Source: Croceimicrobium sp. (GTDB taxonomy: Bacteria > Bacteroidota > Bacteroidia > Flavobacteriales > Schleiferiaceae). Taken from it: a DNA stretch of 64,000 nucleotides. Position 1 is the stretch's first letter; the number at the start of each line of letters is the position of its first letter. The notes beneath the pieces are model-generated. The model was not told the origin of the DNA. It did not search any database and saw nothing but the letters and a program-made list of their open reading frames with translations. Position numbers and translations under genes: made by a program. This document shows, in pieces, positions 1 to 64,000 of the stretch. The stretch covers positions 475,274 to 539,273 of the forward strand of contig OZ257133.1 in the NCBI GenBank assembly GCA_965279135.1, written 5' to 3'.

Positions 1-631
1 ATAACTGAGCCTTTGACTTCCCAATATTGAAAATCTGGGCACCAGGACCCGCACCACCGCCGCTCATTCGGCGCATGATGAAAATCCAGATTCCAATTAG
101 TAGGATAAATGGCAGAATATAAGCCAGTGCTTCGCCCCAGATATCCTTGCGCTCCTCAAAATCCGGGGTAATTCGTTTGTCTTTGAGTTCCGGATGTTGC
201 TCAAAGAAATAAGTCATGTTCTCCTTATAAGCCTCATAGGGCATTTCAAAGGTGAAATGTGGTCCATCAGGATTACTTAGAGGACCTTGCTCCAGGTCTT
301 TATATTCATCACGACCTGATTCTAGGGCTTCTTTGGTTAAGGAGATTTGTACAATCTTCTCATTGATAATCTTGACCTTTTCCACATCCCCTCTTTCGAT
401 CATGGTGGTGAACTCATCGAAGCTGGTACGTTGGATATTACCTCCAAAGCTGCTAAGGATTTGGATACCGATGAATATCAGCAGAATGATACCATATATC
501 CAGTAGTAGTTGAAACGACGTCGGGGATCGGGATTGTTATTTCCTCCGCCACCCGGCTTCTCGTTTGAGTTTCGGGAAAACTGCTCCTTCAATTTGCGCA
601 GTTGTTCCTTGTTATCTTTTTCGTTCTCCAT
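1..631 (-). CDS. ftsH: ATP-dependent zinc metalloprotease FtsH, N-terminal part (runs off the window's left edge)
   Basis: Not in the ORF track. My minus-strand translation from the ATG at 629-631 reads MENEKDNKEQLRKL...GGGGNNNPDPRRRFNYYWIYGIILLIF...LPFILLIGIWIFIMRRMSGGGAGPGAQIFNIGKSKAQL. That gives two TM helices around a periplasmic domain and the FtsH IFNIGKSKA motif. It lies downstream of rsfS, as is common. Confidence 0.85.
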   Translation of the reverse strand, partial: MENEKDNKEQLRKLKEQFSRNSNEKPGGGGNNNPDPRRRFNYYWIYGIILLIFIGIQILSSFGGNIQRTSFDEFTTMIERGDVEKVKIINEKIVQISLTKEALESGRDEYKDLEQGPLSNPDGPHFTFEMPYEAYKENMTYFFEQHPELKDKRITPDFEERKDIWGEALAYILPFILLIGIWIFIMRRMSGGGAGPGAQIFNIGKSKAQL

Positions 632-644
632 TTTTGTTTTAGTC

Positions 645-1019
645 TTAGTGATTGGCTTCAATTATTTGAAGCTCAGCATCGCCCCAGAGGCTTTCTAAAT
701 CGTAGAATTTACGGGTGGCAGGTTGAAAAATATGTACCACCGTATCCACGTAATCCATTAAAATCCATTCTGCATTTTCTAATCCTTCAACGTGCCAGGG
801 CTTTTCTTTTAGATTTTCACGCACTCGTTTTTCCACTGAATTACTGATTGCCTTCACTTGCGTGTTGGAACTTCCTTCTCCAATAACAAAAAAAGAGCAT
901 ATAGAGTTTTCGATATTTCGCATATCAAGGACAGTAATGTTTGAGGCTTTCAAATCATCCATCCCTTCTACGATTTCATCAACCAGTTTCGAAAAAGTCG
1001 TTTGCGTCATTAAATACAT
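645..1019 (-). CDS. rsfS: ribosome silencing factor RsfS (iojap family)
   Basis: 124 aa containing ...VLDMR...FFVIGEGSSNTQVKAI...W...EGLENAEWILMDYVDTVVHIF..., typical of RsfS. Confidence 0.9.
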   Translation of the reverse strand: MYLMTQTTFSKLVDEIVEGMDDLKASNITVLDMRNIENSICSFFVIGEGSSNTQVKAISNSVEKRVRENLKEKPWHVEGLENAEWILMDYVDTVVHIFQPATRKFYDLESLWGDAELQIIEANH

Positions 1020-1083
1020 TTAATTTGAGGGCAAAATTAAGCATTGTCGTCAAGGTGCTTGGCTCTATTTTCATTTAAGCCTT

Positions 1084-1833
1084 ATGAACACCCAATTGAT
1101 TGCCAGAGAGTATCAGGTTTTATCAGAAGTAGATAGCACTAACAGCACTCTTAAGGAAATGGCGACGCAACAAAATTTGCCCGAAGGCTTTTGCTTGCTC
1201 AGTAATTACCAAAGATCAGGCCGAGGACAATATGGCAAAGATTGGGAATCAAGCCCAGGACAAAACTTGCTGATGAGCCTTTTCTTGAAGCCCAACTATC
1301 TGCCAGCTTCAGAATCCTACCGATTAACTATGTCAGTTTGTCTTGCACTTTGGGATTTAGGAAACGAGTTGGGATTAGAGACCTGTATCAAATGGCCGAA
1401 TGATTGGTTAATCGAAAATCGAAAATTGGCTGGAGTACTAGCAGAATCTAATTTAAGAGGGCCTAGAATGGAGACCTGCATTGTCGGTATAGGTATCAAC
1501 GTTTTACAGAAGGAGTTTCCCTATCCTAATGCCAGTAGCCTCAGCTTGGAGCTCAAAAGAGATCCAGAGATTATGGATTTGTTTAGTCAGTTCGCTACTC
1601 ATTTAGATTTCCGTTATGCACAGCTCCGATTTCAGCAATGGGATAGTCAACACCGGGAGTTTGAACAGATCCTTTATGGTAAAGAAAACTTCGTCCCCGT
1701 TTTAAGAAACGGCGAAAAGCTCTATTTGCGATGCGTGGGCGTTAAGCCTGATGGTGAGTTACTCGTTGTTTGGAAAGGGGGGAGACGAGAAACTTTACGG
1801 CACCAGGATGTGAAATTCTTGTTGCAAGATTAA
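1084..1833 (+). CDS. birA: biotin--[acetyl-CoA-carboxylase] ligase (no N-terminal HTH)
   Basis: Contains QRSGRGQYGKDWES, KWPNDW and KLAGVL, which are BPL/LplA-family motifs. Confidence 0.85.
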   Translation: MNTQLIAREYQVLSEVDSTNSTLKEMATQQNLPEGFCLLSNYQRSGRGQYGKDWESSPGQNLLMSLFLKPNYLPASESYRLTMSVCLALWDLGNELGLETCIKWPNDWLIENRKLAGVLAESNLRGPRMETCIVGIGINVLQKEFPYPNASSLSLELKRDPEIMDLFSQFATHLDFRYAQLRFQQWDSQHREFEQILYGKENFVPVLRNGEKLYLRCVGVKPDGELLVVWKGGRRETLRHQDVKFLLQD

Positions 1834-2237
1834 AGCTGACTGGTGCTCTCGGCCAGGTCTTCGATAAAGCGAGTCAAGGGTCGTTCGACCATCATCTTCA
1901 TCATGGGGTTAAAGTTGCCTTCAAAAAGGTACTTAACCTTGGTGCTTCCTTCACTCTCACTTAGAACAGTGCTTAAGGTGAAATCCAGTTTCGAGCTGGC
2001 GGCTTTAAATTTTAATAAGTCTGGTTTTCGCACCTCATCTATTAAGAGTCTAACGTCAGGCATTCCTCTGAGGCCGAAAACGAAAGTGTTTTCATCAGCC
2101 TCAAATCGTTCCACAGATTCAGGCATCACCAACTTCATATTGTTCAGGTCTTCCATGAGGCTAAAGAATTCTTCAGCAGTCTTTGAGATCTGAACTTCTT
2201 TCGATTCTATATTCATATTAATTCGCTTGCCATACAC
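1830..2237 (-). CDS. hypothetical protein, SRPBCC/CoxG-like (tentative)
   Basis: 135-aa ORF overlapping the pyrE end by 20 nt. The composition is coding-like. The fold assignment is only an impression. Confidence 0.45.
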   Translation of the reverse strand: MYGKRINMNIESKEVQISKTAEEFFSLMEDLNNMKLVMPESVERFEADENTFVFGLRGMPDVRLLIDEVRKPDLLKFKAASSKLDFTLSTVLSESEGSTKVKYLFEGNFNPMMKMMVERPLTRFIEDLAESTSQL

Positions 2238-2862
2238 TGGGGTCTTCTCTCCAGCTTATGAGGGTTTCAAATGTTTCTTTGTCTAGATTACCGCTTTGCG
2301 TTAACGCTTCAAGTAAATGGGGATAATCACTTAAGGTGTGCAGATCCAGATTCGCATTGCTAAAATTTGTTTCTGCCACTCGGAAGGCATAAGTGAATAA
2401 GGCAATCATGCCTAATACTTCTGCACCTTGATTTCGAAGTACTTCTACAACTTTGAGGCTACTGCCACCAGTTGAAATGAGGTCTTCAACCACTACTACT
2501 TTACTGTTTTTAGGTAGCTCTCCTTCAATTTGATTTTGTCGCCCGTGTTTCTTGGGCTCAGGACGCACGTAAATAAAGGGAAGGGCTAAGGCATCTGCCA
2601 CTAAAGCACCAATGGCGATTGCACCGGTAGCAACACCCACTACTACTTCTGCTTGAGGATACAAATCCTTTAGTGCAGCAGCGAGCTTGTCCTTTAGGAA
2701 GTTACGAAGATCTGGGTAGCTTAAGGTGATTCGGTTATCGCAATAAATAGGAGATTTCCATCCACTGGCCCAGGTAAAGGGTTCTTTGGGTTGCAGTTTT
2801 ATTGCCTTAATTTGCATCAGCTTTTCGGCTGTCTCATGCGCGGTTGAAGGGTCCAAAATCAT
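2218..2862 (-). CDS. pyrE: orotate phosphoribosyltransferase
   Basis: Contains FTWASGWKSPIYCDNR and the PRPP-binding loop VVVVEDLISTGGS. Confidence 0.92.
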   Translation of the reverse strand: MILDPSTAHETAEKLMQIKAIKLQPKEPFTWASGWKSPIYCDNRITLSYPDLRNFLKDKLAAALKDLYPQAEVVVGVATGAIAIGALVADALALPFIYVRPEPKKHGRQNQIEGELPKNSKVVVVEDLISTGGSSLKVVEVLRNQGAEVLGMIALFTYAFRVAETNFSNANLDLHTLSDYPHLLEALTQSGNLDKETFETLISWREDPSVWQAN

Positions 2863-3472
2863 GGCTCAAATGTATAAAGTTTTCATCAAGGATTCGCTTC
2901 TATGTATAGGCGATGAGCCTCGTCCTGGGGCCATTGATTTTTTAGGCGAAGAACAGATGATGAACTTGGTTCGCTCTCGTTTAGAGCAGCCTGCAAAACC
3001 GGTGTACGTCTTTGCTCGAAATTTGAAAGAAGTATGGGCCAGATTCAAATCGAATTTTAAGCTAATAGAAGCTGCAGGAGGTGCAGTTCTAAATCCAGAG
3101 CATAAGCTATTGATGATCTACCGACTGGGTAAATGGGATTTACCTAAAGGGAAGATCGAATTTGGTGAGCCCAAAGAAATGGCCGCATCACGAGAGGTCG
3201 AGGAGGAGACCGGTGTTCCAAGGCCAGAGATTGTTGGTATTCTGCCGACTACTTATCATGTTTATGAACTTGAAGGAAGACTAATCCTCAAGCGAACTTA
3301 TTGGTATGCCATGCGCATAGCAAATGGTTTTGATTTTTTGGTTCCTCAACTAGAAGAGGATATTCTTGATGCCACCTGGTGCGGGCCACAACAGATTTTG
3401 GAAAACCGAAAGAACACCTATGCGAACATTGCATTGGTTCTGGATGCCTTGCAGGAAGAAGAAATGCTTTAG
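2861..3472 (+). CDS. NUDIX hydrolase
   Basis: Nudix box GKIEFGEPKEMAASREVEEETGV. I prefer the ATG at 2861 (MAQMYKV) over the track start at 2786, which lies inside pyrE. Confidence 0.8.
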   Translation: MAQMYKVFIKDSLLCIGDEPRPGAIDFLGEEQMMNLVRSRLEQPAKPVYVFARNLKEVWARFKSNFKLIEAAGGAVLNPEHKLLMIYRLGKWDLPKGKIEFGEPKEMAASREVEEETGVPRPEIVGILPTTYHVYELEGRLILKRTYWYAMRIANGFDFLVPQLEEDILDATWCGPQQILENRKNTYANIALVLDALQEEEML

Positions 3473-3930
3473 TCTTTTAAGCGGACAGCGGTTGGAACAA
3501 ATTGACCGTAATCCCCCTCATTTCGAATTACATCCCTTACGATGCTACTGCTAATAGAAGATAAGCCAGAAGCGGTAAGCAAAAAGACGGTCTCTAAATC
3601 GCCTTTCAATTTGCGGTTCGTTTGGGCGATAGCCTTTTCAAACTCGAAGTCAGCAGGATTGCGCAATCCTCTTAAAATGAAATTGGCTCCTACTTGCTCA
3701 CAGTATCGAGTTGTTAAACCGCTATAGCGATCTACACTAATCTTAGGCTCTGACTTAAAGGTTTCTTCGATCCAGGCAACTCTTTGCTCCTCTGTAAACA
3801 TGTAGGCCTTATTGGCATTTCTGCCTACCGCAACAATGATCTTATCAAAAAGGGGTACCGCCCGGCTTACAATATCAACATGCCCCAGGGTAATGGGGTC
3901 GAAGGAACCAGGAAATACGGCGATCTTCAT
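3469..3930 (-). CDS. coaD: phosphopantetheine adenylyltransferase
   Basis: MKIAVFPGSFDPITLGHVDIV... with ISSSIVR near the C-terminus. I chose the start at M33 of the track ORF (3930). Confidence 0.92.
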   Translation of the reverse strand: MKIAVFPGSFDPITLGHVDIVSRAVPLFDKIIVAVGRNANKAYMFTEEQRVAWIEETFKSEPKISVDRYSGLTTRYCEQVGANFILRGLRNPADFEFEKAIAQTNRKLKGDLETVFLLTASGLSSISSSIVRDVIRNEGDYGQFVPTAVRLKD

Positions 3931-3934
3931 GTTT

Positions 3935-4912
3935 CTAAGATAGGGTTTTTTCAATGCTGGAACGGAAGAGGGTAGGCAGATCAATACCCGCATAAACCGC
4001 TTGTTTGGGTAATAAGCTCTCTTCACTAAAGCCGGGAACTGTATTTACCTCAATTAAGACGGGTTTACCATTCTCATCAAGAATGTAATCGATTCGGGCT
4101 AGTCCCTTTAATTCCAGTAAGCGATAAACCTCTTCAGTTTCTCTCATGATGAGCTCGTAGGTTTCGGTATCGATATGGGCGGGAGTGATTTCTTCGGTAG
4201 ACCCGTCATATTTAGACTCAAAATCAAAATACTCACCCGGAGGTTTGATATGAGTAATGGCCAGGGACTTGATTTCACCACTGTGATCGCTTACTCCGCA
4301 AGCTAGCTCCAGTCCTGGGATCGCCGATTCGATAATTACCTTATGATCAATCTCTTTTGCTTTTTGAATTGCAGCGGATAGGTCCTCAGCTTTCGTTACC
4401 CGACTCACTCCCAATGATGATCCACTACGGCAGGGTTTCACAAAACATGGTAGGCCTAGCCTTTCAATAATTTCCTCTTCGCTAATATTTGGCTCACCAT
4501 GGAGGAATACGCTTGTGGCTACTCTAAAACCATAGCGATCCAATAGAATATTGCACTCGGCTTTATTAAAGGTCAATGCACTGGCAAACTGTCCTGAACT
4601 GGAATAGGGTAAACCCAGCATGTCGAAATATCCCGCTAAGGGTCCATCTTCTCCAGGGTTTCCATGAACGGCATTAAAAACCGCATCGAATTTTACTTTT
4701 CGATCGCCAATCTCAAAGCTAAAATCATCCTTATTAATCGGGAATCGGTTTTCAGTAGCGTCTAGTGCTTCCCATCCTGATTCTTTGATCTCAACCTTGA
4801 ACAGTTCAAATCCCTGATTAACAAGACTGTTGTATACCACATTCCCACTAGCAATGGATACATCGTATTCTCCGGAATAACCACCCATAAGAATGCCAAT
4901 GGTTTTCATCAT
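3935..4912 (-). CDS. ddl: D-alanine--D-alanine ligase
   Basis: GGYSGEYDVSIASG, HGNPGEDG and EVNTVPG are ATP-grasp Ddl motifs. Confidence 0.92.
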   Translation of the reverse strand: MMKTIGILMGGYSGEYDVSIASGNVVYNSLVNQGFELFKVEIKESGWEALDATENRFPINKDDFSFEIGDRKVKFDAVFNAVHGNPGEDGPLAGYFDMLGLPYSSSGQFASALTFNKAECNILLDRYGFRVATSVFLHGEPNISEEEIIERLGLPCFVKPCRSGSSLGVSRVTKAEDLSAAIQKAKEIDHKVIIESAIPGLELACGVSDHSGEIKSLAITHIKPPGEYFDFESKYDGSTEEITPAHIDTETYELIMRETEEVYRLLELKGLARIDYILDENGKPVLIEVNTVPGFSEESLLPKQAVYAGIDLPTLFRSSIEKTLS

Positions 4913-5355
4913 TCCTGTTCTTTACTCATTTTTATTAATCTGGCTTGAAGGTCGGGGTCTACTTCCAGGGTCAGTTTAAAGTGCTGGTATTTGTCCTCGT
5001 TCCAGTCATAGGGAGCCATCTCATCTTGTAGATGCTGCCTCATTCTTTGTTTTAGACTGGCCCTGTAGGTCATCAGTTCATTGAACCTTGAGGCGTAGTT
5101 AGTATCGAGTTGGGGCTTAAGCTTTTCCCATGAACCCGCCTTTTTGAGTGCAGCCATAGTTTGTCCCATGTCCTCTTCACTAATCTGCAATTCTTCCTGC
5201 ATTCTCTTTGCATAAGTTGCTGCCTGAGTTTGATGGGCGTACATAGCGGAACTAATCTTTAGATAGTCCTGAAGATCTTCATCGGTATAGGCTTCACTGT
5301 TTTGACCGAAGCAGAGTACAGGAAGCAAAATGGAAAGAGTTAATAGGAATCTCAT
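4909..5355 (-). CDS. secreted hypothetical protein (DUF4168-like)
   Basis: N-terminal signal peptide MRFLLTLSILLPVLCFG followed by helical, charged sequence. Translationally coupled to ddl. Confidence 0.55.
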   Translation of the reverse strand: MRFLLTLSILLPVLCFGQNSEAYTDEDLQDYLKISSAMYAHQTQAATYAKRMQEELQISEEDMGQTMAALKKAGSWEKLKPQLDTNYASRFNELMTYRASLKQRMRQHLQDEMAPYDWNEDKYQHFKLTLEVDPDLQARLIKMSKEQE

Positions 5356-6194
5356 CAGTCAAGCAATCCAAATACTAAGGCCAATAGATCATTTACCCTG
5401 GCGGCTGGGTCATTGCGAATAGCTGTTTCTTCTTCCCCCATCTTATCATAAAGGCCATCCAGAGCTTTATTGGTGGTATATGCGGAGAGGTCATCTGCCT
5501 GAATAGTGCTAAGACCTGAAAGGCTGCCAATATTCCCAAAACCCGGAATTCCAATCGCTAGTATATCATTATAATCCTGCACAAAGTTTTCATAGGAGCG
5601 CGTAACACTTAAGCCTCCAATTGTTATCGCCTCAAGTGTACTATCAACCTTAGGCTCATACGCTTGATAAAGTTGTGGCCCGGTGCTGGTGCGCAGATAA
5701 GAGGTTGCAGAGGTATCGTTGCCACTAAATAGAATGGAGCTTGCGTCAATAATCCCCATGTTTGTAATGGCATCTCTAAAAATCGGTTTTGCAGTGCCTG
5801 CGGCACTTTCAGCCGCACGATTTATTCCTTCTACTACTTGATCTTCGGTAGCTTTTAAACCTGGAATGGTAATTCCTAAAATTGAGGTTCCATTGTAGAG
5901 TTGTTCACCGGTTACGGTCGTGAAACCCACGTTGAAGTTTGTGGATCGCAAGGAGTTAATAGCAATTTGGGTTCCTAAAGGCATGTCTAATTTTACATCC
6001 GGATCACCATAGTAACCATTGAATTGCGATAGCTGAGCTATAGAAGTATCAGCACTAACATCTAAAGCCATTTTTAATCCATCAATAATTTGCGCGGTGC
6101 TTAAATCTCCATTAATCACATCCGTGAGGGTGTCTGTATCGCAGGAGACGAAGAATAGCGGGCTAAAGGCTAGTATCCAAAAAATCTTCTTCAT
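5355..6194 (-). CDS. DUF4197-like lipoprotein
   Basis: Lipobox FFVSC followed by GLKMALDVSADTSIAQLS-type sequence. Confidence 0.6.
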   Translation of the reverse strand: MKKIFWILAFSPLFFVSCDTDTLTDVINGDLSTAQIIDGLKMALDVSADTSIAQLSQFNGYYGDPDVKLDMPLGTQIAINSLRSTNFNVGFTTVTGEQLYNGTSILGITIPGLKATEDQVVEGINRAAESAAGTAKPIFRDAITNMGIIDASSILFSGNDTSATSYLRTSTGPQLYQAYEPKVDSTLEAITIGGLSVTRSYENFVQDYNDILAIGIPGFGNIGSLSGLSTIQADDLSAYTTNKALDGLYDKMGEEETAIRNDPAARVNDLLALVFGLLD

Positions 6195-6214
6195 AGGGTG
6201 AAATTTCTACAAAT

Positions 6215-7300
6215 CTAAAAATCAAGTGTGAGTTGTTGTGCTTTTGGCGTTTTATCCTTGCCAAAATTGGAAAGGGATAATCCCATCAGTCGAATGGCTT
6301 CACCGCGATATTCCTTTTGCAAAAGCTCTTGAGCAGTTTTATATAAGGTCTCCCGATTATTTGTAAAATGAAGAAGGCTGTGGCTGCGCGTAATGGTTTC
6401 GAAATTCTGGCTTTTTAATTTTAGAGTAACGGTTTTACCTTTAAGTTCAGAGGATGCAATACGCTTATACCAGATTTCGAAAATATTCTCGAATGCACCT
6501 TCCACTTCAGTAAGCCCTTTCAGATCATGGTCAAAGGTTCGCTCTGCTCCCAGGGATTTTCGCGCTCTGAAGGGCTTAACTATGCTTGTTTGACGCCCTC
6601 GTACGATGTTGTAATAATGATTGCCTGCTTTTCCGAATTCCTGTTTCAATAGGGCCAGGTCCCAGGTTTTCAGGTCTTTCCCGTAATGAATGCCCAGTCG
6701 TTTCATTTTTTCGGCAGTTTTAGCGCCAACTCCAAAGAACTTATCAATAGCCAGTTCTTCTAGAAATTGCAATGCCTCCTCTGGCATAATGGTCTTCTGT
6801 CCATTAGGCTTGTTTATATCGGAGGCCACCTTAGCCAGGAATTTATTGATGGATATTCCTGCAGAGGCATTAAGCTGAGTTTCGGACTTAATTTCCTCTC
6901 GAATTTTACGGGCGATCTTTGTTGCGCTGCTAATGCCCGCTTTGTTTTCGCTCACATCAAGGTAGGCCTCATCTAACGAAAGCGGTTCTACCAGATCAGT
7001 GTAGCGAAAGAAGATTTTGCGGATCTGTTGCGATACTTCCTGATACTTCCTAAAGTCAGGTTTCACGAAGATTATATCAGGGCAGCGTCGATAGGCAATT
7101 GCAGAGGCCATAGCGGAACGAACGCCAAACTTTCTTGCTTCATAGCTGGCGGCGGCTACTACCCCTCTTTCTCGCGATCCTCCAACGGCAATGGGCTTGC
7201 CTTTTAGCTCTGGCCTATCTCTTTGTTCAACAGAAGCGTAAAATGCATCCATATCAACATGAATGATTTTCCGGATATAGTCTTCTGGGATAGGCTCCAA
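6215..7300 (-). CDS. dinB: DNA polymerase IV (Y-family)
   Basis: IIHVDMDAFYASVEQRD, SLDEAYLDV and SAGISINKFLAKVAS. Confidence 0.93.
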   Translation of the reverse strand: MEPIPEDYIRKIIHVDMDAFYASVEQRDRPELKGKPIAVGGSRERGVVAAASYEARKFGVRSAMASAIAYRRCPDIIFVKPDFRKYQEVSQQIRKIFFRYTDLVEPLSLDEAYLDVSENKAGISSATKIARKIREEIKSETQLNASAGISINKFLAKVASDINKPNGQKTIMPEEALQFLEELAIDKFFGVGAKTAEKMKRLGIHYGKDLKTWDLALLKQEFGKAGNHYYNIVRGRQTSIVKPFRARKSLGAERTFDHDLKGLTEVEGAFENIFEIWYKRIASSELKGKTVTLKLKSQNFETITRSHSLLHFTNNRETLYKTAQELLQKEYRGEAIRLMGLSLSNFGKDKTPKAQQLTLDF

Positions 7301-7359
7301 ATTCGATTCAATTTTTGGCCTAATTTAGCAGGATTCCAGATTTTAAGAATCCTATTTCT

Positions 7360-10300
7360 ATGATTTACCGCACTCTGTTAATTCTTCTGGCTTTTAGTTA
7401 TTGGGCTTCTGCTCAAGAGTATAAGGCCATGATGTTAGATCCTCAGTATTCCATTCCGGAAGTTAAAGCTGCTGCTGAAGCATGGTTTGAGGCAAATGGC
7501 AAGGGAGAGGGCTCCGGCCATAAGGGATTTCAACGTTGGCTTTGGGCTAATGAGTTTAAATATGGGCCGGAAGGAAATCGCGCTGAGGTGGACCCCTATT
7601 TTGTTTCTAAGCAATGGCAAAGTATTCAAGCTAATATGGAACAGAGTGCATCCACACAATGGGTGGATATGGGTCCATACAGTATAGATAGCATTACTGG
7701 CCATTATAGTCCTGGCTTGGGTCGAGTTGAGTGCTTTTACGAGGACCCTAATGATTCCGATTATCTCTATCTGGGATCACGGAGCGGTGGCTTTTGGAAA
7801 AGTACTGACGGTGGTCAGAATTGGGCGAGTTCCACTACTGAATTTCTGGTAGCTACCGGCGTAAACACAATGACCGTTTCTCCTACAAATCGGGACTCGG
7901 TTCTTATTAATCTTAGAAATGCCCGCAATGGCACCAGTCATGGAATCTACCGTTCGGTTGATGGTGGGCAAACCTGGAATCAAACTCCTTTTAATCCTGT
8001 GAACCTTTCCTGGATGGGTATGGGAACAAGTGGGCAGGTTTATCAATTGGCTTATCATCCCAGCATTCCCAATCGAGTTTATGTGGGAACGAATGATGGG
8101 CTTTACATTTCTAATGATAATCTTCAAACCTGGACCAGAGTGTTGAGTCAGGCTAATGTTACTCATATCCAGTTTCACCCCACTGATACAGCGGTGGTAT
8201 ACATTTACGATGATTATTTCTGGGGACCTAATGGAGATGTGGTTCTGGTGTCAAATGACGGAGGGCTTACTTTCACTAGTAGTGCCACTTTAACAAATAA
8301 CAGTGGTTCAAATGTTGAAATTGCAGTGAGTCCTGATTGTCCAAATTGCCTTTACGCAGCATCTGCAAACGGGGTTTGGAAAAGCACCGATCAAGGAGGG
8401 AATTTTAAATTCATGACCAATCCTCCCGGAGTATGCGACGGTTTTGCAGTTAGCGATGTGGACACTTCTATCATGGTCTACGGTATGTTAGACATACATC
8501 GAAGTGATGACGGGGGTCAAAGTTTCAGTCAGGTTGCCGACTGGTTTATAAACGGACCTCAGGGGTTCAACAGTCCTCAATACGTTCATGCCGATCTGCG
8601 AGAGATTATCAGTCGAAATGGAGAGTTTATAATTGGGACGGATGGTTATCTGGCTCGAAGCACCAACACGGGTCAGGATTGGCAAAGACTCTCACGAGGT
8701 ACCGGCATTCGAGAAAACTATTCGATAGGTTTATCTCAAAGTGAGTCTTATAGTACCATGGCTGGCTCTCAGGATAATGGGACCAGTATTTACCGCAAAG
8801 AAGGCTGGGTTGAGTTTTATGGGGCGGATGGTATGGAGTCGATCATACATCCATTGAATCCAGAATGGATGATGGGAAGTGTGCAGTTTGGGACGCGACG
8901 TCTCACTTTCGATGCGGGCAGAACCCAGCAAGGAGCTACTCCTTCAGGACAATCGGGATCATGGGAAGCTCCACTTGATCGCAGCAGTACCGACCATTTT
9001 AAGATTTACCACTTTGGAGACAATATATACAGTAGCACTGATTACGGATTGAACTGGACCCAGGTAGGATCTCCATTGTTTACTAATGAAGTAGCAAGAG
9101 CTGCAATTGCTCCGAATGATGGAGATATACTAGCAGTTTCCTGGAGTAATGCCTTTCAAATGTCATTTAATGGAGGTCAGACATTTCGATTTAGGGGAAC
9201 CGGTTTACCTAATTCTACCATAACCGATATCGCTTTTGCCCCTCATTCCGATTCCATTATAATAGTTACTTACGGCACTCATCAGAACAATGGGAATAAG
9301 GTGTTTATCACCTATGATCAAGGAAACTCCTGGACAAATATCACCGCTAATTTGGGGGATATGCCAATCCGAACGGCTGTGATAGATGACAGTCCGGATC
9401 ACAACATTTACTTAGGAGCAGAAATAGGTGTTTATGTAAAGCCTTTGAACGGTAACAATTGGACTTTATACAATACTGGCTTGCCAAATATGACCGTCAC
9501 AGATCTGGAGATCATGCATGGAGCCAATCTACTTCGAGCCTCAACCTGGGGAAGAGGAATGTGGCAGATTTCCCTAAAAGATCGAGCCGCTTACCCTAAA
9601 ATTGCGGAAACCTATCTGGAGCATCGTGTAGGCTTTCAATCGCCCACCGACGTTATGGCCCAAAATGTTCGAGCCTTAATTTCCTACGGAGCAAATGTGG
9701 ATACGGTTTATTTGCATTGGTCTTTAAATTCCCTGAGCCTGGATAGTAGTATTGCTATGGTGAATCTGCGGGATTCGACTTGGCAAACCGTAAGACCTAT
9801 TCCGGCTCAAGCGGTAGGTGGAGATATCTACTTTAAAGTTTTTGCGGTAGGGGATCAAAATGACACATCAGCGACCTACCGTTTCCACTACCGGGTGCAG
9901 GATGAGGGATATTGCCAAACCGGTAACACCAGCACGTTTACGCCAAATTATATTGATGAGGTAATCCTTTCCAATCTTCAGCATACCAGCGGTCGTTCAG
10001 CCTATCGGGATTTCACCACATTATTTGCCAATTTGAATACCAATCAGACTTATACCTTGTCTGTTCACGTGCGCAATCCTGAACCGGGCGATAGGGTTTT
10101 GGCCTGGATAGACTACAATAATGATTCTGCCTTTGCGTGGGATGAGGCATTGCCGGTGGATCCTATTGATCCGCAGGATTATGCCTATGCAACCTTTACG
10201 GTACCTCAGTTTAGCGATGACGATACGGTAAGAATGCGGATTCGAATTATGCCGGATTACATTCAAGCTGACGCCTGTAACTTTTATGGGGGAGAAGCCG

Positions 10301-10587
10301 AAGACTATTCCATCGCTCTGATTGGCAACGGTTTATCAATTGACGATACTGACTTGAAGCAACCTAATGTTTATCCCAATCCCGCCAGAGATATCTTGAA
10401 TATTGAACTACCCATGGAGCATACTTATACCCATTATCGCATTCTAAGTATTGGCGGGAGACTTTTGTTAGATGGGAATTTGGATGATTCTTTTGTTTCG
10501 ATTAAAAGTCTGAGTGTAGGTCAGTATATAATCGAGTTGGAGGATGAAAGCGGAGAGACCTGGAGAACCAACTTTTTAAAGAACTAA
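7360..10587 (+). CDS. secreted BNR/Asp-box repeat protein with a GEVED-type domain and a T9SS C-terminal sorting domain
   Basis: Signal peptide. At least eight SxDxGxxW/F Asp-boxes (STDGGQNW, SVDGGQTW, SNDGGLTF, SDDGGQSF, STNTGQDW, STDYGLNW ...). GGEAEDYS motif. C-terminus VYPNPARDILNIEL... Confidence 0.8.
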   Translation: MIYRTLLILLAFSYWASAQEYKAMMLDPQYSIPEVKAAAEAWFEANGKGEGSGHKGFQRWLWANEFKYGPEGNRAEVDPYFVSKQWQSIQANMEQSASTQWVDMGPYSIDSITGHYSPGLGRVECFYEDPNDSDYLYLGSRSGGFWKSTDGGQNWASSTTEFLVATGVNTMTVSPTNRDSVLINLRNARNGTSHGIYRSVDGGQTWNQTPFNPVNLSWMGMGTSGQVYQLAYHPSIPNRVYVGTNDGLYISNDNLQTWTRVLSQANVTHIQFHPTDTAVVYIYDDYFWGPNGDVVLVSNDGGLTFTSSATLTNNSGSNVEIAVSPDCPNCLYAASANGVWKSTDQGGNFKFMTNPPGVCDGFAVSDVDTSIMVYGMLDIHRSDDGGQSFSQVADWFINGPQGFNSPQYVHADLREIISRNGEFIIGTDGYLARSTNTGQDWQRLSRGTGIRENYSIGLSQSESYSTMAGSQDNGTSIYRKEGWVEFYGADGMESIIHPLNPEWMMGSVQFGTRRLTFDAGRTQQGATPSGQSGSWEAPLDRSSTDHFKIYHFGDNIYSSTDYGLNWTQVGSPLFTNEVARAAIAPNDGDILAVSWSNAFQMSFNGGQTFRFRGTGLPNSTITDIAFAPHSDSIIIVTYGTHQNNGNKVFITYDQGNSWTNITANLGDMPIRTAVIDDSPDHNIYLGAEIGVYVKPLNGNNWTLYNTGLPNMTVTDLEIMHGANLLRASTWGRGMWQISLKDRAAYPKIAETYLEHRVGFQSPTDVMAQNVRALISYGANVDTVYLHWSLNSLSLDSSIAMVNLRDSTWQTVRPIPAQAVGGDIYFKVFAVGDQNDTSATYRFHYRVQDEGYCQTGNTSTFTPNYIDEVILSNLQHTSGRSAYRDFTTLFANLNTNQTYTLSVHVRNPEPGDRVLAWIDYNNDSAFAWDEALPVDPIDPQDYAYATFTVPQFSDDDTVRMRIRIMPDYIQADACNFYGGEAEDYSIALIGNGLSIDDTDLKQPNVYPNPARDILNIELPMEHTYTHYRILSIGGRLLLDGNLDDSFVSIKSLSVGQYIIELEDESGETWRTNFLKN

Positions 10588-10588
10588 T

Positions 10589-10999
10589 ATGCGCCATTTC
10601 TTTCCAGCCTTGTTGGCGGTTTTGTTCTTTTCGGGATGCGGTTCTTATAAAAGTGTTTTAGAAACCGAATTAGAAGATTACTACTTCAATCAACATATCG
10701 GTGGTACTCAAAGTGCGGGAATAAATGAAGTCTACTACTTTCATCTCAGCGATGATTCCGTGATTATTGAACAAATGCAAGTGGAGGATACCCGAGTTGA
10801 TCTTAAATCTCACAATGGGCTTTTGTATCATTGTGCCACTCCACTAGCAGATCCACAAAAGGTCAACCCTAATGAGTACAGAAAGGTTATGCTATTTGGA
10901 AAAGCCCGGAAAGGCGATGCCGTCGTTACCTGGGAATTAGACTCCGTACCGTTGAAGGAACGCATTTTTATGCCTTCTACCGTACAGCCTCATGACTAG
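10589..10999 (+). CDS. hypothetical lipoprotein
   Basis: Lipobox LFFSGC. Its start lies 1 nt after the upstream stop. Confidence 0.55.
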   Translation: MRHFFPALLAVLFFSGCGSYKSVLETELEDYYFNQHIGGTQSAGINEVYYFHLSDDSVIIEQMQVEDTRVDLKSHNGLLYHCATPLADPQKVNPNEYRKVMLFGKARKGDAVVTWELDSVPLKERIFMPSTVQPHD

Positions 11000-11751
11000 G
11001 CTTTTCTAGCTATGAAAAAGCCATAGCTGTAAAATTCTTTAAAGCGTTCAAAGGTTTTGATTTCAGTTTCATATTCTTTTACGATTGCTTGAGCGGTAGC
11101 GGAGTGTTTGTGATCTGCCAGGAAATCCGGAAAAGTTAAAGCGAGGGGGGCGTAGTAGTTTTTAGACCAACTGTTGGCACTAAGAACAAAATGGTCGATC
11201 ACCTTATAGCCCTCGGATTCCATGGTTTTTATTTTCTCATCAGGGCTGCTCATTTCCGAATATTGGGATAACCAATATTGCTCTAATTCCAATGGTCTCT
11301 GATCTGTAAGCCAAACAATTTCACTTAAAACAATCGCTCCTTCCTCCTTTAAGAAGGGACGCCAACTCTTTATCCCTTTATGGAATCCCATGCTGTAGAT
11401 AGCCCCTTCTGACCAAATGAGGTCCAGGCTTTCAGATTTAAAGGGTAAGGAATTCATATCCGCTTGCAGGGTCCGAATCTTAGAATCTAAATCGGCGCTT
11501 TTGGCGCGTGCATTAAGTTCGCTTAAGAAGTCATCAAAAAGGTCCACTGCAGTGATTTTTCCTTCCAGGGCTTCCGCTAGAACCAACGTTTGACTCCCGC
11601 AACCACTACCAATATCAGCCACTTTAAGCTCCGTCTGGTTATTGAGATTTAGAATTTCGAGTGCCCTCAGAGTTTCTTCCTTGCTACCTGGACCTTGACG
11701 CTCAGTTCTGAGGTGCAAGTCGATGATCAATTGCATTTCATCTTCGCTCAT
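10996..11751 (-). CDS. class I SAM-dependent methyltransferase
   Basis: VADIGSGCGSQT (motif I) with a downstream acidic residue (AVDLFDD). Confidence 0.8.
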   Translation of the reverse strand: MSEDEMQLIIDLHLRTERQGPGSKEETLRALEILNLNNQTELKVADIGSGCGSQTLVLAEALEGKITAVDLFDDFLSELNARAKSADLDSKIRTLQADMNSLPFKSESLDLIWSEGAIYSMGFHKGIKSWRPFLKEEGAIVLSEIVWLTDQRPLELEQYWLSQYSEMSSPDEKIKTMESEGYKVIDHFVLSANSWSKNYYAPLALTFPDFLADHKHSATAQAIVKEYETEIKTFERFKEFYSYGFFIARKA

Positions 11752-12434
11752 CTCTCAAGATGTTTTAAGAATTTTTCCAGGTATTCATCCAGTCGTTTTC
11801 GACGGTATTGCATGATGAATCGGGGATGTTCTAATGGAATCAGCTCTTTGAAAAGATTGGCTTTTTTGTTGATCTTACTCAGAAACTTCATGTTTTTACC
11901 GGTCCCCCAAACAATGGCTTGGTCAGGATTCCCACAGAGTGCTTTTTGTGCGCGGAGCTTTTCGATCATGAAGTCTTCAACCGCCTCATAGAGTGACTCC
12001 TCATCATAGTAATTCCAGTTAATCCAATTGCCCTTAGAATTGTAATGTAAAAAGCCTAAAGGGCAAGCGGCACCAATAAACCAGGATTGGTAAAACCTGG
12101 AAGGACCGCCATAAGCAGCGATCATCCGGTAAACAAACTCGGATGAAGTTTCCCGAGTTTCTATGCTAGTATTTATACCGCAGTGATTTCTTAAGGCTGG
12201 GGTATCTGTAAAGGGAATTCCGGTTTGGCCCGCTCCGAGTCGACCAGGGTTAATCCCAAGAATTAGACCTCGAGATTCATTATCGGAATAAAATTTCTTG
12301 TAAAATTCCTCTAGTAACCGATCTACTTCAGGTTGATCCCCCCGGTAGGGATTCATCACCCTTACATCATTTGGCAGTAGAGAATCTTTTAATTCTAGCT
12401 GAGCATAGAAGTTCAGGATTTGGTCTTTGAGCAT
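11748..12434 (-). CDS. uracil-DNA glycosylase superfamily protein (SMUG2/DUF4918-like)
   Basis: GINPGRLGAGQTGIPFTD near the N-terminus and LEHP near the C-terminus. The family assignment is from memory of the motif. Confidence 0.6.
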   Translation of the reverse strand: MLKDQILNFYAQLELKDSLLPNDVRVMNPYRGDQPEVDRLLEEFYKKFYSDNESRGLILGINPGRLGAGQTGIPFTDTPALRNHCGINTSIETRETSSEFVYRMIAAYGGPSRFYQSWFIGAACPLGFLHYNSKGNWINWNYYDEESLYEAVEDFMIEKLRAQKALCGNPDQAIVWGTGKNMKFLSKINKKANLFKELIPLEHPRFIMQYRRKRLDEYLEKFLKHLER

Positions 12435-12436
12435 TA

Positions 12437-14236
12437 CTACTTTTTCAGAATACGCAAGCTAGCTCCATCTTTGCTGCGTAGATAATAGTAGCCTTCAGCT
12501 TGATCACTTAGATCGATTTTAGAGGTATTATCGAATGTACCAATGAATTTACCCTGGCTGTCGAATAGATCAAAGCTACCCTTGCGACTCAACTTGAAAA
12601 TGTCATCACTAGGATTCGGGAATACATCAAGTTTTTTCTCGCTAAGCTCATCCAGGCTAAAACCTGATCCCAATTGATAAATACTTAGGGTTCCACTAAT
12701 TTCATTTGAAACTACCAGCAGGGCTTGGCCATTAGGGCTCTCTGCAGGAGCAATAAAGCTTAAGAATTCAGGACCTAGATCTCCGGCGGCACTATCACTG
12801 GCAGCCACACTAAAGTTTCGATCAAGGATGTAGGAGTCGAAACTGGGTTGACTAGGATTATCAATATTGTATATCATGATGCCACCCATCCGCTCCAAAG
12901 CGATAAAGGCATAGTTGCTGCCATTAACCGTCCCTACGCAAATGGCCTCTGGTTCAGGACCTTTATCATCACTGCGACTCTTAAAACTATTGTTGTCATC
13001 ATTATTAGAGTTAAACTCAGCTTGATGTAGAATAGCCAAGGTTTGCTCAAATTCATCTCCACTATCCCAAACTAGGTTTCCATCGGTATCCCAAACGCTA
13101 AAACTCCTGGCCCCAAAGGAGAAAAGAGAATCATAAAGGAACATATTGTTGTAATTACCCAGACTGGTCGTAACCTTCAGACGGCCGAGGACGGTATCAT
13201 TTTGTAAGGTGCTTGGATTGTTGAAAACGATAGGATTCAGGTTTACATTGTTAATTCTGCTTTCTTCACTATAGGCAGTATAATCTCTTGCATCTCCTTC
13301 GTTAGCGGTTAGGATGTAATCATTAGCCCCTTGACTATAAAAGGTAATGGCATCCGGTTGATACATCCCAAAAAGGTTAAAGTGATTTTGGATTTTAATC
13401 CCGCTGCTTTGATCTGAGGCATCAATTCCCTGCATGGGTAAGTTGTAGTTTTTGTAACCTAAACCTACTACCGTATCGAGGGTGGCGGTGTTTACATCAA
13501 TAATTGCCAAGGCATTATTTTCCTGTAAACTCACATAAGCCTTACTGCCATTACTGTTTAAGGTAATGTATTCCGGCTCTACATCTTCGGAAAAACTAGA
13601 TAACCCATTATTGCCATATATATTGATTAATGGATCGTAAGGCATTGTGTCATAGCGTGTGAAACCGACCGTTTGCACATCAGCCTGACTTAAGCTAGCG
13701 GCATTACCCCCACCAATATTGATAATGGAGACACTGCCTTGTGGGTCAAAAATGTAATCATCGGATGGTTCACCCTCATTAGCAACCAGCAAGTGTTGCA
13801 GGGATGGGCTGAAGGTGAGCATATCAGGCATCGGACCAACAATCAGCTGGTTCACATAGGTTCCATTGGTGTCGAAGAATACGACTTTACCGTCAGACTG
13901 AGGAAAGCCTGCCTGCAATGCTACCGCGACATTATTACCCTGCACCGCTATTGAATTTACCTGCCCACCATAGGGGCTTAGGTCTATTTGGCCTATCCTG
14001 CTAGGTTTAGAAAAGTCTCCTAATCGAATGATATCAATCTTCCCTTCTGCGGCATTAGTCGAAAAAATTCTCTTTGAGAGGGGTTCGTAAGCATGTACTT
14101 CTGCAGCACCTTGATCGAACTTACCGGTCTGGTAGGTATATACTTTAAACAAGGGTAAATTCTGAGCTTGAGTGCTAATCGCGCCAAGCAATAGGCAGAG
14201 AGAAAGGAAATAGTTGCGCATCGATTTTTTTTTCAA
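12437..14236 (-). CDS. choice-of-anchor I family secreted protein with a T9SS C-terminal domain
   Basis: Signal peptide, LVANEGEP and LTANEGDARDY motifs, C-terminus VFPNPSDDIFKL... Confidence 0.7.
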   Translation of the reverse strand: MKKKSMRNYFLSLCLLLGAISTQAQNLPLFKVYTYQTGKFDQGAAEVHAYEPLSKRIFSTNAAEGKIDIIRLGDFSKPSRIGQIDLSPYGGQVNSIAVQGNNVAVALQAGFPQSDGKVVFFDTNGTYVNQLIVGPMPDMLTFSPSLQHLLVANEGEPSDDYIFDPQGSVSIINIGGGNAASLSQADVQTVGFTRYDTMPYDPLINIYGNNGLSSFSEDVEPEYITLNSNGSKAYVSLQENNALAIIDVNTATLDTVVGLGYKNYNLPMQGIDASDQSSGIKIQNHFNLFGMYQPDAITFYSQGANDYILTANEGDARDYTAYSEESRINNVNLNPIVFNNPSTLQNDTVLGRLKVTTSLGNYNNMFLYDSLFSFGARSFSVWDTDGNLVWDSGDEFEQTLAILHQAEFNSNNDDNNSFKSRSDDKGPEPEAICVGTVNGSNYAFIALERMGGIMIYNIDNPSQPSFDSYILDRNFSVAASDSAAGDLGPEFLSFIAPAESPNGQALLVVSNEISGTLSIYQLGSGFSLDELSEKKLDVFPNPSDDIFKLSRKGSFDLFDSQGKFIGTFDNTSKIDLSDQAEGYYYLRSKDGASLRILKK

Positions 14237-14380
14237 AGAACGGAATTATCCGCTTATAGGTAGAATCAATAAACCCTCCTTCAGATTGCTCGTTATATTA
14301 ATGTCTTAGCCAGAGTATAAGATTGGTATAAAAGCGCTAAGGAGAGCTATGGAATAGCTCATGTTGGTTGGTTGATGAGG

Positions 14381-14406
14381 TCCTGACCCCCAAAAGGGGT
14401 CGGGAT
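14381..14406 (-). terminator. hairpin immediately after the hemL stop (no clear U-tract on the minus strand)
   Basis: TCCTGACCCC-AAAA-GGGGTCGGGA. Confidence 0.45.
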
Positions 14407-14421
14407 TTCTCATTTTTAGGG

Positions 14422-15696
14422 CTATAGTATTTTTCGCGCCGATTCTAAAGTATCATCGATATCGGTATCACTTAAAGCGGCGTTTAGGAACCAGCTTTCA
14501 TAAGCGCTTGGAGGGAGGTATACTCCTTCCTTCAACATACCATGAAAGAAATTCTTGAAATGTTGATTGTCGCCTTGTTTTGCACTTTCAAAATCACGAA
14601 CGGGAAGATCTGCAAAGTGCAGGCTAATCATCGATCCTATTCGATTAATTTGATAGTCGATGCCTTTCTCCTTCAGGATGCTGTGTAATCCTTCTGCGAT
14701 GGTCGAACATTTTTGATCCAGTTCCTGATACACCTGAGGATTATCTCTTAGGTGTTTCAGAAGGGTATACCCAGCTGTCATTGCGATCGGGTTACCGGAT
14801 AGAGTTCCGGCTTGATAGACCGGGCCATTTGGAGCAACATATTCCATGATGTCTTCTCTTCCTCCATAAGCGCCTACCGGTAGGCCGGCTCCGATAACTT
14901 TGCCATAAGTGATAAGGTCCGCTTCGATTCCAGTAGTTTGTTGAGCCCCTCCAAAGCCGAGGCGAAAACCAGTCATCACCTCATCAAAAATGAGAATGAT
15001 GTTTTCGGCATCACACAATTCTCTCAAGCCTTCCAAAAATCCAACTTCCGGTAAAATGCAGCCCATATTGCCTGGAATGGGCTCTAGTATAATCGCTGCA
15101 ATTTCTCCTAGATTAGCCTCTACCAGTTTCTTTACTCCTTCAAGGTCATTGTACTCCGCAAGTAAGGTGTCCTGCGCGGTGCCCGGCGTAACTCCCGGGC
15201 TACTGGGGTGTCCTAAAGTTACGGCGCCTGATCCGGCCTTTATTAGAAAGCTGTCGCCATGGCCATGGTAGTTTCCGGCGAACTTTATAAACTTGTTTTT
15301 ACCGCTAAAACCTCGAGCGAGGCGAATAGCACTCATGGTGGCCTCGGTGCCGGAGTTTACCATGCGAATACGATCTACATTGGGAATTTCCTGTACGATC
15401 AAGCGAGCTAACTCGATCTCCATCTCGGTGGGTGCCCCGAAAGAGGTGGAACGCTCCGAAGCTTTTTGCACCGCTTCAATCACCGGTTCCCAGGCATGAC
15501 CCATAATCATCGGGCCCCAGGATGCGATGTAGTCAATGTATCGATTGCCATCTGCATCATAGAGGTGGGCACCTTTGGCTCGGGTCATAAAAATCGGATC
15601 GCCACCAACGGATTTAAAAGCTCGCACGGGAGAGTTTACCCCACCGGGGATGTATTGGGAGGCTTCTTGGAAGAGGGTTTTGCTTTTCGTATACAT
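14422..15696 (-). CDS. hemL: glutamate-1-semialdehyde 2,1-aminomutase
   Basis: [10 protein letters not shown], class-III aminotransferase. The start is taken at MYTKSK (15696). Confidence 0.93.
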
Positions 15697-15700
15697 AGTT

Positions 15701-15729
15701 TTACCGCAAAGAAGCAAAGAAGCAAAGAG
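15701..15729. repeat. left arm of the inverted repeat flanking the GxxExxY gene; (GCAAAGAA)x3
   Basis: TTACCGCAAAGAAGCAAAG at 15701-15719 is the exact reverse complement of 16133-16151. Confidence 0.9.
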
Positions 15730-15737
15730 TGGATTCT

Positions 15738-16124
15738 TTAAAATCGGTAAACCATCCTTTGTATTCCTTGCTGCATTTTTTCAACATTAAAATTTAGTAT
15801 GAGTCCCAACCGATTATCAGTCAGTTTGAGGTAGGTGAGCAATTGGGCCTGATGGATGGGTAATATTTTCTCAACTGTTTTCAATTCAAGGCAAAGAGTT
15901 TTGTCTACTAAAATATCGATTGCGAAACTCTTTCCTACTTTCTTTTTCTTATAAAGAATCTCAATAAATTTCTGTCTTTCAAAAGGAATCTTTCTTTTCG
16001 TTAGTTCTTCGCAAAGGCAATGCTCATAAACTGATTCTAATAATCCAGGTCCCAGAATTGAATGGACTTCAATCGCTGCTCCAATTACACTATTGCTTAA
16101 GCTATCCAAATATGCTCTATCCAC
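15738..16124 (-). CDS. GxxExxY protein (PD-(D/E)xK-like small protein family)
   Basis: [25 protein letters not shown] carries the name-giving GxxExxY motif. GTG start. Confidence 0.8.
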
Positions 16125-16151
16125 TTTGCGTCCTTTGCTTCTTTGCGGTAA
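16124..16151. repeat. right arm of the inverted repeat flanking the GxxExxY gene
   Basis: CTTTGCGTCCTTTGCTTCTTTGCGGTAA. Positions 16133-16151 are the exact reverse complement of 15701-15719. Confidence 0.9.
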
Positions 16152-16183
16152 GGAAGTGAATAGAAGCTCAAAAAAAAACTCTT

Positions 16184-17170
16184 TTATTGTCCTAAGTACT
16201 TAATGATGTCTTTCACAAAGTAGGTCGCAATAAGATCCGCGCCGGCCCGCTTAATCGCAGTAATAGACTCCACCATCGCTTCTTCCTCATTGAGCCAACC
16301 ATTGGCAGCGGCCGCCTTAATCATCGCGTACTCCCCGCTTACATGATAAGCACTAACCGGTACGGTGCTTATTTCTTTAGTCTGGCGAATAATATCTAAA
16401 TAGGCCATTGCAGGTTTCACCATCACCATATCTGCTCCTTCTGCCAGGTCTAATTCCACTTCCCGTCGTGCTTCAATAACATTCGCAGGATTCATCTGAT
16501 AAGTCTTTTTGTCTTTAGGTACATTCTCCATATCCACAGGTGCAGAGTCCAGAGCATCCCGGAAAGGACCATAGAAGCAAGAGGCATATTTAGCGCTGTA
16601 ACTCATGATCCCTACATTTTCGAAACCAGCTGTGTCTAATGCAATTCTGAGGGCCTCAATACGTCCGTCCATCATATCGCTGGGAGCTACAAAATCAGCT
16701 CCTGCCTGGGCATGACTTACCGCCATTTCGGCCAATGCTCCAACTGAAGCATCATTAATAATCATCCCGTCTTCGACAATACCATCATGACCCAGACTAG
16801 AGAAAGGGTCCAGGGCCACATCGGTCATTAGAAGCATGTTCGGCGCAACTTCCTTAATCATGCGAATGGCCCTTTGCATAAGGCCATCCGGATTAACCGC
16901 CTCAGTCCCATCATTATCTTTAAGCTCATCGTCAACTTTGACAAAGAGCAGTAGGCTGGTGCACCCTATATTCTGCAGCTCTTTTACTTCTTCTTCCAGG
17001 AGATCCAGGCTATATCTATAATAACCCGGCATCGAGCTGATCTCACTTTTTACACCCTTCCCCTCAACAGCAAAAAGGGGAGCGATAAAATCGGAAGGAT
17101 GTAATCGTGTTTCTTGTGCGATTCCTCTTATTGCGGCGGATTGCCTTAAGCGTCTCGGTCTTTGTAACAT
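16184..17170 (-). CDS. hemB: porphobilinogen synthase (ALA dehydratase)
   Basis: MLQRPRRLR..., active-site region VMVKPA. I prefer the ATG at 17170 over the TTG at 17188. Confidence 0.92.
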   Translation of the reverse strand: MLQRPRRLRQSAAIRGIAQETRLHPSDFIAPLFAVEGKGVKSEISSMPGYYRYSLDLLEEEVKELQNIGCTSLLLFVKVDDELKDNDGTEAVNPDGLMQRAIRMIKEVAPNMLLMTDVALDPFSSLGHDGIVEDGMIINDASVGALAEMAVSHAQAGADFVAPSDMMDGRIEALRIALDTAGFENVGIMSYSAKYASCFYGPFRDALDSAPVDMENVPKDKKTYQMNPANVIEARREVELDLAEGADMVMVKPAMAYLDIIRQTKEISTVPVSAYHVSGEYAMIKAAAANGWLNEEEAMVESITAIKRAGADLIATYFVKDIIKYLGQ

Positions 17171-17172
17171 GC

Positions 17173-18090
17173 TTATTCTTTTATCCAATTAAGGGGCTCA
17201 CTTAATACTTCTACTAATCTTGCTTCTGGGCTTCCTTCTTCTGGAATTACATTGTAGTCCCAGCGCACGCGAGGCGGTAGACTCATCAGGATGCTTTCGG
17301 TACGACCATTGGTGCGCAAGCCAAATAGAGTCCCACGGTCATGAACCAAATTAAACTCTACATAGCGACCGCGGCGAAGCTCTTGCCAATAGCGCTGTTC
17401 TTCCGTAAAAGGTAAATCCTTACATCGTTCAATTATAGGTAGGTAGGAGGGGAGGAAACTTCTCCCCATATCGGTAGTAAAGGCAAACCAATCTTCCAGG
17501 CTTTTTTCCTCATTGGCTTTTAGGTAGTCGAAAAAGGTTCCACCAATGCCACGCCCCTCATTGCGATGATGATTACGGAAATATTTATCGCAGGCCTCTT
17601 TAAATTTCGGATAAAGCTTTTTGCCATGCGGGTCAGCAGCCTTTTTCTGTTCAGCGTGAAAGTGCACCGCATCTTCTTCAAAGAGGTAATAGGGGGTCAG
17701 ATCGCTACCTCCACCAAACCAGGCATCCATTCTATTTCCAGCCTCATCGTACATTTCAAAAAACCGGAAGTTAGCATGGGTGGTAGGAGCCATCGGATTT
17801 AAGGGGTGAATCACCAGGGATATCCCGCAAGCGAAGAAATTCTTCCCTTCCGTCTGCATATTCTTCTTTAATGCTTCAGGCATTTCGCCATGCACTATGG
17901 AGGTACTTACGCCTGCTTTTTCAAATACTGCCCCATTGGAAAGTACTCTCGATCGACCGCCACCACCGCCGGGACGTTCCCAATGATCTTCCTGGAACTT
18001 CGCTTTACCATCCACATTTTCCATGGCCAGGCAAATTTCATCCTGAAGGCTGCGAATGAATTCAACAAAGCGGTCCTTTAGATCAGCCAT
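17173..18090 (-). CDS. hemF: oxygen-dependent coproporphyrinogen III oxidase
   Basis: [21 protein letters not shown] and [11 protein letters not shown]. Confidence 0.92.
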
Positions 18091-19111
18091 AGTTTTTCAC
18101 CGTATTGATGAAGGCTTTGGCATGATCCACCGGAATATTTGGAAGAATACCGTGCCCGAGATTTGCGATGTACTTGTAAACTCCAAAGTCGGAGATCATT
18201 TGCTTAGTTAGGCGCTCAATTTCGGGGATAGGGGATAATAGACGTGCCGGGTCGAAATTCCCTTGCAAAGTCATTTGGAAATTGGTGAAATCCCGCGCCG
18301 TTTGAGGGCGGATAGTCCAGTCTACACCAAGGGCGCTAACCGGCATTTGACTCATCTCTTCCAAAGCAAACCAACACCCTTTAGCAAAGGCTATTACTGG
18401 AGTGTATTCATGGAGGGCTTCCGCAATTTGCTTGATATAGGGAAGGGAGTAAATGCGATAGTCGTCGGGTGATAGAAGACCGCCCCAACTGTCAAAAATC
18501 TGTACTGCATCAACGCCTCTTTCCTGTTTATGGCGCAGGTAGTCGATGGTTACATCTGTGATCTTTTGTAAGAGTTTATGGGCAGCTTCAGGATATCGGT
18601 AACAGAACTCCTTGGCCTTATCGAAAGTCTTACTGCCTTGACCTTCTACCATATAGCATAGGATGGTCCAGGGCGATCCTGCGAATCCAATTAATGGTAC
18701 TTCTCTTTCCAGGGCTTCAAGAGTGAGGTCAATCGCGGAATACACATAATGCAGGCGATCTTTCACATCTATCTCTGGCAAGGCATCTACTTGCTCCGGA
18801 TTGCGGATGGGCTCAGGTAGATAAGGTCCTTTACCGGGAACCATTTGCACTTCTACATCGAGCGCCTGTGGGATGACCAGGATATCGCTAAACAGGATTG
18901 CCGCATCTGGCCCTACCTGATGGATGGGCATTACCGTAATCTCTGTAGCTAATTCCGGATTTTCTGCTCTTTCGAAGAAACTGTATTTCTCCTTGAGTTT
19001 CATGAAATCAGGTAGATACCTACCAGCCTGACGCATCATCCATACGGGTGGACGGTCAACTTTCTCACCCCTAAGGGCTTTTAAAAACAGATCGTTCTTT
19101 AAAGGAGTCAT
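18083..19111 (-). CDS. hemE: uroporphyrinogen decarboxylase
   Basis: [15 protein letters not shown] and IFDSWGG. Confidence 0.93.
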
Positions 19112-19842
19112 GAATTTGTTTTAAGGCTCTTGCCAAAATATTCGATCACTTTTGATACTACACCTTCCAAAGTGGGTTCATCGGCGGAAACGCGTGGGTT
19201 ATCGCTACGTAAGCGTACCGCTTCCGCAGTGGTTGCACCAATACAAATTGCGGGAACCTCCGGCTTAAGCTTATTTTTTTTGAAGAAGCTAAAAGCGGCA
19301 GTAGGGCTAAGGAAAATCGCACCATTGAAATCTTCTGTTTCCACTTCTTCATGCACCAATTCTGTTTGATACACTACTTCCTGATGTACTCGGATATTCT
19401 TACTGCTCAGGTATTCCGGAAGGTCGTCTAGAGATTTATTACCACAAAAGAAATCCACTGACTTCACATCAGGATTCCTTGCTATGATTTGAGCCAATTT
19501 AAGAGCGTTTTCAGATCGTACACTGGATCGGATTCCTAGTTCCGCTAACATTTCGGTGGCTTTGATACCTACTGTAAAAGTTCGCTTGGGGGATATTTGG
19601 AGATCCGGTTCTGACTTAAGAAGCGCGTTTAAACTTCGCACCGCATTTTTACTGGTGAAAACCCAGGCATTGCTATCAGAATTACTAATCCTTTCACGAA
19701 AGCTGCTTGGATTGAAAATATGCTCGACCTTAATGAAATTCTTGGACTGAAGTTCAATGCCTGCATTTTCGATTTCTTCCTCAAAATGTTTGGGAAGAAT
19801 TCGGGTAGAGAAAACCAGTGGCCGCTTAGTGTCGCTAATCAT
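19108..19842 (-). CDS. hemD: uroporphyrinogen-III synthase
   Basis: Its position between hemC and hemE with overlapping stop/start codons, plus HemD-like length. Sequence conservation is weak, as is usual for this family. Confidence 0.7.
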
Positions 19843-20743
19843 TCTTCAGTTTATCCATAATGGATGTTGCCCCTTGCTTTAAAGCTAGCTCTGCTAGTTT
19901 AATTCCCAGGTCATCCGCATCATTCAAAGGTACCGTATTTTCAAGTACAACTTTTTCACTTCCGTCCAGACTAAAAACCCCGCAATGCAATGAAAGTTCT
20001 TCATTTTCAATTTTCGCTAAGGCTCCAACAGGTGCGGAACATCCTCCTTCAATGCGATTGAGAAAATCGCGTTCGACTTTCGCGCAAAGTGCGGTTGCAG
20101 GATGGTTAATCTTGTCGAGAATCCTTTCTATTTCTTCTTCGCCCTGGCGACAGCAAATACCAATAATTCCCTGAGCTGGTGCAGGAATCATCCAGTCCAG
20201 AGTCTCGTGGTTTTCAGGGAGGATATTAAGCCTTTCTAAGCCAGCTTTGGCAAATATGGCTCCATGCCAATCACCCTCTTCCAATTTTCGTAATCGCGTT
20301 TGCACATTACCACGCAGATTGGGATTATTGTGTTTGGGATACTTGCTTTTCCATTGAGCGACGCGCCGGATACTGCCGGTTGCGACTTGGCCAACTCCCT
20401 GGTTTAGGAAATCGAGATCACCTTTATGAACTAGAATATCACGATAGGATCCTCTGGCCAATACTGCACGCATCTCAATTCCTTGCGGAGCTTGGGTGGG
20501 ATAGTCTTTTAAAGAATGAACGGCAATATCGGCTCGGTTTTCCAATAAGGCATCATCCAGTATTTTGGTAAAAATCCCTGTCCCCCCAAATTGATTGAGT
20601 GGGGTGCTAAGATCAATATCCCCCGCGGATTTAAGCTCTACCAGAGTGCTATTTATGCCAATCGCCTGGAGTTCATCTGCTACTTTTTGCGCTTGCCAAA
20701 CCGCCAGAGCAGAATCTCTGGTTCCAATACGAAGACTGGTCAT
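19835..20743 (-). CDS. hemC: hydroxymethylbilane synthase (porphobilinogen deaminase)
   Basis: RIGTRDSALAVWQA, HSLKD and GNVQTRLRKL. Confidence 0.93.
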   Translation of the reverse strand: MTSLRIGTRDSALAVWQAQKVADELQAIGINSTLVELKSAGDIDLSTPLNQFGGTGIFTKILDDALLENRADIAVHSLKDYPTQAPQGIEMRAVLARGSYRDILVHKGDLDFLNQGVGQVATGSIRRVAQWKSKYPKHNNPNLRGNVQTRLRKLEEGDWHGAIFAKAGLERLNILPENHETLDWMIPAPAQGIIGICCRQGEEEIERILDKINHPATALCAKVERDFLNRIEGGCSAPVGALAKIENEELSLHCGVFSLDGSEKVVLENTVPLNDADDLGIKLAELALKQGATSIMDKLKND

Positions 20744-20745
20744 AA

Positions 20746-21984
20746 TTAAAGCTCGAAAATATGATGGATGGTACGAAGATCTCCATTTAGGTCGTCCCCA
20801 TTTTTAAGCTTTCTGGCAAATTGACCGGTGATACGGTTCAACATTTGCGTTGCCAGAAACTCGGCCTGATCCAGGGATATCTCAGGGAATTTTTTCTGAA
20901 GGTTCCGGAGCTCTTTCTCCTTCCAGTCATCCATCTTAGATCGCATGGCCTGTAGGGTAGGCGCTACCCTGCGAGTTTCAAGCCAATCGTAGAACTCATC
21001 AATCTTAGTATCGATTATTTGTTCCGCTAGCGGAATTTGCGATTGGCGGTTCTTGATACTTTCTTCTGCTACATCAGAGAGATGATCAACATCTACAACC
21101 CTGAAGTTTTGGGACTGATAGAGTTGCGGATCAACATTTCGTGGCATGCTTAAATCCAGAAGTAAGCGGGGTTTCTGGATTTTGAAATCTTGTGCATGAA
21201 CCGTTGCTTCGCTTGCTCCGGTAGCGACAATAACAATGTCTGCCTGATTAAGTCCATCCTTAAGATGATCCAGATCCAAATGCTTCACTCCAAAACGATC
21301 TGCCAGGCGTACCGCCTTCTCTTCGGTTCTGTTTATGAGGGTAATATCCTTAACTCCGGTTTGATTAACCAGATTCTCACAGGTGGTGCGTCCCATCTTA
21401 CCCATTCCGTAGAGGAGAACAGAAGGTTCAGAATTAATCTTGAGATATTCCTTTACCTGCAGTACTGCGGCGAAAGCCACTGAAGCGGCGCCGGTACTAA
21501 GGCTAGTGTCGTTTTTTACCCGCTTGCTACATTGTATACCAATGTTCACTAAGCGATCGAGAAATGTATTATGCGCGGAAAGCTCTTTGGAGCGCTGATA
21601 GGCTTTCTTAACCTGACCAACAATTTCAAAATCCCCAAGAATCTTCGACTCCAATCCAGAGCTTACTCTAAAGAGATGATTTATCGCTTCGCGGTTTTGT
21701 AGGATGTTTTGATAGGGTTCAAAGTCTTCTTTGCTATTTCCAGTGTGGTGGCAAAAAAGAGAGATCAGATTTCGAGGGCAATTGCCAAAAGCATAAATCT
21801 CGGTGCGATTGCAAGTAGATAGAACCAAAATCCCATCACCGTTTTCCTCCCGATATTCCTTGATTAGGTTTTCTGCCTGATCTTCGCTGAGCGAGAATTT
21901 CTCCCTCACTGAAACATCAGCTTTTTGGTGATCGATACCTACCAAAAAGAAATTCGCAAAACGACTTACTTCGAACTCCTTCAT
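20746..21984 (-). CDS. hemA: glutamyl-tRNA reductase
   Basis: LSTCNRTEIY and the NAD-binding GMGKMG. The start is taken at MKEFEV (21984). Confidence 0.92.
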   Translation of the reverse strand: MKEFEVSRFANFFLVGIDHQKADVSVREKFSLSEDQAENLIKEYREENGDGILVLSTCNRTEIYAFGNCPRNLISLFCHHTGNSKEDFEPYQNILQNREAINHLFRVSSGLESKILGDFEIVGQVKKAYQRSKELSAHNTFLDRLVNIGIQCSKRVKNDTSLSTGAASVAFAAVLQVKEYLKINSEPSVLLYGMGKMGRTTCENLVNQTGVKDITLINRTEEKAVRLADRFGVKHLDLDHLKDGLNQADIVIVATGASEATVHAQDFKIQKPRLLLDLSMPRNVDPQLYQSQNFRVVDVDHLSDVAEESIKNRQSQIPLAEQIIDTKIDEFYDWLETRRVAPTLQAMRSKMDDWKEKELRNLQKKFPEISLDQAEFLATQMLNRITGQFARKLKNGDDLNGDLRTIHHIFEL

Positions 21985-22152
21985 ATTGCGTTGGCAAAAA
22001 TATCCCAATCAGCACCACTAAAATTACCTTGATAGGTAACAAAAATAACCCGATAGGTTGAGCGATGCTTATTTAGAATCATTCTTCTTAACTTTGCTGT
22101 TTCCTGCACTATCATTGCGATTGCAAGAATAAATTAAACGCTGTATTCATAA

Positions 22153-22170
22153 CTATGATATTTATCATAG
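22153..22170. promoter_or_regulatory. 7-bp inverted repeat CTATGAT-N4-ATCATAG in the hemA / AraC divergent region (candidate operator)
   Basis: A perfect palindrome read directly from the sequence. It sits just upstream of the likely AraC start. Confidence 0.35.
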
Positions 22171-22184
22171 TCTATTTTTGCCCC

Positions 22185-23090
22185 ATGGAAATGTCCCTCG
22201 AAATACTCAAAGAAGAAATAAATACCCCAAAAAGTAGTGCTCGACAAAGTTCCTTAGGGGATGATTTGCGCATGATTAAGGTGCAACACAACGCCTCGGG
22301 AATACTTCCTCTAAAATTGGAAGCCGATAAAGGCGTAATCCAGTTTTACTTTGCTTTTGAGGGATCGGCGGAATTTGCTTTTCACGGAGGCTCGTATCGC
22401 ATGGGGCTCGGGACGGAGCGTTGTTTATTATTCTACAATCCGCTCCAGGATCTGCCCATGGAAGTCTTGGTGAAGCCTGAAAGCAAAATGCTCTTTCTTT
22501 ATTTGAGTGTAGAAAGCTTACATCGGATGTTTTTGGAAAGCAGTGATGAGCTTGCCTTTATCAATGCGGAGAACGTGGATAAGAAATTCTATTCCGAAAC
22601 GGCCTTAACTCCCGCAACCATGGTGGCACTAAGTCAGGCTTTTCAGATGCCTGTAAATGGTCCTGCTCAATCTGTTTTTGAAAAAGCTAAGGTATTAGAG
22701 ATCCTGGCCTGGTATTTTAACCGCAGCGAGGACGCGGATATTGAGGCCTGTCCATTCCTGGAAAATGAAGATAATGTTCAGAAAATTCGTTTGGCCAAGA
22801 AAATTATAATCGATCGAATGACCGATCCACCTACCATACCTGAGCTTGCCAAGGAGGTAGCCTTAAATGAATACCGTTTAAAAGAAGGTTTTAAGAACAT
22901 TTATGGCACAACTGTATTTAAATACCTGAGCGATTACCGCATGGATGTAGCCCGACATATATTGGATGAAGGAAAACTAAAGGTAAATGAAGCAGCCTAT
23001 CAAATTGGCTATACTAATCCTAGTCACTTTATAGCTGCTTTCCGCAAGAAATTCGGAGTTACGCCAAAGAAATACTTAATGAATCGATAG
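22185..23090 (+). CDS. AraC-family transcriptional regulator
   Basis: C-terminal dual HTH (...AYQIGYTNPSHFIAAFRKKFGVTPKKY). Start at ATG 22185; the alternative is 22155. Confidence 0.85.
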   Translation: MEMSLEILKEEINTPKSSARQSSLGDDLRMIKVQHNASGILPLKLEADKGVIQFYFAFEGSAEFAFHGGSYRMGLGTERCLLFYNPLQDLPMEVLVKPESKMLFLYLSVESLHRMFLESSDELAFINAENVDKKFYSETALTPATMVALSQAFQMPVNGPAQSVFEKAKVLEILAWYFNRSEDADIEACPFLENEDNVQKIRLAKKIIIDRMTDPPTIPELAKEVALNEYRLKEGFKNIYGTTVFKYLSDYRMDVARHILDEGKLKVNEAAYQIGYTNPSHFIAAFRKKFGVTPKKYLMNR

Positions 23091-23096
23091 TCTTCA

Positions 23097-24122
23097 ATGA
23101 AGGAAGCAATTTTGCTGGTTAATCTGGGTTCACCGGATTCCTATGAAGTAAAGGATGTTCGTAGATATTTAGACGAATTCCTGATGGACGAAAGGGTGGT
23201 GGATTTTGCCAAATGGTTCCGCACCTTTTTAGTTAAAGGTATAATTCTTAACACTCGACCTCCTAAATCTGCTGAGGCGTATAAAAGCATCTGGTGGGAT
23301 GAAGGGTCTCCCTTAATGGTTTTATCAAAGCGGCTCCAAGCTCAGGTTCAGGAGCATAGTGAGTGGCCTGTGGCCTTGGGAATGCGTTATGGCAATCCTT
23401 CCATTCAATCGGCTATACAAGGTCTTCTTGATGAGCATGCTGATTTGGAGCGCATAAGCTTAATACCGCTTTATCCGCATTATGCGATGAGTAGCTATGA
23501 GACAGTAGTGGTTAAAGCAAGAACAGTAATTGAGGAGCATTTTCCGCACTTGGAGATGAAAGTTCAACGCGCATTTTATGAAGATCCACGATATATTTCA
23601 ATTCTCAGTAATTCAATCGCAGCGGGGCTTCCAGAGGATTATGATCACCTTCTGTTTAGTTATCATGGAGTGCCTGAGCGACAAATTAAGGGTTCTGATG
23701 TAAGTAATTCACATTGTTTACGACTAGATAATTGTTGTGCAAAAGACAGCCCGGCTCAATCCTTTTGCTACCGACACCAAACTCTGGCAACCACCGACCT
23801 GGTGGCGCGTCAATTGAATCTGGAAGAAGGAAAGTATTCGACCAGTTTTCAGAGTAGGTTAGGTCCCATTAAATGGTTAGATCCTTTTACGGATAAGACC
23901 ATTGCGGAAATGGCTCAGAAAGGAATTAAAAAGCTGGCGGTGGTTTGTCCAGCCTTTGTTTCGGATTGTTTGGAAACGATTGAAGAAATCGGCGTTGAAG
24001 GGAAAGAAATCTTCCTGGAAAATGGAGGTGAGGAGTTTACCCTGATTCCTTGCTTAAACGATCAAAAAGACTGGGCCGCCTACCTTGCTGAACTTGGCAC
24101 GGAGTTATATGTTAAACAATGA
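23097..24122 (+). CDS. hemH: ferrochelatase
   Basis: LLVNLGSPDS, LYPHYAMSSYET and SYHGVPE. Confidence 0.92.
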   Translation: MKEAILLVNLGSPDSYEVKDVRRYLDEFLMDERVVDFAKWFRTFLVKGIILNTRPPKSAEAYKSIWWDEGSPLMVLSKRLQAQVQEHSEWPVALGMRYGNPSIQSAIQGLLDEHADLERISLIPLYPHYAMSSYETVVVKARTVIEEHFPHLEMKVQRAFYEDPRYISILSNSIAAGLPEDYDHLLFSYHGVPERQIKGSDVSNSHCLRLDNCCAKDSPAQSFCYRHQTLATTDLVARQLNLEEGKYSTSFQSRLGPIKWLDPFTDKTIAEMAQKGIKKLAVVCPAFVSDCLETIEEIGVEGKEIFLENGGEEFTLIPCLNDQKDWAAYLAELGTELYVKQ

Positions 24123-24168
24123 AATATCTCACTGAAGGTATTTTGCTAACCCTAAAGAATTTAGACTG

Positions 24169-24885
24169 ATGAAGCAGATCTACTTAATCTTATTAGCTTT
24201 TGCAGGCCTTAGCCTAAACGCACAAACTGTTACAGACCATAGTGTTGTAGATTGTAATGGGAATCAAAACTCTATTTACCAGGTACTTAGTACCGGAACT
24301 CCCCTGATTGTGGCCTCCAAAGGTTTCGATTGTAGTATATGTGTGAGCCGTGCTCCTGGTTGGGGTACTTGGGCTACCAACAATTCCTCAGTTGAGGTTT
24401 GGGGTGCAATGACAAATACCTATAGTGCTAATACCCCTTCTTGTGCACAGGTGAACAATTGGGTAAATACCCATGGCTGGAGTAACATCTTCACCTTTGT
24501 AGATGCCAATAAGTTCTTTTTCGAGTTCGGTACGCCCAGATACATTGTATATGATCCGGCAGATAGCAGTATCGCTTACGAAGGAGGGAATCAATCTACA
24601 GCAAGAAGTACCGCATTGAGTTTGGTGAATAATACCATTTCAGTAGCCGAGAATCCCCTTGAAGTGATTCATTACTACTATCAAAATGGAAGTCTTGAAT
24701 TCAAAAATATTCCGGAAGGAAATACCCAAGTAGATGTTTACAACCTAGCTGGTAAGAAAGAGCGTTCTTTCAATCTTAATTTAAATCAATCCAGCTTTCC
24801 TGTAAGTGATTTACCTAAAGGGATTTACCTATTAAGATTGACTAATTCTACTTCTGCGCTTACCCGCAAAATAGTTGTTTCCTAA
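24169..24885 (+). CDS. secreted hypothetical protein with a T9SS C-terminal domain
   Basis: Signal peptide. CTD-like C-terminus (...VDVYNLAGK...GIYLLRLTN...). Confidence 0.65.
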   Translation: MKQIYLILLAFAGLSLNAQTVTDHSVVDCNGNQNSIYQVLSTGTPLIVASKGFDCSICVSRAPGWGTWATNNSSVEVWGAMTNTYSANTPSCAQVNNWVNTHGWSNIFTFVDANKFFFEFGTPRYIVYDPADSSIAYEGGNQSTARSTALSLVNNTISVAENPLEVIHYYYQNGSLEFKNIPEGNTQVDVYNLAGKKERSFNLNLNQSSFPVSDLPKGIYLLRLTNSTSALTRKIVVS

Positions 24886-24939
24886 GCATCTGCTATCCCA
24901 TTTCAAAGACTTAGCTTTGCCGGCTCTTAAGAGCACCCT

Positions 24940-26742
24940 ATGAAGCTAAGAAACATCGCGATAATCGCCCACGTTGACCATGGTAAAACGACCTTGGTTG
25001 ATAAGATGCTGCTTTCCTGTAAGATTTTCGAGGATCATGAGAATCCTGGAGAATTGATCATGGATAGTAATGACCTGGAAAGAGAAAGAGGCATCACCAT
25101 TCTAGCCAAGAATGTTTCCGTTCGCTATGGTGATTATAAAATCAATATCCTCGACACCCCGGGACACAGTGATTTCGGTGGTGAGGTAGAGCGAGTGTTA
25201 AACATGGCCGATTCTGTGGTGCTTCTCGTTGATGCTTTTGAAGGACCCATGCCTCAAACCCGCTTCGTATTGGCAAAGGCACTAGAGTTGGGTATGCGCC
25301 CAATCGTGGTCATCAACAAAGTGGATAAGCCCAATTGTACTCCGGAAGAAGTGTATGAGATGGTCTTTGATCTAATGTTTAGTCTGGAGGCTACTGAAGA
25401 ACAACTCGATTTCCCTGTAATTTACGGCAGTGCTAAGCAGGGCTGGATGAGTGAAGATTGGCAAAAGCCCACTGATAATATAACGGCCTTACTCGATACG
25501 ATTATTGAGCATACCCCTCCACCCAAATTACGTGAAGGTAGTCCTCAGATGTTAGTAACTAGTTTAGACTATTCCTCTTACATCGGTCGTATTGCGATTG
25601 GAAGAGTGCATCGCGGAATTCTAAAAGCCAACAGCCCGGTGAGCTTAGTTAAGCGAGATGGCAGCATTGTTAAGTCGAGGATAAAGGAGCTCTTTGTTTT
25701 TGAAGGATTTGAAAAACGAAAGGTTGATGAAGTCGGAAGTGGAGAGATTTGTGCCGTTACTGGGATAGAAGGTTTTGATATTGGCGATACCATAGCCGAT
25801 GCAGAAAGCCCGGAAGCTTTACCCACAATTAGCATTGATGAGCCTACCATGAGCATGGGCTTCACAATTAACGATTCTCCTTTCTTCGGCAAGGAAGGCA
25901 AGTATGTAACCTCTCGTCATATTAAAGATCGCCTCGATAAAGAGTTGGAAAAGAACTTGGCATTGAGAGTTGAGGAAACGGAGAGTGCTGATGCCTGGAG
26001 AGTTTACGGACGAGGTGTATTGCACCTTTCCGTACTTATCGAAACCATGCGTCGGGAGGGTTATGAATTGCAGATTGGGCAGCCTCAAGTAATCTTCAAG
26101 CAAATTGATGGGGTTAAGTGCGAGCCGGTTGAAGAGTTAAACATTGATCTACCGGAAGCAATTCACGGTAAGGCAATTGAGGCCGTAACGCTTCGCAAGG
26201 GAGAGTTAAAACAGATGGTGCCCAAGGGCGATCGCATGCATTTAGATTTTGAAATTCCTTCTCGCGGGATCATTGGACTCAGAAACTATTTGATGACCGC
26301 CACAGCAGGTGAGGCGGTAATGTCGCACCGCTTTATAGAGTATCAGCCCCATAAAGGCGATATCCCTGGTCGACAAAATGGCTCTCTTATTGCTTTAGAA
26401 ACTGGTAAGGCCATTCCTTATTCTATTAATAACCTTCAAGATCGGGGTCGATTTTTTATTCCCCCTAATGCGGAGATTTATGAGGGTCAGGTAGTTGGTG
26501 AAAATAGCCGCCCCGGAGATCTGACTATAAATATCACCAAGACTAAGAAATTGAGCAATATGCGTTCAGCCGGAGCGGATGATAAGATGCGTATTGCTCC
26601 TCATATCGAATTTTCTCTGGAGGAAGCCTTAGAATACATTCAATCTGATGAGTATGTAGAGGTTACTCCGGAAAGCATTCGCCTTCGTAAAGTCCTTTTA
26701 CGGGAAGCGGAAAGAAGACGAGGGGAGAAGATCAACTTTTAA
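24940..26742 (+). CDS. typA: translational GTPase TypA/BipA
   Basis: [30 protein letters not shown] and NKVDK. Confidence 0.95.
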
Positions 26743-26752
26743 AATAGAAAAA

Positions 26753-26785
26753 GCCGTCTCGATCAATTGTCGAGACGGCTTTTCC
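26753..26785 (+). terminator. rho-independent terminator of typA
   Basis: GCCGTCTCGA-TCAATTG-TCGAGACGGC followed by TTTTCC. Confidence 0.8.
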
Positions 26786-26970
26786 ATTCCAAAAAAACAC
26801 CAAAAAAATGTATCGGCAGGGCCGACACGGAAAACAAAACAAGCTCTCTCTGGAGCTCACCAGCCGTTTGAGTTAAGGCCTGGCTGGATTGAATTGTAAA
26901 GAACTACTTTAATTACAGTTCAAATGTAGGGGGTCAATGCAGGCCTAAAAATGACTTTTGTCAGTTCAAT

Positions 26971-27315
26971 CTAATTTTTAGCATCGAGTTCCAATGCGGC
27001 AGCCACAATTTGATCGATGGCCTCAATTGGGATGTCATTTCCAGAGAAGAGTTGAATACTACTTATCTGGCGACGCTCTCTAGATTGCAGCAAGCCAGTA
27101 GGGTCTTTGAATTGATTAGCCCGCGTAAACGAAAGGTCCAGACTATCATCCTTATTAGGCTTTAGATAACAAACCCACCTTTTACCGTAGTAGAAGGGCA
27201 GGCCGTAGGAAATTCTCGCCTCCAATCCCTTTTTTAGGAAGTATTGGTGCAGATAGGCCAGGATTTCGGATTGAGGTCCTTTAAAGTTTAAGATGTACTC
27301 TTCTGCCGGATTCAT
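26971..27315 (-). CDS. DUF1801 (YdhG-like) domain protein
   Basis: 114 aa. The family assignment is an impression from GLPFYYGKRWVCYL-type sequence. Confidence 0.55.
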   Translation of the reverse strand: MNPAEEYILNFKGPQSEILAYLHQYFLKKGLEARISYGLPFYYGKRWVCYLKPNKDDSLDLSFTRANQFKDPTGLLQSRERRQISSIQLFSGNDIPIEAIDQIVAAALELDAKN

Positions 27316-27331
27316 TTTGGTAAGCTTTTCC

Positions 27332-27411
27332 GCTTCGCTGCTTCGTTGCTTCGTTGCTTCGTTGCTTTTCTGCTTCGTTGCTTTGCTGCTTCGTTGCTTC
27401 GTTGCTTCGTT
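27332..27411. repeat. 8-nt microsatellite, ten units of GCTTCGTT (= GCAACGAA on the minus strand)
   Basis: Read directly: GCTTCGCT GCTTCGTT x3 GCTTTTCT GCTTCGTT GCTTTGCT GCTTCGTT x3. It ends 16 nt upstream of the DUF1801 start codon. Confidence 0.95.
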
Positions 27412-27511
27412 GTGCTAGCGATAATACTGTAATTAGTAGGAATCCGCAATAAGATAGCCGATATAAGGAGCAATTATTGGCTCATTAAAATATCTATGAA
27501 ATGGTTTCGGT

Positions 27512-27554
27512 GTTTAAACATTAATCATATATTTGCTATTCAAAGTTTAAACAT
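27512..27554 (+). promoter_or_regulatory. candidate promoter of the yceI-family gene: TATATTTG -7 box (27528-27535) bracketed by two GTTTAAACAT copies
   Basis: TATATTTG matches the Bacteroidota TAnnTTTG consensus. GTTTAAACAT occurs at 27512-27521 and 27545-27554. Confidence 0.45.
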
Positions 27555-27572
27555 CGAATTAAATAAAATACT

Positions 27573-28121
27573 ATGGAAACTAGAAAATGGGCAATAGACC
27601 CTGCACACACCGACATTCAATTTAAGGCTAAGCACCTAATGATTACTACTGTTACCGGAAGCTTTGGAGATTTCTCCGGTACAGTTACTACAGAAGGTGA
27701 AGATTTTTCGAAAGGATCATTTGAGTTTGCCGCGAAAGTAGATTCCATTAGCACCGGCAACGCAGAGCGAGATGGTCATTTAAAAAGTGATGATTTCTTC
27801 AATGCCGAGAACTATCCGGAATTGAGCTTTAAAAGCACCGAGATCAGAAACGTTGATGGAAATGAATTTGAAGTGGTGGGAGATATGACCATCCGCGATG
27901 TAAGCAAGCCGGTAACGCTTCAATTGGAGTTTGGAGGAATCGCCAAAGATCCCTGGGGTAATGTTAAAGCTGGATTTTCCTTTAAAGCGAAGGTAAATCG
28001 CAAAGATTTCGGTTTGAAATTTCACGTAGTGAATGAGGCAGGAAACCTTTTGGTTTCTGATGAAATCCGTATTGAAGGCGAAGTGCAATTAGCGGCCGTA
28101 GAAGCTAGTGTAGAAGCCTAA
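27573..28121 (+). CDS. YceI-family periplasmic polyisoprenoid-binding protein
   Basis: WAIDPAHTDIQFKAKHLMITTVTGSF and RDGHLKSDDFF. Confidence 0.88.
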   Translation: METRKWAIDPAHTDIQFKAKHLMITTVTGSFGDFSGTVTTEGEDFSKGSFEFAAKVDSISTGNAERDGHLKSDDFFNAENYPELSFKSTEIRNVDGNEFEVVGDMTIRDVSKPVTLQLEFGGIAKDPWGNVKAGFSFKAKVNRKDFGLKFHVVNEAGNLLVSDEIRIEGEVQLAAVEASVEA

Positions 28122-28145
28122 AAAATTCTCTCGATTGGTTGTAAA

Positions 28146-28178
28146 ACCTCCGGTCTTTCTGAGATCGGGGGTTTTTTT
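28146..28178 (+). terminator. rho-independent terminator after the yceI-family gene
   Basis: ACCTCCGGTC-TTTCTGA-GATCGGGGGT followed by TTTTTT. Confidence 0.75.
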
Positions 28179-28209
28179 ATGCCTATCTTTTTTGCCTGAT
28201 ACCAAACCT

Positions 28210-29583
28210 ATGGAACACTACGATTATCTCTTACTCGGCACCGGTCAGGTTACGGGAACTCTCCTCGCTGAACTCATACCTACTAATAAGAAGATAGCCG
28301 TTATTGAAGCAGCTGATGTTGGAGGATCCTGCGTAAATTTTGGCTGTACCCCAACTAAAACTATGGTGGCTGCGGCCAGGGCTGTTTATACGGCAAAGCG
28401 CGGAGCATTCTATGGTTTTGAATCTCTCACCCCAAAGATTGACTATGCACGGATGCGCGAGCGAATGAATGAGGTGCGGTACGGCGGTCGTGATGGTTTA
28501 AGCTCCTGGATGGAGAGCAGTCCTAATGTGGATTTAATTAGAGGGCGGGGTGTTTTTACAGGAGAAAAGACCCTTTCCGTGAACGGTAGGATTTTAAGTG
28601 CGGATCAGATTTTTATTAATACTGGAACCCATCATTGGGCACCGCCGATACCTGGGTTGCATGATGTTCCATATTTAGACAGCGCCCGTTTGTTAGATCT
28701 GGAAGAGATTCCCGAATCCTTACTCATTTTGGGTGGCGGATATATTGGCCTGGAGTTCGCACAGATTTATCAGAGATTAGGTTCAAAGGTCACCCTTATC
28801 CAACGCAATGGCCAGCTAATGCCAAGGGAAGATGAGGATATAGCGCGGTCTGTACAGGAGAAGCTGGAAGGAGAGGGAGTACGCGTTCATCTTTCCACTA
28901 AAACCCTGGAAGTGCGGGAATCAGACGAATCGATCAGTCTTCGACTAGATAAAGAGGGTGAAGAATTTGAAGTTGATGGAAGCCACATACTAGTTGCGAC
29001 GGGGCGAAGACCTAATAGTCAAAACATTGGACTGGATTTAGCGGGAATCGAGGTCGATGATCGTGGCTATATAATTACGGGAGATCAATGTCAAACCACT
29101 GCAGAGGGAGTTTTTGCCTTAGGCGACGTAAATGGAAAAGGAGCCTTTACCCATACTTCTGTGAATGATGCGGAGATAGTAATAAATCACCTTTTCGGAT
29201 CAGGGCATCGGAAAACTTCAGACCGCATTCCCATTTATGCCCTCTTTACTGATCCACCTCTGGGTAGGGTAGGATTAAGTGAGAAGGAAGCTTTGGCAAG
29301 AGGAAAGAAGGTTTTAAAAGCCACACGAGAGATGAGTCGCATTTCCCGGGCGAAGGAGATGGGCGAGACGCATGGCTTCGCTAAATTATTGGTAGATGCC
29401 GAGACCGATCTGATTCTTGGTGCAGCTATTCACGGTGTCGGTGGAGATGAGATTATCAACATGTTTGCAGCGATTATGCATAGTGGTATACCTTGTAAAA
29501 GCTATCGGGAGGTAGTCTTAGTTCATCCCACCGTTTCTGAACTTATGCCTTGGGTGTTGGATGGACTGGAACCTATAAACTAA
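28210..29583 (+). CDS. pyridine nucleotide-disulfide oxidoreductase (MerA/Lpd-like, class I)
   Basis: GGSCVNFGCTPTK redox-active disulfide, and GGGYIGLEFA. Start at MEHYDY (28210), because the track start at 28135 would read through the terminator. Confidence 0.85.
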   Translation: MEHYDYLLLGTGQVTGTLLAELIPTNKKIAVIEAADVGGSCVNFGCTPTKTMVAAARAVYTAKRGAFYGFESLTPKIDYARMRERMNEVRYGGRDGLSSWMESSPNVDLIRGRGVFTGEKTLSVNGRILSADQIFINTGTHHWAPPIPGLHDVPYLDSARLLDLEEIPESLLILGGGYIGLEFAQIYQRLGSKVTLIQRNGQLMPREDEDIARSVQEKLEGEGVRVHLSTKTLEVRESDESISLRLDKEGEEFEVDGSHILVATGRRPNSQNIGLDLAGIEVDDRGYIITGDQCQTTAEGVFALGDVNGKGAFTHTSVNDAEIVINHLFGSGHRKTSDRIPIYALFTDPPLGRVGLSEKEALARGKKVLKATREMSRISRAKEMGETHGFAKLLVDAETDLILGAAIHGVGGDEIINMFAAIMHSGIPCKSYREVVLVHPTVSELMPWVLDGLEPIN

Positions 29584-29592
29584 AATGAATTA

Positions 29593-31716
29593 ATGGCAAA
29601 CACAGCTGCTATTGCTAAAGGACTTGAAGTGAAGGACTTCCAGGTCCAGGCAGTTTTAGATCTATTCTCAGAAGGAGCCACTATACCTTTCATTGCCAGA
29701 TATCGAAAGGAACGCACCGGAAGTCTTGATGAGACTCAGATTGCTGCTATCCGTAGTGAAAAAGACCGGTTGGATAAACTGGAACAAAGGAAGCACTTCA
29801 TTCTACAGTCGATTGAGGAACAGGGAAAGCTGGATACAGATTTAAAGAAAAAGATTGAAGGATGCGAGGCTTTAAATGATCTGGAAGACATCTATTTGCC
29901 CTATAAACCCAAGCGGAAGACTAGAGCTGAAGTAGCGCGCAAGAAAGGATTAGAACCTCTGGCCGCCATGATAATGAAGCAGGATTCCCGAGATCCGGAA
30001 GCCCTGGCTCTAAGGTTTCTAAATGATGAAGTGGTTAGTTCGGAAGATGCCTTAGCGGGAGCGCGGGATATTATGGCCGAATGGATTAATGAACGTGCTT
30101 CTGCGCGCAGTGCGTTGCGGCGATTATTTCAAAGAGAAGCGCGTATCTTTTCCAAAGTGGTGAAAGCAAAGCGAGAGGAGGCAGAGAAGTTTAAGGACTA
30201 TTTTGATTTTAATGAAAGCCTCTCTCGAATCCCCGGTCATCGACTTCTGGCTATTAGAAGAGGAGAACAAGAGTCTTTTCTCAGGGTAAACATTGCTCCT
30301 GAAAAAGAACGGGCCCTGGAGATATTGGAACGCATGTTTATTAAGTCTTCTAATGCTAGTTCTCTTCAAATAGAAATGGCTTTGAAGGATGCTTATAAAA
30401 GGCTGCTTAAACCATCGCTCGAGACGGAGTTCGCTCAGTTCTCAAAGGAGAAAGCGGACGAGGGGGCTATTTCCGTATTTGCCGAGAATCTGAAGCAGCT
30501 ACTATTGAATCCGCCACTGGGACCGAAACGTATCCTGGCTATCGATCCTGGATTTAGAACAGGCTGTAAGGTGGTTTGCCTGGATGAGCAGGGAAGCTTG
30601 TTGCACAATGACACTATCTTCCCTCATCCACCGCAAAGAGAATCTTCTCGTGCAGCAGCGAAGGTGGCGCAACTGGCTGAGGCCTATAAGATTGAGGCTA
30701 TTGCCATTGGTAATGGAACGGCCGGTCGGGAGACTGAGGAGTTCATCAGTAAAAGAGTTCGATTTAAATATCCCTTAGAGGCTTATGTGGTTAATGAAGC
30801 AGGAGCATCCATCTATTCTGCCTCAAAGGTAGCCCGGGAGGAATTCCCAAATTATGATGTAACCGTACGCGGGGCAGTAAGTATTGGTCGGCGATTGATG
30901 GATCCCTTGGCAGAATTAGTAAAAATTGATCCAAAGAGTATTGGTGTTGGGCAGTATCAGCACGATGTAGACCAGTCTAAATTAAAGGAAGCACTAGATC
31001 GTGTTGTAGAGCAGGTCGTAAATGCTGTTGGGGTAAACCTGAATACCAGTAGTAAGCATTTGCTGGAATACATTTCGGGTTTGGGACCAAAATTGGCGGA
31101 AAACATAGTGGCCTATCGTGAGGAGCATGGTCCTTTCAAATCCCGAGAGGCGCTTTTAAAAGTTCCGAAGCTGGGTCCAAAAGCATATGAGCAAGCCGCA
31201 GGCTTTTTAAGAATCCCTGATTCAGCAAACCCGCTAGATAATTCCAGTGTCCATCCCGAGAGATATCCTGTGGTGGCGCAGATGGCCGCTAACTTAAAAA
31301 GGAGCTTAGCAGAGCTAATCGGAAATGAGGAAGTCTTGACTAAGCTGGACCTCGAAGTGTATCGCACCGAGGAAATCGGAATCCCTACCCTTAAGGATAT
31401 TGTGGAGGAATTGGCAAAGCACGGACGGGATTTAAGAGGTAAGGCTAAGGTATTTCAATTTGATCCGCGCATTCGCAGCATAAGCGATTTGGAAGAAGGG
31501 ATGATCCTCCCTGGCATCGTTACCAATATCACCAATTTTGGCGCTTTTGTAGATGTTGGCGCTAAGCAGGATGGATTAGTACATCTGAGTGAATTGGCAA
31601 ATCGTTTTGTACGTGATCCTAATGAAGTGGTGAGACTTCAGCAGCAAGTACAGGTTAAGGTGCTAGGAGTTGAGGTTTCTCGGAAGCGTATTCAGTTTAG
31701 TATGAAGCAGGTTTAA
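29593..31716 (+). CDS. tex: Tex-like transcription accessory protein (S1 domain)
   Basis: TIPFIARYRKERTG, YqgF-like region and C-terminal S1 domain (GIVTNITNFGAFVDVG). Confidence 0.92.
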   Translation: MANTAAIAKGLEVKDFQVQAVLDLFSEGATIPFIARYRKERTGSLDETQIAAIRSEKDRLDKLEQRKHFILQSIEEQGKLDTDLKKKIEGCEALNDLEDIYLPYKPKRKTRAEVARKKGLEPLAAMIMKQDSRDPEALALRFLNDEVVSSEDALAGARDIMAEWINERASARSALRRLFQREARIFSKVVKAKREEAEKFKDYFDFNESLSRIPGHRLLAIRRGEQESFLRVNIAPEKERALEILERMFIKSSNASSLQIEMALKDAYKRLLKPSLETEFAQFSKEKADEGAISVFAENLKQLLLNPPLGPKRILAIDPGFRTGCKVVCLDEQGSLLHNDTIFPHPPQRESSRAAAKVAQLAEAYKIEAIAIGNGTAGRETEEFISKRVRFKYPLEAYVVNEAGASIYSASKVAREEFPNYDVTVRGAVSIGRRLMDPLAELVKIDPKSIGVGQYQHDVDQSKLKEALDRVVEQVVNAVGVNLNTSSKHLLEYISGLGPKLAENIVAYREEHGPFKSREALLKVPKLGPKAYEQAAGFLRIPDSANPLDNSSVHPERYPVVAQMAANLKRSLAELIGNEEVLTKLDLEVYRTEEIGIPTLKDIVEELAKHGRDLRGKAKVFQFDPRIRSISDLEEGMILPGIVTNITNFGAFVDVGAKQDGLVHLSELANRFVRDPNEVVRLQQQVQVKVLGVEVSRKRIQFSMKQV

Positions 31717-32944
31717 GCTTCGTTGATCTGGACCAAAGCCAGGAAATGAAAATGCCAAGGAACATTAAAGTACTGAGTAGGAGGAATAGGGAGTAATGAC
31801 CTTTGGCTCCAGGTTCATTCTCAATTATGTAACCCATCAAAGGACTCATAAAGACATCTGGCAAATAGCCAACTACCGAGATTATACCTACGGCCGTACC
31901 ACTAAAGGCTCGGCTCACTTGACTTTCACGCATGAGTGCGATGTAAATTCCTCGAAGGGCATAGATGCCACTTAAACTAATGGCGAACCAAATTAAACTG
32001 AAAGCGGAGTAAGCTAAGTTTAGATTTAAGCCAAGGAGGAGCGCCCCTAAAGTTGCACTACCGAAACAGGCAAATAACACATGGTGGACTTTAAATCGAT
32101 CTGCCAGAAAACCCGCGGTAATTGCCGCTATGGGCCTTAAATACAAAGCTTTGCTACTGAGGTCTAAAGCTTCTTTTTCACCTAGTAACCAAACCTCTCT
32201 TGCATAAAGGGACATATCATCGGTAAGCTTATAAGCACAGTAGGCTAGAAAGACGATGCCCGCCTGGAGCCATAATCCTCTGTTCCTGGCCAGGTTTTTT
32301 AATCCCTTAAAGGAATGATTCAGATCAGTCCCGGGTTCCTTTGCCGGTAGAGTAATCCAGATGAAAAGGGCTACTAAAAGTATTAGCCCGCTTGCCGCGA
32401 TTAAAACTAATTGATAGGCTTCATTTCGGCTTTGATCGATATTAATCGATTCGGAATTAAAAAACCATCCAAAAAGTAATACGGCCAAAGAAGCCCAAAG
32501 CGCCGAGCTCAATCCTCGTCCTCCTTCTACCCATCCAAAGGCTTTAGCTTCATTTTCCGGTTCCACTAAAATTCTGGTGCTCTTCATCAAGGCTGCCCAA
32601 AAGAGGAATATGGTACTGAAGCCCCAGAAACCGTATATAATTTGCAATTGCAATAGGCCTGGATTAAAAGCGATGAAAATTCCTCCTAGAGCAGTAAGTC
32701 CAAGCGCGGCCGACATCAACTTACGCGCCGGTAGTAAATCGGCCAGTGGTCCGCCAAAGAAATAGGACAGGATCGCTACCAAGCCATATATTGAAAAACA
32801 AAGTCCCAGGTCGATATTATCGATTTGGTAGACTTCCAAAAGTGTGCTCCTGAAAACTCGTGGTATTACAAAAGGTAGCAGGAAAATCGCCTCTCCTGCT
32901 AGAATGAGCGCCAAAAATGGGAACAGGCGTTTAATGCCGGTCAT
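31697..32944 (-). CDS. MFS transporter
   Basis: About 12 predicted TM helices over 415 aa. Confidence 0.75.
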   Translation of the reverse strand: MTGIKRLFPFLALILAGEAIFLLPFVIPRVFRSTLLEVYQIDNIDLGLCFSIYGLVAILSYFFGGPLADLLPARKLMSAALGLTALGGIFIAFNPGLLQLQIIYGFWGFSTIFLFWAALMKSTRILVEPENEAKAFGWVEGGRGLSSALWASLAVLLFGWFFNSESINIDQSRNEAYQLVLIAASGLILLVALFIWITLPAKEPGTDLNHSFKGLKNLARNRGLWLQAGIVFLAYCAYKLTDDMSLYAREVWLLGEKEALDLSSKALYLRPIAAITAGFLADRFKVHHVLFACFGSATLGALLLGLNLNLAYSAFSLIWFAISLSGIYALRGIYIALMRESQVSRAFSGTAVGIISVVGYLPDVFMSPLMGYIIENEPGAKGHYSLFLLLSTLMFLGIFISWLWSRSTKLKPASY

Positions 32945-35187
32945 TCTACACGTAGTTTAATGAGCTGTTTAGAATGATCATTGGAAATTCTTAGGAGGTA
33001 CAAGCCTGATGGTAAGCCCGAATTCCATTCCAATACCTCCCCCCGGAAATCAATTTCTTTAAGCACTTTGCCCTCTAAACTAAGGGCTTCAATATGGTAA
33101 TCCCCCAGAAGTAGTTTAAGGGTGAAGGTTCCATTGTTGGGATTAGGATATAACTGGGTATTAAACCAGGGCTTTTCTTCCTGTGAAAGAAAGTGTTGAA
33201 ATCGTACGGTAATAGTATCCCGATGTAGACAGCCTAAACTGTCTTGAGCTTCCAGCCAAAAGGTTCTGGTTTCCATGTCATTAAAGCTGCTGGCAGGAAA
33301 CCACAGAGAATCAGCCGTTGAACCATCATTCCAAATCGGATTAGTAAATCCATTGGGTATTCTTAAAACGAAGGGAATTAGCCTATCGTAAACAGAAGGA
33401 GCCTGCAATTGCAACTGGGCCGCGGATCTTTTAACGATTAGGGTGTCAATCTCACTTTGGCATTGCCCCTGTGGATTATATCCAAAATGATAGAAAAACT
33501 TTCCACTATAATGACGGGGGAAATAGCTGGTTCCGAAGGTGTGTCCAACTCCGGTTCCGGTTTGAATACTTAGTTCTGAATTCTGAAATACCATTTCGCT
33601 ATTGGCCCATTGATAGCGCAATCGATGACTGGAATTTTCGAGGTAGAGGTAGCAACCCAAAGTATCAAAAGGATTGATTTTAAAAGTACCAAAGTCCAAA
33701 TAGTACAGAGAGTCTGTATAGGCGCCATATATACTATCGCTCAGGACTGGAGACCAGCCCATAGCTTGCGCTTCATAACCCTTGTATGACCCCGGACGGG
33801 TACGGAGGTTTACCTGAAGGTCGGCCGTGCTTCCGGAGGGGAATTCAATGCTATCAATAAAGACCGTATCAGCTCCAGCTATAAGGTTAAACATACAGCC
33901 ATTCCAACGGATGTTATTAGTGCTTGAAGCGTTTAGAGCGCCATTAAAAGAGAACGGTCCCTGGTACGACTGCAGGAATAGACTATCTGTTTGGGGAACA
34001 AACCATTGAAGGCTATCTCCTTGATGCACTTCATTTTGGAGTTGGGGGTCCGTAAACCAACGAATCCTTGCATCACTAAAGGCAGAAAGGTGAATGCTGT
34101 CTCCATCGCAGAGTACGGTATCACTGCTAATTATGGAAGGTTGAATGCTGGTTTTTAAGTGAAGTAGGCCACTCTGATTATTGTTCGGATTATTATCCCC
34201 TGCAAAAACAATTCTGCTTTTCAGGCGCCAATTTTGTTGGGTGGAAGTATTGAGGTTAAAATTCACATTGGAAAAAGAGCAACCCTGCAACAAATTCAGG
34301 CTTTGAGTAAGAGTGTCAAATATCCCACTGTTTAAATCCTCCCTTATCAGTTGCACTAAGGCGGGTGCATTTAGACTGTCCTCTCCGAGGTTTCCAATTC
34401 TCACGCTGATTTCGCTATTGGGATTTCCACAGTTTGAAGGATTTAACCAAACCGGCGCATAAGGACGAAGATCAGTTCCGGGGCTTCCATCCACGATACT
34501 ATCTGGGATTGCTTTTTGAATAACTCTTTGCCAGAGCAGGCGATGACCAGCATCATTAACATGCACGCCATCACCGCTATCCTTGGTGCTGTCGATTGTA
34601 TTTTGGGTATTGGCCAGGCCATTCCAGAAGTCGATGGAGCGAGTTCCGAAATAGTTGAAAACGGAATCTCTTACCCCAAGTTGAATCTGAATCTGGCTGG
34701 CATTGAAATTTCGTGGTTGGGTGGTACAAACCCAGACGGGAACACCCATACTAGCAGCAAGGCTATCCATGTGGATGAAATTGGACATCTGCTCATTGAT
34801 CCCTGTGTTTATGGCCGCGTCATTGGAAGGAAGATTAATTACAATCGCATCTGGGTTTTGGCGCAATGCATGACTGATATTCCTCAAGGTATCCGGTTGT
34901 GGCCGGTTACTTGGTGCATTGAAATAATCGGGCATCAGCCTCCAGGTATTATAGCCTCCTCGGGCCAGATTGATCACCTCATTGTTCGTGTTCAATGCCT
35001 GGATAGAACGGCGGTAACGGTTTACCCAGGAGGAGTCGGCCGTGCTTACTCCAGCACCTGCCGCTGTGGAGGAGCCTATTACAACAATGCGAATGGTATC
35101 GGAGGCCAAGCAGGCAGAATTTTGTCCCTTGCTTTCGAAAAGGAAAAAGGTCAAAAGCAATAGTGGGAGGACAATCTGATTTTTCAT
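32941..35187 (-). CDS. secreted SGNH/GDSL-family hydrolase with a T9SS C-terminal domain
   Basis: IVVIGSSTAAGAG (block I Ser) ... GDGVHVND (block V). C-terminus LYPNPNNGTFTLKL... Confidence 0.75.
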   Translation of the reverse strand: MKNQIVLPLLLLTFFLFESKGQNSACLASDTIRIVVIGSSTAAGAGVSTADSSWVNRYRRSIQALNTNNEVINLARGGYNTWRLMPDYFNAPSNRPQPDTLRNISHALRQNPDAIVINLPSNDAAINTGINEQMSNFIHMDSLAASMGVPVWVCTTQPRNFNASQIQIQLGVRDSVFNYFGTRSIDFWNGLANTQNTIDSTKDSGDGVHVNDAGHRLLWQRVIQKAIPDSIVDGSPGTDLRPYAPVWLNPSNCGNPNSEISVRIGNLGEDSLNAPALVQLIREDLNSGIFDTLTQSLNLLQGCSFSNVNFNLNTSTQQNWRLKSRIVFAGDNNPNNNQSGLLHLKTSIQPSIISSDTVLCDGDSIHLSAFSDARIRWFTDPQLQNEVHQGDSLQWFVPQTDSLFLQSYQGPFSFNGALNASSTNNIRWNGCMFNLIAGADTVFIDSIEFPSGSTADLQVNLRTRPGSYKGYEAQAMGWSPVLSDSIYGAYTDSLYYLDFGTFKINPFDTLGCYLYLENSSHRLRYQWANSEMVFQNSELSIQTGTGVGHTFGTSYFPRHYSGKFFYHFGYNPQGQCQSEIDTLIVKRSAAQLQLQAPSVYDRLIPFVLRIPNGFTNPIWNDGSTADSLWFPASSFNDMETRTFWLEAQDSLGCLHRDTITVRFQHFLSQEEKPWFNTQLYPNPNNGTFTLKLLLGDYHIEALSLEGKVLKEIDFRGEVLEWNSGLPSGLYLLRISNDHSKQLIKLRVE

Positions 35188-35442
35188 TTTTGGAATTTAC
35201 AAAAAGAATCAAATCCTCAATTAGCGAGGCCTTTAAATCGATTATAAATAGTATTAAAGAATCGAATGAATATTTTTTATATCAATAACTTGTGTGGTTT
35301 AAAAAACTTTTATTCATTTGCCCAGCGAAAAACAACGAAGAGCAATCATGCGACTCCATACATTAAAATTTAAACTATATGGTTTTAACCCCAAGACGGG
35401 GTCGAGAGATATGTAGCTGGTTTTATACCTGCGCAGATTTGC

Positions 35443-35474
35443 TCCCGGCCTCTTAAAGGACCGGGATTTTTTTT
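35443..35474 (+). terminator. orphan rho-independent terminator 45 nt upstream of the TPR gene
   Basis: TCCCGG(CC)-TCTTAAAGGA-CCGGGA followed by TTTTTTTT. There is no + strand CDS upstream. Confidence 0.65.
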
Positions 35475-35519
35475 GCTTCGAGGCAGCATTCCGGTCGGAT
35501 TAACCTTAAAGCAAAAACA

Positions 35520-36029
35520 ATGTCAACTTTAGCAACCCTATATTATTTAAAAGCTTTGGATGCTTATCCTTACGAGCTTGCCGAAGTGGAGGAAAATCTC
35601 AACTACGCGCTGGCTTACGATTCAGAGCATCTTTCCAGCCTTTGTCTTAAGTCGCGGCTTTACCTCCAGGATTTAGGATGGATTCAAGAGGCTCGAGAAA
35701 TAGCCGAGCAGGCACTAGCAATTGATCCTAATCACCCTTGTGCTGCAATGGCTTTGCTCAACAGTCTGATTGAAGGTCGAGACTTAAAGAAAGCTATACG
35801 TTTTTTAAGTCATATTGAACGGAATGTACCATTAAAGCCATTATATATTTATCAGTATATGGCTAAAATAATGGACTTAAAATTTGAATATAATATTGCT
35901 ATTAATTACTACAAAATGGCAATTATTAATTCTGATAATGTTCAATTAACAGCAAATATCGAGCAAGATATTTCTCAACTTAAAGCAAAACGTAAGCAAA
36001 AGGCCAAACTGAAGCTTAAACGGAATTAA
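35520..36029 (+). CDS. TPR-like repeat protein with a lysine-rich tail
   Basis: Helical repeats (YYLKALDAYP..., AIDPNHP, YYKMAII). C-terminus KAKRKQKAKLKLKRN. Confidence 0.6.
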   Translation: MSTLATLYYLKALDAYPYELAEVEENLNYALAYDSEHLSSLCLKSRLYLQDLGWIQEAREIAEQALAIDPNHPCAAMALLNSLIEGRDLKKAIRFLSHIERNVPLKPLYIYQYMAKIMDLKFEYNIAINYYKMAIINSDNVQLTANIEQDISQLKAKRKQKAKLKLKRN

Positions 36030-36122
36030 GAAATCGGTTCGATCAAACCGAAGGCTATATGTGTGTCTCTCTGCATGGCACCATGGTGCAGGAAACTGTA
36101 TACCGCTTACAATTGATCATCA

Positions 36123-36191
36123 CGCTGTGGTTATGGGTTCGATTCCCATATATGGTGAAAGCCATATTAGCTCAAATGGTAGAGTTCAGTG
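36123..36191 (+). ncRNA. circularly permuted tRNA-like module (anticodon-stem 3' strand, variable loop, T-arm, 7-bp acceptor-like stem capped by GAAA, U8-N9, D-arm, anticodon-stem 5' strand)
   Basis: Helices: 36123-27/36187-91; 36133-37/36145-49 with loop TTCGATT; 36150-56/36161-67 with loop GAAA; 36170-73/36182-85 with loop AAATGGTA. The conserved tRNA tertiary nucleotides are present. Confidence 0.55.
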
Positions 36192-36195
36192 AACC

Positions 36196-36229
36196 TGGGG
36201 TTCGACTCCCCGCTGTATTTGAGATACAG
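36196..36229 (+). ncRNA. second T-arm (TGGGG-TTCGACT-CCCCG) plus an abutting 6-bp hairpin
   Basis: Read directly from the sequence. The 17 nt GGGGTTCGACTCCCCGC are identical to the tmRNA T-arm region (reverse complement of 46887-46903). Confidence 0.45.
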
Positions 36230-36530
36230 TTGTTTGGCCGTAGGGCTCCTCCCTTTAACGGAGACCGGTGATGGAAACATCACCATCAGAATGGAGTAAG
36301 ATCCCTCCTTAAAAGGATCACCCACATAGTGAAGGGATTGTATAAGATCACCTGGTTGGTCGATATACCGGTTGATGCATTTGCACCCTAGGAATTCCTT
36401 TTCCTGATTTTGAATTGGGCGAGGCCGGCTAGTCCCTGGATTTTGATGGAAGGGAAGACTAGGGTCCATGCTAAAGCTGCCCTTCGCTCTTGTGGTATTA
36501 TTAAACGGCTTAGGCCATAAATGAAAAGAG

Positions 36531-37628
36531 ATGTTAAGATTGATTAGAACTCCTAAAGGGGCAGTGAGTGTGCTCTTTAAAAATGGAAGTATTGAAGAAG
36601 TGTGGACCAATAGCACTCGCTGGTTATGGACTACAGGAAGTATCAGCCAATTCCTGATGGGAAGTAGGGTAGATTTACCCAGAGGGGTAGAGCTCGAAGC
36701 GAACAAAGAGGCAATTAAAGACTTTGCTGAGATCATCGAGTTGAAGCAAGGAGAGATTGCGGTGCATCTGCGAAACGGGGTCTTTTACAATGTATTGATT
36801 CCCGGAGTTTACGCCTTCTGGCGGGGAGTTCGAGACAATGAATTCCTAAAGCTGGACACCACTGAACTTGAGCTGCCCGAGAACCTCAATAAAGTTTTAT
36901 GGCCAGTCCTTAAAACCAAGGGTTTCCTGCGCAGGTTTAAAGTAGCCCAAGGCGAAGAAGGATTGCTATTGCGGAACGGTGAATTGCTTCGCCATTTGAA
37001 TCCCGGTGAGTACTTCTTCTGGAATAACCAGGAAGACCTACAAGTGCTGAGTGCAAGTATGAAGCGTCAAACACTGGAATTGAACGGCCAAGAAATGCTT
37101 AGTCGTGATAAGGCGACCTTAAGAATTAACCTCTTGGCTGAGATGAAAGTGGTGAACCTTGAACAAGCACTAATGCAAAACAAAGAGTTCAGCAAACAAG
37201 CTTACTTATTGTTGTCAATGGCCCTTAGAAGCTTTGTTGCTCGCTTAAGTCTGGATGAACTTCTAGGTGGAAAAGAGCAATTGGCAGAAAGTGTCGCCGA
37301 GACCAGTAAAGCATCTTTCGCTGAACTTGGACTTGAACTCATTAGCGTCGGAATTCGAGACATTATCCTACCCGGTGAAATGCGGGAAATTATGAATCAA
37401 GTGTTGATTGCCGAAAAGAAGGCGCAAGCCAACTTGGTTACCCGCAGGGAGGAAACCGCCTCAACCCGAAGCTTGATGAACACGGCTAAATTGATGGAAA
37501 ACAACCCCATGCTCTGGAAATTGAAAGAGATGGAGTACCTGGAAAAGGTAGTAGAGAAAGTGGGCACCATTAACATTTCCGGTGGAGAGCTGGGAGAGAA
37601 ATTACGTCAGATTTTCTCTTCTGCTTAG
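36531..37628 (+). CDS. slipin-family SPFH/band-7 protein
   Basis: Three N-terminal (F/L)xNGxxxxxLxPGxYxFW repeats. SPFH core (LDELLGGKEQL..., GIRDIILPGEMREIM). Confidence 0.8.
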   Translation: MLRLIRTPKGAVSVLFKNGSIEEVWTNSTRWLWTTGSISQFLMGSRVDLPRGVELEANKEAIKDFAEIIELKQGEIAVHLRNGVFYNVLIPGVYAFWRGVRDNEFLKLDTTELELPENLNKVLWPVLKTKGFLRRFKVAQGEEGLLLRNGELLRHLNPGEYFFWNNQEDLQVLSASMKRQTLELNGQEMLSRDKATLRINLLAEMKVVNLEQALMQNKEFSKQAYLLLSMALRSFVARLSLDELLGGKEQLAESVAETSKASFAELGLELISVGIRDIILPGEMREIMNQVLIAEKKAQANLVTRREETASTRSLMNTAKLMENNPMLWKLKEMEYLEKVVEKVGTINISGGELGEKLRQIFSSA

Positions 37629-37730
37629 CGCGAGAATCCTGATCCTTTATCTAAGATGAAGGTATCGGGATTCTTTTTTTAAAGCCTGTCTTTATCGTAA
37701 TATTGCAAAATAACTGTAAAGCCATTTTTC

Positions 37731-38060
37731 ATGGGAGTTACACGAAATGATCTCTTTAGTGAGGAGCAGAATGAATTGGCGCTTTTGGCCAAGGTTTTAG
37801 GTCATCCTGCGCGAATTGCAATCCTTCAATATTTGCTAAAGGCCCAGGCCTGTATCAATGGGGACCTGGTGAAGGAATTGGGTCTGGCTCAGGCCACGAT
37901 TAGTCAGCATCTTAGAGAGTTGAAGTCAGTAGGTATCATTCAGGGTACAATCGAAGGAACCTCAGTTTGCTATTGCATAAACCCCGAGCGTTGGTCGGAA
38001 ATCGACGCACGATTCAAATCCCTATTCGCTTCCTTTTCCAATCAGGATCATTGCTGTTAA
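37731..38060 (+). CDS. arsR: ArsR/SmtB-family transcriptional repressor
   Basis: LAKVLGHPARIAILQYL and ATISQHLRELKSVGI. Confidence 0.88.
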   Translation: MGVTRNDLFSEEQNELALLAKVLGHPARIAILQYLLKAQACINGDLVKELGLAQATISQHLRELKSVGIIQGTIEGTSVCYCINPERWSEIDARFKSLFASFSNQDHCC

Positions 38061-38061
38061 A

Positions 38062-38664
38062 ATGATATACCCCAAACTTCAATCCTACATCGAGCAGATA
38101 GATACGAATTCCATTTCGGAAGAGCGCAAAACGGTCTTGCAAGCCCTAATTGAATATTCTAAAACTGCTGAGCCATTAAGGCTGAATTTCATTTGTACGC
38201 ATAATTCCCGACGATCTCAGTTTGCTCAGGTTTGGGCGATGGTAGCGGCCCATTATTTCGGGCTAGATCTCGAAAGCTACTCCGGTGGTGTAGAGGTTAC
38301 CGCTTGTAATCAAAGGACAGTAGAGGCCCTGGAGCGGGCGGGATTTTCCGTTTCCGGCGATCGCAACCTTCCGAATCCCCACTATCAAATTGCCTTTGGT
38401 GATGGCTTACCCTCGATCAAGGCTTTTTCTAAACTTTACGATGATCCTGTAAATCCCAAAAGCGATTTTGCAGCGGTAATGACTTGCTCTGATGCGGATG
38501 AAAATTGCCCCTTCATTCCCGGAACCAAAGCGCGCATTGCCTTGAATTATAAAGACCCCAAAGCATTTGATGATACGGATTTAGAAGGAAGTGCCTATGA
38601 TGAGCGCTGCCTGCAGATCGCGACCGAAATGTTCTACCTATTTCAATCGCTGAAGAATGGCTAA
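38062..38664 (+). CDS. arsC: arsenate reductase, LMW-PTP (thioredoxin-coupled) type
   Basis: CTHNSRRS P-loop plus a CSDADENC cysteine pair, in an ars operon context. Confidence 0.8.
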
Positions 38665-39703
38665 AAAGCGTTTATCATTTTTAGATCGTTACCTCACTTT
38701 GTGGATTTTTATTGCCATGCTTCTTGGGGTCGGCTTAGGAAATCTTTCTCCTGAATTTGCAGGCCTGATTGAAAAGTCTGGAAGCGGTAGCACTAACATT
38801 CCATTGGCTATTGGTTTAATCCTAATGATGTATCCGCCCCTGGCCAAAGTCAATTATCGTCTCCTGCCCAAGGTATTTAAGAACATCCGGGTTTTAAGCA
38901 TTTCCTTAATTCTTAACTGGATTATTGGACCGGTATTGATGTTTGTATTAGCCCTGATTTTCCTCCATGATTATCCGGAATATATGACGGGCTTAATCTT
39001 AATCGGACTGGCTCGATGTATTGCTATGGTTTTAGTTTGGAACGACCTGGCTGAAGGCTCTGCAGAGTATGGGGCGGGTCTGGTTGCCCTAAATAGTATT
39101 TTTCAGGTTTTCGCTTACAGCTTTTACGCCTGGATATTTATCACTCAACTTCCACCTCTTCTAGGTTATGAAGGAGCGGTAGTAGATATATCCATCGGAT
39201 TGATCGCCAAGAGTGTTGCCATTTATCTAGGTATCCCTTTTGTGATGGGAATTCTTAGTAGGGTTATTTTGGTTCCTCTAAAAGGCGAAGATTGGTATAC
39301 GGAACAATTTCTACCTAGAATTTCGCCCATCACGCTCGTCGCTTTGTTGCTCACCATCGTGTTGATGTTTAGCTTGAAAGGGGAGTTGATCGTTCAATTA
39401 CCCGGCGATGTCCTTCTCATAGCTGTTCCACTTTTAATCTACTTTGCTTTGATGTTTGTCTTAGGATTCTTCTTTAGCAAATGGATGGGCGCCGACTATG
39501 ATCAAAACGCTGCAATTTCCTTTACGGCGGCCGGCAATAATTTTGAGCTTGCTATTGCCGTAGCCATTGCCGTCTTTGGTTTAAATTCTGGTCAGGCTTT
39601 TACGGGGGTAATTGGACCGTTGGTTGAAGTTCCGGCATTGATTCTTCTGGTTCGGGTAGCTTTCTATTTTCGAGATAGGTTTTACTCCCGATCATCCTCA
39701 TAA
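38657..39703 (+). CDS. ACR3-family arsenite efflux transporter
   Basis: [22 protein letters not shown] and GLARCIAMV. Confidence 0.9.
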
Positions 39704-39799
39704 CAATAGCTTTATAATTATAATGCTTGCATTGCAATTATAATTGAACTACCTTGACTGGAGTCAGCTTTGCTGCAACAGGGAAGAAACTTTACTCAA

Positions 39800-41332
39800 A
39801 TGGAAGGGAACATCGATGCCGTTAACCGAGATGATGTATTTGCATTAATCGGTAACCTGGCTGATCTTGGATTGTGGAGATATCATGTGGGGGATGATTA
39901 TCTACATTGGGAGGATCAACTATTTAAATTGTATGGCGTGAACAAGGCCGATTTTTCGAATTCGTTCGAGGATTGGCGTTCCACAGTACATCCGGAAGAC
40001 CTGGAAGGGGCCGAGTCGGCATTTCTGGAATCGGTTAAATCCGACGGAGAATTCGTTTATACCTTTCGGATTCGGAGAAAGGATGATGGGCAAATCCGCT
40101 ATATAAAAGCAAATGCCAGAGTTTCATCTTATGATCAGAATGGCCAACCCATCTACATAGGGGTTAACCAGGATGTTACCGAATACTTTGAGATAAAATC
40201 CGAAAGGGAAGAGATTTTAAAAATCCTCAGTGATTCTCAAACCACCGCTCGGATAGGCAGTTGGCAATATTTCCCGAAGACCAATGTCTCAATAATGGAT
40301 GGCGTTACTAAGAGTATCTATGGTATTCCTGCAGAAGTGGAGGTACATGCTTCAGAGGGTATCCTCTACTATAAGGAGGGCAGATCCAGAGATACCATAA
40401 TCCAGGCTTTTGATAAACTATTAAAGGAGCACAAGTCCTATGATTTAGAGCTGGAATTAATTCGTACTGATGGTTCCGAAATATGGGTTCGGACCATAGG
40501 TAAGGTAATGCTTGATGAGCAGGGGGAGGTCCTTAAAGCTTATGGTGTATTTCAGGATATCACCGAGCATAAGAAACGCGAATTGGAGCTTTCCGAAGCT
40601 AATCGGATTCTACAGAATCTTACAGATAAGTTAACTGAGCAGAATCGCAGTTTAAACGATTTCGCTCATATCAGTTCCCATAACCTTCGCGCTCCGGTTG
40701 CCAATCTCATGATGTTGAATGAACTCTATGCCGAGTCCGAAGATCTCCAGTTTAGGGAAGAGATTTTTGAGATGGTCTTGAGTTCCACCAAAGACCTCAA
40801 GAGCACCTTGGATCACCTCTTAGATTCTCTGGTTATTCAAAGCAAAGCAGGCTTGGATATGAAGGATTGCAGTTTGAGTGATGCGCTTGATCTGGTGGAC
40901 AGTAGTTTATCCGAAATCGTAAAACATACCGAGGCGAAAATTGAGAGAGAGATTGAGGTTGACACGCTACATGCTCAACCGGTTTACCTGGATAGTATTC
41001 TCCTCAACCTGATTAATAATGCGATTAAGTACAAACATCCGGATCGCAAACCGGAGATTTTAGTTCGCTCCTATATGGATGGACCCAGACCTTGTATTGA
41101 AGTGAAGGTCAATGGACTGGGGATTGACCTGGAGAAACACGGCGGGAAGGTATTTGGATTACACAAGACCTTTCACAAAAACTCTGATGCGAAAGGAGTG
41201 GGTCTATTTATGGTAAAAGCGCAAATGGAAGCAATGGGCGGAGAGGTTTCGCTGAAAAGTGAACCCAATAGTGGGAGCACCTTTAAGATGACTTTCAAAT
41301 CAATTGAAGCGGGAAGGGATGGCAGTTTATAA
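39800..41332 (+). CDS. PAS-domain sensor histidine kinase
   Basis: Two PAS-like blocks, HisKA FAHISSHNLRAPV, N-box LLNLINNAIKY, G2 GVGLFMVK. Start at ATG 39800 (track TTG at 39770). Confidence 0.85.
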   Translation: MEGNIDAVNRDDVFALIGNLADLGLWRYHVGDDYLHWEDQLFKLYGVNKADFSNSFEDWRSTVHPEDLEGAESAFLESVKSDGEFVYTFRIRRKDDGQIRYIKANARVSSYDQNGQPIYIGVNQDVTEYFEIKSEREEILKILSDSQTTARIGSWQYFPKTNVSIMDGVTKSIYGIPAEVEVHASEGILYYKEGRSRDTIIQAFDKLLKEHKSYDLELELIRTDGSEIWVRTIGKVMLDEQGEVLKAYGVFQDITEHKKRELELSEANRILQNLTDKLTEQNRSLNDFAHISSHNLRAPVANLMMLNELYAESEDLQFREEIFEMVLSSTKDLKSTLDHLLDSLVIQSKAGLDMKDCSLSDALDLVDSSLSEIVKHTEAKIEREIEVDTLHAQPVYLDSILLNLINNAIKYKHPDRKPEILVRSYMDGPRPCIEVKVNGLGIDLEKHGGKVFGLHKTFHKNSDAKGVGLFMVKAQMEAMGGEVSLKSEPNSGSTFKMTFKSIEAGRDGSL

Positions 41333-41723
41333 TATCTATGTGATCGATGATGATCCGATCTATCAGTTTTCCTTTAAAAGTCTACTGGGGCTTTTAAATC
41401 AAAGCTTTAACGTCCAGCAATTCCACAATGGGGAAGAGGCAATTGAAGCACTTAAGGAATGTGATAAGTCCAAAATCTGTTTTCCAGACTTCATTTTTTT
41501 GGATTTAAACATGCCGGTTATGGATGGTTGGAATTTCCTGGATGAGTTCCGAGAGCATTTTAGTGAATCAAATAATCTGCCCCGAATCTATATAGTATCC
41601 AGTTCCCTCCATCATGAGGATTTGTTGCGTTCCGAGGCCTATCCCATTGTGCAAGAGTATCTGGTAAAGCCTATTTCACGCATTAAGCTTTCCCGACTTT
41701 TTGAACCAGCAGAAATAGATTAG
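41319..41723 (+). CDS. single-domain response regulator (receiver only)
   Basis: YVIDDD, FLDLNMPVMDG and LVKP. Overlaps the kinase end by 14 nt. Confidence 0.85.
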   Translation: MAVYNIYVIDDDPIYQFSFKSLLGLLNQSFNVQQFHNGEEAIEALKECDKSKICFPDFIFLDLNMPVMDGWNFLDEFREHFSESNNLPRIYIVSSSLHHEDLLRSEAYPIVQEYLVKPISRIKLSRLFEPAEID

Positions 41724-41781
41724 TAGAATTTGACTTATGGTTTAGATTACCTTAAGTATATTGTGAGCATAATTCCTGATT

Positions 41782-43383
41782 ATGCGTATTTCAATATTCT
41801 TCCTTTTTCTTTCGATTGGTTTAAATGCTCAAAGCCTTCAAGATGACTTTGAAGGTAATGGCAATATCAATACCTGGTTTGGCGATGATTGCAATATTGA
41901 TATTGCTAAGGCGAACCCATTTTCACAAAGCATTAATACTTCATCTACCGTATTGGAATACCACGATATTGGTGGTCAGTATGCCAATGTACGTTTTGAT
42001 GCTTCGAGCAATTTAAACCTGCCGAGCCATTCTGTTTTTCAGATTAAGGTCTATGTTCCCTCTTCTGGATTAACCGGAAACCAGAACAATCAGATATCCT
42101 GTAAACTGCAAGATGGTACTCAAGGCAGTCCCTGGCAAACGCAGTGTGAGATTATCAAATCCGTTCAATTGGATCAATGGCAAACCATCACTTTCGATTT
42201 TGCAAATGATCCATATATCAACTTGGATCCAACTTCTCTGGCACCAACCCAGCGAACCGATTTTAATCGGGTGCTGTTTCAGTTAAACGGAGAGAACAAT
42301 ACGGACCAAGTTTTGGCCTACCTGGATGATTTCATCTATCTCGATACCAGCTTTTCTCCACCGGCCCCGGTATTTACTCAATTGCTTTGGTCAGATGAGT
42401 TTAATGGCAGTGGGATGATTGATACATCCAAATGGTTCCATCAAACTCAATTACCCAACGGGAATTCCTGGTACAATGGCGAAATCCAGCATTATACGGA
42501 TCGAGCTGCTAATAGCTCCCAGAGTAATGGCAGCTTAAAGCTTATTGCCAAAAAGGAAACCTTTACCGATCAGGGCGTAACCAAGAATTATACTTCGGCA
42601 CGATTAAATTCGAAAATTGCTTTCACCTACGGTCGAGTTGAGATTCGGGCTAAGATGCCGACAGGTGTAGGCACCTGGCCAGCGATGTGGATGTTGGGCA
42701 AGAACATCGACGAACCCGGAGCCTACTGGCAGCAACAGGGATTTGGAACCACCCCCTGGCCCGCTTGTGGCGAGATTGATATCATGGAGCATTGGGGCAC
42801 CAATCAGGACTATATACAAAGTGCTATGCATACCCCATCGAGTTTTGGAGGGACGGTCAATAAAGGTGGTCGCCTCATCCCAGGAGTTTCCGACAACTTC
42901 CATGTTTATGCTTTCGAGTGGTATCCCGATCGGATGGTTTTTTCGGTGGATAGTATTGTCCACTATATTTATCAGCCCAGTGTCCGCGACGCCAGCACCT
43001 GGCCCTTTGATGATCCCCAATACCTATTGCTCAATATCGCCATCGAGCCAGGCATAGACCCTAATTGGCAAGAAGATACTTTAGAGATCGACTATTTGCG
43101 AATCTATACTGCTCCCAATATTGGCAATACAGAGTTCCAACCCGAAAGCGAATGGTCTATCTATCCCAATCCGGTTAAGGACCAAATCCATTTGTCAATA
43201 CCTGATGCTTACACCTCACCTTTAACGGTCGAGATCTATAATGTCAATGGAAAGCTCGTTCGCCAAGAGATTCTCGAGGATTCAACCATTATTCAAAATC
43301 TTGCTGATCTGGATTCGGGTGTTTATCTGTTACGGGTGGTTTCAGATCAGGGGCTTGTAATCAGGAGGTTTTTGAAGGGCTAG
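41782..43383 (+). CDS. secreted GH16 beta-glucanase (laminarinase-like) with an N-terminal CBM-like domain and a T9SS C-terminal domain
   Basis: GH16 catalytic motif GEIDIMEH. C-terminus IYPNPVKDQIHLSI... Confidence 0.85.
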   Translation: MRISIFFLFLSIGLNAQSLQDDFEGNGNINTWFGDDCNIDIAKANPFSQSINTSSTVLEYHDIGGQYANVRFDASSNLNLPSHSVFQIKVYVPSSGLTGNQNNQISCKLQDGTQGSPWQTQCEIIKSVQLDQWQTITFDFANDPYINLDPTSLAPTQRTDFNRVLFQLNGENNTDQVLAYLDDFIYLDTSFSPPAPVFTQLLWSDEFNGSGMIDTSKWFHQTQLPNGNSWYNGEIQHYTDRAANSSQSNGSLKLIAKKETFTDQGVTKNYTSARLNSKIAFTYGRVEIRAKMPTGVGTWPAMWMLGKNIDEPGAYWQQQGFGTTPWPACGEIDIMEHWGTNQDYIQSAMHTPSSFGGTVNKGGRLIPGVSDNFHVYAFEWYPDRMVFSVDSIVHYIYQPSVRDASTWPFDDPQYLLLNIAIEPGIDPNWQEDTLEIDYLRIYTAPNIGNTEFQPESEWSIYPNPVKDQIHLSIPDAYTSPLTVEIYNVNGKLVRQEILEDSTIIQNLADLDSGVYLLRVVSDQGLVIRRFLKG

Positions 43384-43485
43384 GGAGGTTTTTCTTTGAT
43401 GATTGCTCTTGTCACTCTCCCGAAATGGAAAGGGTGTGGAGGAAGCGGTTTTGGAGGAGGATATCTATATATCCTTTTAAAATGT

Positions 43486-43791
43486 TCAGCTATGAATCTT
43501 TTGATGGCACGGTACACAAACTGACTCTAGCCAATCAATGGGTTCTTTTCCGATGTTGATCTTCGCATATCGTTTGTGATGCACTTGGGTGGCTCTTGCT
43601 CCGCAGTGTACACATTTCCAGTTGTCTCTTCGAAGCACCACATATCTTTTTCTTTTCCAGGCATCACTTTTCAAGTAAACATTTCGGTAATAGTCTCGCC
43701 TCTTTTTTCTTTTGTATTCAAACCGCAGTCGTTTGATATAATACCAAAGGCCAGTGATTGAAAGTATTACTATTACTGGAAGCCAATTCAT
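43486..43791 (-). CDS. small HNH endonuclease with an N-terminal TM helix
   Basis: MNWLPVIVILSITGLWYYI (TM helix), then YLKSDAWKRKR...CVHCG...VHHKRY...CVPCHQKIH. Confidence 0.7.
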   Translation of the reverse strand: MNWLPVIVILSITGLWYYIKRLRFEYKRKKRRDYYRNVYLKSDAWKRKRYVVLRRDNWKCVHCGARATQVHHKRYAKINIGKEPIDWLESVCVPCHQKIHS

Positions 43792-44010
43792 TGGATTCTA
43801 TGGTTAGAATGAAAAGTAAGTTAGGCCACATTGTAGTCTTTTAAGCTAATCTTGCCTACTAAATCAGGTATTCTACTGTGGTCTTCCGAAATCCGTTGGT
43901 AATTAATGTGTTATTAATGGTCATTACAAGCTTTATTTTGCTGGGGAAAGGTATTGGAACAATTTTTAATCCAATTGTTTTCTCCATTGAGTAGATTTCT
44001 GAAAAGCTGT

Positions 44011-44223
44011 CTAAGCTACCGTATGGATCTTCTTAGTTTTAACATTATTGTTTTTAAAACAAAGCCAAAATCCTTTTTGGTACTCAAACTCCTTTGCCTT
44101 CTCAAATAATGACATTTCTTTAATGATAGTTCATTAGTCATAATAATAAACAAAGCCATGGCTGAATTTATATCCTTCACTGCTTAAGCCTTCTTCAATA
44201 GCTTTAATGAAGAAAGGGTTCAT
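44011..44223 (-). pseudogene. possible decayed parD/parE-like toxin-antitoxin remnant (short overlapping ORFs)
   Basis: 29-aa ORF MNPFFIKAIEEGLSSEGYKF... resembles a ParD C-terminus. The adjacent frames ...LSLFEKAKEFEYQKGFW... resemble a ParE N-terminus. This is a weak impression. Confidence 0.25.
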
Positions 44224-44329
44224 TTTTAGCCTATTTTAGGTGAATAACCATTGGAAGAACCTACTAGGTAGTTACATAAAGTCATTCTTTGAATAGCAAT
44301 AGAGTTAGTCATTTTTTATTTAGCCTGAA

Positions 44330-45400
44330 CTATATTGGCCAATAGATTTTTCGTAATGGGACTAAGGCCTTAACTTCTGGTGCAAGTGTTTCATAGTTAT
44401 CGACAAGTAACTCCGCTAGGAGTTCAAAGTCTACTAGAGTGATGGGGAAATTAGCCCTTTCCGCTTCGTATTTGGCATCTTGAGTGAAGCCTGTGGTGGA
44501 TACGTAAATCCCCTTCTCGATATTTCTTAAGCCACCAATGAAATTTCGTAACTCTGGTGCAGAGACTTTCTCTTTACTCTGGCTTTTGTGTTTAACTTCG
44601 GCTTTAATCCTAGGTTCTAACATACCTAATCCGTCAGGGGAAGCATGTATATCACTTCCTAAATCTCTAACTTTTGGTGTCAATCGGCTCTTATAGCCCA
44701 TTGCAGTTAGAATTCCAGCAACAAGTTTTTCAATTTGGTTGGAGTCTAATTCAGCTATCGAATCTTGAATAAAGTCAATAGATCGCGCGACTACCTCTTC
44801 TCTTATCCGATCCTCTTGTTCTTTCTCGAATTCTTTTATGGATTCATCCTCATGTTGTTTCAATATTGAAACCTGCTCAGCGAACTCTTCTTCAGAAATA
44901 TATCCTGGGTGGGCGGCTCTAATTTCATTAAACACTTGCTCTGGTATTTCGAAAAGGGTTAAAATTGAACCTAGTATGTTTTTTGATTCAGGAGTGAGTT
45001 GATCTCTATCAATTGGATACTCATTCCATTCGACCTTTCTGAAATGGTGAAATTTGTAGGAAGTATTATATCCATAGTCCGAAATTATTTCACCAAAGTA
45101 GTAACATCTACTATCGGTATCATAGGTGACAATATTGTGCCCTTCTTTTATTTCATCAATGAACCTCCACATTTGACCTGAACTTTGATTTAATCGTCCA
45201 GGTGAAAACTCAGGATATGAGGATTGAAGTCTTTTCTTTAAATCTTTGTACTTCGTTTTTCTGGAAATTTTACCTGTTTCATTCCATCCTAAAGCGCAAA
45301 TGCCTTTATCTAAAAATTCATGGAGTAAAAAGCTTCCTTGCCCGGATCTTACCATCCATGCTTTGGGTTTATTTGATTGATTCATAGTTTTTATGACCAT
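44330..45400 (-). CDS. Mrr-cat (PD-(D/E)xK) restriction endonuclease-like protein with an uncharacterised ~170-aa N-terminal domain
   Basis: C-terminal LVAGILTAMGY...GSDIHASPD...KAEVKHK (D...ExK) ...GIYVSTTGFT. N-terminal AWMVRSGQGSFLLHEFLDKGICALGW. The alternative start is at 45385. Confidence 0.75.
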   Translation of the reverse strand: MVIKTMNQSNKPKAWMVRSGQGSFLLHEFLDKGICALGWNETGKISRKTKYKDLKKRLQSSYPEFSPGRLNQSSGQMWRFIDEIKEGHNIVTYDTDSRCYYFGEIISDYGYNTSYKFHHFRKVEWNEYPIDRDQLTPESKNILGSILTLFEIPEQVFNEIRAAHPGYISEEEFAEQVSILKQHEDESIKEFEKEQEDRIREEVVARSIDFIQDSIAELDSNQIEKLVAGILTAMGYKSRLTPKVRDLGSDIHASPDGLGMLEPRIKAEVKHKSQSKEKVSAPELRNFIGGLRNIEKGIYVSTTGFTQDAKYEAERANFPITLVDFELLAELLVDNYETLAPEVKALVPLRKIYWPI

Positions 45401-45977
45401 TATATTTGGAAAGCAAAATTCTAGTTAACACACTTCCTAATCGTTGCGTTTTATTGCAATGCATCTATATTGGTTATGGCTATTTGTTTAACCAGATAGT
45501 AAGCGCGCCAGAACTCATTTTAATAAAATCCTATTTAAGATTAGGCTAAATTGCGAATTGATCTAGTAAGTAGTCGAAAATACTAAGGATTTATAAGCTT
45601 TTCTATTTGAAGCCAATCAAGATTCTTCTGAATCTTAACTAGAAAATCTTTATGTGATTCATGGGGTACTACAAATTATGAAAACTCAATTTAAAAACTT
45701 AAATAACTCTACTCTAGAGCTTAAGATTGAGATTATCGGATTTAAATCAAGCTATTTTAAATTAATCGAGAAATTTTAATCCTAAGGAAGTTTAACCCAA
45801 TCCGCTTCAGTACTGAACTTCCAACCACCAAATATTTAAAGGCTTCTTATTGGAGCAAACTCGTTTCAATTCTTCTATCCTAAGACGTTTCGATCAGCTT
45901 TGGGAGTAGCTTCACTGTACCCAAGCTAGTTCTTAATGCCAAGGATATCATCCTCTTCTTTTTTCCGAAGCTCAGCT

Positions 45978-46217
45978 CTATAACAACCTTTTCCTCAAAA
46001 ACGCTCTTCCCGATCCGCTTTTTAAATACTTCTCAAAGAGAAAGGCCTTATACTTTTCATCAAAAACCAAATAGGTAATAACTTTTATTGGACGGCGATA
46101 GCTAGTGGATTTCACTCTCCCGGAATTGTGTTGCTCTATTCGTCGATGCAAGTTTTTGGTGCAACCCGTATAAACAGTCCCGTCAGTGCATTTAGCGATG
46201 TAAACATATTGTTTCAA
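45978..46217 (-). CDS. small GIY-YIG (URI-domain) nuclease family protein
   Basis: YVYIAKCTDGTVYTGCTKNLHRRIEQHN. TTG start. Confidence 0.75.
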   Translation of the reverse strand: MKQYVYIAKCTDGTVYTGCTKNLHRRIEQHNSGRVKSTSYRRPIKVITYLVFDEKYKAFLFEKYLKSGSGRAFLRKRLL

Positions 46218-46370
46218 GGATCATAGTTTGCAGGTAAGATAACTGGGGTGTAACTATTTTATGACCCTGACCAATTGAAAAACGTTTCCATAGTGGACTT
46301 GGACGTTTTCAGCATCGCTCTTTAGCGAGTATAGAAGGTAATGGCATGTATTGTAGAGTACTGTGAGGTA

Positions 46371-46877
46371 TCTCTGCCGAAGTTCGTGTGTGGGTATAGT
46401 TTAATGTGAGCGAGCTCGCCGTCGCTCCTTCATGGGATATCGGAGCTATGGCGAGCGAGGGGATTTGGTGAAGAAACTTCGCCGAAGCTTGTGGGTAGAT
46501 ATGGTTTAAAGTGAGCGATCTCGCCGTCGCTCCTCAAAGGTTTTGGGAGCTTTTGCGAGCAGGGGAATTAGAGTGGAGTGCCTCCGCCGAAGCTTGTGAG
46601 TGGGTATGGTTTAAAATGAGAGAAGCTCGCCGTCGCTCCTCAATGTTTTCGGAGCTTTTGCGAGCAGGGGATTAGAGTGGAGTGTCTCCGCCAGAGCTCG
46701 TGAATAGGTATGGTTTAGAACTAGAGAAGCTCGCCGTCGCTCCTCAATTGATTTCGGAGCTATGGCGAGCGAAGAATCAGGTGGAGAAACTCCGCCGAAG
46801 CTTGTGGATGGGAATGGTTTAGAATGAAAAAAGCTCGCCGTCGCTCCTCAATTAATTTCGGAGCTTTGGCGAGCGAA
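46371..46877. repeat. tandem array of ~4.8 units of a 104-106-bp repeat, each with an imperfect 15-nt-arm hairpin
   Basis: The core GCTCGCCGTCGCTCC occurs at 46414, 46519 (variant), 46625, 46729 and 46833, each followed by GGAGCT(A/T)T(G/T)GCGAGC. Confidence 0.95.
46827..46874 (-). terminator. tmRNA terminator (the repeat copy nearest ssrA, and the only one keeping a T6 tract)
   Basis: On the minus strand: GCTCGCCAAAGCTCC-GAAATTAATTGA-GGAGCGACGGCGAGC followed by TTTTTT. Confidence 0.7.
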
Positions 46878-47278
46878 GGTGGAGCTGCGGGGAGTCGAAC
46901 CCCGGTGCAAACAAGGAAGTGGAAGGCTTTCTACATGCTTATTTTGTTATTCGATTGTCGACTAGCATCTGGGAACAAACACCCCAATACTAGCTTAGTT
47001 GCGGATTACAGTGTCGCGGGCATTACGCAACGCACTACCCGTTAGTCCAGATTTAATGACACCCCTGAGTCCAAACCATCTAGACTTAGGTTCGGAGGGA
47101 TGACTTGCTCTCGCGTCTTACGCGTAGATTAGCTCAAAGCCTCATCAGAGTGCTTAGGCGGCAAGTGCGAAGTTATTTTCGCCAATTATAATTTGAAGCA
47201 TCTTTTTTACGGGAGACATCTCCATGTCCCGACATGCTTACATTCGACTTCATCTTGCTGTCGAAACCGATCAGCCCC
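46878..47278 (-). ncRNA. ssrA: transfer-messenger RNA (tmRNA)
   Basis: 5' end GGGGCTGATCGGTTTCGACAGC. Tag reading frame GGC GAA AAT AAC TTC GCA CTT GCC GCC TAA = GENNFALAA* (47154-47183). 3' end CGGGGTTCGACTCCCCGCAGCTCCACC. Confidence 0.95.
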
Positions 47279-47343
47279 AAATGTGAAAGAACAAAAGAAA
47301 AAGGCCTGCAATTTAGGTATCTTTACCCGAAATCATCCATTCT

Positions 47344-48549
47344 ATGAAGATCGGAATCATCCGTGAAGGAAAGAATCCACCTGATAAACGCGTTCCCCTC
47401 AGTCCTCAACAATCACTACAATTATTAAGCCAATATCCTGATCTGCAAATAGCTGTTCAGCCAAGCCCGATCCGCTGTTTCAAGGATCAGGAGTATGCCG
47501 AATTAGGTCTTTCACTTGAAGAAGATTTGTCAGATTGCGATGTGCTTCTGGGGGTGAAAGAGGTTCCCATCGAAATGTTGATTCCTAACAAAACCTACCT
47601 CTTCTTTTCTCATACCTACAAGAAGCAGGAGTATAATCGAGATTTACTCCGAGCAATCCTGGATAAGAAAATTCGCCTTATTGACTATGAGATGCTTAAA
47701 GACCCGGGAGGGAAAAGACTACTAGGTTTTGGTCGCTATGCGGGAATAGTGGGTGCTTACAATGGTTTTCGGGCCTATGGGAAAATGACCGGTAGTTATG
47801 ATCTTAAAGCCGCTTATGAATGTCTTGATCGGCGTGAGTTAGAACAAGAATTAGTCAAAGTGCTACTTCCCGAAAACTTCCGTATTGCCTTAACAGGAGC
47901 AGGTAAGGTGGCTGGCGGGGCGATGGAGATTCTTTCCGCCCTTAAAATTACTCAGGTTTACCCTGATGAGTTTATTCGGGAAGACTTTAATCGAGAAGCA
48001 GTTTTCACCCAACTAAATGTGCACGACTATTTTGAGCGGGTTGACGGAACCGAGTTTAAACGATTGGATTTTTATCGTGATAATTCCGGCTATCAATCGC
48101 GCTTTTTAGAATATGCCGAGCATGCCGATATGTATATCGCTTGTCATTATTGGGCGGAAGGTTCACCATTCATATTCAGCCGGGAAGAGGCTCGCGATCC
48201 TCGCTTCAATGTGAAATTGGTGGCCGATATTTCCTGCGATATAGATGGACCGGTAGCCAGCACTTTAAGACCTTCCACTATTGCTGATCCTTTCTATGCT
48301 TATGACCCCGTTCAGGAAAAGGAAGTAGAGTTTGGTACAAAGGGCAGCATTGCGGTTAGCGCTGTAGATAATCTCCCGGGAGAATTACCCAGGGATGCAT
48401 CCGAAGACTTTGGAAATGAGCTGATAAAACACATCATCCCGCAGTTTTTTAATGGAGATGAGCAGCGCATTTTAGCGCGAGCTAGTGAGACTAATCTTCA
48501 AGGTGAGCTTACTGAGTCCTTTTCCTATCTCGATGATTACGTGAATTAG
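47344..48549 (+). CDS. AlaDH/PNT-family dehydrogenase (saccharopine / lysine-ketoglutarate reductase-like)
   Basis: MKIGIIREGKNPPDKRVPLSP... and the Rossmann motif LTGAGKVAGGA. Confidence 0.6.
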   Translation: MKIGIIREGKNPPDKRVPLSPQQSLQLLSQYPDLQIAVQPSPIRCFKDQEYAELGLSLEEDLSDCDVLLGVKEVPIEMLIPNKTYLFFSHTYKKQEYNRDLLRAILDKKIRLIDYEMLKDPGGKRLLGFGRYAGIVGAYNGFRAYGKMTGSYDLKAAYECLDRRELEQELVKVLLPENFRIALTGAGKVAGGAMEILSALKITQVYPDEFIREDFNREAVFTQLNVHDYFERVDGTEFKRLDFYRDNSGYQSRFLEYAEHADMYIACHYWAEGSPFIFSREEARDPRFNVKLVADISCDIDGPVASTLRPSTIADPFYAYDPVQEKEVEFGTKGSIAVSAVDNLPGELPRDASEDFGNELIKHIIPQFFNGDEQRILARASETNLQGELTESFSYLDDYVN

Positions 48550-48584
48550 GCATTTCGACTAAATTTGCCCCCCAATTTGATGGA

Positions 48585-49421
48585 ATGAGTACGGCCCCTG
48601 CCAAGTACATAGAAATTGAAAAAGTGATAGCTGAGAAGAACCCTACTTTGGCCAAATGGCTTCCGGGTTTCATCGTACGCTATATCAAAAAGATCATTCA
48701 CCAGGAAGAGATCAACGCAGTGATGCTAAAGCACGGGGAAAAGCGTGGACTTCCATTTGTAAGGGCGGGTTTAGACTTTTTAGAAACTACTGTAAAAACA
48801 GTGGGGCTGGAGAACGTACCTAAAGATGGAGGCATCATTCTGGCTTCTAATCATCCCTTAGGCGGTTTAGATGGTATTGCTTTCATGAAAGCGGTGGGTG
48901 AGGTTCGAGAAGACATCCAATTCCTGGTTAATGATATACTGCTTAACATCAAAAACTTGGAGCCTCTTTTTATTCCGGTGAATAAGGTTGGTGCAAATCC
49001 CAGGGCAGCATTGAAAGTGATTGAAGAGACCTATGCCAGAGATATTGCCGTATTAGTTTTTCCATCTGGTATGGTAAGTCGCAGATTACCAGATGGTATT
49101 GGTGATTTGGAATGGCAGAAAAGCTTTATCGCTCGATCAAAGAAGTACAAAAAGGATATTATTCCTGTACATATTGATGGTAAAAATTCCTCCTGGTTCT
49201 ATAATCTTTCCCATTGGCGCAGTAAATTAGGCATCAAAGCCAATTTGGAAATGTTTTACCTCGCAGATGAGATGTTCAAACAAAGAGGTAAGACGATTAC
49301 CATAACTTTTGGTGAACCTGTTTCCTGGCAAAGTTTCGATAAGTCGAAAAGCTTGGTAGAGTGGGCCGAGCACATGCGCAGTTTAACCTATGCCTTGCCT
49401 GAAAAGTATAAGGATCGATGA
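48585..49421 (+). CDS. lysophospholipid (PlsC-family) acyltransferase, glycine-lipid O-acyltransferase-like
   Basis: NHPLGGLDG (HX4D-type motif), FPSGMVSR. Coupled to the downstream N-acyltransferase. Confidence 0.7.
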   Translation: MSTAPAKYIEIEKVIAEKNPTLAKWLPGFIVRYIKKIIHQEEINAVMLKHGEKRGLPFVRAGLDFLETTVKTVGLENVPKDGGIILASNHPLGGLDGIAFMKAVGEVREDIQFLVNDILLNIKNLEPLFIPVNKVGANPRAALKVIEETYARDIAVLVFPSGMVSRRLPDGIGDLEWQKSFIARSKKYKKDIIPVHIDGKNSSWFYNLSHWRSKLGIKANLEMFYLADEMFKQRGKTITITFGEPVSWQSFDKSKSLVEWAEHMRSLTYALPEKYKDR

Positions 49422-50389
49422 AGGATATTATAAATCCGGTTAACCGGGAAGCTATCATAAGTGAACTTACGGAAGAGAACTTCCTAACTAATACCTCAAA
49501 AGGTGGCAATCAGCTCTATTTGGCTGATCATCGCCATGCTCCAAACATGGTTCGTGAGATAGGTCGACTTAGAGAAGTGGCCTTTCGTACCGCAGGTGGA
49601 GGAACAGGCAAGGAGCTTGACCTTGATCAATATGATTTAAGTCCAGATCATCCCTATCAGCAATTGATCGTTTGGGATCCGGAAGATCAAGAGATTCTGG
49701 CGGGTTATCGGGTTTTAAAATGTATTGATGGAGAACGTGATGAGAATGGAAAGCTAAAATCGGCTACTAGTAAGCTCTTCAAACTTTCGGATAAGATGGT
49801 GGAGGAGTTTTTACCGATCACAGTGGAGCTGGGTCGATCTTTCGTGCAGCCCAAGTATCAGCGCACTGCTCCGCGTAAAAGCATTTTCGCATTGGATAAC
49901 CTTTGGGATGGTCTAACAGCCTTAATGTTGGATGATCCTAATCTGGAGTACATGTTTGGGAAAGTAACCATGTACCCTCATTTTAATCGCGAGGCACGCA
50001 ATATGATACTGGCCTTTATGCGCCACTATTTCCCTGATCCCGATGGACTAGTACGTCCTCGTGAAGCTTTGGTAGCGGAGGAGCTCTTAAAGCCGCACTT
50101 CGCTCTATTTGAAGGACTGGAGTATAAGGAAGGTCGAAAGGCTTTAGCGGCAGAGATGAAACTTCGGGGGGAGTCTATTCCGCCATTGATTAACAGCTAT
50201 ATGTCCCTCACCACTACAATGAGGAGTTTTGGAACCGCTCTAAACCCAAACTTTGGAGAAGTGGAAGAAACCGGTATTCTAATCAAGTTTAGGGATATCG
50301 ATCCCGCTCGCTTAGATCGCTATATGGGCAATTTCAAGGACAATTCAGAGTATCGCGGACCTTTCTATGTTCCTGCTACTGAGGCTTAG
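49418..50389 (+). CDS. GNAT/hemolysin-like N-acyltransferase (OlsB/GlsB-like amino-acid lipid synthase)
   Basis: LREVAFR...GGGTGKELDLDQYD and ELGRSFVQPKYQ. Confidence 0.7.
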   Translation: MKDIINPVNREAIISELTEENFLTNTSKGGNQLYLADHRHAPNMVREIGRLREVAFRTAGGGTGKELDLDQYDLSPDHPYQQLIVWDPEDQEILAGYRVLKCIDGERDENGKLKSATSKLFKLSDKMVEEFLPITVELGRSFVQPKYQRTAPRKSIFALDNLWDGLTALMLDDPNLEYMFGKVTMYPHFNREARNMILAFMRHYFPDPDGLVRPREALVAEELLKPHFALFEGLEYKEGRKALAAEMKLRGESIPPLINSYMSLTTTMRSFGTALNPNFGEVEETGILIKFRDIDPARLDRYMGNFKDNSEYRGPFYVPATEA

Positions 50390-51033
50390 TGTTGCTTCAA
50401 TTCCTTAATCGTAGCGATAGGATCTTCAGATCGAAAAACAAAGCTTCCGGCTACTAAAACATCAGCCCCAGCTTCGATTAGCCGAGGTGCATTGTCATTA
50501 TTCACCCCACCATCAATTTCAATAAGGGTTTTACTGCCAGCAGAATCAATCATAGCCCGCAGGCTTCTCACCTTATCATAGGTACGTTCAATAAAAGCCT
50601 GACCGCCAAATCCGGGATTCACGCTCATCATACATACCAAATCGATATCCTGAATAACATCCTTCAATACTTCTACCGGAGTATGGGGATTTAGGGCCAC
50701 CCCTGCTTTCATACCAGCTGCTTTAATTGCTTGTAAGCTTCGGTGCAGGTGGGTGGAAGCTTCATAATGTACTGTAAGGACATCAGCCCCAACATTTTTA
50801 AAATCTTCAATATAGCGTTCGGGCTTCTCAATCATCAGATGTACATCGAGCGTTTTGGTTGCTACTTTATTAATCCCGGCAATAACCGGAAGTCCGAAGG
50901 AGATATTAGGAACGAAGAGCCCATCCATAACATCGAGGTGAAACCAATCTGCTGCACTTTCATTAACCATTTTACAATCGCGTTCCAGATTAAGGAAATC
51001 GGCGGCAAGAAGACTCGGTGCAATAAGGGCCAT
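50386..51033 (-). CDS. rpe: ribulose-phosphate 3-epimerase
   Basis: IAPSLLAADF, HLDVMDG, MSVNPGFGGQ. ATG at 51033 (the track start at 51051 is TTG). Confidence 0.92.
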   Translation of the reverse strand: MALIAPSLLAADFLNLERDCKMVNESAADWFHLDVMDGLFVPNISFGLPVIAGINKVATKTLDVHLMIEKPERYIEDFKNVGADVLTVHYEASTHLHRSLQAIKAAGMKAGVALNPHTPVEVLKDVIQDIDLVCMMSVNPGFGGQAFIERTYDKVRSLRAMIDSAGSKTLIEIDGGVNNDNAPRLIEAGADVLVAGSFVFRSEDPIATIKELKQH

Positions 51034-51055
51034 AGCGTAAATTTTGGGCAAAACT

Positions 51056-51086
51056 AAAAAACCCCGACGCTATGGTCGGGGTTTTC
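51056..51086 (-). terminator. rho-independent terminator after rpoD
   Basis: CCCCGAC-GCTATG-GTCGGGG with A/T tracts on both sides. Confidence 0.75.
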
Positions 51087-51106
51087 TATACATTTTGTGA
51101 GATCTA

Positions 51107-51970
51107 TTAACCTAAATAGGTTTTCAAAATCTTACTTCTGGAAGTGTGTTTCAATCTGCGGATCGCCTTTTCCTTGATTTGACGTACACGCTCGCGGGTG
51201 AGATCGAATTTCTCGCCAATTTCTTCGAGGGTCATTGGGTGTTGTCCACCTAATCCAAAGTAAAGACGTACCACATCACCTTCTCTTGGGGTCAATGTGG
51301 CTAAAGAACGCTCAATCTCGGTACGCAAAGAGTCCTGCATTAGCGTGTCATCAGGGTTAGGACTTTCACCTGTGTTCAATACATCATACAGGTTGCTGTC
51401 TTCACCTTCTACCAATGGTGCATCCATGGAGATATGACGACCACTATTACGCATGCTCTCCTTCACATCGTTTTCACCCATTTCAAGGTTGTCCGCGATT
51501 TCTTCAGGAGAAGGTGCACGTTCGTGCTCCTGTTCTAGTTGCGCATAAGATTTATTAATCTTATTGATCGAGCCGATCTTATTGAGTGGCAAACGCACAA
51601 TTCGCGATTGCTCAGCCAGGGCTTGCAGGATACTTTGACGAATCCACCATACGGCATAGGAAATGAATTTAAATCCGCGAGTTTCATCGAAACGTTGGGC
51701 GGCCTTTATTAATCCGAGGTTTCCTTCGTTAATTAAATCCGGCAGGGTTAATCCCTGGTTTTGATATTGCTTGGCCACAGAAACCACAAATCGAAGGTTG
51801 GCCTTGGTTAACTTTTCCAAAGCTACCTGATCACCAGCCTTGATACGTTGTGCCAACTCTACTTCCTCCTCGGCAGTAATCAAGTCTACTTTACCGATTT
51901 CCTGAAGGTATTTGTCGAGCGACGCCGTTTCACGGTTGGTAACCTGTTTTGTGATCTTTAACTGTCTCAT
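51107..51970 (-). CDS. rpoD: primary RNA polymerase sigma factor (sigma-70 family)
   Basis: Regions 2-4: [15 protein letters not shown] and [24 protein letters not shown]. Confidence 0.93.
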
Positions 51971-52022
51971 TGGCTACAATAAAAATTAGAATTCGTTTTT
52001 AAATAACTGAAAAGCCAGAGTT

Positions 52023-54176
52023 TTAGTTTTCGCTCTGCTCTTGCTTAGGCTTTTCCTGGCGTTCTGGTTTTGGCAATAACACTTTGCGGGAAAGCTTAAG
52101 CTTACCGCGGTCATCTTTACCAATTAGTTTTACTTCAACGCGCTCTCCCTCTTTCAACACTTCGTCTACTGTTTTCAAGCGACGGTGCTCAATTTCGGAG
52201 ATGTGTAATAGTCCATCTGTTCCCGGAGCTAATTCTACAAAGGCGCCGTAAGGCTGAATGGAGCGAACCAATCCATTGTATACTTCTCCAACTTCAGGTA
52301 CAAAAGCGATCTCTCGGATACGCGCTTCAGCTTGAGCCATTTTAGCAGCATCAGTGCCACTGATTTCAATGATACCGAAATCACCTTCCTCTTCAATAGT
52401 GATGGTAGTCTCTGTATCAAGCTGCAATTTTTGGATATTCTTTCCTCCTGGTCCGATGATCATTCCAATGAAGTCTTTTGGAATCTTCATCATATTCAAT
52501 TTCGGAGCATGAGGCTTAAGTTCGGTACGAGGAGCATCGATGGTCTTCAACATCTCACCTAAGATGTGCAAACGGCCGGCGTTAGCTTGCATCAAAGCTT
52601 TTTCGAGAATCTCATAACTCAATCCGCTAATCTTGATGTCCATCTGACAAGCAGTGATACCTTTTTCAGTACCGGTAACTTTGAAGTCCATATCACCTAA
52701 GTGGTCTTCATCACCCAGGATATCACTTAATACCGCGTAATTGCCAGTCTCATCAGTGATCAATCCCATAGCAATCCCTGAAACAGGAGCCTTGATTTTG
52801 ATACCCGCATCCATAAGAGCCAGGGTTCCGGCACATACGGTGGCCATAGAAGAAGAACCGTTAGACTCAAGGATATCTGAAACTACGCGAATAGTGTAGA
52901 AGTTATCTTCAGGAACAATGCCTTTTAGAGCACGTTGGGCTAGGTTACCATGTCCCACCTCACGACGGCTGGTACCACGAATTGGACGGGCCTCACCAGT
53001 AGAGAAAGGAGGGAAGTTATAATGAAGATAAAAGCGCTCTGAACCACTAAAGGTTACATTATCGATACGGTTTTCATCTAATTTACTTCCTAAGGTAACG
53101 GTGGTTAAAGACTGAGTTTCTCCACGAGTAAACACGGCTGAACCATGCGTTGAAGGGAGGTAATCAACTTCGGTCCAGATTGGACGAATTTCATCGAGTT
53201 GACGGCCATCTAAACGCTGACGATCATTTAAGATCATATTACGCATGGCGTGGTACTCCACATCATGGTAATAGGTCTTAATTAATCCCGATTTTTCTTC
53301 GAGCTCTTCTTCACTGAAGTTAGCCTCCATGTATTCATCACGAACGGCTTTGAATTGCTCAGAGCGTTGTTCTTTGCTCAAGCCACTTTTAGCAACTTCG
53401 AACACCTTGTCATAGAGGTCGCTCATGATTTTTTCGCGAAGCTCTTCGTCATGAGTCTCGTGGCTGTACTCACGTTTTACCGCAGCCTTTTCCACTTTCG
53501 CTGCTAAATCTAGCTGCGCTTGAACCTGAACTTTAATCGCTTCGTGAGCAGCTTGAATTGCCGCTAGCATCTCTTGTTCAGAGATTTCATCCATTTCTCC
53601 TTCCACCATCACCACACTGTCGGCAGTAGCTCCAACCATCATATCGATGTCAGACTCTTCCATCTGAGCGGTACTCGGATTAATAACGAATTCGCCATTT
53701 ACGCGAGCTACGCGAACTTCAGACATTGGTCCATTAAATGGAATATCCGAAACAGCAATTGCAGCAGAAGCGGCTAAACCGGCTAGTGCATCCGGGCGTA
53801 CGTTTTGGTCCCAGGAGTTTAAGGAAATCATCACCTGAACATCAGCGTGATAATCCTTAGGGAAGAGTGGACGTAATACGCGGTCAACTAAGCGCATTAC
53901 CAGAATTTCCTCATCACTTGGACGAGCCTCTCTCTTTATAAAACCGCCAGGCATACGGCCTGCGGCAGAAAATTTTTCGCGATAATCTACAGTAAGTGGC
54001 AAGAAATCTACCCCCTCCATAGCTTCTTTATTGGAAACTACAGTCGCCAACAACATGGTATCTCCCATGCGAACCATTACCGAACCGTCCGCTTGCTTAG
54101 CTAACTTCCCGGTTTCGATGGTAATGGTTCTCCCATCTGCTAATGTTATTTCCTGCGTAATTACGTTTGGAATCAT
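52023..54176 (-). CDS. pnp: polyribonucleotide nucleotidyltransferase (PNPase)
   Basis: Two RNase PH domains, a KH domain and an S1 domain ([18 protein letters not shown]). Confidence 0.95.
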
Positions 54177-54211
54177 GTATAGTATTGTAAAAGAATAATA
54201 GGTTTTAGAAG

Positions 54212-54244
54212 AAAAGAAGGCAACTCCTAGAATTGCCTTCTTTT
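54212..54244 (-). terminator. rpsO terminator / pnp leader hairpin
   Basis: AGAAGGCAA-N9-TTGCCTTCT with a T-tract on the minus strand. Confidence 0.7.
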
Positions 54245-54254
54245 ATCAAGAGAA

Positions 54255-54524
54255 TTATTTTCTAATTCCGAGCTCGGCGATAATCGCACGATATCTTTCA
54301 ATATCGCGATCCTTCAGGTATGCAAGGATGCGACGACGCTTACCTACCATGTCTACCAATGCTTTCTCGGTAGCAAAGTCTTTGCGATTTTGCTTCAAGT
54401 GCTCAGTAAGATGGTTAATGCGGTAAGTGAATAATGCAACTTGACCTTCTGGTGATCCGGTGTCGTTTTCAGATTTTCCGTACTTAGAGAAAATCTCTCT
54501 TTTCTTCTCAGGACTTAGATACAT
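54255..54524 (-). CDS. rpsO: 30S ribosomal protein S15
   Basis: GSPEGQVALFTYRINHLTEHLK and RRRILAYL. Confidence 0.95.
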   Translation of the reverse strand: MYLSPEKKREIFSKYGKSENDTGSPEGQVALFTYRINHLTEHLKQNRKDFATEKALVDMVGKRRRILAYLKDRDIERYRAIIAELGIRK

Positions 54525-54570
54525 TTCAAAATCTTTTAGATGAATGTTATGTATGAATAATTTTGGCCTG

Positions 54571-54578
54571 CAAAAGTA
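54571..54578 (-). promoter_or_regulatory. candidate -7 box TACTTTTG upstream of rpsO
   Basis: Matches the Bacteroidota TAnnTTTG consensus about 45 nt upstream of the start codon. Confidence 0.4.
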
Positions 54579-54593
54579 GCAATTCTTTTCTAA

Positions 54594-55463
54594 TTAATTG
54601 CTAGCCTTGGCCTTAAGTTCGGTATGCGTCATATGCAGGAATCCCGAGATTTTATTCTTGAGGTCTTTTCGCTCACTGATGAAATCAAGGAAACCATGCT
54701 CCAATAAAAATTCTGAAGTTTGGAATCCTTCAGGAAGATCCTTACCGATAGTTTCTTTAACTACTCGGGGACCGGCAAAGCCGATAAGCGCTCCAGGTTC
54801 TGCAATATTAATATCACCTAGCATCGCAAAAGAAGCGGTTACCCCGCCGGTGGTTGGATCAGTAAGTAAAGACACATAAGGGATTTTTGCTTCTCCCAGT
54901 TGCGCGAGTTTAGAACTTGTTTTCGCCATCTGCATTAAAGAGAATGCCGCTTCCATCATGCGGGCCCCACCACTTTTAGAGATCATGATGAAAGGCTTAT
55001 GATATTTTAAAGAATGATCGATGGCCTTAGCTATTTTCTCACCTACTACCGAGCCCATTGACCCGCCAATAAAGTTGAAGTTCATCGCTGCGATTACTAC
55101 ATCGCGATCATTCATTTTACCATATCCCGTTGTAACGGCATCATTTAAGCCGGTTTTCTTTACGGAAGCTTTATAGCGATCTGAATATTTCTTGGTGTCT
55201 TCAAATTTGAGGGGATCACCAGAAGTCATTTTTGCATTGAGTTCAGTAAACTTCCCTTCATCGAAGAGGATGCTGAAATACTCCTGAGCATTGATGCGCT
55301 CGTGGAAACCACAGTTAGGACAAACCCAAAGGTTGTCTGCGTGATCTTCAACGCTGGAGATTACTTTACACTTTTTGCATTTATACCAAAGACCTTCAGG
55401 GGTTTCCTTCTTATCTTCTGTTTTGGTGGTTATTCCCTCTTTGTTACGTACGAACCAACCCAT
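54594..55463 (-). CDS. accD: acetyl-CoA carboxylase carboxyltransferase beta subunit
   Basis: Zinc ribbon CKKC...CPNCG and FIGGSMG. ATG at 55463 (the track start is GTG at 55496). Confidence 0.92.
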
Positions 55464-55553
55464 AAAATCTAGTTTAATTGAAAAAGTCTGCTTCACGATG
55501 TGAATGCAGACTTTGTATCAAAACTCTTTAAAAAAAGTGATAATCACAAATGC

Positions 55554-56630
55554 CTAGGCAATAGTGATTTCGTCATTTAAATAAACATCCTGGATAGCGT
55601 TTAGCAAGGCTACACCATCATTCATCGGCTTCTGGAATGCTTTACGTCCAGAGATTAGTCCTTGACCTCCGGCTCTTTTATTTACCACCGCAGTCTTAAC
55701 TGCCGCCGCAAGATCGCCTTGAGCAGAACCAGTTGAAGATCCACCGGAATTGATTAATCCAGCGCGACCCATAAAGCAGTTTGCAACCTGATAGCGAGTC
55801 AGATCGATTGGATTGTCTGAAGTTAACTCCGTATAGATGCGCTCATCTAGTTTACCGTAACTGCTATCTCCACTGTTCATTGCCTTGTAGCCACCGTTAT
55901 TCTCGGGAAGCTTTTGCTTGATGATATCAGCCTGGATAGTTACCCCCAGGTGATTGGCTTGAGCAGTAAGGTCAGCCGCTACGTGATAGTCTTTATCTTT
56001 TTTAAACTCTGAGTTACGGATATAGCACCAAAGGATAGTGGCCATACCTAATTCATGAGCATATTCAAATGCCTCAGCAACTTCCACAATTTGACGGTTA
56101 CTTTCTTCCGAACCGAAGTAAATAGTGGCACCTACAGCAACTGCTCCCATATTCCAGGCATCGCGAATACTACCGAACATAATCTGATCGAAAGTATTGG
56201 GATGCGTCATTAATTCGTTGTGGTTAATTTTTACCACGAAAGGAATCTTGTGCGCATATTTACGAGATACACTCGCTAAAGCTCCAAAAGTTGAAGCCAC
56301 TGCATTACATCCACCTTCAATGGCAAGCTTCACAATATTTCCACCATCAAAATAGATAGGGTTTTTAGCAAAGGATGCTCCTGCCGAATGCTCAATTCCT
56401 TGATCTACAGGAAGGATAGATAAATATCCAGTGTCGGCCAAACGACCGGTACCATATAAGGCCTGCAGGCTTCTAAGCACTTGAGGACTACGGTTGGAAT
56501 CGGCGAATACACGATCCACAAAATCAGCACCTGGCAAATGCAGCATGCTTTTATCTACGGTTTTACACTGGTGATTGAGGAGTGAATCTGCGTCTGATCC
56601 GAGCAGCTCAGCAATTTGGTTAGCGTTCAT
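55554..56630 (-). CDS. fbaB: class I fructose-bisphosphate aldolase (FbaB/DhnA type)
   Basis: It aligns by eye along its whole length with E. coli FbaB as I remember it ([20 protein letters not shown]..., [10 protein letters not shown]...). Confidence 0.9.
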
Positions 56631-56686
56631 AGTGTTGATCTAAGAATTAAGAATCGATGCAAAAGTATATTTTTTTAGGACCCATT

Positions 56687-58987
56687 TTAGAATGGATATC
56701 CTAAGGCAATGTTATATGTCAAATTAGGGAGAACCGGCTTGGTGGCAATTACCCATTCATCCCCGCTCTGCCAGTATCCGGGATCGCGTAAACGCAGACC
56801 TAAATCCAATCGAATAACGAAGAATTCTACATCGAGGCGCAAGCCAAAACCGCTGCCCAGATAGAGATCTCGACCCAGATTCCGCAGGTCAAATCCACTT
56901 TCCTCAGATTCCAATCCACCGGTTAACCAAATATTACCGGCATCAAGGAAAACGGCACCTTTAAGGCTGCTGTAAATGGGAAAGCGATACTCCAGGTTTG
57001 TTAAGAGTTTAAAGGTACCAATGGCAAAGTTGGAGCTAGTGTCGGTATAGCTGGAAACTTGCTCAATACCTCCACCGGCACGATAGGCCGGCCAGGCTCT
57101 CAGGTCGTTTGTACCTCCTAGAAAGAAGAAACGACTAAATGGGGGAAGACGTAACACTTGTCCGTTTGATTCGAATTGTGAGTTCCCATAAGGCAGCACA
57201 TAGGCGCTATTCAGTCGAAAGACATAGAGTTGTTCCGGACTGGGGTGAATGTAATAACGGTAGTCCAATTCCAAACTGGCAAATTGATAAACCGGAGCTC
57301 CCCATAACTGGTCCAATCCATTTCCATTTGATTCACCCGCAGCATTGCTGAGTAAGGATTGTAGGGTGCCGCCCCATTCTAAATCCGAGCTAAAGAAATC
57401 ATAATACCGTTGACTCACGGAAGTTTGTCCTGTATAGGTGTAGCGCCAGGAAGTGCTACTGATAAACTCACTACTAAAAGCAAGAATCTGAATAGGGTCA
57501 AGCTGATTAATGAAAAAATCCTCAATGGCGAAGAGATTGGAATAGCTCATACTAAAGAGGTCTACCTGATGGTTCTTTTGCGGGCTTTCTCGCCAGGTAT
57601 AGGATAAGCTTCCCCCGAAGGTCTCACGGTCAAATTCTACCCTGTTCGTTCTGTTCGCATAGATGCTGATGCTTGATTTAGGTTGCATGCGTTTTGGCAC
57701 GATACCCACGGTATTAAAGGGCAGTAGAAATCGAGGGAATTCAATTTTTACCTCAGCTCCAAATTCAAAGGTGCGCGAAAGGGTTTCCGATTGGGCTATG
57801 GTGGGTTGGTACTCCAGTCCACTATTAATTTTGAAGCTTAGCGCTTCACCCCCTCGGAAGAGATTTCGATTTATGATCCCCACTGATCCACTTATGCCAT
57901 AGTTGCCGGTGGTGTTGGTTACCTCCAGCTCGGCATTAAAAGTGCGCTTTTCCTGAGGTACTAAGTGTAGTTCAACATCCAATAATGATCGGCTACTATC
58001 TGAAGGAATGGTATTATATACAATCTCTGTGATGCTAAATGCATTGTAACTCGCGAGGTGAGAATAGGTATTGTTAATTTCTCGTTGACGGTATAGATCT
58101 CCTTCATTTAGATGCACAGCATCGGTGAGGTATCTAGGCTTATAGGCCAATTCATCAAAGCGCAGCTTGTAGTCTAAAAAATCCAGACTATCCACAGGAG
58201 TGGTGCTGCTCTGAAAGTCGAAATCGGGAATGATGGTGATCTTATTGAGGAAAAACGGTTTGAGATTTTTGTAGACTATACTATCGCCTTGTCTTTCCGG
58301 AATCCCCTTAACGATCAGTCTAAGGTTAACCTTATGGATACCGTTTCCGGTATTAGTATCAGCATCAAAGCTGATATAGCTTTCGCTAAAATTGAAATAG
58401 CCGTGATTACGGAAGAGATTCTTTAAGCGACTACGCTCAGCATCTAAATCTTCTAAATCGTAATAATCTCCTTCCTTAAGTTCAGACTCTTTAGCTTCCC
58501 TAAGTCGAAGCTTCTCCAGGGCGGGAAGAAATTCATAACTGATCGAATCAATCCGATAGCGTGGTCCTCGTCTCACGTTATAGCGCACAAAAGCCTTTTC
58601 ATCCTTGCCTTTAAAGCTCACCTCCTGGTTTACTTGTGCTTGAAAGTAGCCCTTATTAAAATAATACAGCTGTAATAACTCGGCGCTACGTTTAGTCTGT
58701 TGCTCTTCAAATATGACAGGGGCCTGACCAATGCGCGACCAGAAATTATCTTCTTCACCATTACCCCAGGAATGAATGGCCAATCCAGGCCTTAGTGGAG
58801 AGAAGAAGAGTTTGCGATTAGGTTTTTGGCGAATGACTCCCTCGGCCAAAGCAGTCGGATTGCCTCCATCAACCAGATCGATTTCGCTCCTCCAAAGGAG
58901 ATGGCGATCGTCCGGCACGTAACGGCTATATTTGCAAGCCGCAAAAGTGCTCAAAACGAGGCTCCATAAAACGAGGCGCTTCAACAT
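56687..58987 (-). CDS. Omp85/BamA-family outer-membrane protein
   Basis: Signal/lipobox region, POTRA-like N-terminal part, a C-terminal beta-barrel ending ...ALGYPF. ATG at 58987. Confidence 0.75.
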   Translation of the reverse strand: MLKRLVLWSLVLSTFAACKYSRYVPDDRHLLWRSEIDLVDGGNPTALAEGVIRQKPNRKLFFSPLRPGLAIHSWGNGEEDNFWSRIGQAPVIFEEQQTKRSAELLQLYYFNKGYFQAQVNQEVSFKGKDEKAFVRYNVRRGPRYRIDSISYEFLPALEKLRLREAKESELKEGDYYDLEDLDAERSRLKNLFRNHGYFNFSESYISFDADTNTGNGIHKVNLRLIVKGIPERQGDSIVYKNLKPFFLNKITIIPDFDFQSSTTPVDSLDFLDYKLRFDELAYKPRYLTDAVHLNEGDLYRQREINNTYSHLASYNAFSITEIVYNTIPSDSSRSLLDVELHLVPQEKRTFNAELEVTNTTGNYGISGSVGIINRNLFRGGEALSFKINSGLEYQPTIAQSETLSRTFEFGAEVKIEFPRFLLPFNTVGIVPKRMQPKSSISIYANRTNRVEFDRETFGGSLSYTWRESPQKNHQVDLFSMSYSNLFAIEDFFINQLDPIQILAFSSEFISSTSWRYTYTGQTSVSQRYYDFFSSDLEWGGTLQSLLSNAAGESNGNGLDQLWGAPVYQFASLELDYRYYIHPSPEQLYVFRLNSAYVLPYGNSQFESNGQVLRLPPFSRFFFLGGTNDLRAWPAYRAGGGIEQVSSYTDTSSNFAIGTFKLLTNLEYRFPIYSSLKGAVFLDAGNIWLTGGLESEESGFDLRNLGRDLYLGSGFGLRLDVEFFVIRLDLGLRLRDPGYWQSGDEWVIATKPVLPNLTYNIALGYPF

Positions 58988-59017
58988 GCAATCCTTAAAT
59001 TTTGGCAAAAGTAAGTC

Positions 59018-59722
59018 ATGCCTAGTCTATCCGATCAAAAGTTAATCCGAAAGCTTCGTCAACGTAAGTATCGCTGGCAAGAGAGGCTTTTTGTAGCTGA
59101 AGGTCCTAAGTTAGTACAAGATATACTCAATTCAGGCTTAGAAGCTCAGGCAATTTGGTCGACCGAAGAATTTGCTGACGCTGAAGAGATTAGTGAGAGG
59201 GACTTGCAAAAGCTTAGTCATCTAAGCACCGCAAACAAGGTGTTGGCTATTTTTCCTTTTCCGGAATTTCATGCAACCCGAGAGAATCGATTACTGATTT
59301 TAGATGGAATTAATGATCCTGGGAATTTAGGTACCCTGCTCCGAACTGCGGATTGGTTTGGTTTTCAAAAAGTGATTTGTACGGCCGGCACCACGGATGT
59401 TTACAATGCAAAAGCAGTGCAAAGTACCATGGGATCATTGTCAAGGTTGTCTATCGAATATCTTGAGATTGAGGAAATTCAGAGCTCTTATCCCCAGCAT
59501 CTCTTTCTGATTGCAGATATGGATGGAGCGGATTTTAGGCAGGTGTCTGTGAGTAAAGAAGCTTCCTTGGCTTTGGTTATGGGTAGCGAAAGTCACGGGC
59601 CATCTGATGTTTGGGGGAACCATGCGAAAAAGCTTACCATTCCGAAGCCGTCTACTTCTGAGATTGATAGTCTAAATGTGGGTATCGCTGCCGCTATTCT
59701 GATGCAGCACTTTGCAATCTAG
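59018..59722 (+). CDS. TrmH/SpoU-family RNA 2'-O-methyltransferase
   Basis: DGINDPGNLGTLLRTADWFG, LVMGSESHG and SLNVGIAAAI. Confidence 0.85.
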   Translation: MPSLSDQKLIRKLRQRKYRWQERLFVAEGPKLVQDILNSGLEAQAIWSTEEFADAEEISERDLQKLSHLSTANKVLAIFPFPEFHATRENRLLILDGINDPGNLGTLLRTADWFGFQKVICTAGTTDVYNAKAVQSTMGSLSRLSIEYLEIEEIQSSYPQHLFLIADMDGADFRQVSVSKEASLALVMGSESHGPSDVWGNHAKKLTIPKPSTSEIDSLNVGIAAAILMQHFAI

Positions 59723-60563
59723 CCTTTTGGCGCAGGCGAGCTTTTAATAAGATATTGAACAGTACTCCGGCAACTACCAGTACCATACCGACCAACACTG
59801 GCCATTGGTAGGTATATCCAAAAAGGAAATAGTCGAATCCAAGCGCAAAGATTACTCCCAGGTATTTAAAAGCCGTTATTTCATTGGCTTCCACCAATTG
59901 CAATGCCTTGGTCATATTTACCTGAGCAATTTGGGTGAGAATTCCCATCAATAATAACAATCCCCATTCCCAGCCAATGGGCGTTACCCAATTGAAATAG
60001 GAGATCACGGCCATCACGGGGGTAGCCACCAATGGGAAATAGAGGACTACAACCAGAGGATGATCCGTATTCTTAACCTTGCGGATAAAGTTATATGCTA
60101 ATCCAGCAAACAGAGAGGAGCTTATACCTAGCAAAAAGAGCATGGGGCTGATTTCAGAATCAAAGCCCTTTATTAGGGCGATACCGGCGAAACTAACTGC
60201 GAAAAAGGCCCATTGCCACCATTTCACCTTCTCTTTTAAAATGAAAATCCCGAAAAGAGCAGTGAAGATAGGAGAGAGGTATTGTAAAGTAATGGCGGAG
60301 CCAAGTGGCAATTTTTGAAGGGTGTAAAAGAATAGCGATAAAGCAGTAACTCCAGCTAGACCTCTACCAAGGAGATAACCCTTTTGATTCCCCCAGGGGC
60401 TGAGGTTTCGGCGACGGATAAAATAGAGACTGAGGAAGAGTGAAACGATGGACCGAAATAAGACTAATTCCGTGGCAGGCAGTCGATCCAGGTATTTTAC
60501 AGTCAGGTTCATTAAGGAAAATCCCAGGACTGAGATGAGCATAAAACCAACCGCTTTCTTCAT
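59694..60563 (-). CDS. DMT-superfamily (EamA) transporter
   Basis: Ten TM helices, two EamA halves. ATG at 60563. Confidence 0.75.
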   Translation of the reverse strand: MKKAVGFMLISVLGFSLMNLTVKYLDRLPATELVLFRSIVSLFLSLYFIRRRNLSPWGNQKGYLLGRGLAGVTALSLFFYTLQKLPLGSAITLQYLSPIFTALFGIFILKEKVKWWQWAFFAVSFAGIALIKGFDSEISPMLFLLGISSSLFAGLAYNFIRKVKNTDHPLVVVLYFPLVATPVMAVISYFNWVTPIGWEWGLLLLMGILTQIAQVNMTKALQLVEANEITAFKYLGVIFALGFDYFLFGYTYQWPVLVGMVLVVAGVLFNILLKARLRQKARLQSAASE

Positions 60564-60636
60564 GGGCGGCAAAGGTCGGCTTTTCGACTGGCTTGCAGGT
60601 CCGAATAGAGAATTGCTATTCCTTTATTTCAGAATT

Positions 60637-60697
60637 CCGCAAAGAAGCGAAGCAGGCAAAGCAGGCAAAGCAGGCAAAGCGGGCAAAGCAGGCAAAG
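60637..60697. repeat. purine-rich microsatellite CCGCAAAGAAGCGAAGCA followed by (GGCAAAGCA)x~5
   Basis: Read directly from the sequence. 9-nt period. Confidence 0.9.
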
Positions 60698-60790
60698 TCA
60701 AATCTTAGTTATCTCTATTCCGAAGACCTTAATCTGTTATTGCGGTACCTAACATTTAGACTAAATTAGAACTCCTCAAAGACCAGAAAT

Positions 60791-61132
60791 ATGATCAAAA
60801 AGATTCTTACTCTCGCCTTTATCACTTTTACCATTGCCGGTTGCGCGATATTTCAATCTCCATCGGAGCCTGCTGTTAAGGTTAGCTATGCCACCGATAT
60901 TGCTCCAATTATTGCCACGAAGTGTAGCCCCTGCCATTTTCCTGAAAAGGGTAAAGTTGCCTACCTACACACTTATGAATTAGTGCGCAGGGAGATTAGT
61001 GATATTCTGTATCGGGTGCAATTGAAACCCAGTTCAAAAGACTATATGCCTTTTAAGCAGAAAAAGGAAGCTGTAACAGAGGCAGAAGTTGCCTTGATGC
61101 AACAATGGAAGGCGGAGGGATTCGCGAAATAA
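60791..61132 (+). CDS. small lipoprotein with a c-type heme-binding motif
   Basis: Lipobox IAGC and CSPCH (CxxCH). Confidence 0.65.
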   Translation: MIKKILTLAFITFTIAGCAIFQSPSEPAVKVSYATDIAPIIATKCSPCHFPEKGKVAYLHTYELVRREISDILYRVQLKPSSKDYMPFKQKKEAVTEAEVALMQQWKAEGFAK

Positions 61133-61216
61133 CTTGAGGTGTCTATCCAAGTTTTGCTTGACAACCGGATTATTTCAAATACAGATTTTGCCCTAATTTA
61201 AATGGCTTAGTGTTTT

Positions 61217-61576
61217 ATGCGACCAATAAATGTGCGTAGGAAGTTTGATGAAGTTAAGGATCATTGGGATCCGCATGTTGTGGGTGAGCTCAATGGTCAA
61301 CAGGTGAAGATCGCTCGCTTAAAAGGAGAGTTTGTACGGCATCAACATGAAGAGGAAGATGAAATGTTTCTGGTGATAGAAGGGGAGTTACAAATGGAAT
61401 TTGATGATCGAACCGAAACAATCAACGAAGGGGAATTCATTATTGTTCCAAAAGGTATTTATCATAAACCAATTGCTCGTGAAGAGGTGAAAGTAATGCT
61501 CTTTGAACCGGCTACTACCTTGAATACGGGCGATATAGAATCAGATTTCACTAAAAAGAATCTAAAACATATCTAG
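61217..61576 (+). CDS. cupin-domain protein
   Basis: HQHEEEDEMFLVIEGEL...GEFIIVPKGIYHKP. Confidence 0.75.
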   Translation: MRPINVRRKFDEVKDHWDPHVVGELNGQQVKIARLKGEFVRHQHEEEDEMFLVIEGELQMEFDDRTETINEGEFIIVPKGIYHKPIAREEVKVMLFEPATTLNTGDIESDFTKKNLKHI

Positions 61577-61579
61577 GTT

Positions 61580-61873
61580 TTGTCCAGGGAATCAATTCTA
61601 TATTGGCGTATTCCGGCCTACCTGATTATCATTAGCAACCTGGCTTTTCATCTCATTGCTTCGGTTCAGATTATAGCCACTGGTGGAGGCCCTTGGGGTT
61701 GGGGATTGTTGCTATTGCCGATCACCATGATTGCACATATTTTCTTGCTCGTAGCGATTCGAAGTTTGATCCATAAAGAGCCCAGTTTGAGTTTGAGAAT
61801 CTGGACTGTCCTAGGCGCACTCTGGTGCCTCGCCTGGATGGCTTTTTTGGGACCTAGCTTTTATACTTCCTAA
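61580..61873 (+). CDS. hypothetical small membrane protein
   Basis: Three hydrophobic helices. TTG start, and it overlaps the convergent gene end, so this is a weak call. Confidence 0.35.
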   Translation: MSRESILYWRIPAYLIIISNLAFHLIASVQIIATGGGPWGWGLLLLPITMIAHIFLLVAIRSLIHKEPSLSLRIWTVLGALWCLAWMAFLGPSFYTS

Positions 61874-63419
61874 GATATTCCTCCACCGACTCCGCGCAAC
61901 GTTCACCATCCATTCCTGCGCTTACTATTCCGCCTGCAAAACCTGCGCCTTCGCCAGAGGGGAATAGATTCTCGATTTCCGGATGTTGGTAGGTCTCTTT
62001 ATTGCGGGGAATCCGAACAGGCGATGAAGTACGGCTTTCAATTCCCACAATATTTGCTTCATTGGTATAATAGCCAGGCATCTTTTTGCCGAACTCAACA
62101 AAAGCCTTTTGGAGTCGGGTTGCCATAAAGGCCGGCAAAATTTGATGCATTGCCTTTGAGACAAGACCTGGTATATAACTGCTGGGATTGAGCTCTGAGC
62201 TGATGCGACCCTTCACAAAATCAATAAGTCTTTGCGCTGCCGCTTGCTGTGTGGATCCGCCTGCTTCCCAGACCTTTTGCTCTACATGCTTTTGAAACTC
62301 TAGTCCTGCCAAAGGACCATGCTTTGAATAATCCTTTAGATCTTCCAGCTCAATAGCTACTACTATGCCGCTATTGGCGAATTCATTGTCTCGTTTACTC
62401 GGACTCATGCCATTTACTACTAATTCGTTTTGCGCAGTAGCGGCCGGCACAATAAATCCTCCAGGACACATACAGAAGCTGTATACTCCTCGGCCTTCTA
62501 CCTGTTGAACCAACTTATAAGCAGCGGCGGGGAGTATCTCATCAAATTCATTTCCGTGATACTGAATCTTATTGATCAGTTTTTGGGGATGCTCTACCCG
62601 GACCCCCATCGCGAAAGGCTTGGCTTCTAAGCGAATTCCTTCTTTGTTTAGGAGATAATAGATGTCCCGAGCAGAGTGACCGGTTGCTAATATCAAGGCT
62701 TTAACCGGCCATAGCTCCCCATTCTGTGTTTTAATTGCAGTGATGCGATTTCCCTCCTGTTTTAGGCCAGTCATTCGGGTTTCGAAATGGATTTCGCCTC
62801 CATATTTCAAGACCGTTTCCCGCATGGCCTGAACAATCTTGGGGAGTTTATTGGTACCAATATGCGGATGAGCCTCAAAAAGAATATCCTCTACTGCACC
62901 ATGGTCGACTAAAGAATCGAGGATGCGTTGCATGTTTCCACGTTTCTTGCTGCGCGTGTACAGTTTGCCGTCGGAGTAGGTGCCTGCTCCCCCTTCACCA
63001 AAGCAATAGTTTGAATCGGCATCGACCTTGTTATCGCGATTTACCGCCTTCAGATCCCTGCGACGACTGCGCACATCTTTTCCTCTTTCGAGAACTACTG
63101 GTTTCAATCCCAGCTCAAGGCAGCGCAGTGCAGCCCACATTCCCGCTGGTCCAAAACCGACGATATGTACTTCTGGGGCTTGACTTACATCAGCATATTT
63201 GAAAAGCGTTTTTTCTCTGGGAGGTAGATTCCCATCGGTAGAGTAGCTGATACTTAGGTTTACCTTAATCTTTCGCCCACGCGCATCTATATTGCGGCGT
63301 TCATGACGATAATTAAGGAATTCATCAGCTCCGATTTTTAAGACTTTGCGAAGCTGTGCTTCAAGTTGGTCCGGATCATAAGCGATCTCCGGTCCTAAAC
63401 TAAGCTCCAGCAAAGGCAT
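61854..63419 (-). CDS. FAD-dependent oxidoreductase (COG2509-like)
   Basis: VHIVGFGPAGMWAA dinucleotide motif; 521 aa. Confidence 0.75.
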   Translation of the reverse strand: MPLLELSLGPEIAYDPDQLEAQLRKVLKIGADEFLNYRHERRNIDARGRKIKVNLSISYSTDGNLPPREKTLFKYADVSQAPEVHIVGFGPAGMWAALRCLELGLKPVVLERGKDVRSRRRDLKAVNRDNKVDADSNYCFGEGGAGTYSDGKLYTRSKKRGNMQRILDSLVDHGAVEDILFEAHPHIGTNKLPKIVQAMRETVLKYGGEIHFETRMTGLKQEGNRITAIKTQNGELWPVKALILATGHSARDIYYLLNKEGIRLEAKPFAMGVRVEHPQKLINKIQYHGNEFDEILPAAAYKLVQQVEGRGVYSFCMCPGGFIVPAATAQNELVVNGMSPSKRDNEFANSGIVVAIELEDLKDYSKHGPLAGLEFQKHVEQKVWEAGGSTQQAAAQRLIDFVKGRISSELNPSSYIPGLVSKAMHQILPAFMATRLQKAFVEFGKKMPGYYTNEANIVGIESRTSSPVRIPRNKETYQHPEIENLFPSGEGAGFAGGIVSAGMDGERCAESVEEYLRKYKS

Positions 63420-64000
63420 TTACTCAAAGGTGAAATTGATAAGCAGGGCCCGACTATAAACACCTTGTAAACCAGCCGCCAGGAAAGTATCATCATCCAC
63501 CTTTTGATTTGTGATACCAAAGGAGTAGATGATTTGGGGAGAGAACTTGAAGAATTCAAAATATAGATCTACCCCTATTCCCAGGTCATAATTAATCTCA
63601 TTACGACGTAGTTTAAATACCCGGTCATCTTCCACGTCTTCATCGCTGGAGAGGTCTAAATTGTATTTGGGCCCGGCAATGAGATACATCCGGTAATTCC
63701 CAATTCGATCTGCTCTAAACTTGGCATAAATCGGAAACTCAAGAAAGGAGGATTCAATCTGGCGTTCCACCAACTCCCTTCTACGGGTAAATTGGTTCAT
63801 AATATCAAACCGAAGGGTGCGTAGGGTAAAAGCATAACCCGGGCTAAAACGAAGATCCCAGTGATCGTTCAATCTAACCTTACTGATTATTCGGATGCTG
63901 TAACCAGGAGAGGTTTCAGAGTATACGCGATAATAACCAGGTAGCTCAGTGCTTAGATCGGGAAGGGTCCGTGTTCTTAGATCAATGTAATTCAGTCCAA
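63420..64000 (-). CDS. outer-membrane beta-barrel (PorT/OmpA-beta-barrel-like) protein; the 5' part lies beyond the window
   Basis: The frame stays open upstream of the track's TTG start all the way to position 64000 (my translation). Alternating beta-strand pattern, ending ...LLINFTFE. Confidence 0.6.
   Translation of the reverse strand, partial: GLNYIDLRTRTLPDLSTELPGYYRVYSETSPGYSIRIISKVRLNDHWDLRFSPGYAFTLRTLRFDIMNQFTRRRELVERQIESSFLEFPIYAKFRADRIGNYRMYLIAGPKYNLDLSSDEDVEDDRVFKLRRNEINYDLGIGVDLYFEFFKFSPQIIYSFGITNQKVDDDTFLAAGLQGVYSRALLINFTFE

Follow-up and report, generated by a model that had tools for sequence, protein, structure and literature searches.

The eukaryotic vault contains the major vault protein, which has an SPFH-like shoulder domain, together with vault RNA and the TROVE-domain protein TEP1. 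In Pseudomonas aeruginosa the SPFH protein PaFlo8 is encoded within the rtc locus. A cognate RNA of Band-7 scaffolds was predicted by Burroughs and Aravind in 2016. As summarised second-hand (bioRxiv 10.1101/312249), this prediction is unvalidated and comprises b7a-tRNA, described as strongly resembling authentic tRNA, and YrlA, which is sometimes found beside Band-7. In Mycobacterium smegmatis YrlA and YrlB are processed from the rsr precursor, and YrlA is cleaved by RNase P (PMC4201824).

The window analysed here, a stretch of 64,000 nucleotides from Croceimicrobium sp., carries a circularly permuted tRNA-like module upstream of an SPFH/Band-7 gene (Table 1). As in the summary of b7a-tRNA, a tRNA-like non-coding element adjoins a Band-7/SPFH gene, with RtcB adjacent in 34 relatives, and the arrangement of YrlA next to Band-7 given in that summary matches the window. 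The differences from the summarised b7a-tRNA are that the window module is permuted, is embedded in a conserved RNA some 500 nt long and lacks RtcB in its neighbourhood. Resemblance to an authentic tRNA of normal order is absent from the window module and was found at the Bryobacterales loci described below. With YrlA the module shares a T arm, a closed acceptor-like stem-loop and a D arm joined via an anticodon-stem equivalent, as well as the identical conserved tRNA nucleotides, and its 7-bp acceptor-like stem matches that of the RNase P-cleaved M. smegmatis YrlA (PMC4201824). Unlike YrlA, it is a domain within a much larger RNA that is linked to SPFH, and this RNA has no Ro-binding stem, no GNCGAA motif (36030-36530) and no adjacent rsr. 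The two-piece tmRNA and the permuted tRNA of Cyanidioschyzon are alike in the succession of T arm, acceptor 3′ strand, short linker and acceptor 5′ strand, and in pseudoknots downstream, but the window RNA is devoid of CCA, tag reading frame and anticodon loop. The sole tmRNA found in the window by ARAGORN is an ordinary one at 46878-47278.

Table 1. Coordinates of the RNA domains and of the two flanking genes in the window.
Feature	Position	Strand	Evidence
TPR-repeat protein gene, 169 aa	35520..36029	+	Pfam TPR_19
5′ hairpin P1, TCGGTT-CGATCA-AACCGA	36034..36051	+	MFE fold; RNAalifold consensus, six clade members
Conserved 5′ domain: CTGNATGGC..GGTG, GNRA hairpin (36086-36101), TATACCG	36063..36105	+	Alignment A1
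Permuted tRNA-like module	36123..36191	+	Fold, Rfam matches, model R2 match, covariation
Second-module remnant: T arm 2 (GGGG-TTCGACT-CCCC, 36197-36211) and hairpin h2 (36212-36230)	36197..36230	+	Relatives, h2 covariation
GAAA-capped 7-bp hairpin, GGTGATG-GAAA-CATCACC	36267..36284	+	MFE fold
H-type pseudoknot	36293..36319	+	S1 GGAG 36293-96/CTCC 36305-08; loop GATCC 36300-04 with GGATC 36315-19
3′ domain: invariant GCCGGCTA and CTGCCC blocks	36422..36483	+	Alignment A1; RNAalifold
Soluble SPFH/Band-7 ('slipin family') protein gene, 365 aa	36531..37628	+	Pfam Band_7, residues 137-308

Results

Structure and detection of the permuted module

The module begins with the 3′ strand of the anticodon stem and continues through the V loop, the T arm, a closed acceptor-like hairpin of 7 bp, U8/A9 and the D arm to the 5′ strand of the anticodon stem. 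CGCTG (36123-27) and CAGTG (36187-91) form the closing helix with one G.U pair, the T arm is ATGGG-TTCGATT-CCCAT, the acceptor-like stem of 7 bp is capped by GAAA (ATATGGT-GAAA-GCCATAT) and followed by TA, and the D arm is GCTC-AAATGGTA-GAGT. The minimum free energy (MFE) fold of these 69 nt was exactly this structure, at -19.4 kcal/mol, and each helix that had been listed in an earlier sequence-only reading of this DNA was confirmed in place. The folding z-score was modest (-2.36), with 5 of 200 shuffles equally stable.

The search with Rfam models that was proposed in the same reading gave 17.6 bits for the tRNA model, against a cut-off of 29. YrlA (RF02553) was the sole Rfam family with a sub-threshold match at the module; the match was partial (36125-36190, 30.8 bits where the gathering score is 69, E 1.4e-4) and confined to model positions 23-86 of 114, which make up the tRNA-like domain. 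None of 28 related loci reached this gathering score, the modules lying beside rsr in locus L028 included, and the threshold may therefore be insensitive for Bacteroidota. Covariance model R2, trained solely on relatives from outside the clade of the window, matched 36120-36197 with 47.8 bits (E 5.7e-11), and its runner-up in the 64 kb had an E of 0.52. No tRNA or permuted tmRNA was called at the module by ARAGORN. The acceptor closed by GAAA, the absence of an anticodon loop and of free or processable acceptor ends, the silence of ARAGORN and the sub-cut-off tRNA score support the earlier view of a tRNA mimic rather than a tRNA gene, and the assigned topology of the YrlA tRNA-like domain agrees with a YrlA match covering exactly that domain.

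Covariation and tertiary signature

Compensatory covariation was found in all four helices of the module. Among 70 distinct homologues, standard pairs occupied 96.4% of the pair cells, compared with 70.5% when shuffled and 39-50% with slid partners, and double changes occurred at 19 of the 21 module pairs, which is the compensatory change in relatives that the sequence-only reading had asked for. The acceptor-like strands covary at 7/7 pairs and the closing helix at 5/5 pairs, and none of 500 shuffles attained any of the covariation measures. U8, A14, T54-T55-C56 and A58 are invariant in the homologues, and the columns of tRNA tertiary interactions, G18-G19 included, are invariant or near-invariant, as in YrlA. 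The tertiary pair 15-48 is G-C in 50, A-U in 19 and U-A in 1 of the homologues, with no exception among the 70. This pair lies outside what the covariance model encodes, and since it nevertheless covaries, a fitting artefact is unlikely for the alignments. The tRNA fold of the module is under selection, down to one tertiary base pair.

The surrounding RNA

The spacer before the SPFH gene measures 501 nt and is one conserved, non-coding and structured region, in which a 5′ domain and permuted tRNA mimic 1 are followed by the remnant of a second mimic, by a pseudoknot and by a 3′ domain. The module is consequently a single domain within this conserved RNA of some 500 nt, and not the free-standing element of 69 nt that had been proposed. 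Conservation starts directly past the TPR stop codon. Open reading frames in the spacer were ruled out as protein-coding by analysis of coding potential, and no Rfam family spanned the spacer at gathering thresholds in the window and 28 loci. The 5′ domain block is near-invariant in alignment A1, and its GAAA hairpin shows one compensatory pair. A profile of other Bacteroidota leaders aligned to 36071-36220 (E 5.8e-6), thus covering the 5′ half of the region in the window, and matched the tRNA-like part alone in Bryobacterales leaders. With the alignment limited to this extent, homology of the 3′ domain across phyla is unproven, its basis being short motifs in common.

In nearly all relatives a second T loop is located 55-70 nt past the first, and many have a complete second module with T arm, hairpin, D arm and closed anticodon-like arm; hairpin h2 of this module covaries among clade members. 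The GAAA-capped hairpin that follows varies in placement among relatives. The strands of the pseudoknot cross an A-rich linker, and most relatives have the pseudoknot: in a test anchored solely on S1 and the A-run, at least four loop-tail pairs were present in 84% of 50 loci, compared with 39% (maximum 54%) when partners were permuted among loci. A long-range helix (36422-29/36476-83) is predicted in the 3′ domain by the RNAalifold consensus, with 0 compensatory changes among the six sequences.

Linkage to the SPFH gene and other neighbours

SPFH is the sole gene common to all loci, and in the window it starts 340 nt beyond the end of the module. Among homologous Bacteroidota loci, counted as SPFH sources with at least 450 nt of upstream sequence, the module was found upstream of SPFH in 81 of 83, on the same strand and 357-677 nt (median 475) from the start. 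The linked sources belong to Flavobacteriales and Cytophagales and include Arcicella, Zhouia, Chryseobacterium sp. MYb264 and Chryseolinea serpens. TPR homologues adjoin the pair of RNA and SPFH in 17 loci, distant ones included, and in two of the related loci (L054 and L055) the TPR gene is placed between SPFH and RtcB. The orphan status considered in the sequence-only reading, and its treatment of the neighbours as uninformative, could not be maintained in view of an RNA that fills the 501-nt SPFH leader, a strictly linked SPFH gene and a recurrent TPR gene. Its statement that the window encodes no TROVE/Rsr, RtcB or RtcA is borne out by the 30 open reading frames scanned, which include all of at least 400 aa, and the link to RNA repair is therefore by homology of context and not local.

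Of the related loci, 34 contain RtcB (Pfam PF01139), for the most part immediately downstream. TROVE/Ro60 (Rsr) is encoded within a few kb of SPFH in 5 of about 90 related loci, that of Chryseobacterium sp. MYb264 among them, and further recurrent neighbours are RlaP, RNase T-like exonucleases, WYL-WCX regulators and an AAA ATPase. Many related loci have arrays of 5-11 tRNA genes 1.5-3.5 kb upstream; an acceptor stem shared across the tRNAs of these arrays was tried as an explanation of the hairpins and failed beyond single junctions. Two loci of Bryobacterales (Acidobacteriota) carry in the SPFH leader a normal-order tRNA-like element and not the permuted module. The 5-bp acceptor of this element runs on into the flanks, and its 'anticodons' differ at orthologous positions (CAT, CAC, TCG). 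The viral contigs searched gave one lone SPFH homologue, which argues against a phage system, and no defence-system model of PADLOC matched the SPFH or the TPR protein.

The SPFH protein has no hydrophobic segment (maximum 19-residue Kyte-Doolittle mean 1.29), and lengths in the family of 365, 433 and 503 aa differ in steps of about 68-70 aa. Its AF2 model (pLDDT 81) consists of two N-terminal beta units, the SPFH domain and long helices. The top Foldseek matches of this model were stomatin, HflK/C and prohibitin, and the major vault protein (MVP) was aligned over the full SPFH length (E about 2e-9, TMq 0.44). Pfam and NCBIfam scans detected no recognisable RNA-binding domain in the protein, NCBIfam giving weak sub-threshold matches to HflK/C and nothing else.

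Discussion

The element is best explained, with a probability of roughly 0.6, as a domain with the shape of a tRNA in a non-coding RNA associated with SPFH/Band-7, this RNA serving an SPFH assembly as cofactor or scaffold. This RNA probably belongs to the class that Burroughs and Aravind (2016) predicted as cognate RNA of Band-7 scaffolds in RNA-repair systems centred on RtcB, so far as the class is described in the summary, here in a permuted form like that of YrlA. Binding between the RNA and the SPFH protein is proposed from gene linkage alone.

The main rival, which we consider rather unlikely and which takes up the leader of the slipin gene raised in the sequence-only reading, is a cis-acting leader, a 5′ UTR of 0.5-1 kb controlling expression of SPFH (and RtcB), in which the tRNA mimics would be baits or sensors for tRNA-directed nucleases or processing enzymes and would alter mRNA stability or translation. 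The RNA reaches the start codon, and because no consistent terminator lies between RNA and SPFH (18/75 loci against 10/75 in the reverse-complement control), a purely cis-acting leader explains the arrangement equally well. In 15 related loci a palindromic operator (CTACGCA-N7-TGCGYAG) and a Bacteroidota -7 box were found 560-1080 nt before the SPFH ATG, and since they precede both the RNA and the SPFH ORF, the two share one promoter there; a sigma-70 promoter likewise precedes the Bryobacterales leader. Module 2 of the relatives moreover retains a canonical anticodon loop, C-U-NNN-A-A with variable triplet, as a bait might. Scans of the window for sigma-70 promoters and for the exact Bacteroidota -7 box TAnnTTTG gave no match ahead of either the RNA or the TPR gene. 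Against a leader, the size, the multi-domain conservation and the tRNA mimicry at tertiary level exceed the needs of known leaders, and the window module has no anticodon loop with which to bait an anticodon nuclease. Co-transcription is also shared by YrlA and YrlB, which lie upstream of rsr and are yet trans components of an RNP (PMC4201824).

An orphan Y RNA of YrlA type, binding a Ro60/Rsr encoded elsewhere in the genome and adjacent to SPFH incidentally, would account for the partial Rfam match and for TROVE/Ro60 in the vicinity of SPFH in five related loci, but is improbable. Positions 1-22 and 87-114 of the YrlA model, the Ro-binding stem, are without match, and GNCGAAN0-1G is absent from the spacer and present in relatives at chance frequency (20/75 against 14/75 in shuffles). 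Linkage to SPFH (81/83) far exceeds that to Rsr (5 of about 90). In L028 rsr has two stand-alone YrlA-like modules of its own with 8-bp closing stems, and the large RNA stands behind its own operator and promoter beside Band-7, which argues that the large RNA belongs to SPFH rather than to Rsr. Hardly credible is a module without a selected function, whether as the decayed junction of two tandem tRNA genes or as a true tRNA gene of permuted order. An origin from tandem tRNA genes is plausible because of the upstream arrays and because real tandem junctions can score on the module model (for example L025 23-107, 65 bits), but the acceptor-like strands pair mutually and covary, as does the closing helix, conservation of the module extends across orders, with its place relative to SPFH fixed, and neither an anticodon loop nor a tRNA call was found. 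Such a junction had been named in the sequence-only reading as its refutation; as the helices and the 15-48 pair covary, the module is not neutrally drifting tRNA debris.

On the favoured reading, as cofactor or scaffold of the SPFH protein, the RNA would be co-transcribed with the SPFH gene, possibly be processed out of that transcript in the manner of YrlA and YrlB, and then join the oligomeric protein. The L-shaped mimic with closed acceptor could offer a tRNA-like handle (elbow and acceptor-like helix), for which RtcB ligase, RlaP nucleotidyltransferase, RNase P, CCA-adding enzyme and modification enzymes are candidate docking partners. Through such docking, activities of RNA repair or RNA surveillance would be anchored at the SPFH assembly, in parallel to the Y RNA that tethers Ro60 to PNPase. 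The local cassette would here be reduced to TPR protein, RNA and SPFH, with any ligase encoded elsewhere.

A wider reading, which is speculative and in our judgement unlikely, is that the RNA of 0.5-0.7 kb and the MVP-like soluble SPFH protein, together with the TPR protein, form a vault- or Ro-like RNP compartment in which damaged tRNAs are captured and then repaired or disposed of. The same scaffold would then carry one or two tRNA mimics, permuted or normal, along with the pseudoknot and the 3′ domain. The likeness to the vault lies in the beta-repeat units, SPFH domain and long helices of the SPFH partner, in its full-length alignment with MVP and in the associated small structured RNA, joined in some loci by a TROVE protein, although MVP ranks as a match below stomatin, HflK/C and prohibitin. 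The comparison is an analogy only and does not extend to a closed cage or encapsulation of RNA. If true, the compartment would be a bacterial SPFH-RNA particle without characterised precedent, with an ornate RNA family absent from Rfam; literature searches found no experimental work on such a particle.

The suggestion of a new RNA class is not supported, since a Band-7-associated tRNA-like RNA, and YrlA beside Band-7, were already predicted in 2016 according to the summary (bioRxiv 10.1101/312249). The pairing of Band-7 and tRNA-like RNA has been a purely computational prediction since then, with no Rfam family. Added here is that the pairing of module and SPFH is essentially obligatory across Bacteroidota, that the tRNA mimic is just one domain of a large multi-domain RNA, that selection on its tRNA fold reaches a tertiary base pair, and that the same leader contains a permuted mimic in one phylum and an unpermuted one in another. 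Cultured carriers are Chryseobacterium sp. MYb264 (CP142422.1, around 4.449 Mb), Chryseolinea serpens, Arcicella aurantiaca DSM 22214 and Zhouia sp. PK063. The role of soluble SPFH proteins could become testable, as could the question of why RNA-repair operons (RtcB, Rsr) repeatedly recruit tRNA-shaped RNAs.

The tRNA-like module and its linkage to SPFH

All helices and connectors listed by the sequence-only reading were present in the circularly permuted module (Table), and the three-way structure it proposed was the exact minimum-free-energy fold of the 69 nt, at -19.4 kcal/mol. With z = -2.36 and 5 of 200 shuffles equally stable, the module is only modestly unusual by thermodynamics alone. 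ARAGORN called no tRNA at the module, its sole call in the window being an ordinary tmRNA at 46878-47278, and Rfam at curated thresholds reported no family in the spacer. At relaxed thresholds the best Rfam match in 35900-36700 was YrlA (RF02553) at 36125-36190, with 30.8 bits (E 1.4e-4) against a gathering score of 69 bits. Since this match falls on model positions 23-86 of 114, which is the tRNA-like domain without the Ro-binding stem, YrlA, the precedent named in the sequence-only reading, is the right structural analogue. A covariance model built solely from loci outside the window's clade (R2) matched 36120-36197 in the 64 kb with 47.8 bits and E 5.7e-11, the runner-up having E 0.52.

The spacer is flanked by the TPR and slipin/SPFH genes, as first read. 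Relatives of the SPFH protein were gathered from 11 loci in species genomes and 80 in metagenomes, and SPFH was the sole gene common to all loci. The T-loop motif occurred in 75 of 75 distinct upstream regions, mostly as two copies 55-70 nt apart, and the strict pattern T arm-hairpin-D arm was matched in 66/79 loci. Of the 83 sources with enough sequence, 81 had a full-length match to another covariance model of the module (R1), on the same strand and no more than 800 nt before the SPFH start (median distance 475 nt), bearing out conservation in relatives, which had been put forward as a check. The two exceptions were Bryobacterales loci (Acidobacteriota).

Selection on the tRNA-like fold

In a model-based alignment of 70 distinct module sequences, standard pairs filled 96.4% of pair cells, compared with 70.5% when partners were shuffled and 39-50% when they were slid by 1-3 columns. 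Changes on both sides were seen in 19 of 21 pairs, and none of 500 shuffles matched the observed value on any covariation measure. Because an alignment fitted to the model is biased towards pairing, a contact outside the model was also tested, namely the tertiary pair 15-48 between the second D-loop base and the last V-loop base. It was kept without exception, as G-C (50 sequences), A-U (19) or U-A (one), and U8, A14, T54-T55-C56 and A58 were invariant. The covariation, the 15-48 pair and the invariant bases exclude neutral decay of tRNA remnants and indicate that the module adopts an L-shaped tRNA-like tertiary fold. The earlier view of a tRNA mimic and not decayed tandem tRNAs thus stands, and genuine tRNA genes are likewise excluded as its identity.

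The module as one domain of a larger RNA

The fold of the 69-nt module was confirmed, but not its status as a free-standing unit, as the module belongs to a larger RNA, of which it forms a single domain. Across the clade of the window (window, L001-L005 and L012) the spacer was alignable end to end with invariant blocks throughout, and a sequence profile of other Bacteroidota leaders aligned to window 36071-36220 (E 5.8e-6). In the clade's consensus fold the module stands alongside a second T arm, a 5' hairpin and a conserved 5' domain that includes a GNRA hairpin, and the invariant blocks GCCGGCTA and CTGCCC pair in a long-range helix. Open reading frames in the spacer showed no conservation as proteins and were rejected as coding.

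Many relatives have the second T arm within a full second module, made up of T arm, hairpin, D arm and closed anticodon-like arm, of which the window retains solely T arm 2 and its hairpin. The anticodon-arm mimic that ends this module has a conserved CUACR/YGUAG stem, a canonical C-U-NNN-A-A loop and a variable 'anticodon' (UUU, GUU, UAU, GAU and others); it could be a bait for anticodon nucleases. The H-type pseudoknot follows the consensus GAAG-loop-CTTC-T(n)A(4-7)-complement of loop, with an A-rich linker. When 50 loci were anchored on stem 1 and the A-run alone, loop-tail pairing of at least 4 consecutive bases was found in 84%, versus 39% (maximum 54%) with partners permuted among loci.

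Three Bryobacterales loci had a sigma-70 promoter followed by a leader of ~450 nt, holding a normal-order tRNA-like element that ARAGORN and Rfam call a tRNA. Its 'anticodons' differ at orthologous positions (CAT, CAC, TCG), and its acceptor stem is just 5 bp and runs on into the flanking RNA. Both phyla share the short motifs GTATACCG, CTGAAA and CTTCCG. Outside the tRNA-like part, homology of the leaders could not be established with a sequence profile, and we infer their equivalence, in which the mimic would be joined to the rest of the RNA via the acceptor stem in Acidobacteriota and via the anticodon stem in Bacteroidota. In one of the Bryobacterales loci, group II intron domains V/VI were matched immediately 3' of SPFH (Table).

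The SPFH partner protein

The protein carries the NCBI name 'slipin family protein', a family with >6,000 clusters at E < 1e-10. Classical SPFH proteins are membrane-anchored, whereas this one has no hydrophobic segment. In its AlphaFold2 model (pLDDT 81) there are two beta units at the N terminus, the SPFH domain, and long helices towards the C terminus. Foldseek ranked stomatin, HflK/C, QmcA and prohibitin highest (E down to 7e-14), and below them major vault protein, aligned over the whole SPFH length (E about 2e-9, TMq 0.44). Members of the family are 365, 433 or about 503 aa long, depending on inserted repeat units (homologues P0016-P0022, P0027, P0032, P0040); in the 433-aa P0032, the sole longer member aligned, an insertion that duplicates the N-terminal beta unit accounts for the additional 68 aa (columns 50-113 of SPFH alignment A2). 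These steps call to mind major vault protein with its variable repeat domains, an analogy that offers a cage- or vault-like assembly as a lead.

Gene neighbourhoods and predicted transcription unit

The statement that TROVE, RtcB and RtcA are missing from the window held across 30 ORFs scanned, including all of at least 400 aa. Genes for RNA repair recur in relatives (Table). The TPR protein is counted as part of the system because its gene twice sits between SPFH and RtcB (L054 and L055).

Features in the window and in homologous loci (L numbers)
Feature	Location	Remarks
TPR gene	35520-36029	protein found in 17 sources
Spacer	36030-36530	501 nt, between TPR and SPFH genes
Permuted module	36123-36191	
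T arm 2	36197-36211	remnant of second module
Hairpin after T arm 2	36212-36230	remnant of second module
H-type pseudoknot	36293-36319	downstream of tRNA mimics; equivalent position in about 40 loci
SPFH gene	36531-37628	product with Band_7/SPFH domain
ars genes	37731-39703 (+)	ArsR regulator, low-molecular-weight phosphatase-like (ArsC-type) protein, ACR3/SBF-family transporter; directly after SPFH
Mrr-type restriction endonuclease domain protein	44330-45400 (-)	
tmRNA gene	46877-47278 (-)	one-piece; tag GENNFALAA; Rfam 146 bits; in 1.9-kb stretch without long ORF
PNPase gene	52023-54176 (-)	housekeeping
Second module with anticodon-arm mimic	L018, L033, L050, L054, L061, L083, L093 and others	340-550 nt upstream of SPFH
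Palindrome	L006 ~1612; L007 ~7385 and ~9815; L028 ~113 and ~2788; L052 ~3287	15 loci overall
tRNA arrays	L025 69-2048; L075 324-1731; L046 88-1463; L033 593-1727; L070 1321-2122 and others	5-11 genes, 1.5-3.5 kb upstream of RNA-SPFH unit, same strand; many Bacteroidota loci
rsr (TROVE/Ro60)	L028 174-1691	
Stand-alone permuted modules	L028 2413-2491 and 2561-2636	66.7 and 59.4 bits with R1
Group II intron domains V/VI	L010 7911-7983	60 bits
RtcB (PF01139)		34 loci by tblastn; mostly directly downstream of SPFH
TROVE/Ro60		5 loci, including Chryseobacterium sp. MYb264
WYL-WCX regulators		17 loci; upstream, divergent in most
RlaP nucleotidyltransferase, RNase T-like exonucleases, RNase H-like protein, AAA ATPase		recurrent, 6-14 loci each

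Fifteen loci have a 21-bp palindrome, CTACGCA-N7-TGCGYAG, with a Bacteroidota -7 box after it, 560-1080 nt ahead of the SPFH start. The palindrome probably serves as operator for a regulon under WYL control; it often stands beside a divergent WYL-WCX gene and also before other operons of the same loci, such as rsr in L028. No consistent terminator separates RNA and SPFH ORF (18/75 loci versus 10/75 in the reverse-complement control). This, together with the shared operator and -7 box, predicts that RNA and SPFH form one inducible transcription unit.

The tRNA arrays may be the spare tRNA set of an RNA-damage island. Many of their tRNAs begin with U or A, not G, and do not encode CCA, and the permuted-module model can also hit the junctions between adjacent tRNAs of an array (65 bits at L025 23-107). 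ArsR is kept directly after SPFH in the window's clade; the window's ars genes probably form an arsenic-resistance operon unrelated to the RNA-SPFH unit. In Deinococcus, Y RNA-Ro60 tethers PNPase as its effector; nothing ties the PNPase gene of the window to the RNA-SPFH locus.

Class assignment and proposed role

Chen et al. 2014 (PMC4201824) define YrlA by three traits, namely its place beside rsr, its tRNA-like domain, and a Ro-binding stem bearing the motif GNCGAAN0-1G, and in their work YrlA with a 7-bp acceptor stem was cut by RNase P and received CCA. The window RNA has the tRNA-like domain in common with YrlA but has neither the stem nor the motif, is not adjacent to rsr and stays below the Rfam gathering score, and YrlA proper was rejected. 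According to the summary by Wang et al. (bioRxiv 10.1101/312249), Burroughs and Aravind predicted a Band-7-associated tRNA-like RNA in 2016, YrlA occasionally adjoins a Band-7 protein gene, and the prediction was never validated; our literature searches found no later work on it. From this comparison, the window RNA, which adjoins a Band-7 gene although not locally RtcB, is filed with that class, as known from the second-hand summary, in a YrlA-like permuted form. The suggestion of a new RNA class accordingly falls away, the kind having been predicted in 2016 by that account.

An orphan Y RNA bound by Rsr is improbable. In L028, two stand-alone modules come after the rsr gene, each preceded by GCCGTAGA and closed by an 8-bp stem, the classic Y-RNA architecture; they look like Bacteroidota Y RNAs, and Rfam YrlA did not report them at the gathering score. 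After them come operator, large RNA and Band-7 gene. With rsr having its own modules and the large RNA standing later beside Band-7, this RNA appears to belong to SPFH, not Rsr.

Structure, conservation and SPFH linkage of the module and the RNA-repair context in relatives are direct observations, and the rtc locus of Pseudomonas aeruginosa, which includes an SPFH gene (PaFlo8), is a further independent pointer. From these genomic data we infer that the RNA would be made together with the SPFH transcript, probably be processed from it, and then serve as cofactor or scaffold of an SPFH (+ TPR) assembly, its tRNA-shaped domain giving RtcB and other tRNA-acting enzymes a handle to dock on. The main rival, that the RNA is solely a cis-acting leader, whether regulator or bait, would also suit a shared transcription unit; we regard it as rather unlikely, with more in its favour than the Y RNA.

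The finding is real and biologically interesting, yet of a kind predicted in 2016. What makes it valuable is that the extent and architecture of the RNA and its near-obligatory linkage to SPFH are newly documented, and with cultured organisms carrying the RNA-SPFH pair now named, it is open to testing there.

Follow-up and report, generated by a model that had tools for sequence, protein, structure and literature searches.

Five tandem hairpin modules behind a Croceimicrobium tmRNA gene and their recurrence with GIY-YIG nuclease genes at tRNA-type gene ends

Comparison with other genomes shows that the repeats directly behind the tmRNA gene (ssrA) of this Croceimicrobium genome are five diverged tandem copies of a module that elsewhere forms the non-coding leader of a cassette. 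The module combines a long interrupted hairpin (HP1) with a 7-bp hairpin (HP2); it lies directly behind tmRNA, tRNA-Ser, tRNA-Ala or tRNA-Asp genes and is followed by a gene for a GIY-YIG nuclease (UPF0213) of about 78 amino acids. It occurs in Flavobacteriales, Cytophagales, Bacteroidales, Saprospiraceae and CPR bacteria, and the combination of module and nuclease gene is undescribed in the literature and family libraries searched. We put the chances at a little better than even that this is a horizontally spread cassette at tRNA-gene ends whose leader module was amplified here, a reading in which mechanism and function are what we infer.

The array at the tmRNA 3' end

Within the window (the whole 64-kb stretch of DNA analysed), ARAGORN places the tmRNA gene at 46878–47278 on the minus strand (tag GENNFALAA), and Rfam RF00023 matches it over its full length with 146 bits. 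Its 3' bases, ...GCAGCTCCACC, adjoin the first unit, so that the array begins with the very next base behind the gene. As delimited by Tandem Repeats Finder, a repeat search and an alignment of the units, the array occupies 46362–46877 on the same strand, its 5'→3' direction leading away from ssrA. It comprises five head-to-tail units (U1–U5) of 98–105 nt with pairwise identities of 72–86%; Tandem Repeats Finder alone reports 46372–46876, with a period of 104, 4.8 copies, 81% matches and a score of 538. The core GCTCGCCGTCGCTCC starts at 46414, 46519 (one mismatch), 46625, 46729 and 46833, and the 64-kb window has no further copy of it apart from its own complementary arm; none of 100 shuffles reached its count.

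The first-pass annotation of this DNA had described five tandem repeats of about 105 bp at the tmRNA 3' end, and these are real by Tandem Repeats Finder, by unit alignment and by independent assemblies. Logan contigs of four runs (X1, X4, X5 and X6, from two studies and under two organism labels) carry an identical array sequence with no variants or alternative joints, and X2 and X3, compared over 40000–54000, likewise show no variant. Since the same array emerged in assemblies of two independent studies, an assembly artefact, which the annotation had named as a possible undoing of its claim, is ruled out. All runs containing the array are DNA (uniform depth of 1500–1900x, or long genomic contigs). 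Copy number did not vary among the available assemblies, which counts against the reading we prefer. The annotation was also right that this is no CRISPR array: unique spacers are absent, and the units are homologous over their whole length. A coding repeat was rejected in view of the period of 98–105 nt with indels and of plus-strand ORFs that are only spurious.

In U1 (46780–46877, minus strand, 98 nt; fold −30.6 kcal/mol, z −3.8), TTC is followed by HP1 (46833–46874, beginning 3 nt past the tmRNA end), a run of six T (T6, 46827–46832), a spacer and HP2 (46780–46796, GGCGGAG-TTT-CTCCACC). The other four units lie on the same strand. U2 (46676–46779, 104 nt) has an HP1 with perfect stems (46729–46770) and an HP2 at 46676–46692 (GGCGGAG-ACA-CTCCACT), and U3 (46572–46675, 104 nt) an HP1 with one outer-stem mismatch (46625–46665) and an HP2 at 46572–46588 (GGCGGAG-GCA-CTCCACT). 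U4 (46467–46571, 105 nt) carries two outer-stem mismatches in HP1 (46519–46560); in its HP2 (46467–46483, GGCGAAG-TTT-CTTCACC) a G-C pair has become A-T, with both sides changed. The stems of HP1 are again perfect in U5 (46362–46466, 105 nt; HP1 46414–46456), in which HP2 (46362–46378, GGCAGAG-ATA-CCTCACA) has decayed and was missed by our HP2 model. The long interrupted hairpin that had been proposed for each unit is thus formed by all five (fold z-scores −2.2 to −3.8), although not without the outer-stem mismatches of U3 and U4. A second motif said to be in every unit, GTGGAG-NNN-CTCCGCCGAAGC, is present in four and degenerate in the fifth, and the suggestion that the short hairpin echoes the tmRNA 3' end holds, as CTCCACC recurs in HP2.

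HP1 gives every one of the five units a stable GC-rich stem-loop, that of U1 standing right 3' of a transcribed gene, as in an intrinsic terminator. A T-tract right behind the stem is found in U1 only; U2 to U5 read TTCTCT, TTCTCT, TCGCTC and TCGCTC, as the first-pass annotation had seen for both the ssrA-adjacent and the distal copies. HP1 and T6 of U1 are predicted to be the intrinsic terminator of ssrA. U1 escaped a simple terminator scanner, whose limit on loop length it exceeds.

The units are old (14–28% diverged), and the similarity among them is mosaic. The window units differ by 4% in HP1 stem columns and by 28% in the other columns (p about 1.5e-4). Constraint persists on the distal HP1 copies, so these are probably binding or structure sites rather than terminators. 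Unit junctions are inexact, with 6–9 extra nt ahead of HP1 in U2–U5 (TGATTC, CTAATCCCC or AAATCCCC). Both this inexactness and the age of the units speak against the preferred reading. Between the array and the next ORF lies a unique stretch of 144 nt (46218–46361, minus strand), in which we read a weak A/T-rich hairpin followed by T5. The GTCCACT within it may be what is left of the 3' arm of an earlier HP2, a tentative reading because the HP2 model has no match there.

Recurrence of the module with a GIY-YIG gene

The ORF beyond this stretch (45978–46217, minus strand, the strand of ssrA) has a TTG start and encodes a stand-alone GIY-YIG nuclease of 79 amino acids. It matches Pfam PF01541 (E 3e-14) and the UPF0213 structures 1zg2_A (BH0048; E 8.6e-10) and 1ywl_A (EF2693; E 1.5e-5), and by sequence it is a member of the UPF0213 / COG2827 family, to which SLX1 is distantly related. 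We found 1823 homologues. V5, Y6, Y16, G18, R26 and E62 are invariant across 15 of them, and the window ORF keeps the catalytic-type residues of the GIY-YIG domain (Tyr, Tyr-x-Gly, Arg, Glu). A separate DNA-binding domain, as expected of a homing endonuclease, is absent: the 79 residues are the catalytic domain alone, a point against our preferred reading. PADLOC gave no match of the ORF to a known defence system, and our literature search found nothing that links GIY-YIG, YhbQ or UPF0213 with tmRNA or tRNA ends or with a hairpin leader. The first-pass annotation had not linked the array to this ORF.

Across cassettes the order of parts is the end of the tRNA-type gene (...N73-CC), TTC, HP1, an A/T-rich spacer, GCGAGCT(A/T)CGG, HP2 and the GIY-YIG ORF. 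HP1 is a GC-rich interrupted hairpin, usually with a T-tract next to it; GCGAGCT(A/T)CGG runs into HP2, a 7-bp hairpin with the consensus GGYGGAS-NNN-STCCRCC that in most loci precedes the start codon by 10–100 nt. Genomes have from one to about six modules, and arrays of two to six recur across independent lineages. Module and ORF follow the tmRNA gene in Aequorivita capsosiphonis (L001), in an Aequorivita MAG (L002; period 133, 2.7 copies, the later units without the HP1 5' arm) and in a Flavobacteriaceae MAG (L004; period 138, 1.8 copies). Metagenome loci carry the module behind tRNA-Ser (L007, with a truncated second cassette), tRNA-Ala (L008), tRNA-Asp (L009, where the nuclease gene has hairpins on either side) and tmRNA (L012 and L013). 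An exact-pattern scan of 185,579 genomes found one locus per genome, at ssrA. Six further matches to the hairpin pattern (L003, L005, L006, L010, L014 and L015), without an HP2 match or a tRNA, were set aside as GC-rich chance matches. The draft genome of the Aequorivita capsosiphonis type strain has a gap of 902 N exactly beside ssrA.

We also sampled from the protein side, without bias towards the hairpins, by looking up 12 clusters of nuclease homologues. Eleven follow closely on an intact tmRNA gene (among them L016, L018, L023, L025, L027 and L029) or tRNA-Ser gene (L019, L030, L033 and L035), always on the strand of that gene. The twelfth (L026) stands behind a displaced tRNA 3' fragment, with six modules and also an integrase. 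Displaced gene ends of 13–17 nt are found at L012, L007 and L026, and L016 has two 165-nt units, each with a 16-nt copy of the tmRNA end at its end.

Both hairpins show compensatory changes. In the outer stem of HP1, 96% of cells are paired, four of seven pairs are changed on both sides and 0 of 500 shuffles scored as high. HP2 has 91% of cells paired, a figure inflated by our filtering of its instances for at least 6 of 7 pairs; the filter does not inflate the both-side changes, found at three of seven pairs and again unequalled in any of 500 shuffles. The 3' arm of HP2 repeats the last 5–7 nt of the tRNA-type gene ahead of it: TCCAC after tmRNA and tRNA-Ala, TCCGC after tRNA-Ser and CCCGC after tRNA-Asp. 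Every HP2 found has this match except that of U4 in the window, which is one base off, within its compensated pair change. Four lineages have a 5' arm that mismatches the target through a C.A pair, their 3' arm being a match. When 210 kb were searched with an HP2 covariance model, matches lay in these leaders only, with none elsewhere in the 64-kb window. HP2 as part of a coding N-terminal extension, in frame at L013 and L008, was rejected, as L029 has an in-frame stop before the start codon.

The cassette appears to have spread horizontally. GIY-YIG proteins of CPR bacteria and Bacteroidota are 57–66% identical and interleave in clustering, and one CPR locus shares the non-coding 17-nt motif GGCGAGCTACGGCGGAC, letter for letter, with one from Saprospiraceae. 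The second, truncated cassette at L007 points the same way, as does an organism C (below), whose sequence behind the tmRNA differs from that of the window. Blastn of the array against 50,697 phage records gave no match, none of 2.9 million viral contigs contains the hairpin pattern, and an origin of the array from a phage attP site or prophage was rejected accordingly. Relatives of the protein number six weak ones in phages and two on viral contigs, with none on plasmids, which again weighs against the preferred reading. Such near-absence from phage, plasmid and viral-contig collections means that no vector is known; the borders of the cassette and its mobility are what we infer. Its linkage to tRNA-type genes could also stem from a shared cellular function and not from selfishness.

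Growth of the array and comparison with known systems

In the reading we favour, the whole cassette would be a selfish, horizontally transferred element living at tRNA-type gene ends. Transcription of ssrA would be terminated by the gene-adjacent HP1 and T6, in place of the native terminator displaced by the cassette, and the proximal HP1 would probably also restrict read-through into the nuclease gene. Every module would be bracketed by the same direct repeat of 6–9 nt, supplied by the tmRNA end or by an HP2 3' arm. Through slippage of replication or unequal recombination from one such repeat to another, modules would be gained or lost as a whole, possibly stimulated by breaks made by the neighbouring nuclease. 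Gain and loss of this kind would account for module numbers of one to about six, for the mosaic units and for direct repeats that match the gene end.

Slippage of the terminator region had been the first of three explanations offered by the first-pass annotation. As a route of growth, amplification via a short direct repeat remains the most likely; as a private affair of ssrA it fails, the module being present in many genomes. A plain local duplication of the ssrA terminator, with the GIY-YIG gene a coincidental neighbour, would fit the tandem head-to-tail order, the bracketing 7-nt repeat and a T-tract kept by the proximal copy only. We consider it very unlikely, and largely refuted by the comparative loci: in distant phyla module and ORF occur together behind tmRNA genes and several tRNA genes, independent lineages have arrays of their own, and the distal HP1 copies are constrained. 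The second explanation, that the units are stacked remnants of integrase-borne islands that integrated at the ssrA 3' end and were then excised or decayed, draws on a classic integration site (PMC4383910; PMC3146451), on real cases in related loci (L016, L012, L007 and L026, the last with its integrase) and on the variable islet that flanks ssrA in the window. The displaced 3' part of a gene is typically at least 15 nt long and reaches into the T-arm, but the window repeats only 6–7 nt, CTCCAC(C/T), and never a T-arm part; this copy forms an arm of a conserved hairpin, one that loci with a single module have too, and the three islet ORFs scanned with Pfam (43486–46217: HNH-like, Mrr-like and GIY-YIG) have no integrase or recombinase domain. 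We regard stacked scars as highly improbable here.

The third explanation was an array of structured decoy or sRNA units transcribed by read-through from ssrA. We widen it to units that act as RNA after transcription either in this way or within the 5' leader of the nuclease mRNA; they could be processing signals or stabilisers, could pair with the tmRNA 3' end as a sponge or decoy, or could control translation of the nuclease gene. The compensatory changes in both hairpins, the HP1 stems kept in all five units (four of them without a T-tract), the place of HP2 shortly ahead of the start codon in most loci and the potential of its 5' arm to pair with the tmRNA 3' end would suit such roles. However, a strong hairpin and T6 stand ahead of U2–U5, so low read-through is expected. 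Metatranscriptome contigs cover the tmRNA only, that of a near-identical tmRNA ending at 46884 without entering the array; Rfam 15, at the gathering threshold and at E up to 10, matches the tmRNA alone and nothing over the array; and terminators and DNA hairpins would be expected to show compensatory changes equally. We think an RNA array improbable. In a further alternative, likewise improbable in our estimation, HP1–HP2 is a small non-autonomous mobile unit on which the GIY-YIG protein acts in trans: it would insert immediately 3' of TCCRCC, read via the complementary 5' arm of HP2 in the manner of IS200/IS605 elements, which read their target through a guide adjoining a subterminal hairpin. 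With a fresh TCCRCC at the end of every inserted unit, further rounds of insertion would build head-to-tail arrays. This would fit an HP2 whose 5' arm complements and whose 3' arm equals the gene end at three kinds of end, the target copy that closes each unit, and a module start that is constant (CC|TTCGC) behind many different genes. An imperfect inverted repeat is formed by the left end, TCCACC-TTC-GCTCGCC, in which the gene end is included, with the right end, GGCGAGC-TAC-GGTGGA, and the hairpins have GAA loops or internal loops, features with which hairpins are very stable as single-stranded DNA. The inexact junctions, with even the HP1 5' arm missing from later L002 units, tell against such insertion, as do the guide arm that mismatches its target by C.A in four lineages where the 3' arm matches, the position of the ORF outside the unit and the single locus per genome in place of many dispersed copies. 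Transposase action, moreover, is not known for GIY-YIG enzymes.

A bolder, likewise improbable idea is that unit and GIY-YIG gene together form an unrecognised mobile or self-amplifying element, whose bare nuclease is aimed by a nucleic-acid structure and not by a protein domain. HP2 would then hold a copy of the target together with its complement, so that target choice would be encoded by the element and could be rewritten as it moves, for example from the tRNA-Ser-type TCCGCC to the tmRNA-type TCCACC. Each inserted or amplified unit would recreate the target, and the HP2 forms with a C.A mismatch would be snapshots of recent retargeting.

The closest precedent that we found is the GIY-YIG homing endonuclease SegB, which drives tandem amplification of a tRNA-containing segment via microhomology (PMC13096335). 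The free-standing Seg-type endonucleases of phages T4 and T6 resemble the cassette in having a GIY-YIG gene beside tRNA-type genes, a segment multiplied in tandem between short homologies (PMC13096335), a small promoter-poor gene behind a strongly transcribed RNA gene, and an apparently patchy distribution among relatives. Unlike Seg enzymes and I-TevI, the cassette protein is a bare UPF0213-type catalytic domain of 77–79 amino acids with no DNA-binding domain; the cassette resides in the chromosomes of Bacteroidota and CPR bacteria, with hardly any counterpart in phages, and what it amplifies is a non-coding two-hairpin module and not a tRNA with a nuclease gene. Genomic islands also integrate in tRNA and tmRNA genes, leaving displaced 3' fragments (Islander, PMC4383910), and ssrA islands of Dehalococcoides have tandem direct repeats (PMC3146451). 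The cassette shares with them its position exactly at the ssrA or tRNA 3' end, recurring copies of the gene end and variable, defence-rich DNA downstream, but in the window the three islet ORFs scanned include no integrase, the cassette's repeats are only 5–7 nt long, as one hairpin arm, and it measures 0.4–0.9 kb with a single nuclease gene.

As intrinsic terminators go, the proximal HP1 and T6 have the classic anatomy, and in most single-module loci HP1 is followed by a T-tract; yet four of the five window copies keep their stems without a T-tract, and, unlike ordinary terminators, HP1 has a stem sequence and TTC/GAA flanks that are conserved from phylum to phylum. REP/BIME elements with their RAYT enzymes and IS200/IS605 elements form clusters of GC-rich imperfect palindromes just downstream of genes, reach hundreds of copies and are associated with an HUH/Y1 transposase. 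Like these and their hairpin-only derivatives, the module places GC-rich palindromes behind genes, flanks a nuclease gene with hairpins at L009 and, as regards IS200/IS605, brings to mind a target read by pairing beside a hairpin. It differs in occupying one locus per genome, in an enzyme that is a GIY-YIG nuclease and in a site that is strictly the end of a tRNA-type gene. The 64-kb window has no copy outside the array, and near the array we found neither an HUH/Y1 transposase (TnpA) nor RAYT, the only adjacent enzyme being the GIY-YIG nuclease. The dispersed REP/MITE-like family unrelated to ssrA, against which the first-pass annotation had cautioned, is therefore not what we see: the module is dispersed among genomes and tied to tRNA-type gene ends.

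The UPF0213-type GIY-YIG family, widespread and with solved structures, has no known role and here gains a concrete, testable setting through its strict association with tmRNA and tRNA 3' ends and with a conserved hairpin leader that matches the target. Recurrent assembly gaps and changes in copy number beside ssrA are explained by the module. Should the hairpin turn out to direct the nuclease, a minimal enzyme would be aimed at its DNA site in a new manner.

The variable islet beyond the cassette

Variable defence and toxin-antitoxin genes tend to sit just past the cassette, which may mark or help to create a recombination hot spot at a well-known integration site. In the window the rest of the variable islet extends over 42922–45977, as context rather than as an established part of the cassette. 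It includes a Mrr-like candidate defence gene (44330–45400, minus strand; Pfam, and PADLOC PDC-S02 with E 2e-74) and an HNH-like ORF (43486–43791, minus strand; Pfam). The same place in organism C spans 9.8 kb, compared with 3.96 kb in the window; there the tmRNA is about 88% identical and the flanking genes are the same, and the sequence right behind the tmRNA, of which only 30 nt are readable, is different. In organism D, the start of HP1 is present behind the tmRNA.

A five-unit array at the 3' end of ssrA

Tandem Repeats Finder placed the array at 46372-46876, with a period of 104, 4.8 copies and 81% matches. Its 15-nt core lies at 46414, 46519, 46625, 46729 and 46833, matches elsewhere in the 64 kb only its own complementary arm, and had its count equalled in none of 100 shuffles, together confirming the five tandem units described in the first-pass annotation; a second motif was found in four units. 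Since the full-length tmRNA gene occupies 46878-47278 on the minus strand (ARAGORN and Rfam), the array starts at the first base after ...GCAGCTCCACC (minus strand). Unit alignment divided it into U1 (46877..46780), nearest the tmRNA gene, U2 (46779..46676), U3 (46675..46572), U4 (46571..46467) and U5 (46466..46362), all on the minus strand and with pairwise identities of 72-86%. Two sequencing runs covering 40000-54000 were concordant with the window, and contigs of four other runs from two studies carried an identical array, with no variants, alternative joints or visible copy-number variation. An assembly artefact, raised earlier as a possibility, is therefore excluded. We also considered and rejected a CRISPR array, in agreement with the earlier view, as the units are alike along their whole length and leave no unique spacers.

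Read on the minus strand, each unit opens with TTC or a 6-9-nt variant leader, followed by a long interrupted hairpin (HP1; GCTCGCC-AWA-GCTCC, an 11-13-nt loop, then GGAGC-GAC-GGCGAGC), a tail, an A/T-rich spacer in which TAAAC is invariant, and a 7-bp hairpin (HP2), where AGCTTCGG leads into GGCGGAG-NNN-CTCCAC(C/T). The tail is T6 in U1 only and TTCTCT or TCGCTC in the other units, bearing out the observation that the T-tract is limited to the ssrA-proximal copy. The HP2 3' arm is identical to the final 7 nt of the tmRNA gene; the short hairpin does echo the tmRNA end, as had been noticed. All units fold as predicted (z-scores -2.2 to -3.8), and in U4 a G-C pair of HP2 has become A-T, with both bases changed. 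Judged from their sequence, the distal HP1 copies cannot be ordinary terminators, yet they are constrained, as HP1 stem columns were 4% different among the five units versus 28% for all other columns (p ~1.5e-4).

A GIY-YIG cassette at tRNA-type gene ends

On the same (minus) strand as the array, 145 nt past U5, a 79-aa ORF (45978-46217) encodes a stand-alone GIY-YIG domain (Pfam, E 3e-14) of UPF0213 type (PDB 1zg2, E 9e-10). An exact-pattern scan for HP1, with one genome per species, gave matches only at ssrA, in Aequorivita capsosiphonis, an Aequorivita MAG and a Flavobacteriaceae MAG; at these three loci, tandem modules (HP1 plus HP2) of period 133-138, with HP2 in the form GGTGGAC-GCR-GTCCAC(C/T), are followed by the same small ORF. 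The two MAGs hold 2.7 and 1.8 module copies, respectively, and in the type-strain draft of A. capsosiphonis (DSM 23843) a 902-N scaffold gap inside the post-ssrA module array (L001 6645-7546) suggests several more units, beyond short-read resolution. A relaxed-pattern metagenome scan recovered the module directly 3' of tRNA-Ser, tRNA-Ala, tRNA-Asp and tmRNA genes, again followed by the ORF. These placements speak against a dispersed REP/MITE family unrelated to ssrA, which we rejected for the module given its single locus per genome in the exact-pattern scan. At tRNA-Asp (L009/L011), 80-520 nt past the gene end, the GIY-YIG ORF has HP1-type hairpins on both sides and is likewise preceded and followed by an HP2 that fits the tRNA-Asp end (CCCGC), a layout unlike that of other loci.

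Homologues of the ORF number 1823 (57-73% identity) and come from Cytophagales, Saprospiraceae, Bacteroidales, Roseivirga and CPR bacteria. Genomic placement was examined for 12, chosen from the protein side, and 11 of these have, just upstream and in the same orientation, an intact tmRNA gene (loci L016, L018, L023, L025, L027 and L029) or tRNA-Ser gene (L019, L030, L033 and L035). All but one of the 11 loci have an HP1-like hairpin beginning CC|T(T/C/A)CGC and HP2 ahead of the start codon; the exception, L025, has the HP1 hairpin and no recognisable HP2. The twelfth, in a Saprospiraceae MAG (L026, 1-2000), shows the order integrase gene, displaced tRNA-Ser-like 3' fragment (1306-1335), modules and GIY-YIG ORF, its six tandem modules alternating between two types. 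Modules thus range from 1 to about 6 per locus, and the five-unit array of the window is one case of a recurrent feature. Comparison across loci showed that this array consists of multiplied copies of the leader module of a cassette that is joined to the ends of tRNA-type genes.

Covariation analysis, which the first-pass annotation had proposed, showed both predicted hairpins of the module to be conserved structures. In an alignment of 20 stems, 96% of cells of the HP1 outer stem are paired, with double-sided changes in four of seven pairs; across 20 HP2 hairpins, 91% of cells are paired, a percentage inflated by the filter needing 6/7 pairs with which instances were picked, and three of seven pairs carry double-sided changes, which that filter leaves unaffected. 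For HP1 and HP2 alike, the observed pairing score was reached in 0/500 shuffles. HP2 was also shown, in its base sequence, to track the end of the adjoining upstream gene: its 3' arm reads TCCAC at tmRNA and tRNA-Ala genes, TCCGC at tRNA-Ser and CCCGC at tRNA-Asp, a match true of every HP2 found save that of U4 in the window, which is one base off within its compensated pair change. Four lineages, including the window, keep a GGCGGA 5' arm and hence a C.A mismatch; other lineages have a compensating GGTGGA. In 210 kb (window and loci), matches to an HP2 covariance model were confined to these leaders, with none in GC-rich control loci or the rest of the window.

We rate the whole as a candidate nuclease cassette that occupies the ends of tRNA-type genes and has a hairpin leader both matched to its target and open to amplification. 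It resembles the free-standing genes for GIY-YIG homing endonucleases beside tRNA genes, but their DNA-binding domain is absent from the cassette protein. Integrase-borne tRNA/tmRNA islands (PMC4383910, PMC3146451) share the cassette's address, but their integrase and long displaced fragment are absent from it. The module is not among the families of Rfam, and a link of GIY-YIG/UPF0213 proteins to tmRNA or tRNA ends is undescribed in the literature searched, a scope that stopped short of subscription journals.

Origin of the array

On balance, we slightly favour a composite explanation, in which amplification of the cassette's leader module is combined with a terminator function, exchange between repeats and a role for the nuclease. 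The proximal HP1 with its T6 would have come with the cassette and would act as the terminator of ssrA. Modules would be gained and lost through slippage or unequal recombination between bracketing 6-9-nt direct repeats, formed by the gene end and the HP2 3' arm (in Aequorivita the repeat reaches TCCACCTTC), and exchange between these repeats would also maintain their match. Repeated exchange is supported by mosaic sharing among units, with an HP2 loop common to U1 and U4, a tail to U2 and U3, and a leader to U3 and U4. The adjacent nuclease may promote module gain and loss by analogy with the GIY-YIG endonuclease SegB, which stimulates such events for a tRNA segment of phage T6 through microhomology (PMC13096335). 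Part of an earlier interpretation, slippage of the terminator region, is retained here as probable slippage or recombination between repeats; plain duplication of the terminator beside a coincidental neighbour gene is contradicted by the comparative loci, and we regard it as very improbable.

A module that inserts serially, guided by its hairpin, would fit the target-complement logic and the recreation of the target by each unit, but the inexact unit junctions, mismatched 5' arms and single locus per genome make this unlikely. We consider it about equally unlikely that the array acts as RNA: a strong predicted terminator precedes U2-U5, which speaks against read-through, and a metatranscriptome contig that covers a near-identical tmRNA ends at 46884. 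Least probable are the stacked integration and excision scars once suggested at ssrA, a reading that fails because only 6-7 nt of the tmRNA end recur in the window and none of the three islet ORFs scanned with Pfam has an integrase domain. True integrase-type scars are present elsewhere (L016, L012, L007 and L026).

At L016 (Cytophagales MAG), two tandem ~165-nt non-coding units (2438-2770) lie between tmRNA and module, each closing with the terminal 16 nt of the tmRNA, copied exactly (ATCCCACCGGCTCCAC); they represent true insertions of a different element, stacked at the end of ssrA. The minus strand of L012 (1432-1558) shows a further small insertion at this point: between the tmRNA and a 13-15-nt copy of its end, after which the module follows, lie 125 nt of inserted sequence that carry a terminator of their own.

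Spread, turnover and the variable flank

Interleaved proteins, a shared motif, a truncated copy and flank differences are apparent signs of horizontal spread and turnover of the cassette. CPR and Bacteroidota proteins are intermixed in clustering at ~60-66% identity, and a 17-nt non-coding motif, GGCGAGCTACGGCGGAC, is the same in one CPR locus and one Saprospiraceae locus. L007 carries, on its minus strand ~340-600 nt past the end of tRNA-Ser, a second cassette that is truncated and retains part of HP1, HP2 and the first ~60 nt of the ORF; beyond it stands a 17-nt copy of the 3' end of tRNA-Ser (AATCCCTCCTTCTCCGC), displaced from the gene. A syntenic relative, organism C (run X12), shares both flanking genes and ~88% of the tmRNA, yet its post-tmRNA sequence is unrelated over the 30 nt read. 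Positions 42922-46878 of the window form a variable islet, flanked by ssrA and by a GH16 gene (41782-43383) whose product carries a type IX secretion sorting domain, and its length before the next shared gene is 9.8 kb in organism C versus 3.96 kb in the window. Similarity among three Aequorivita genomes ends directly past the ORF stop codon. The cassette may mark the inner border of a hot spot for recombination. Hardly any relatives occur in collections of phages, plasmids and viral contigs.

The islet also holds an HNH-like ORF (43486-43791) and an Mrr-like gene (44330-45400) matching the candidate defence family PDC-S02 (E 2e-74). Defence or toxin-antitoxin genes are often next beyond the GIY-YIG ORF, as in L018 (3319-6273), L023 (3453-6237) and L027 (2795-4354), whose neighbours are an MmeI-like restriction-modification enzyme, a type I restriction-modification system, and HigB with Fic. 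On a CPR contig (L035, 1-1139), further genes of mobile elements share the cassette-bearing tRNA-Ser, which is preceded by a LAGLIDADG-like ORF and the final part of a serine recombinase gene. In Roseivirga (L018, 2370-2420), a doubled GCTCCTTCGCTGAAGC motif with a TTCGC/GAAGC flavour like that of the module hairpins lies shortly before the tmRNA gene.
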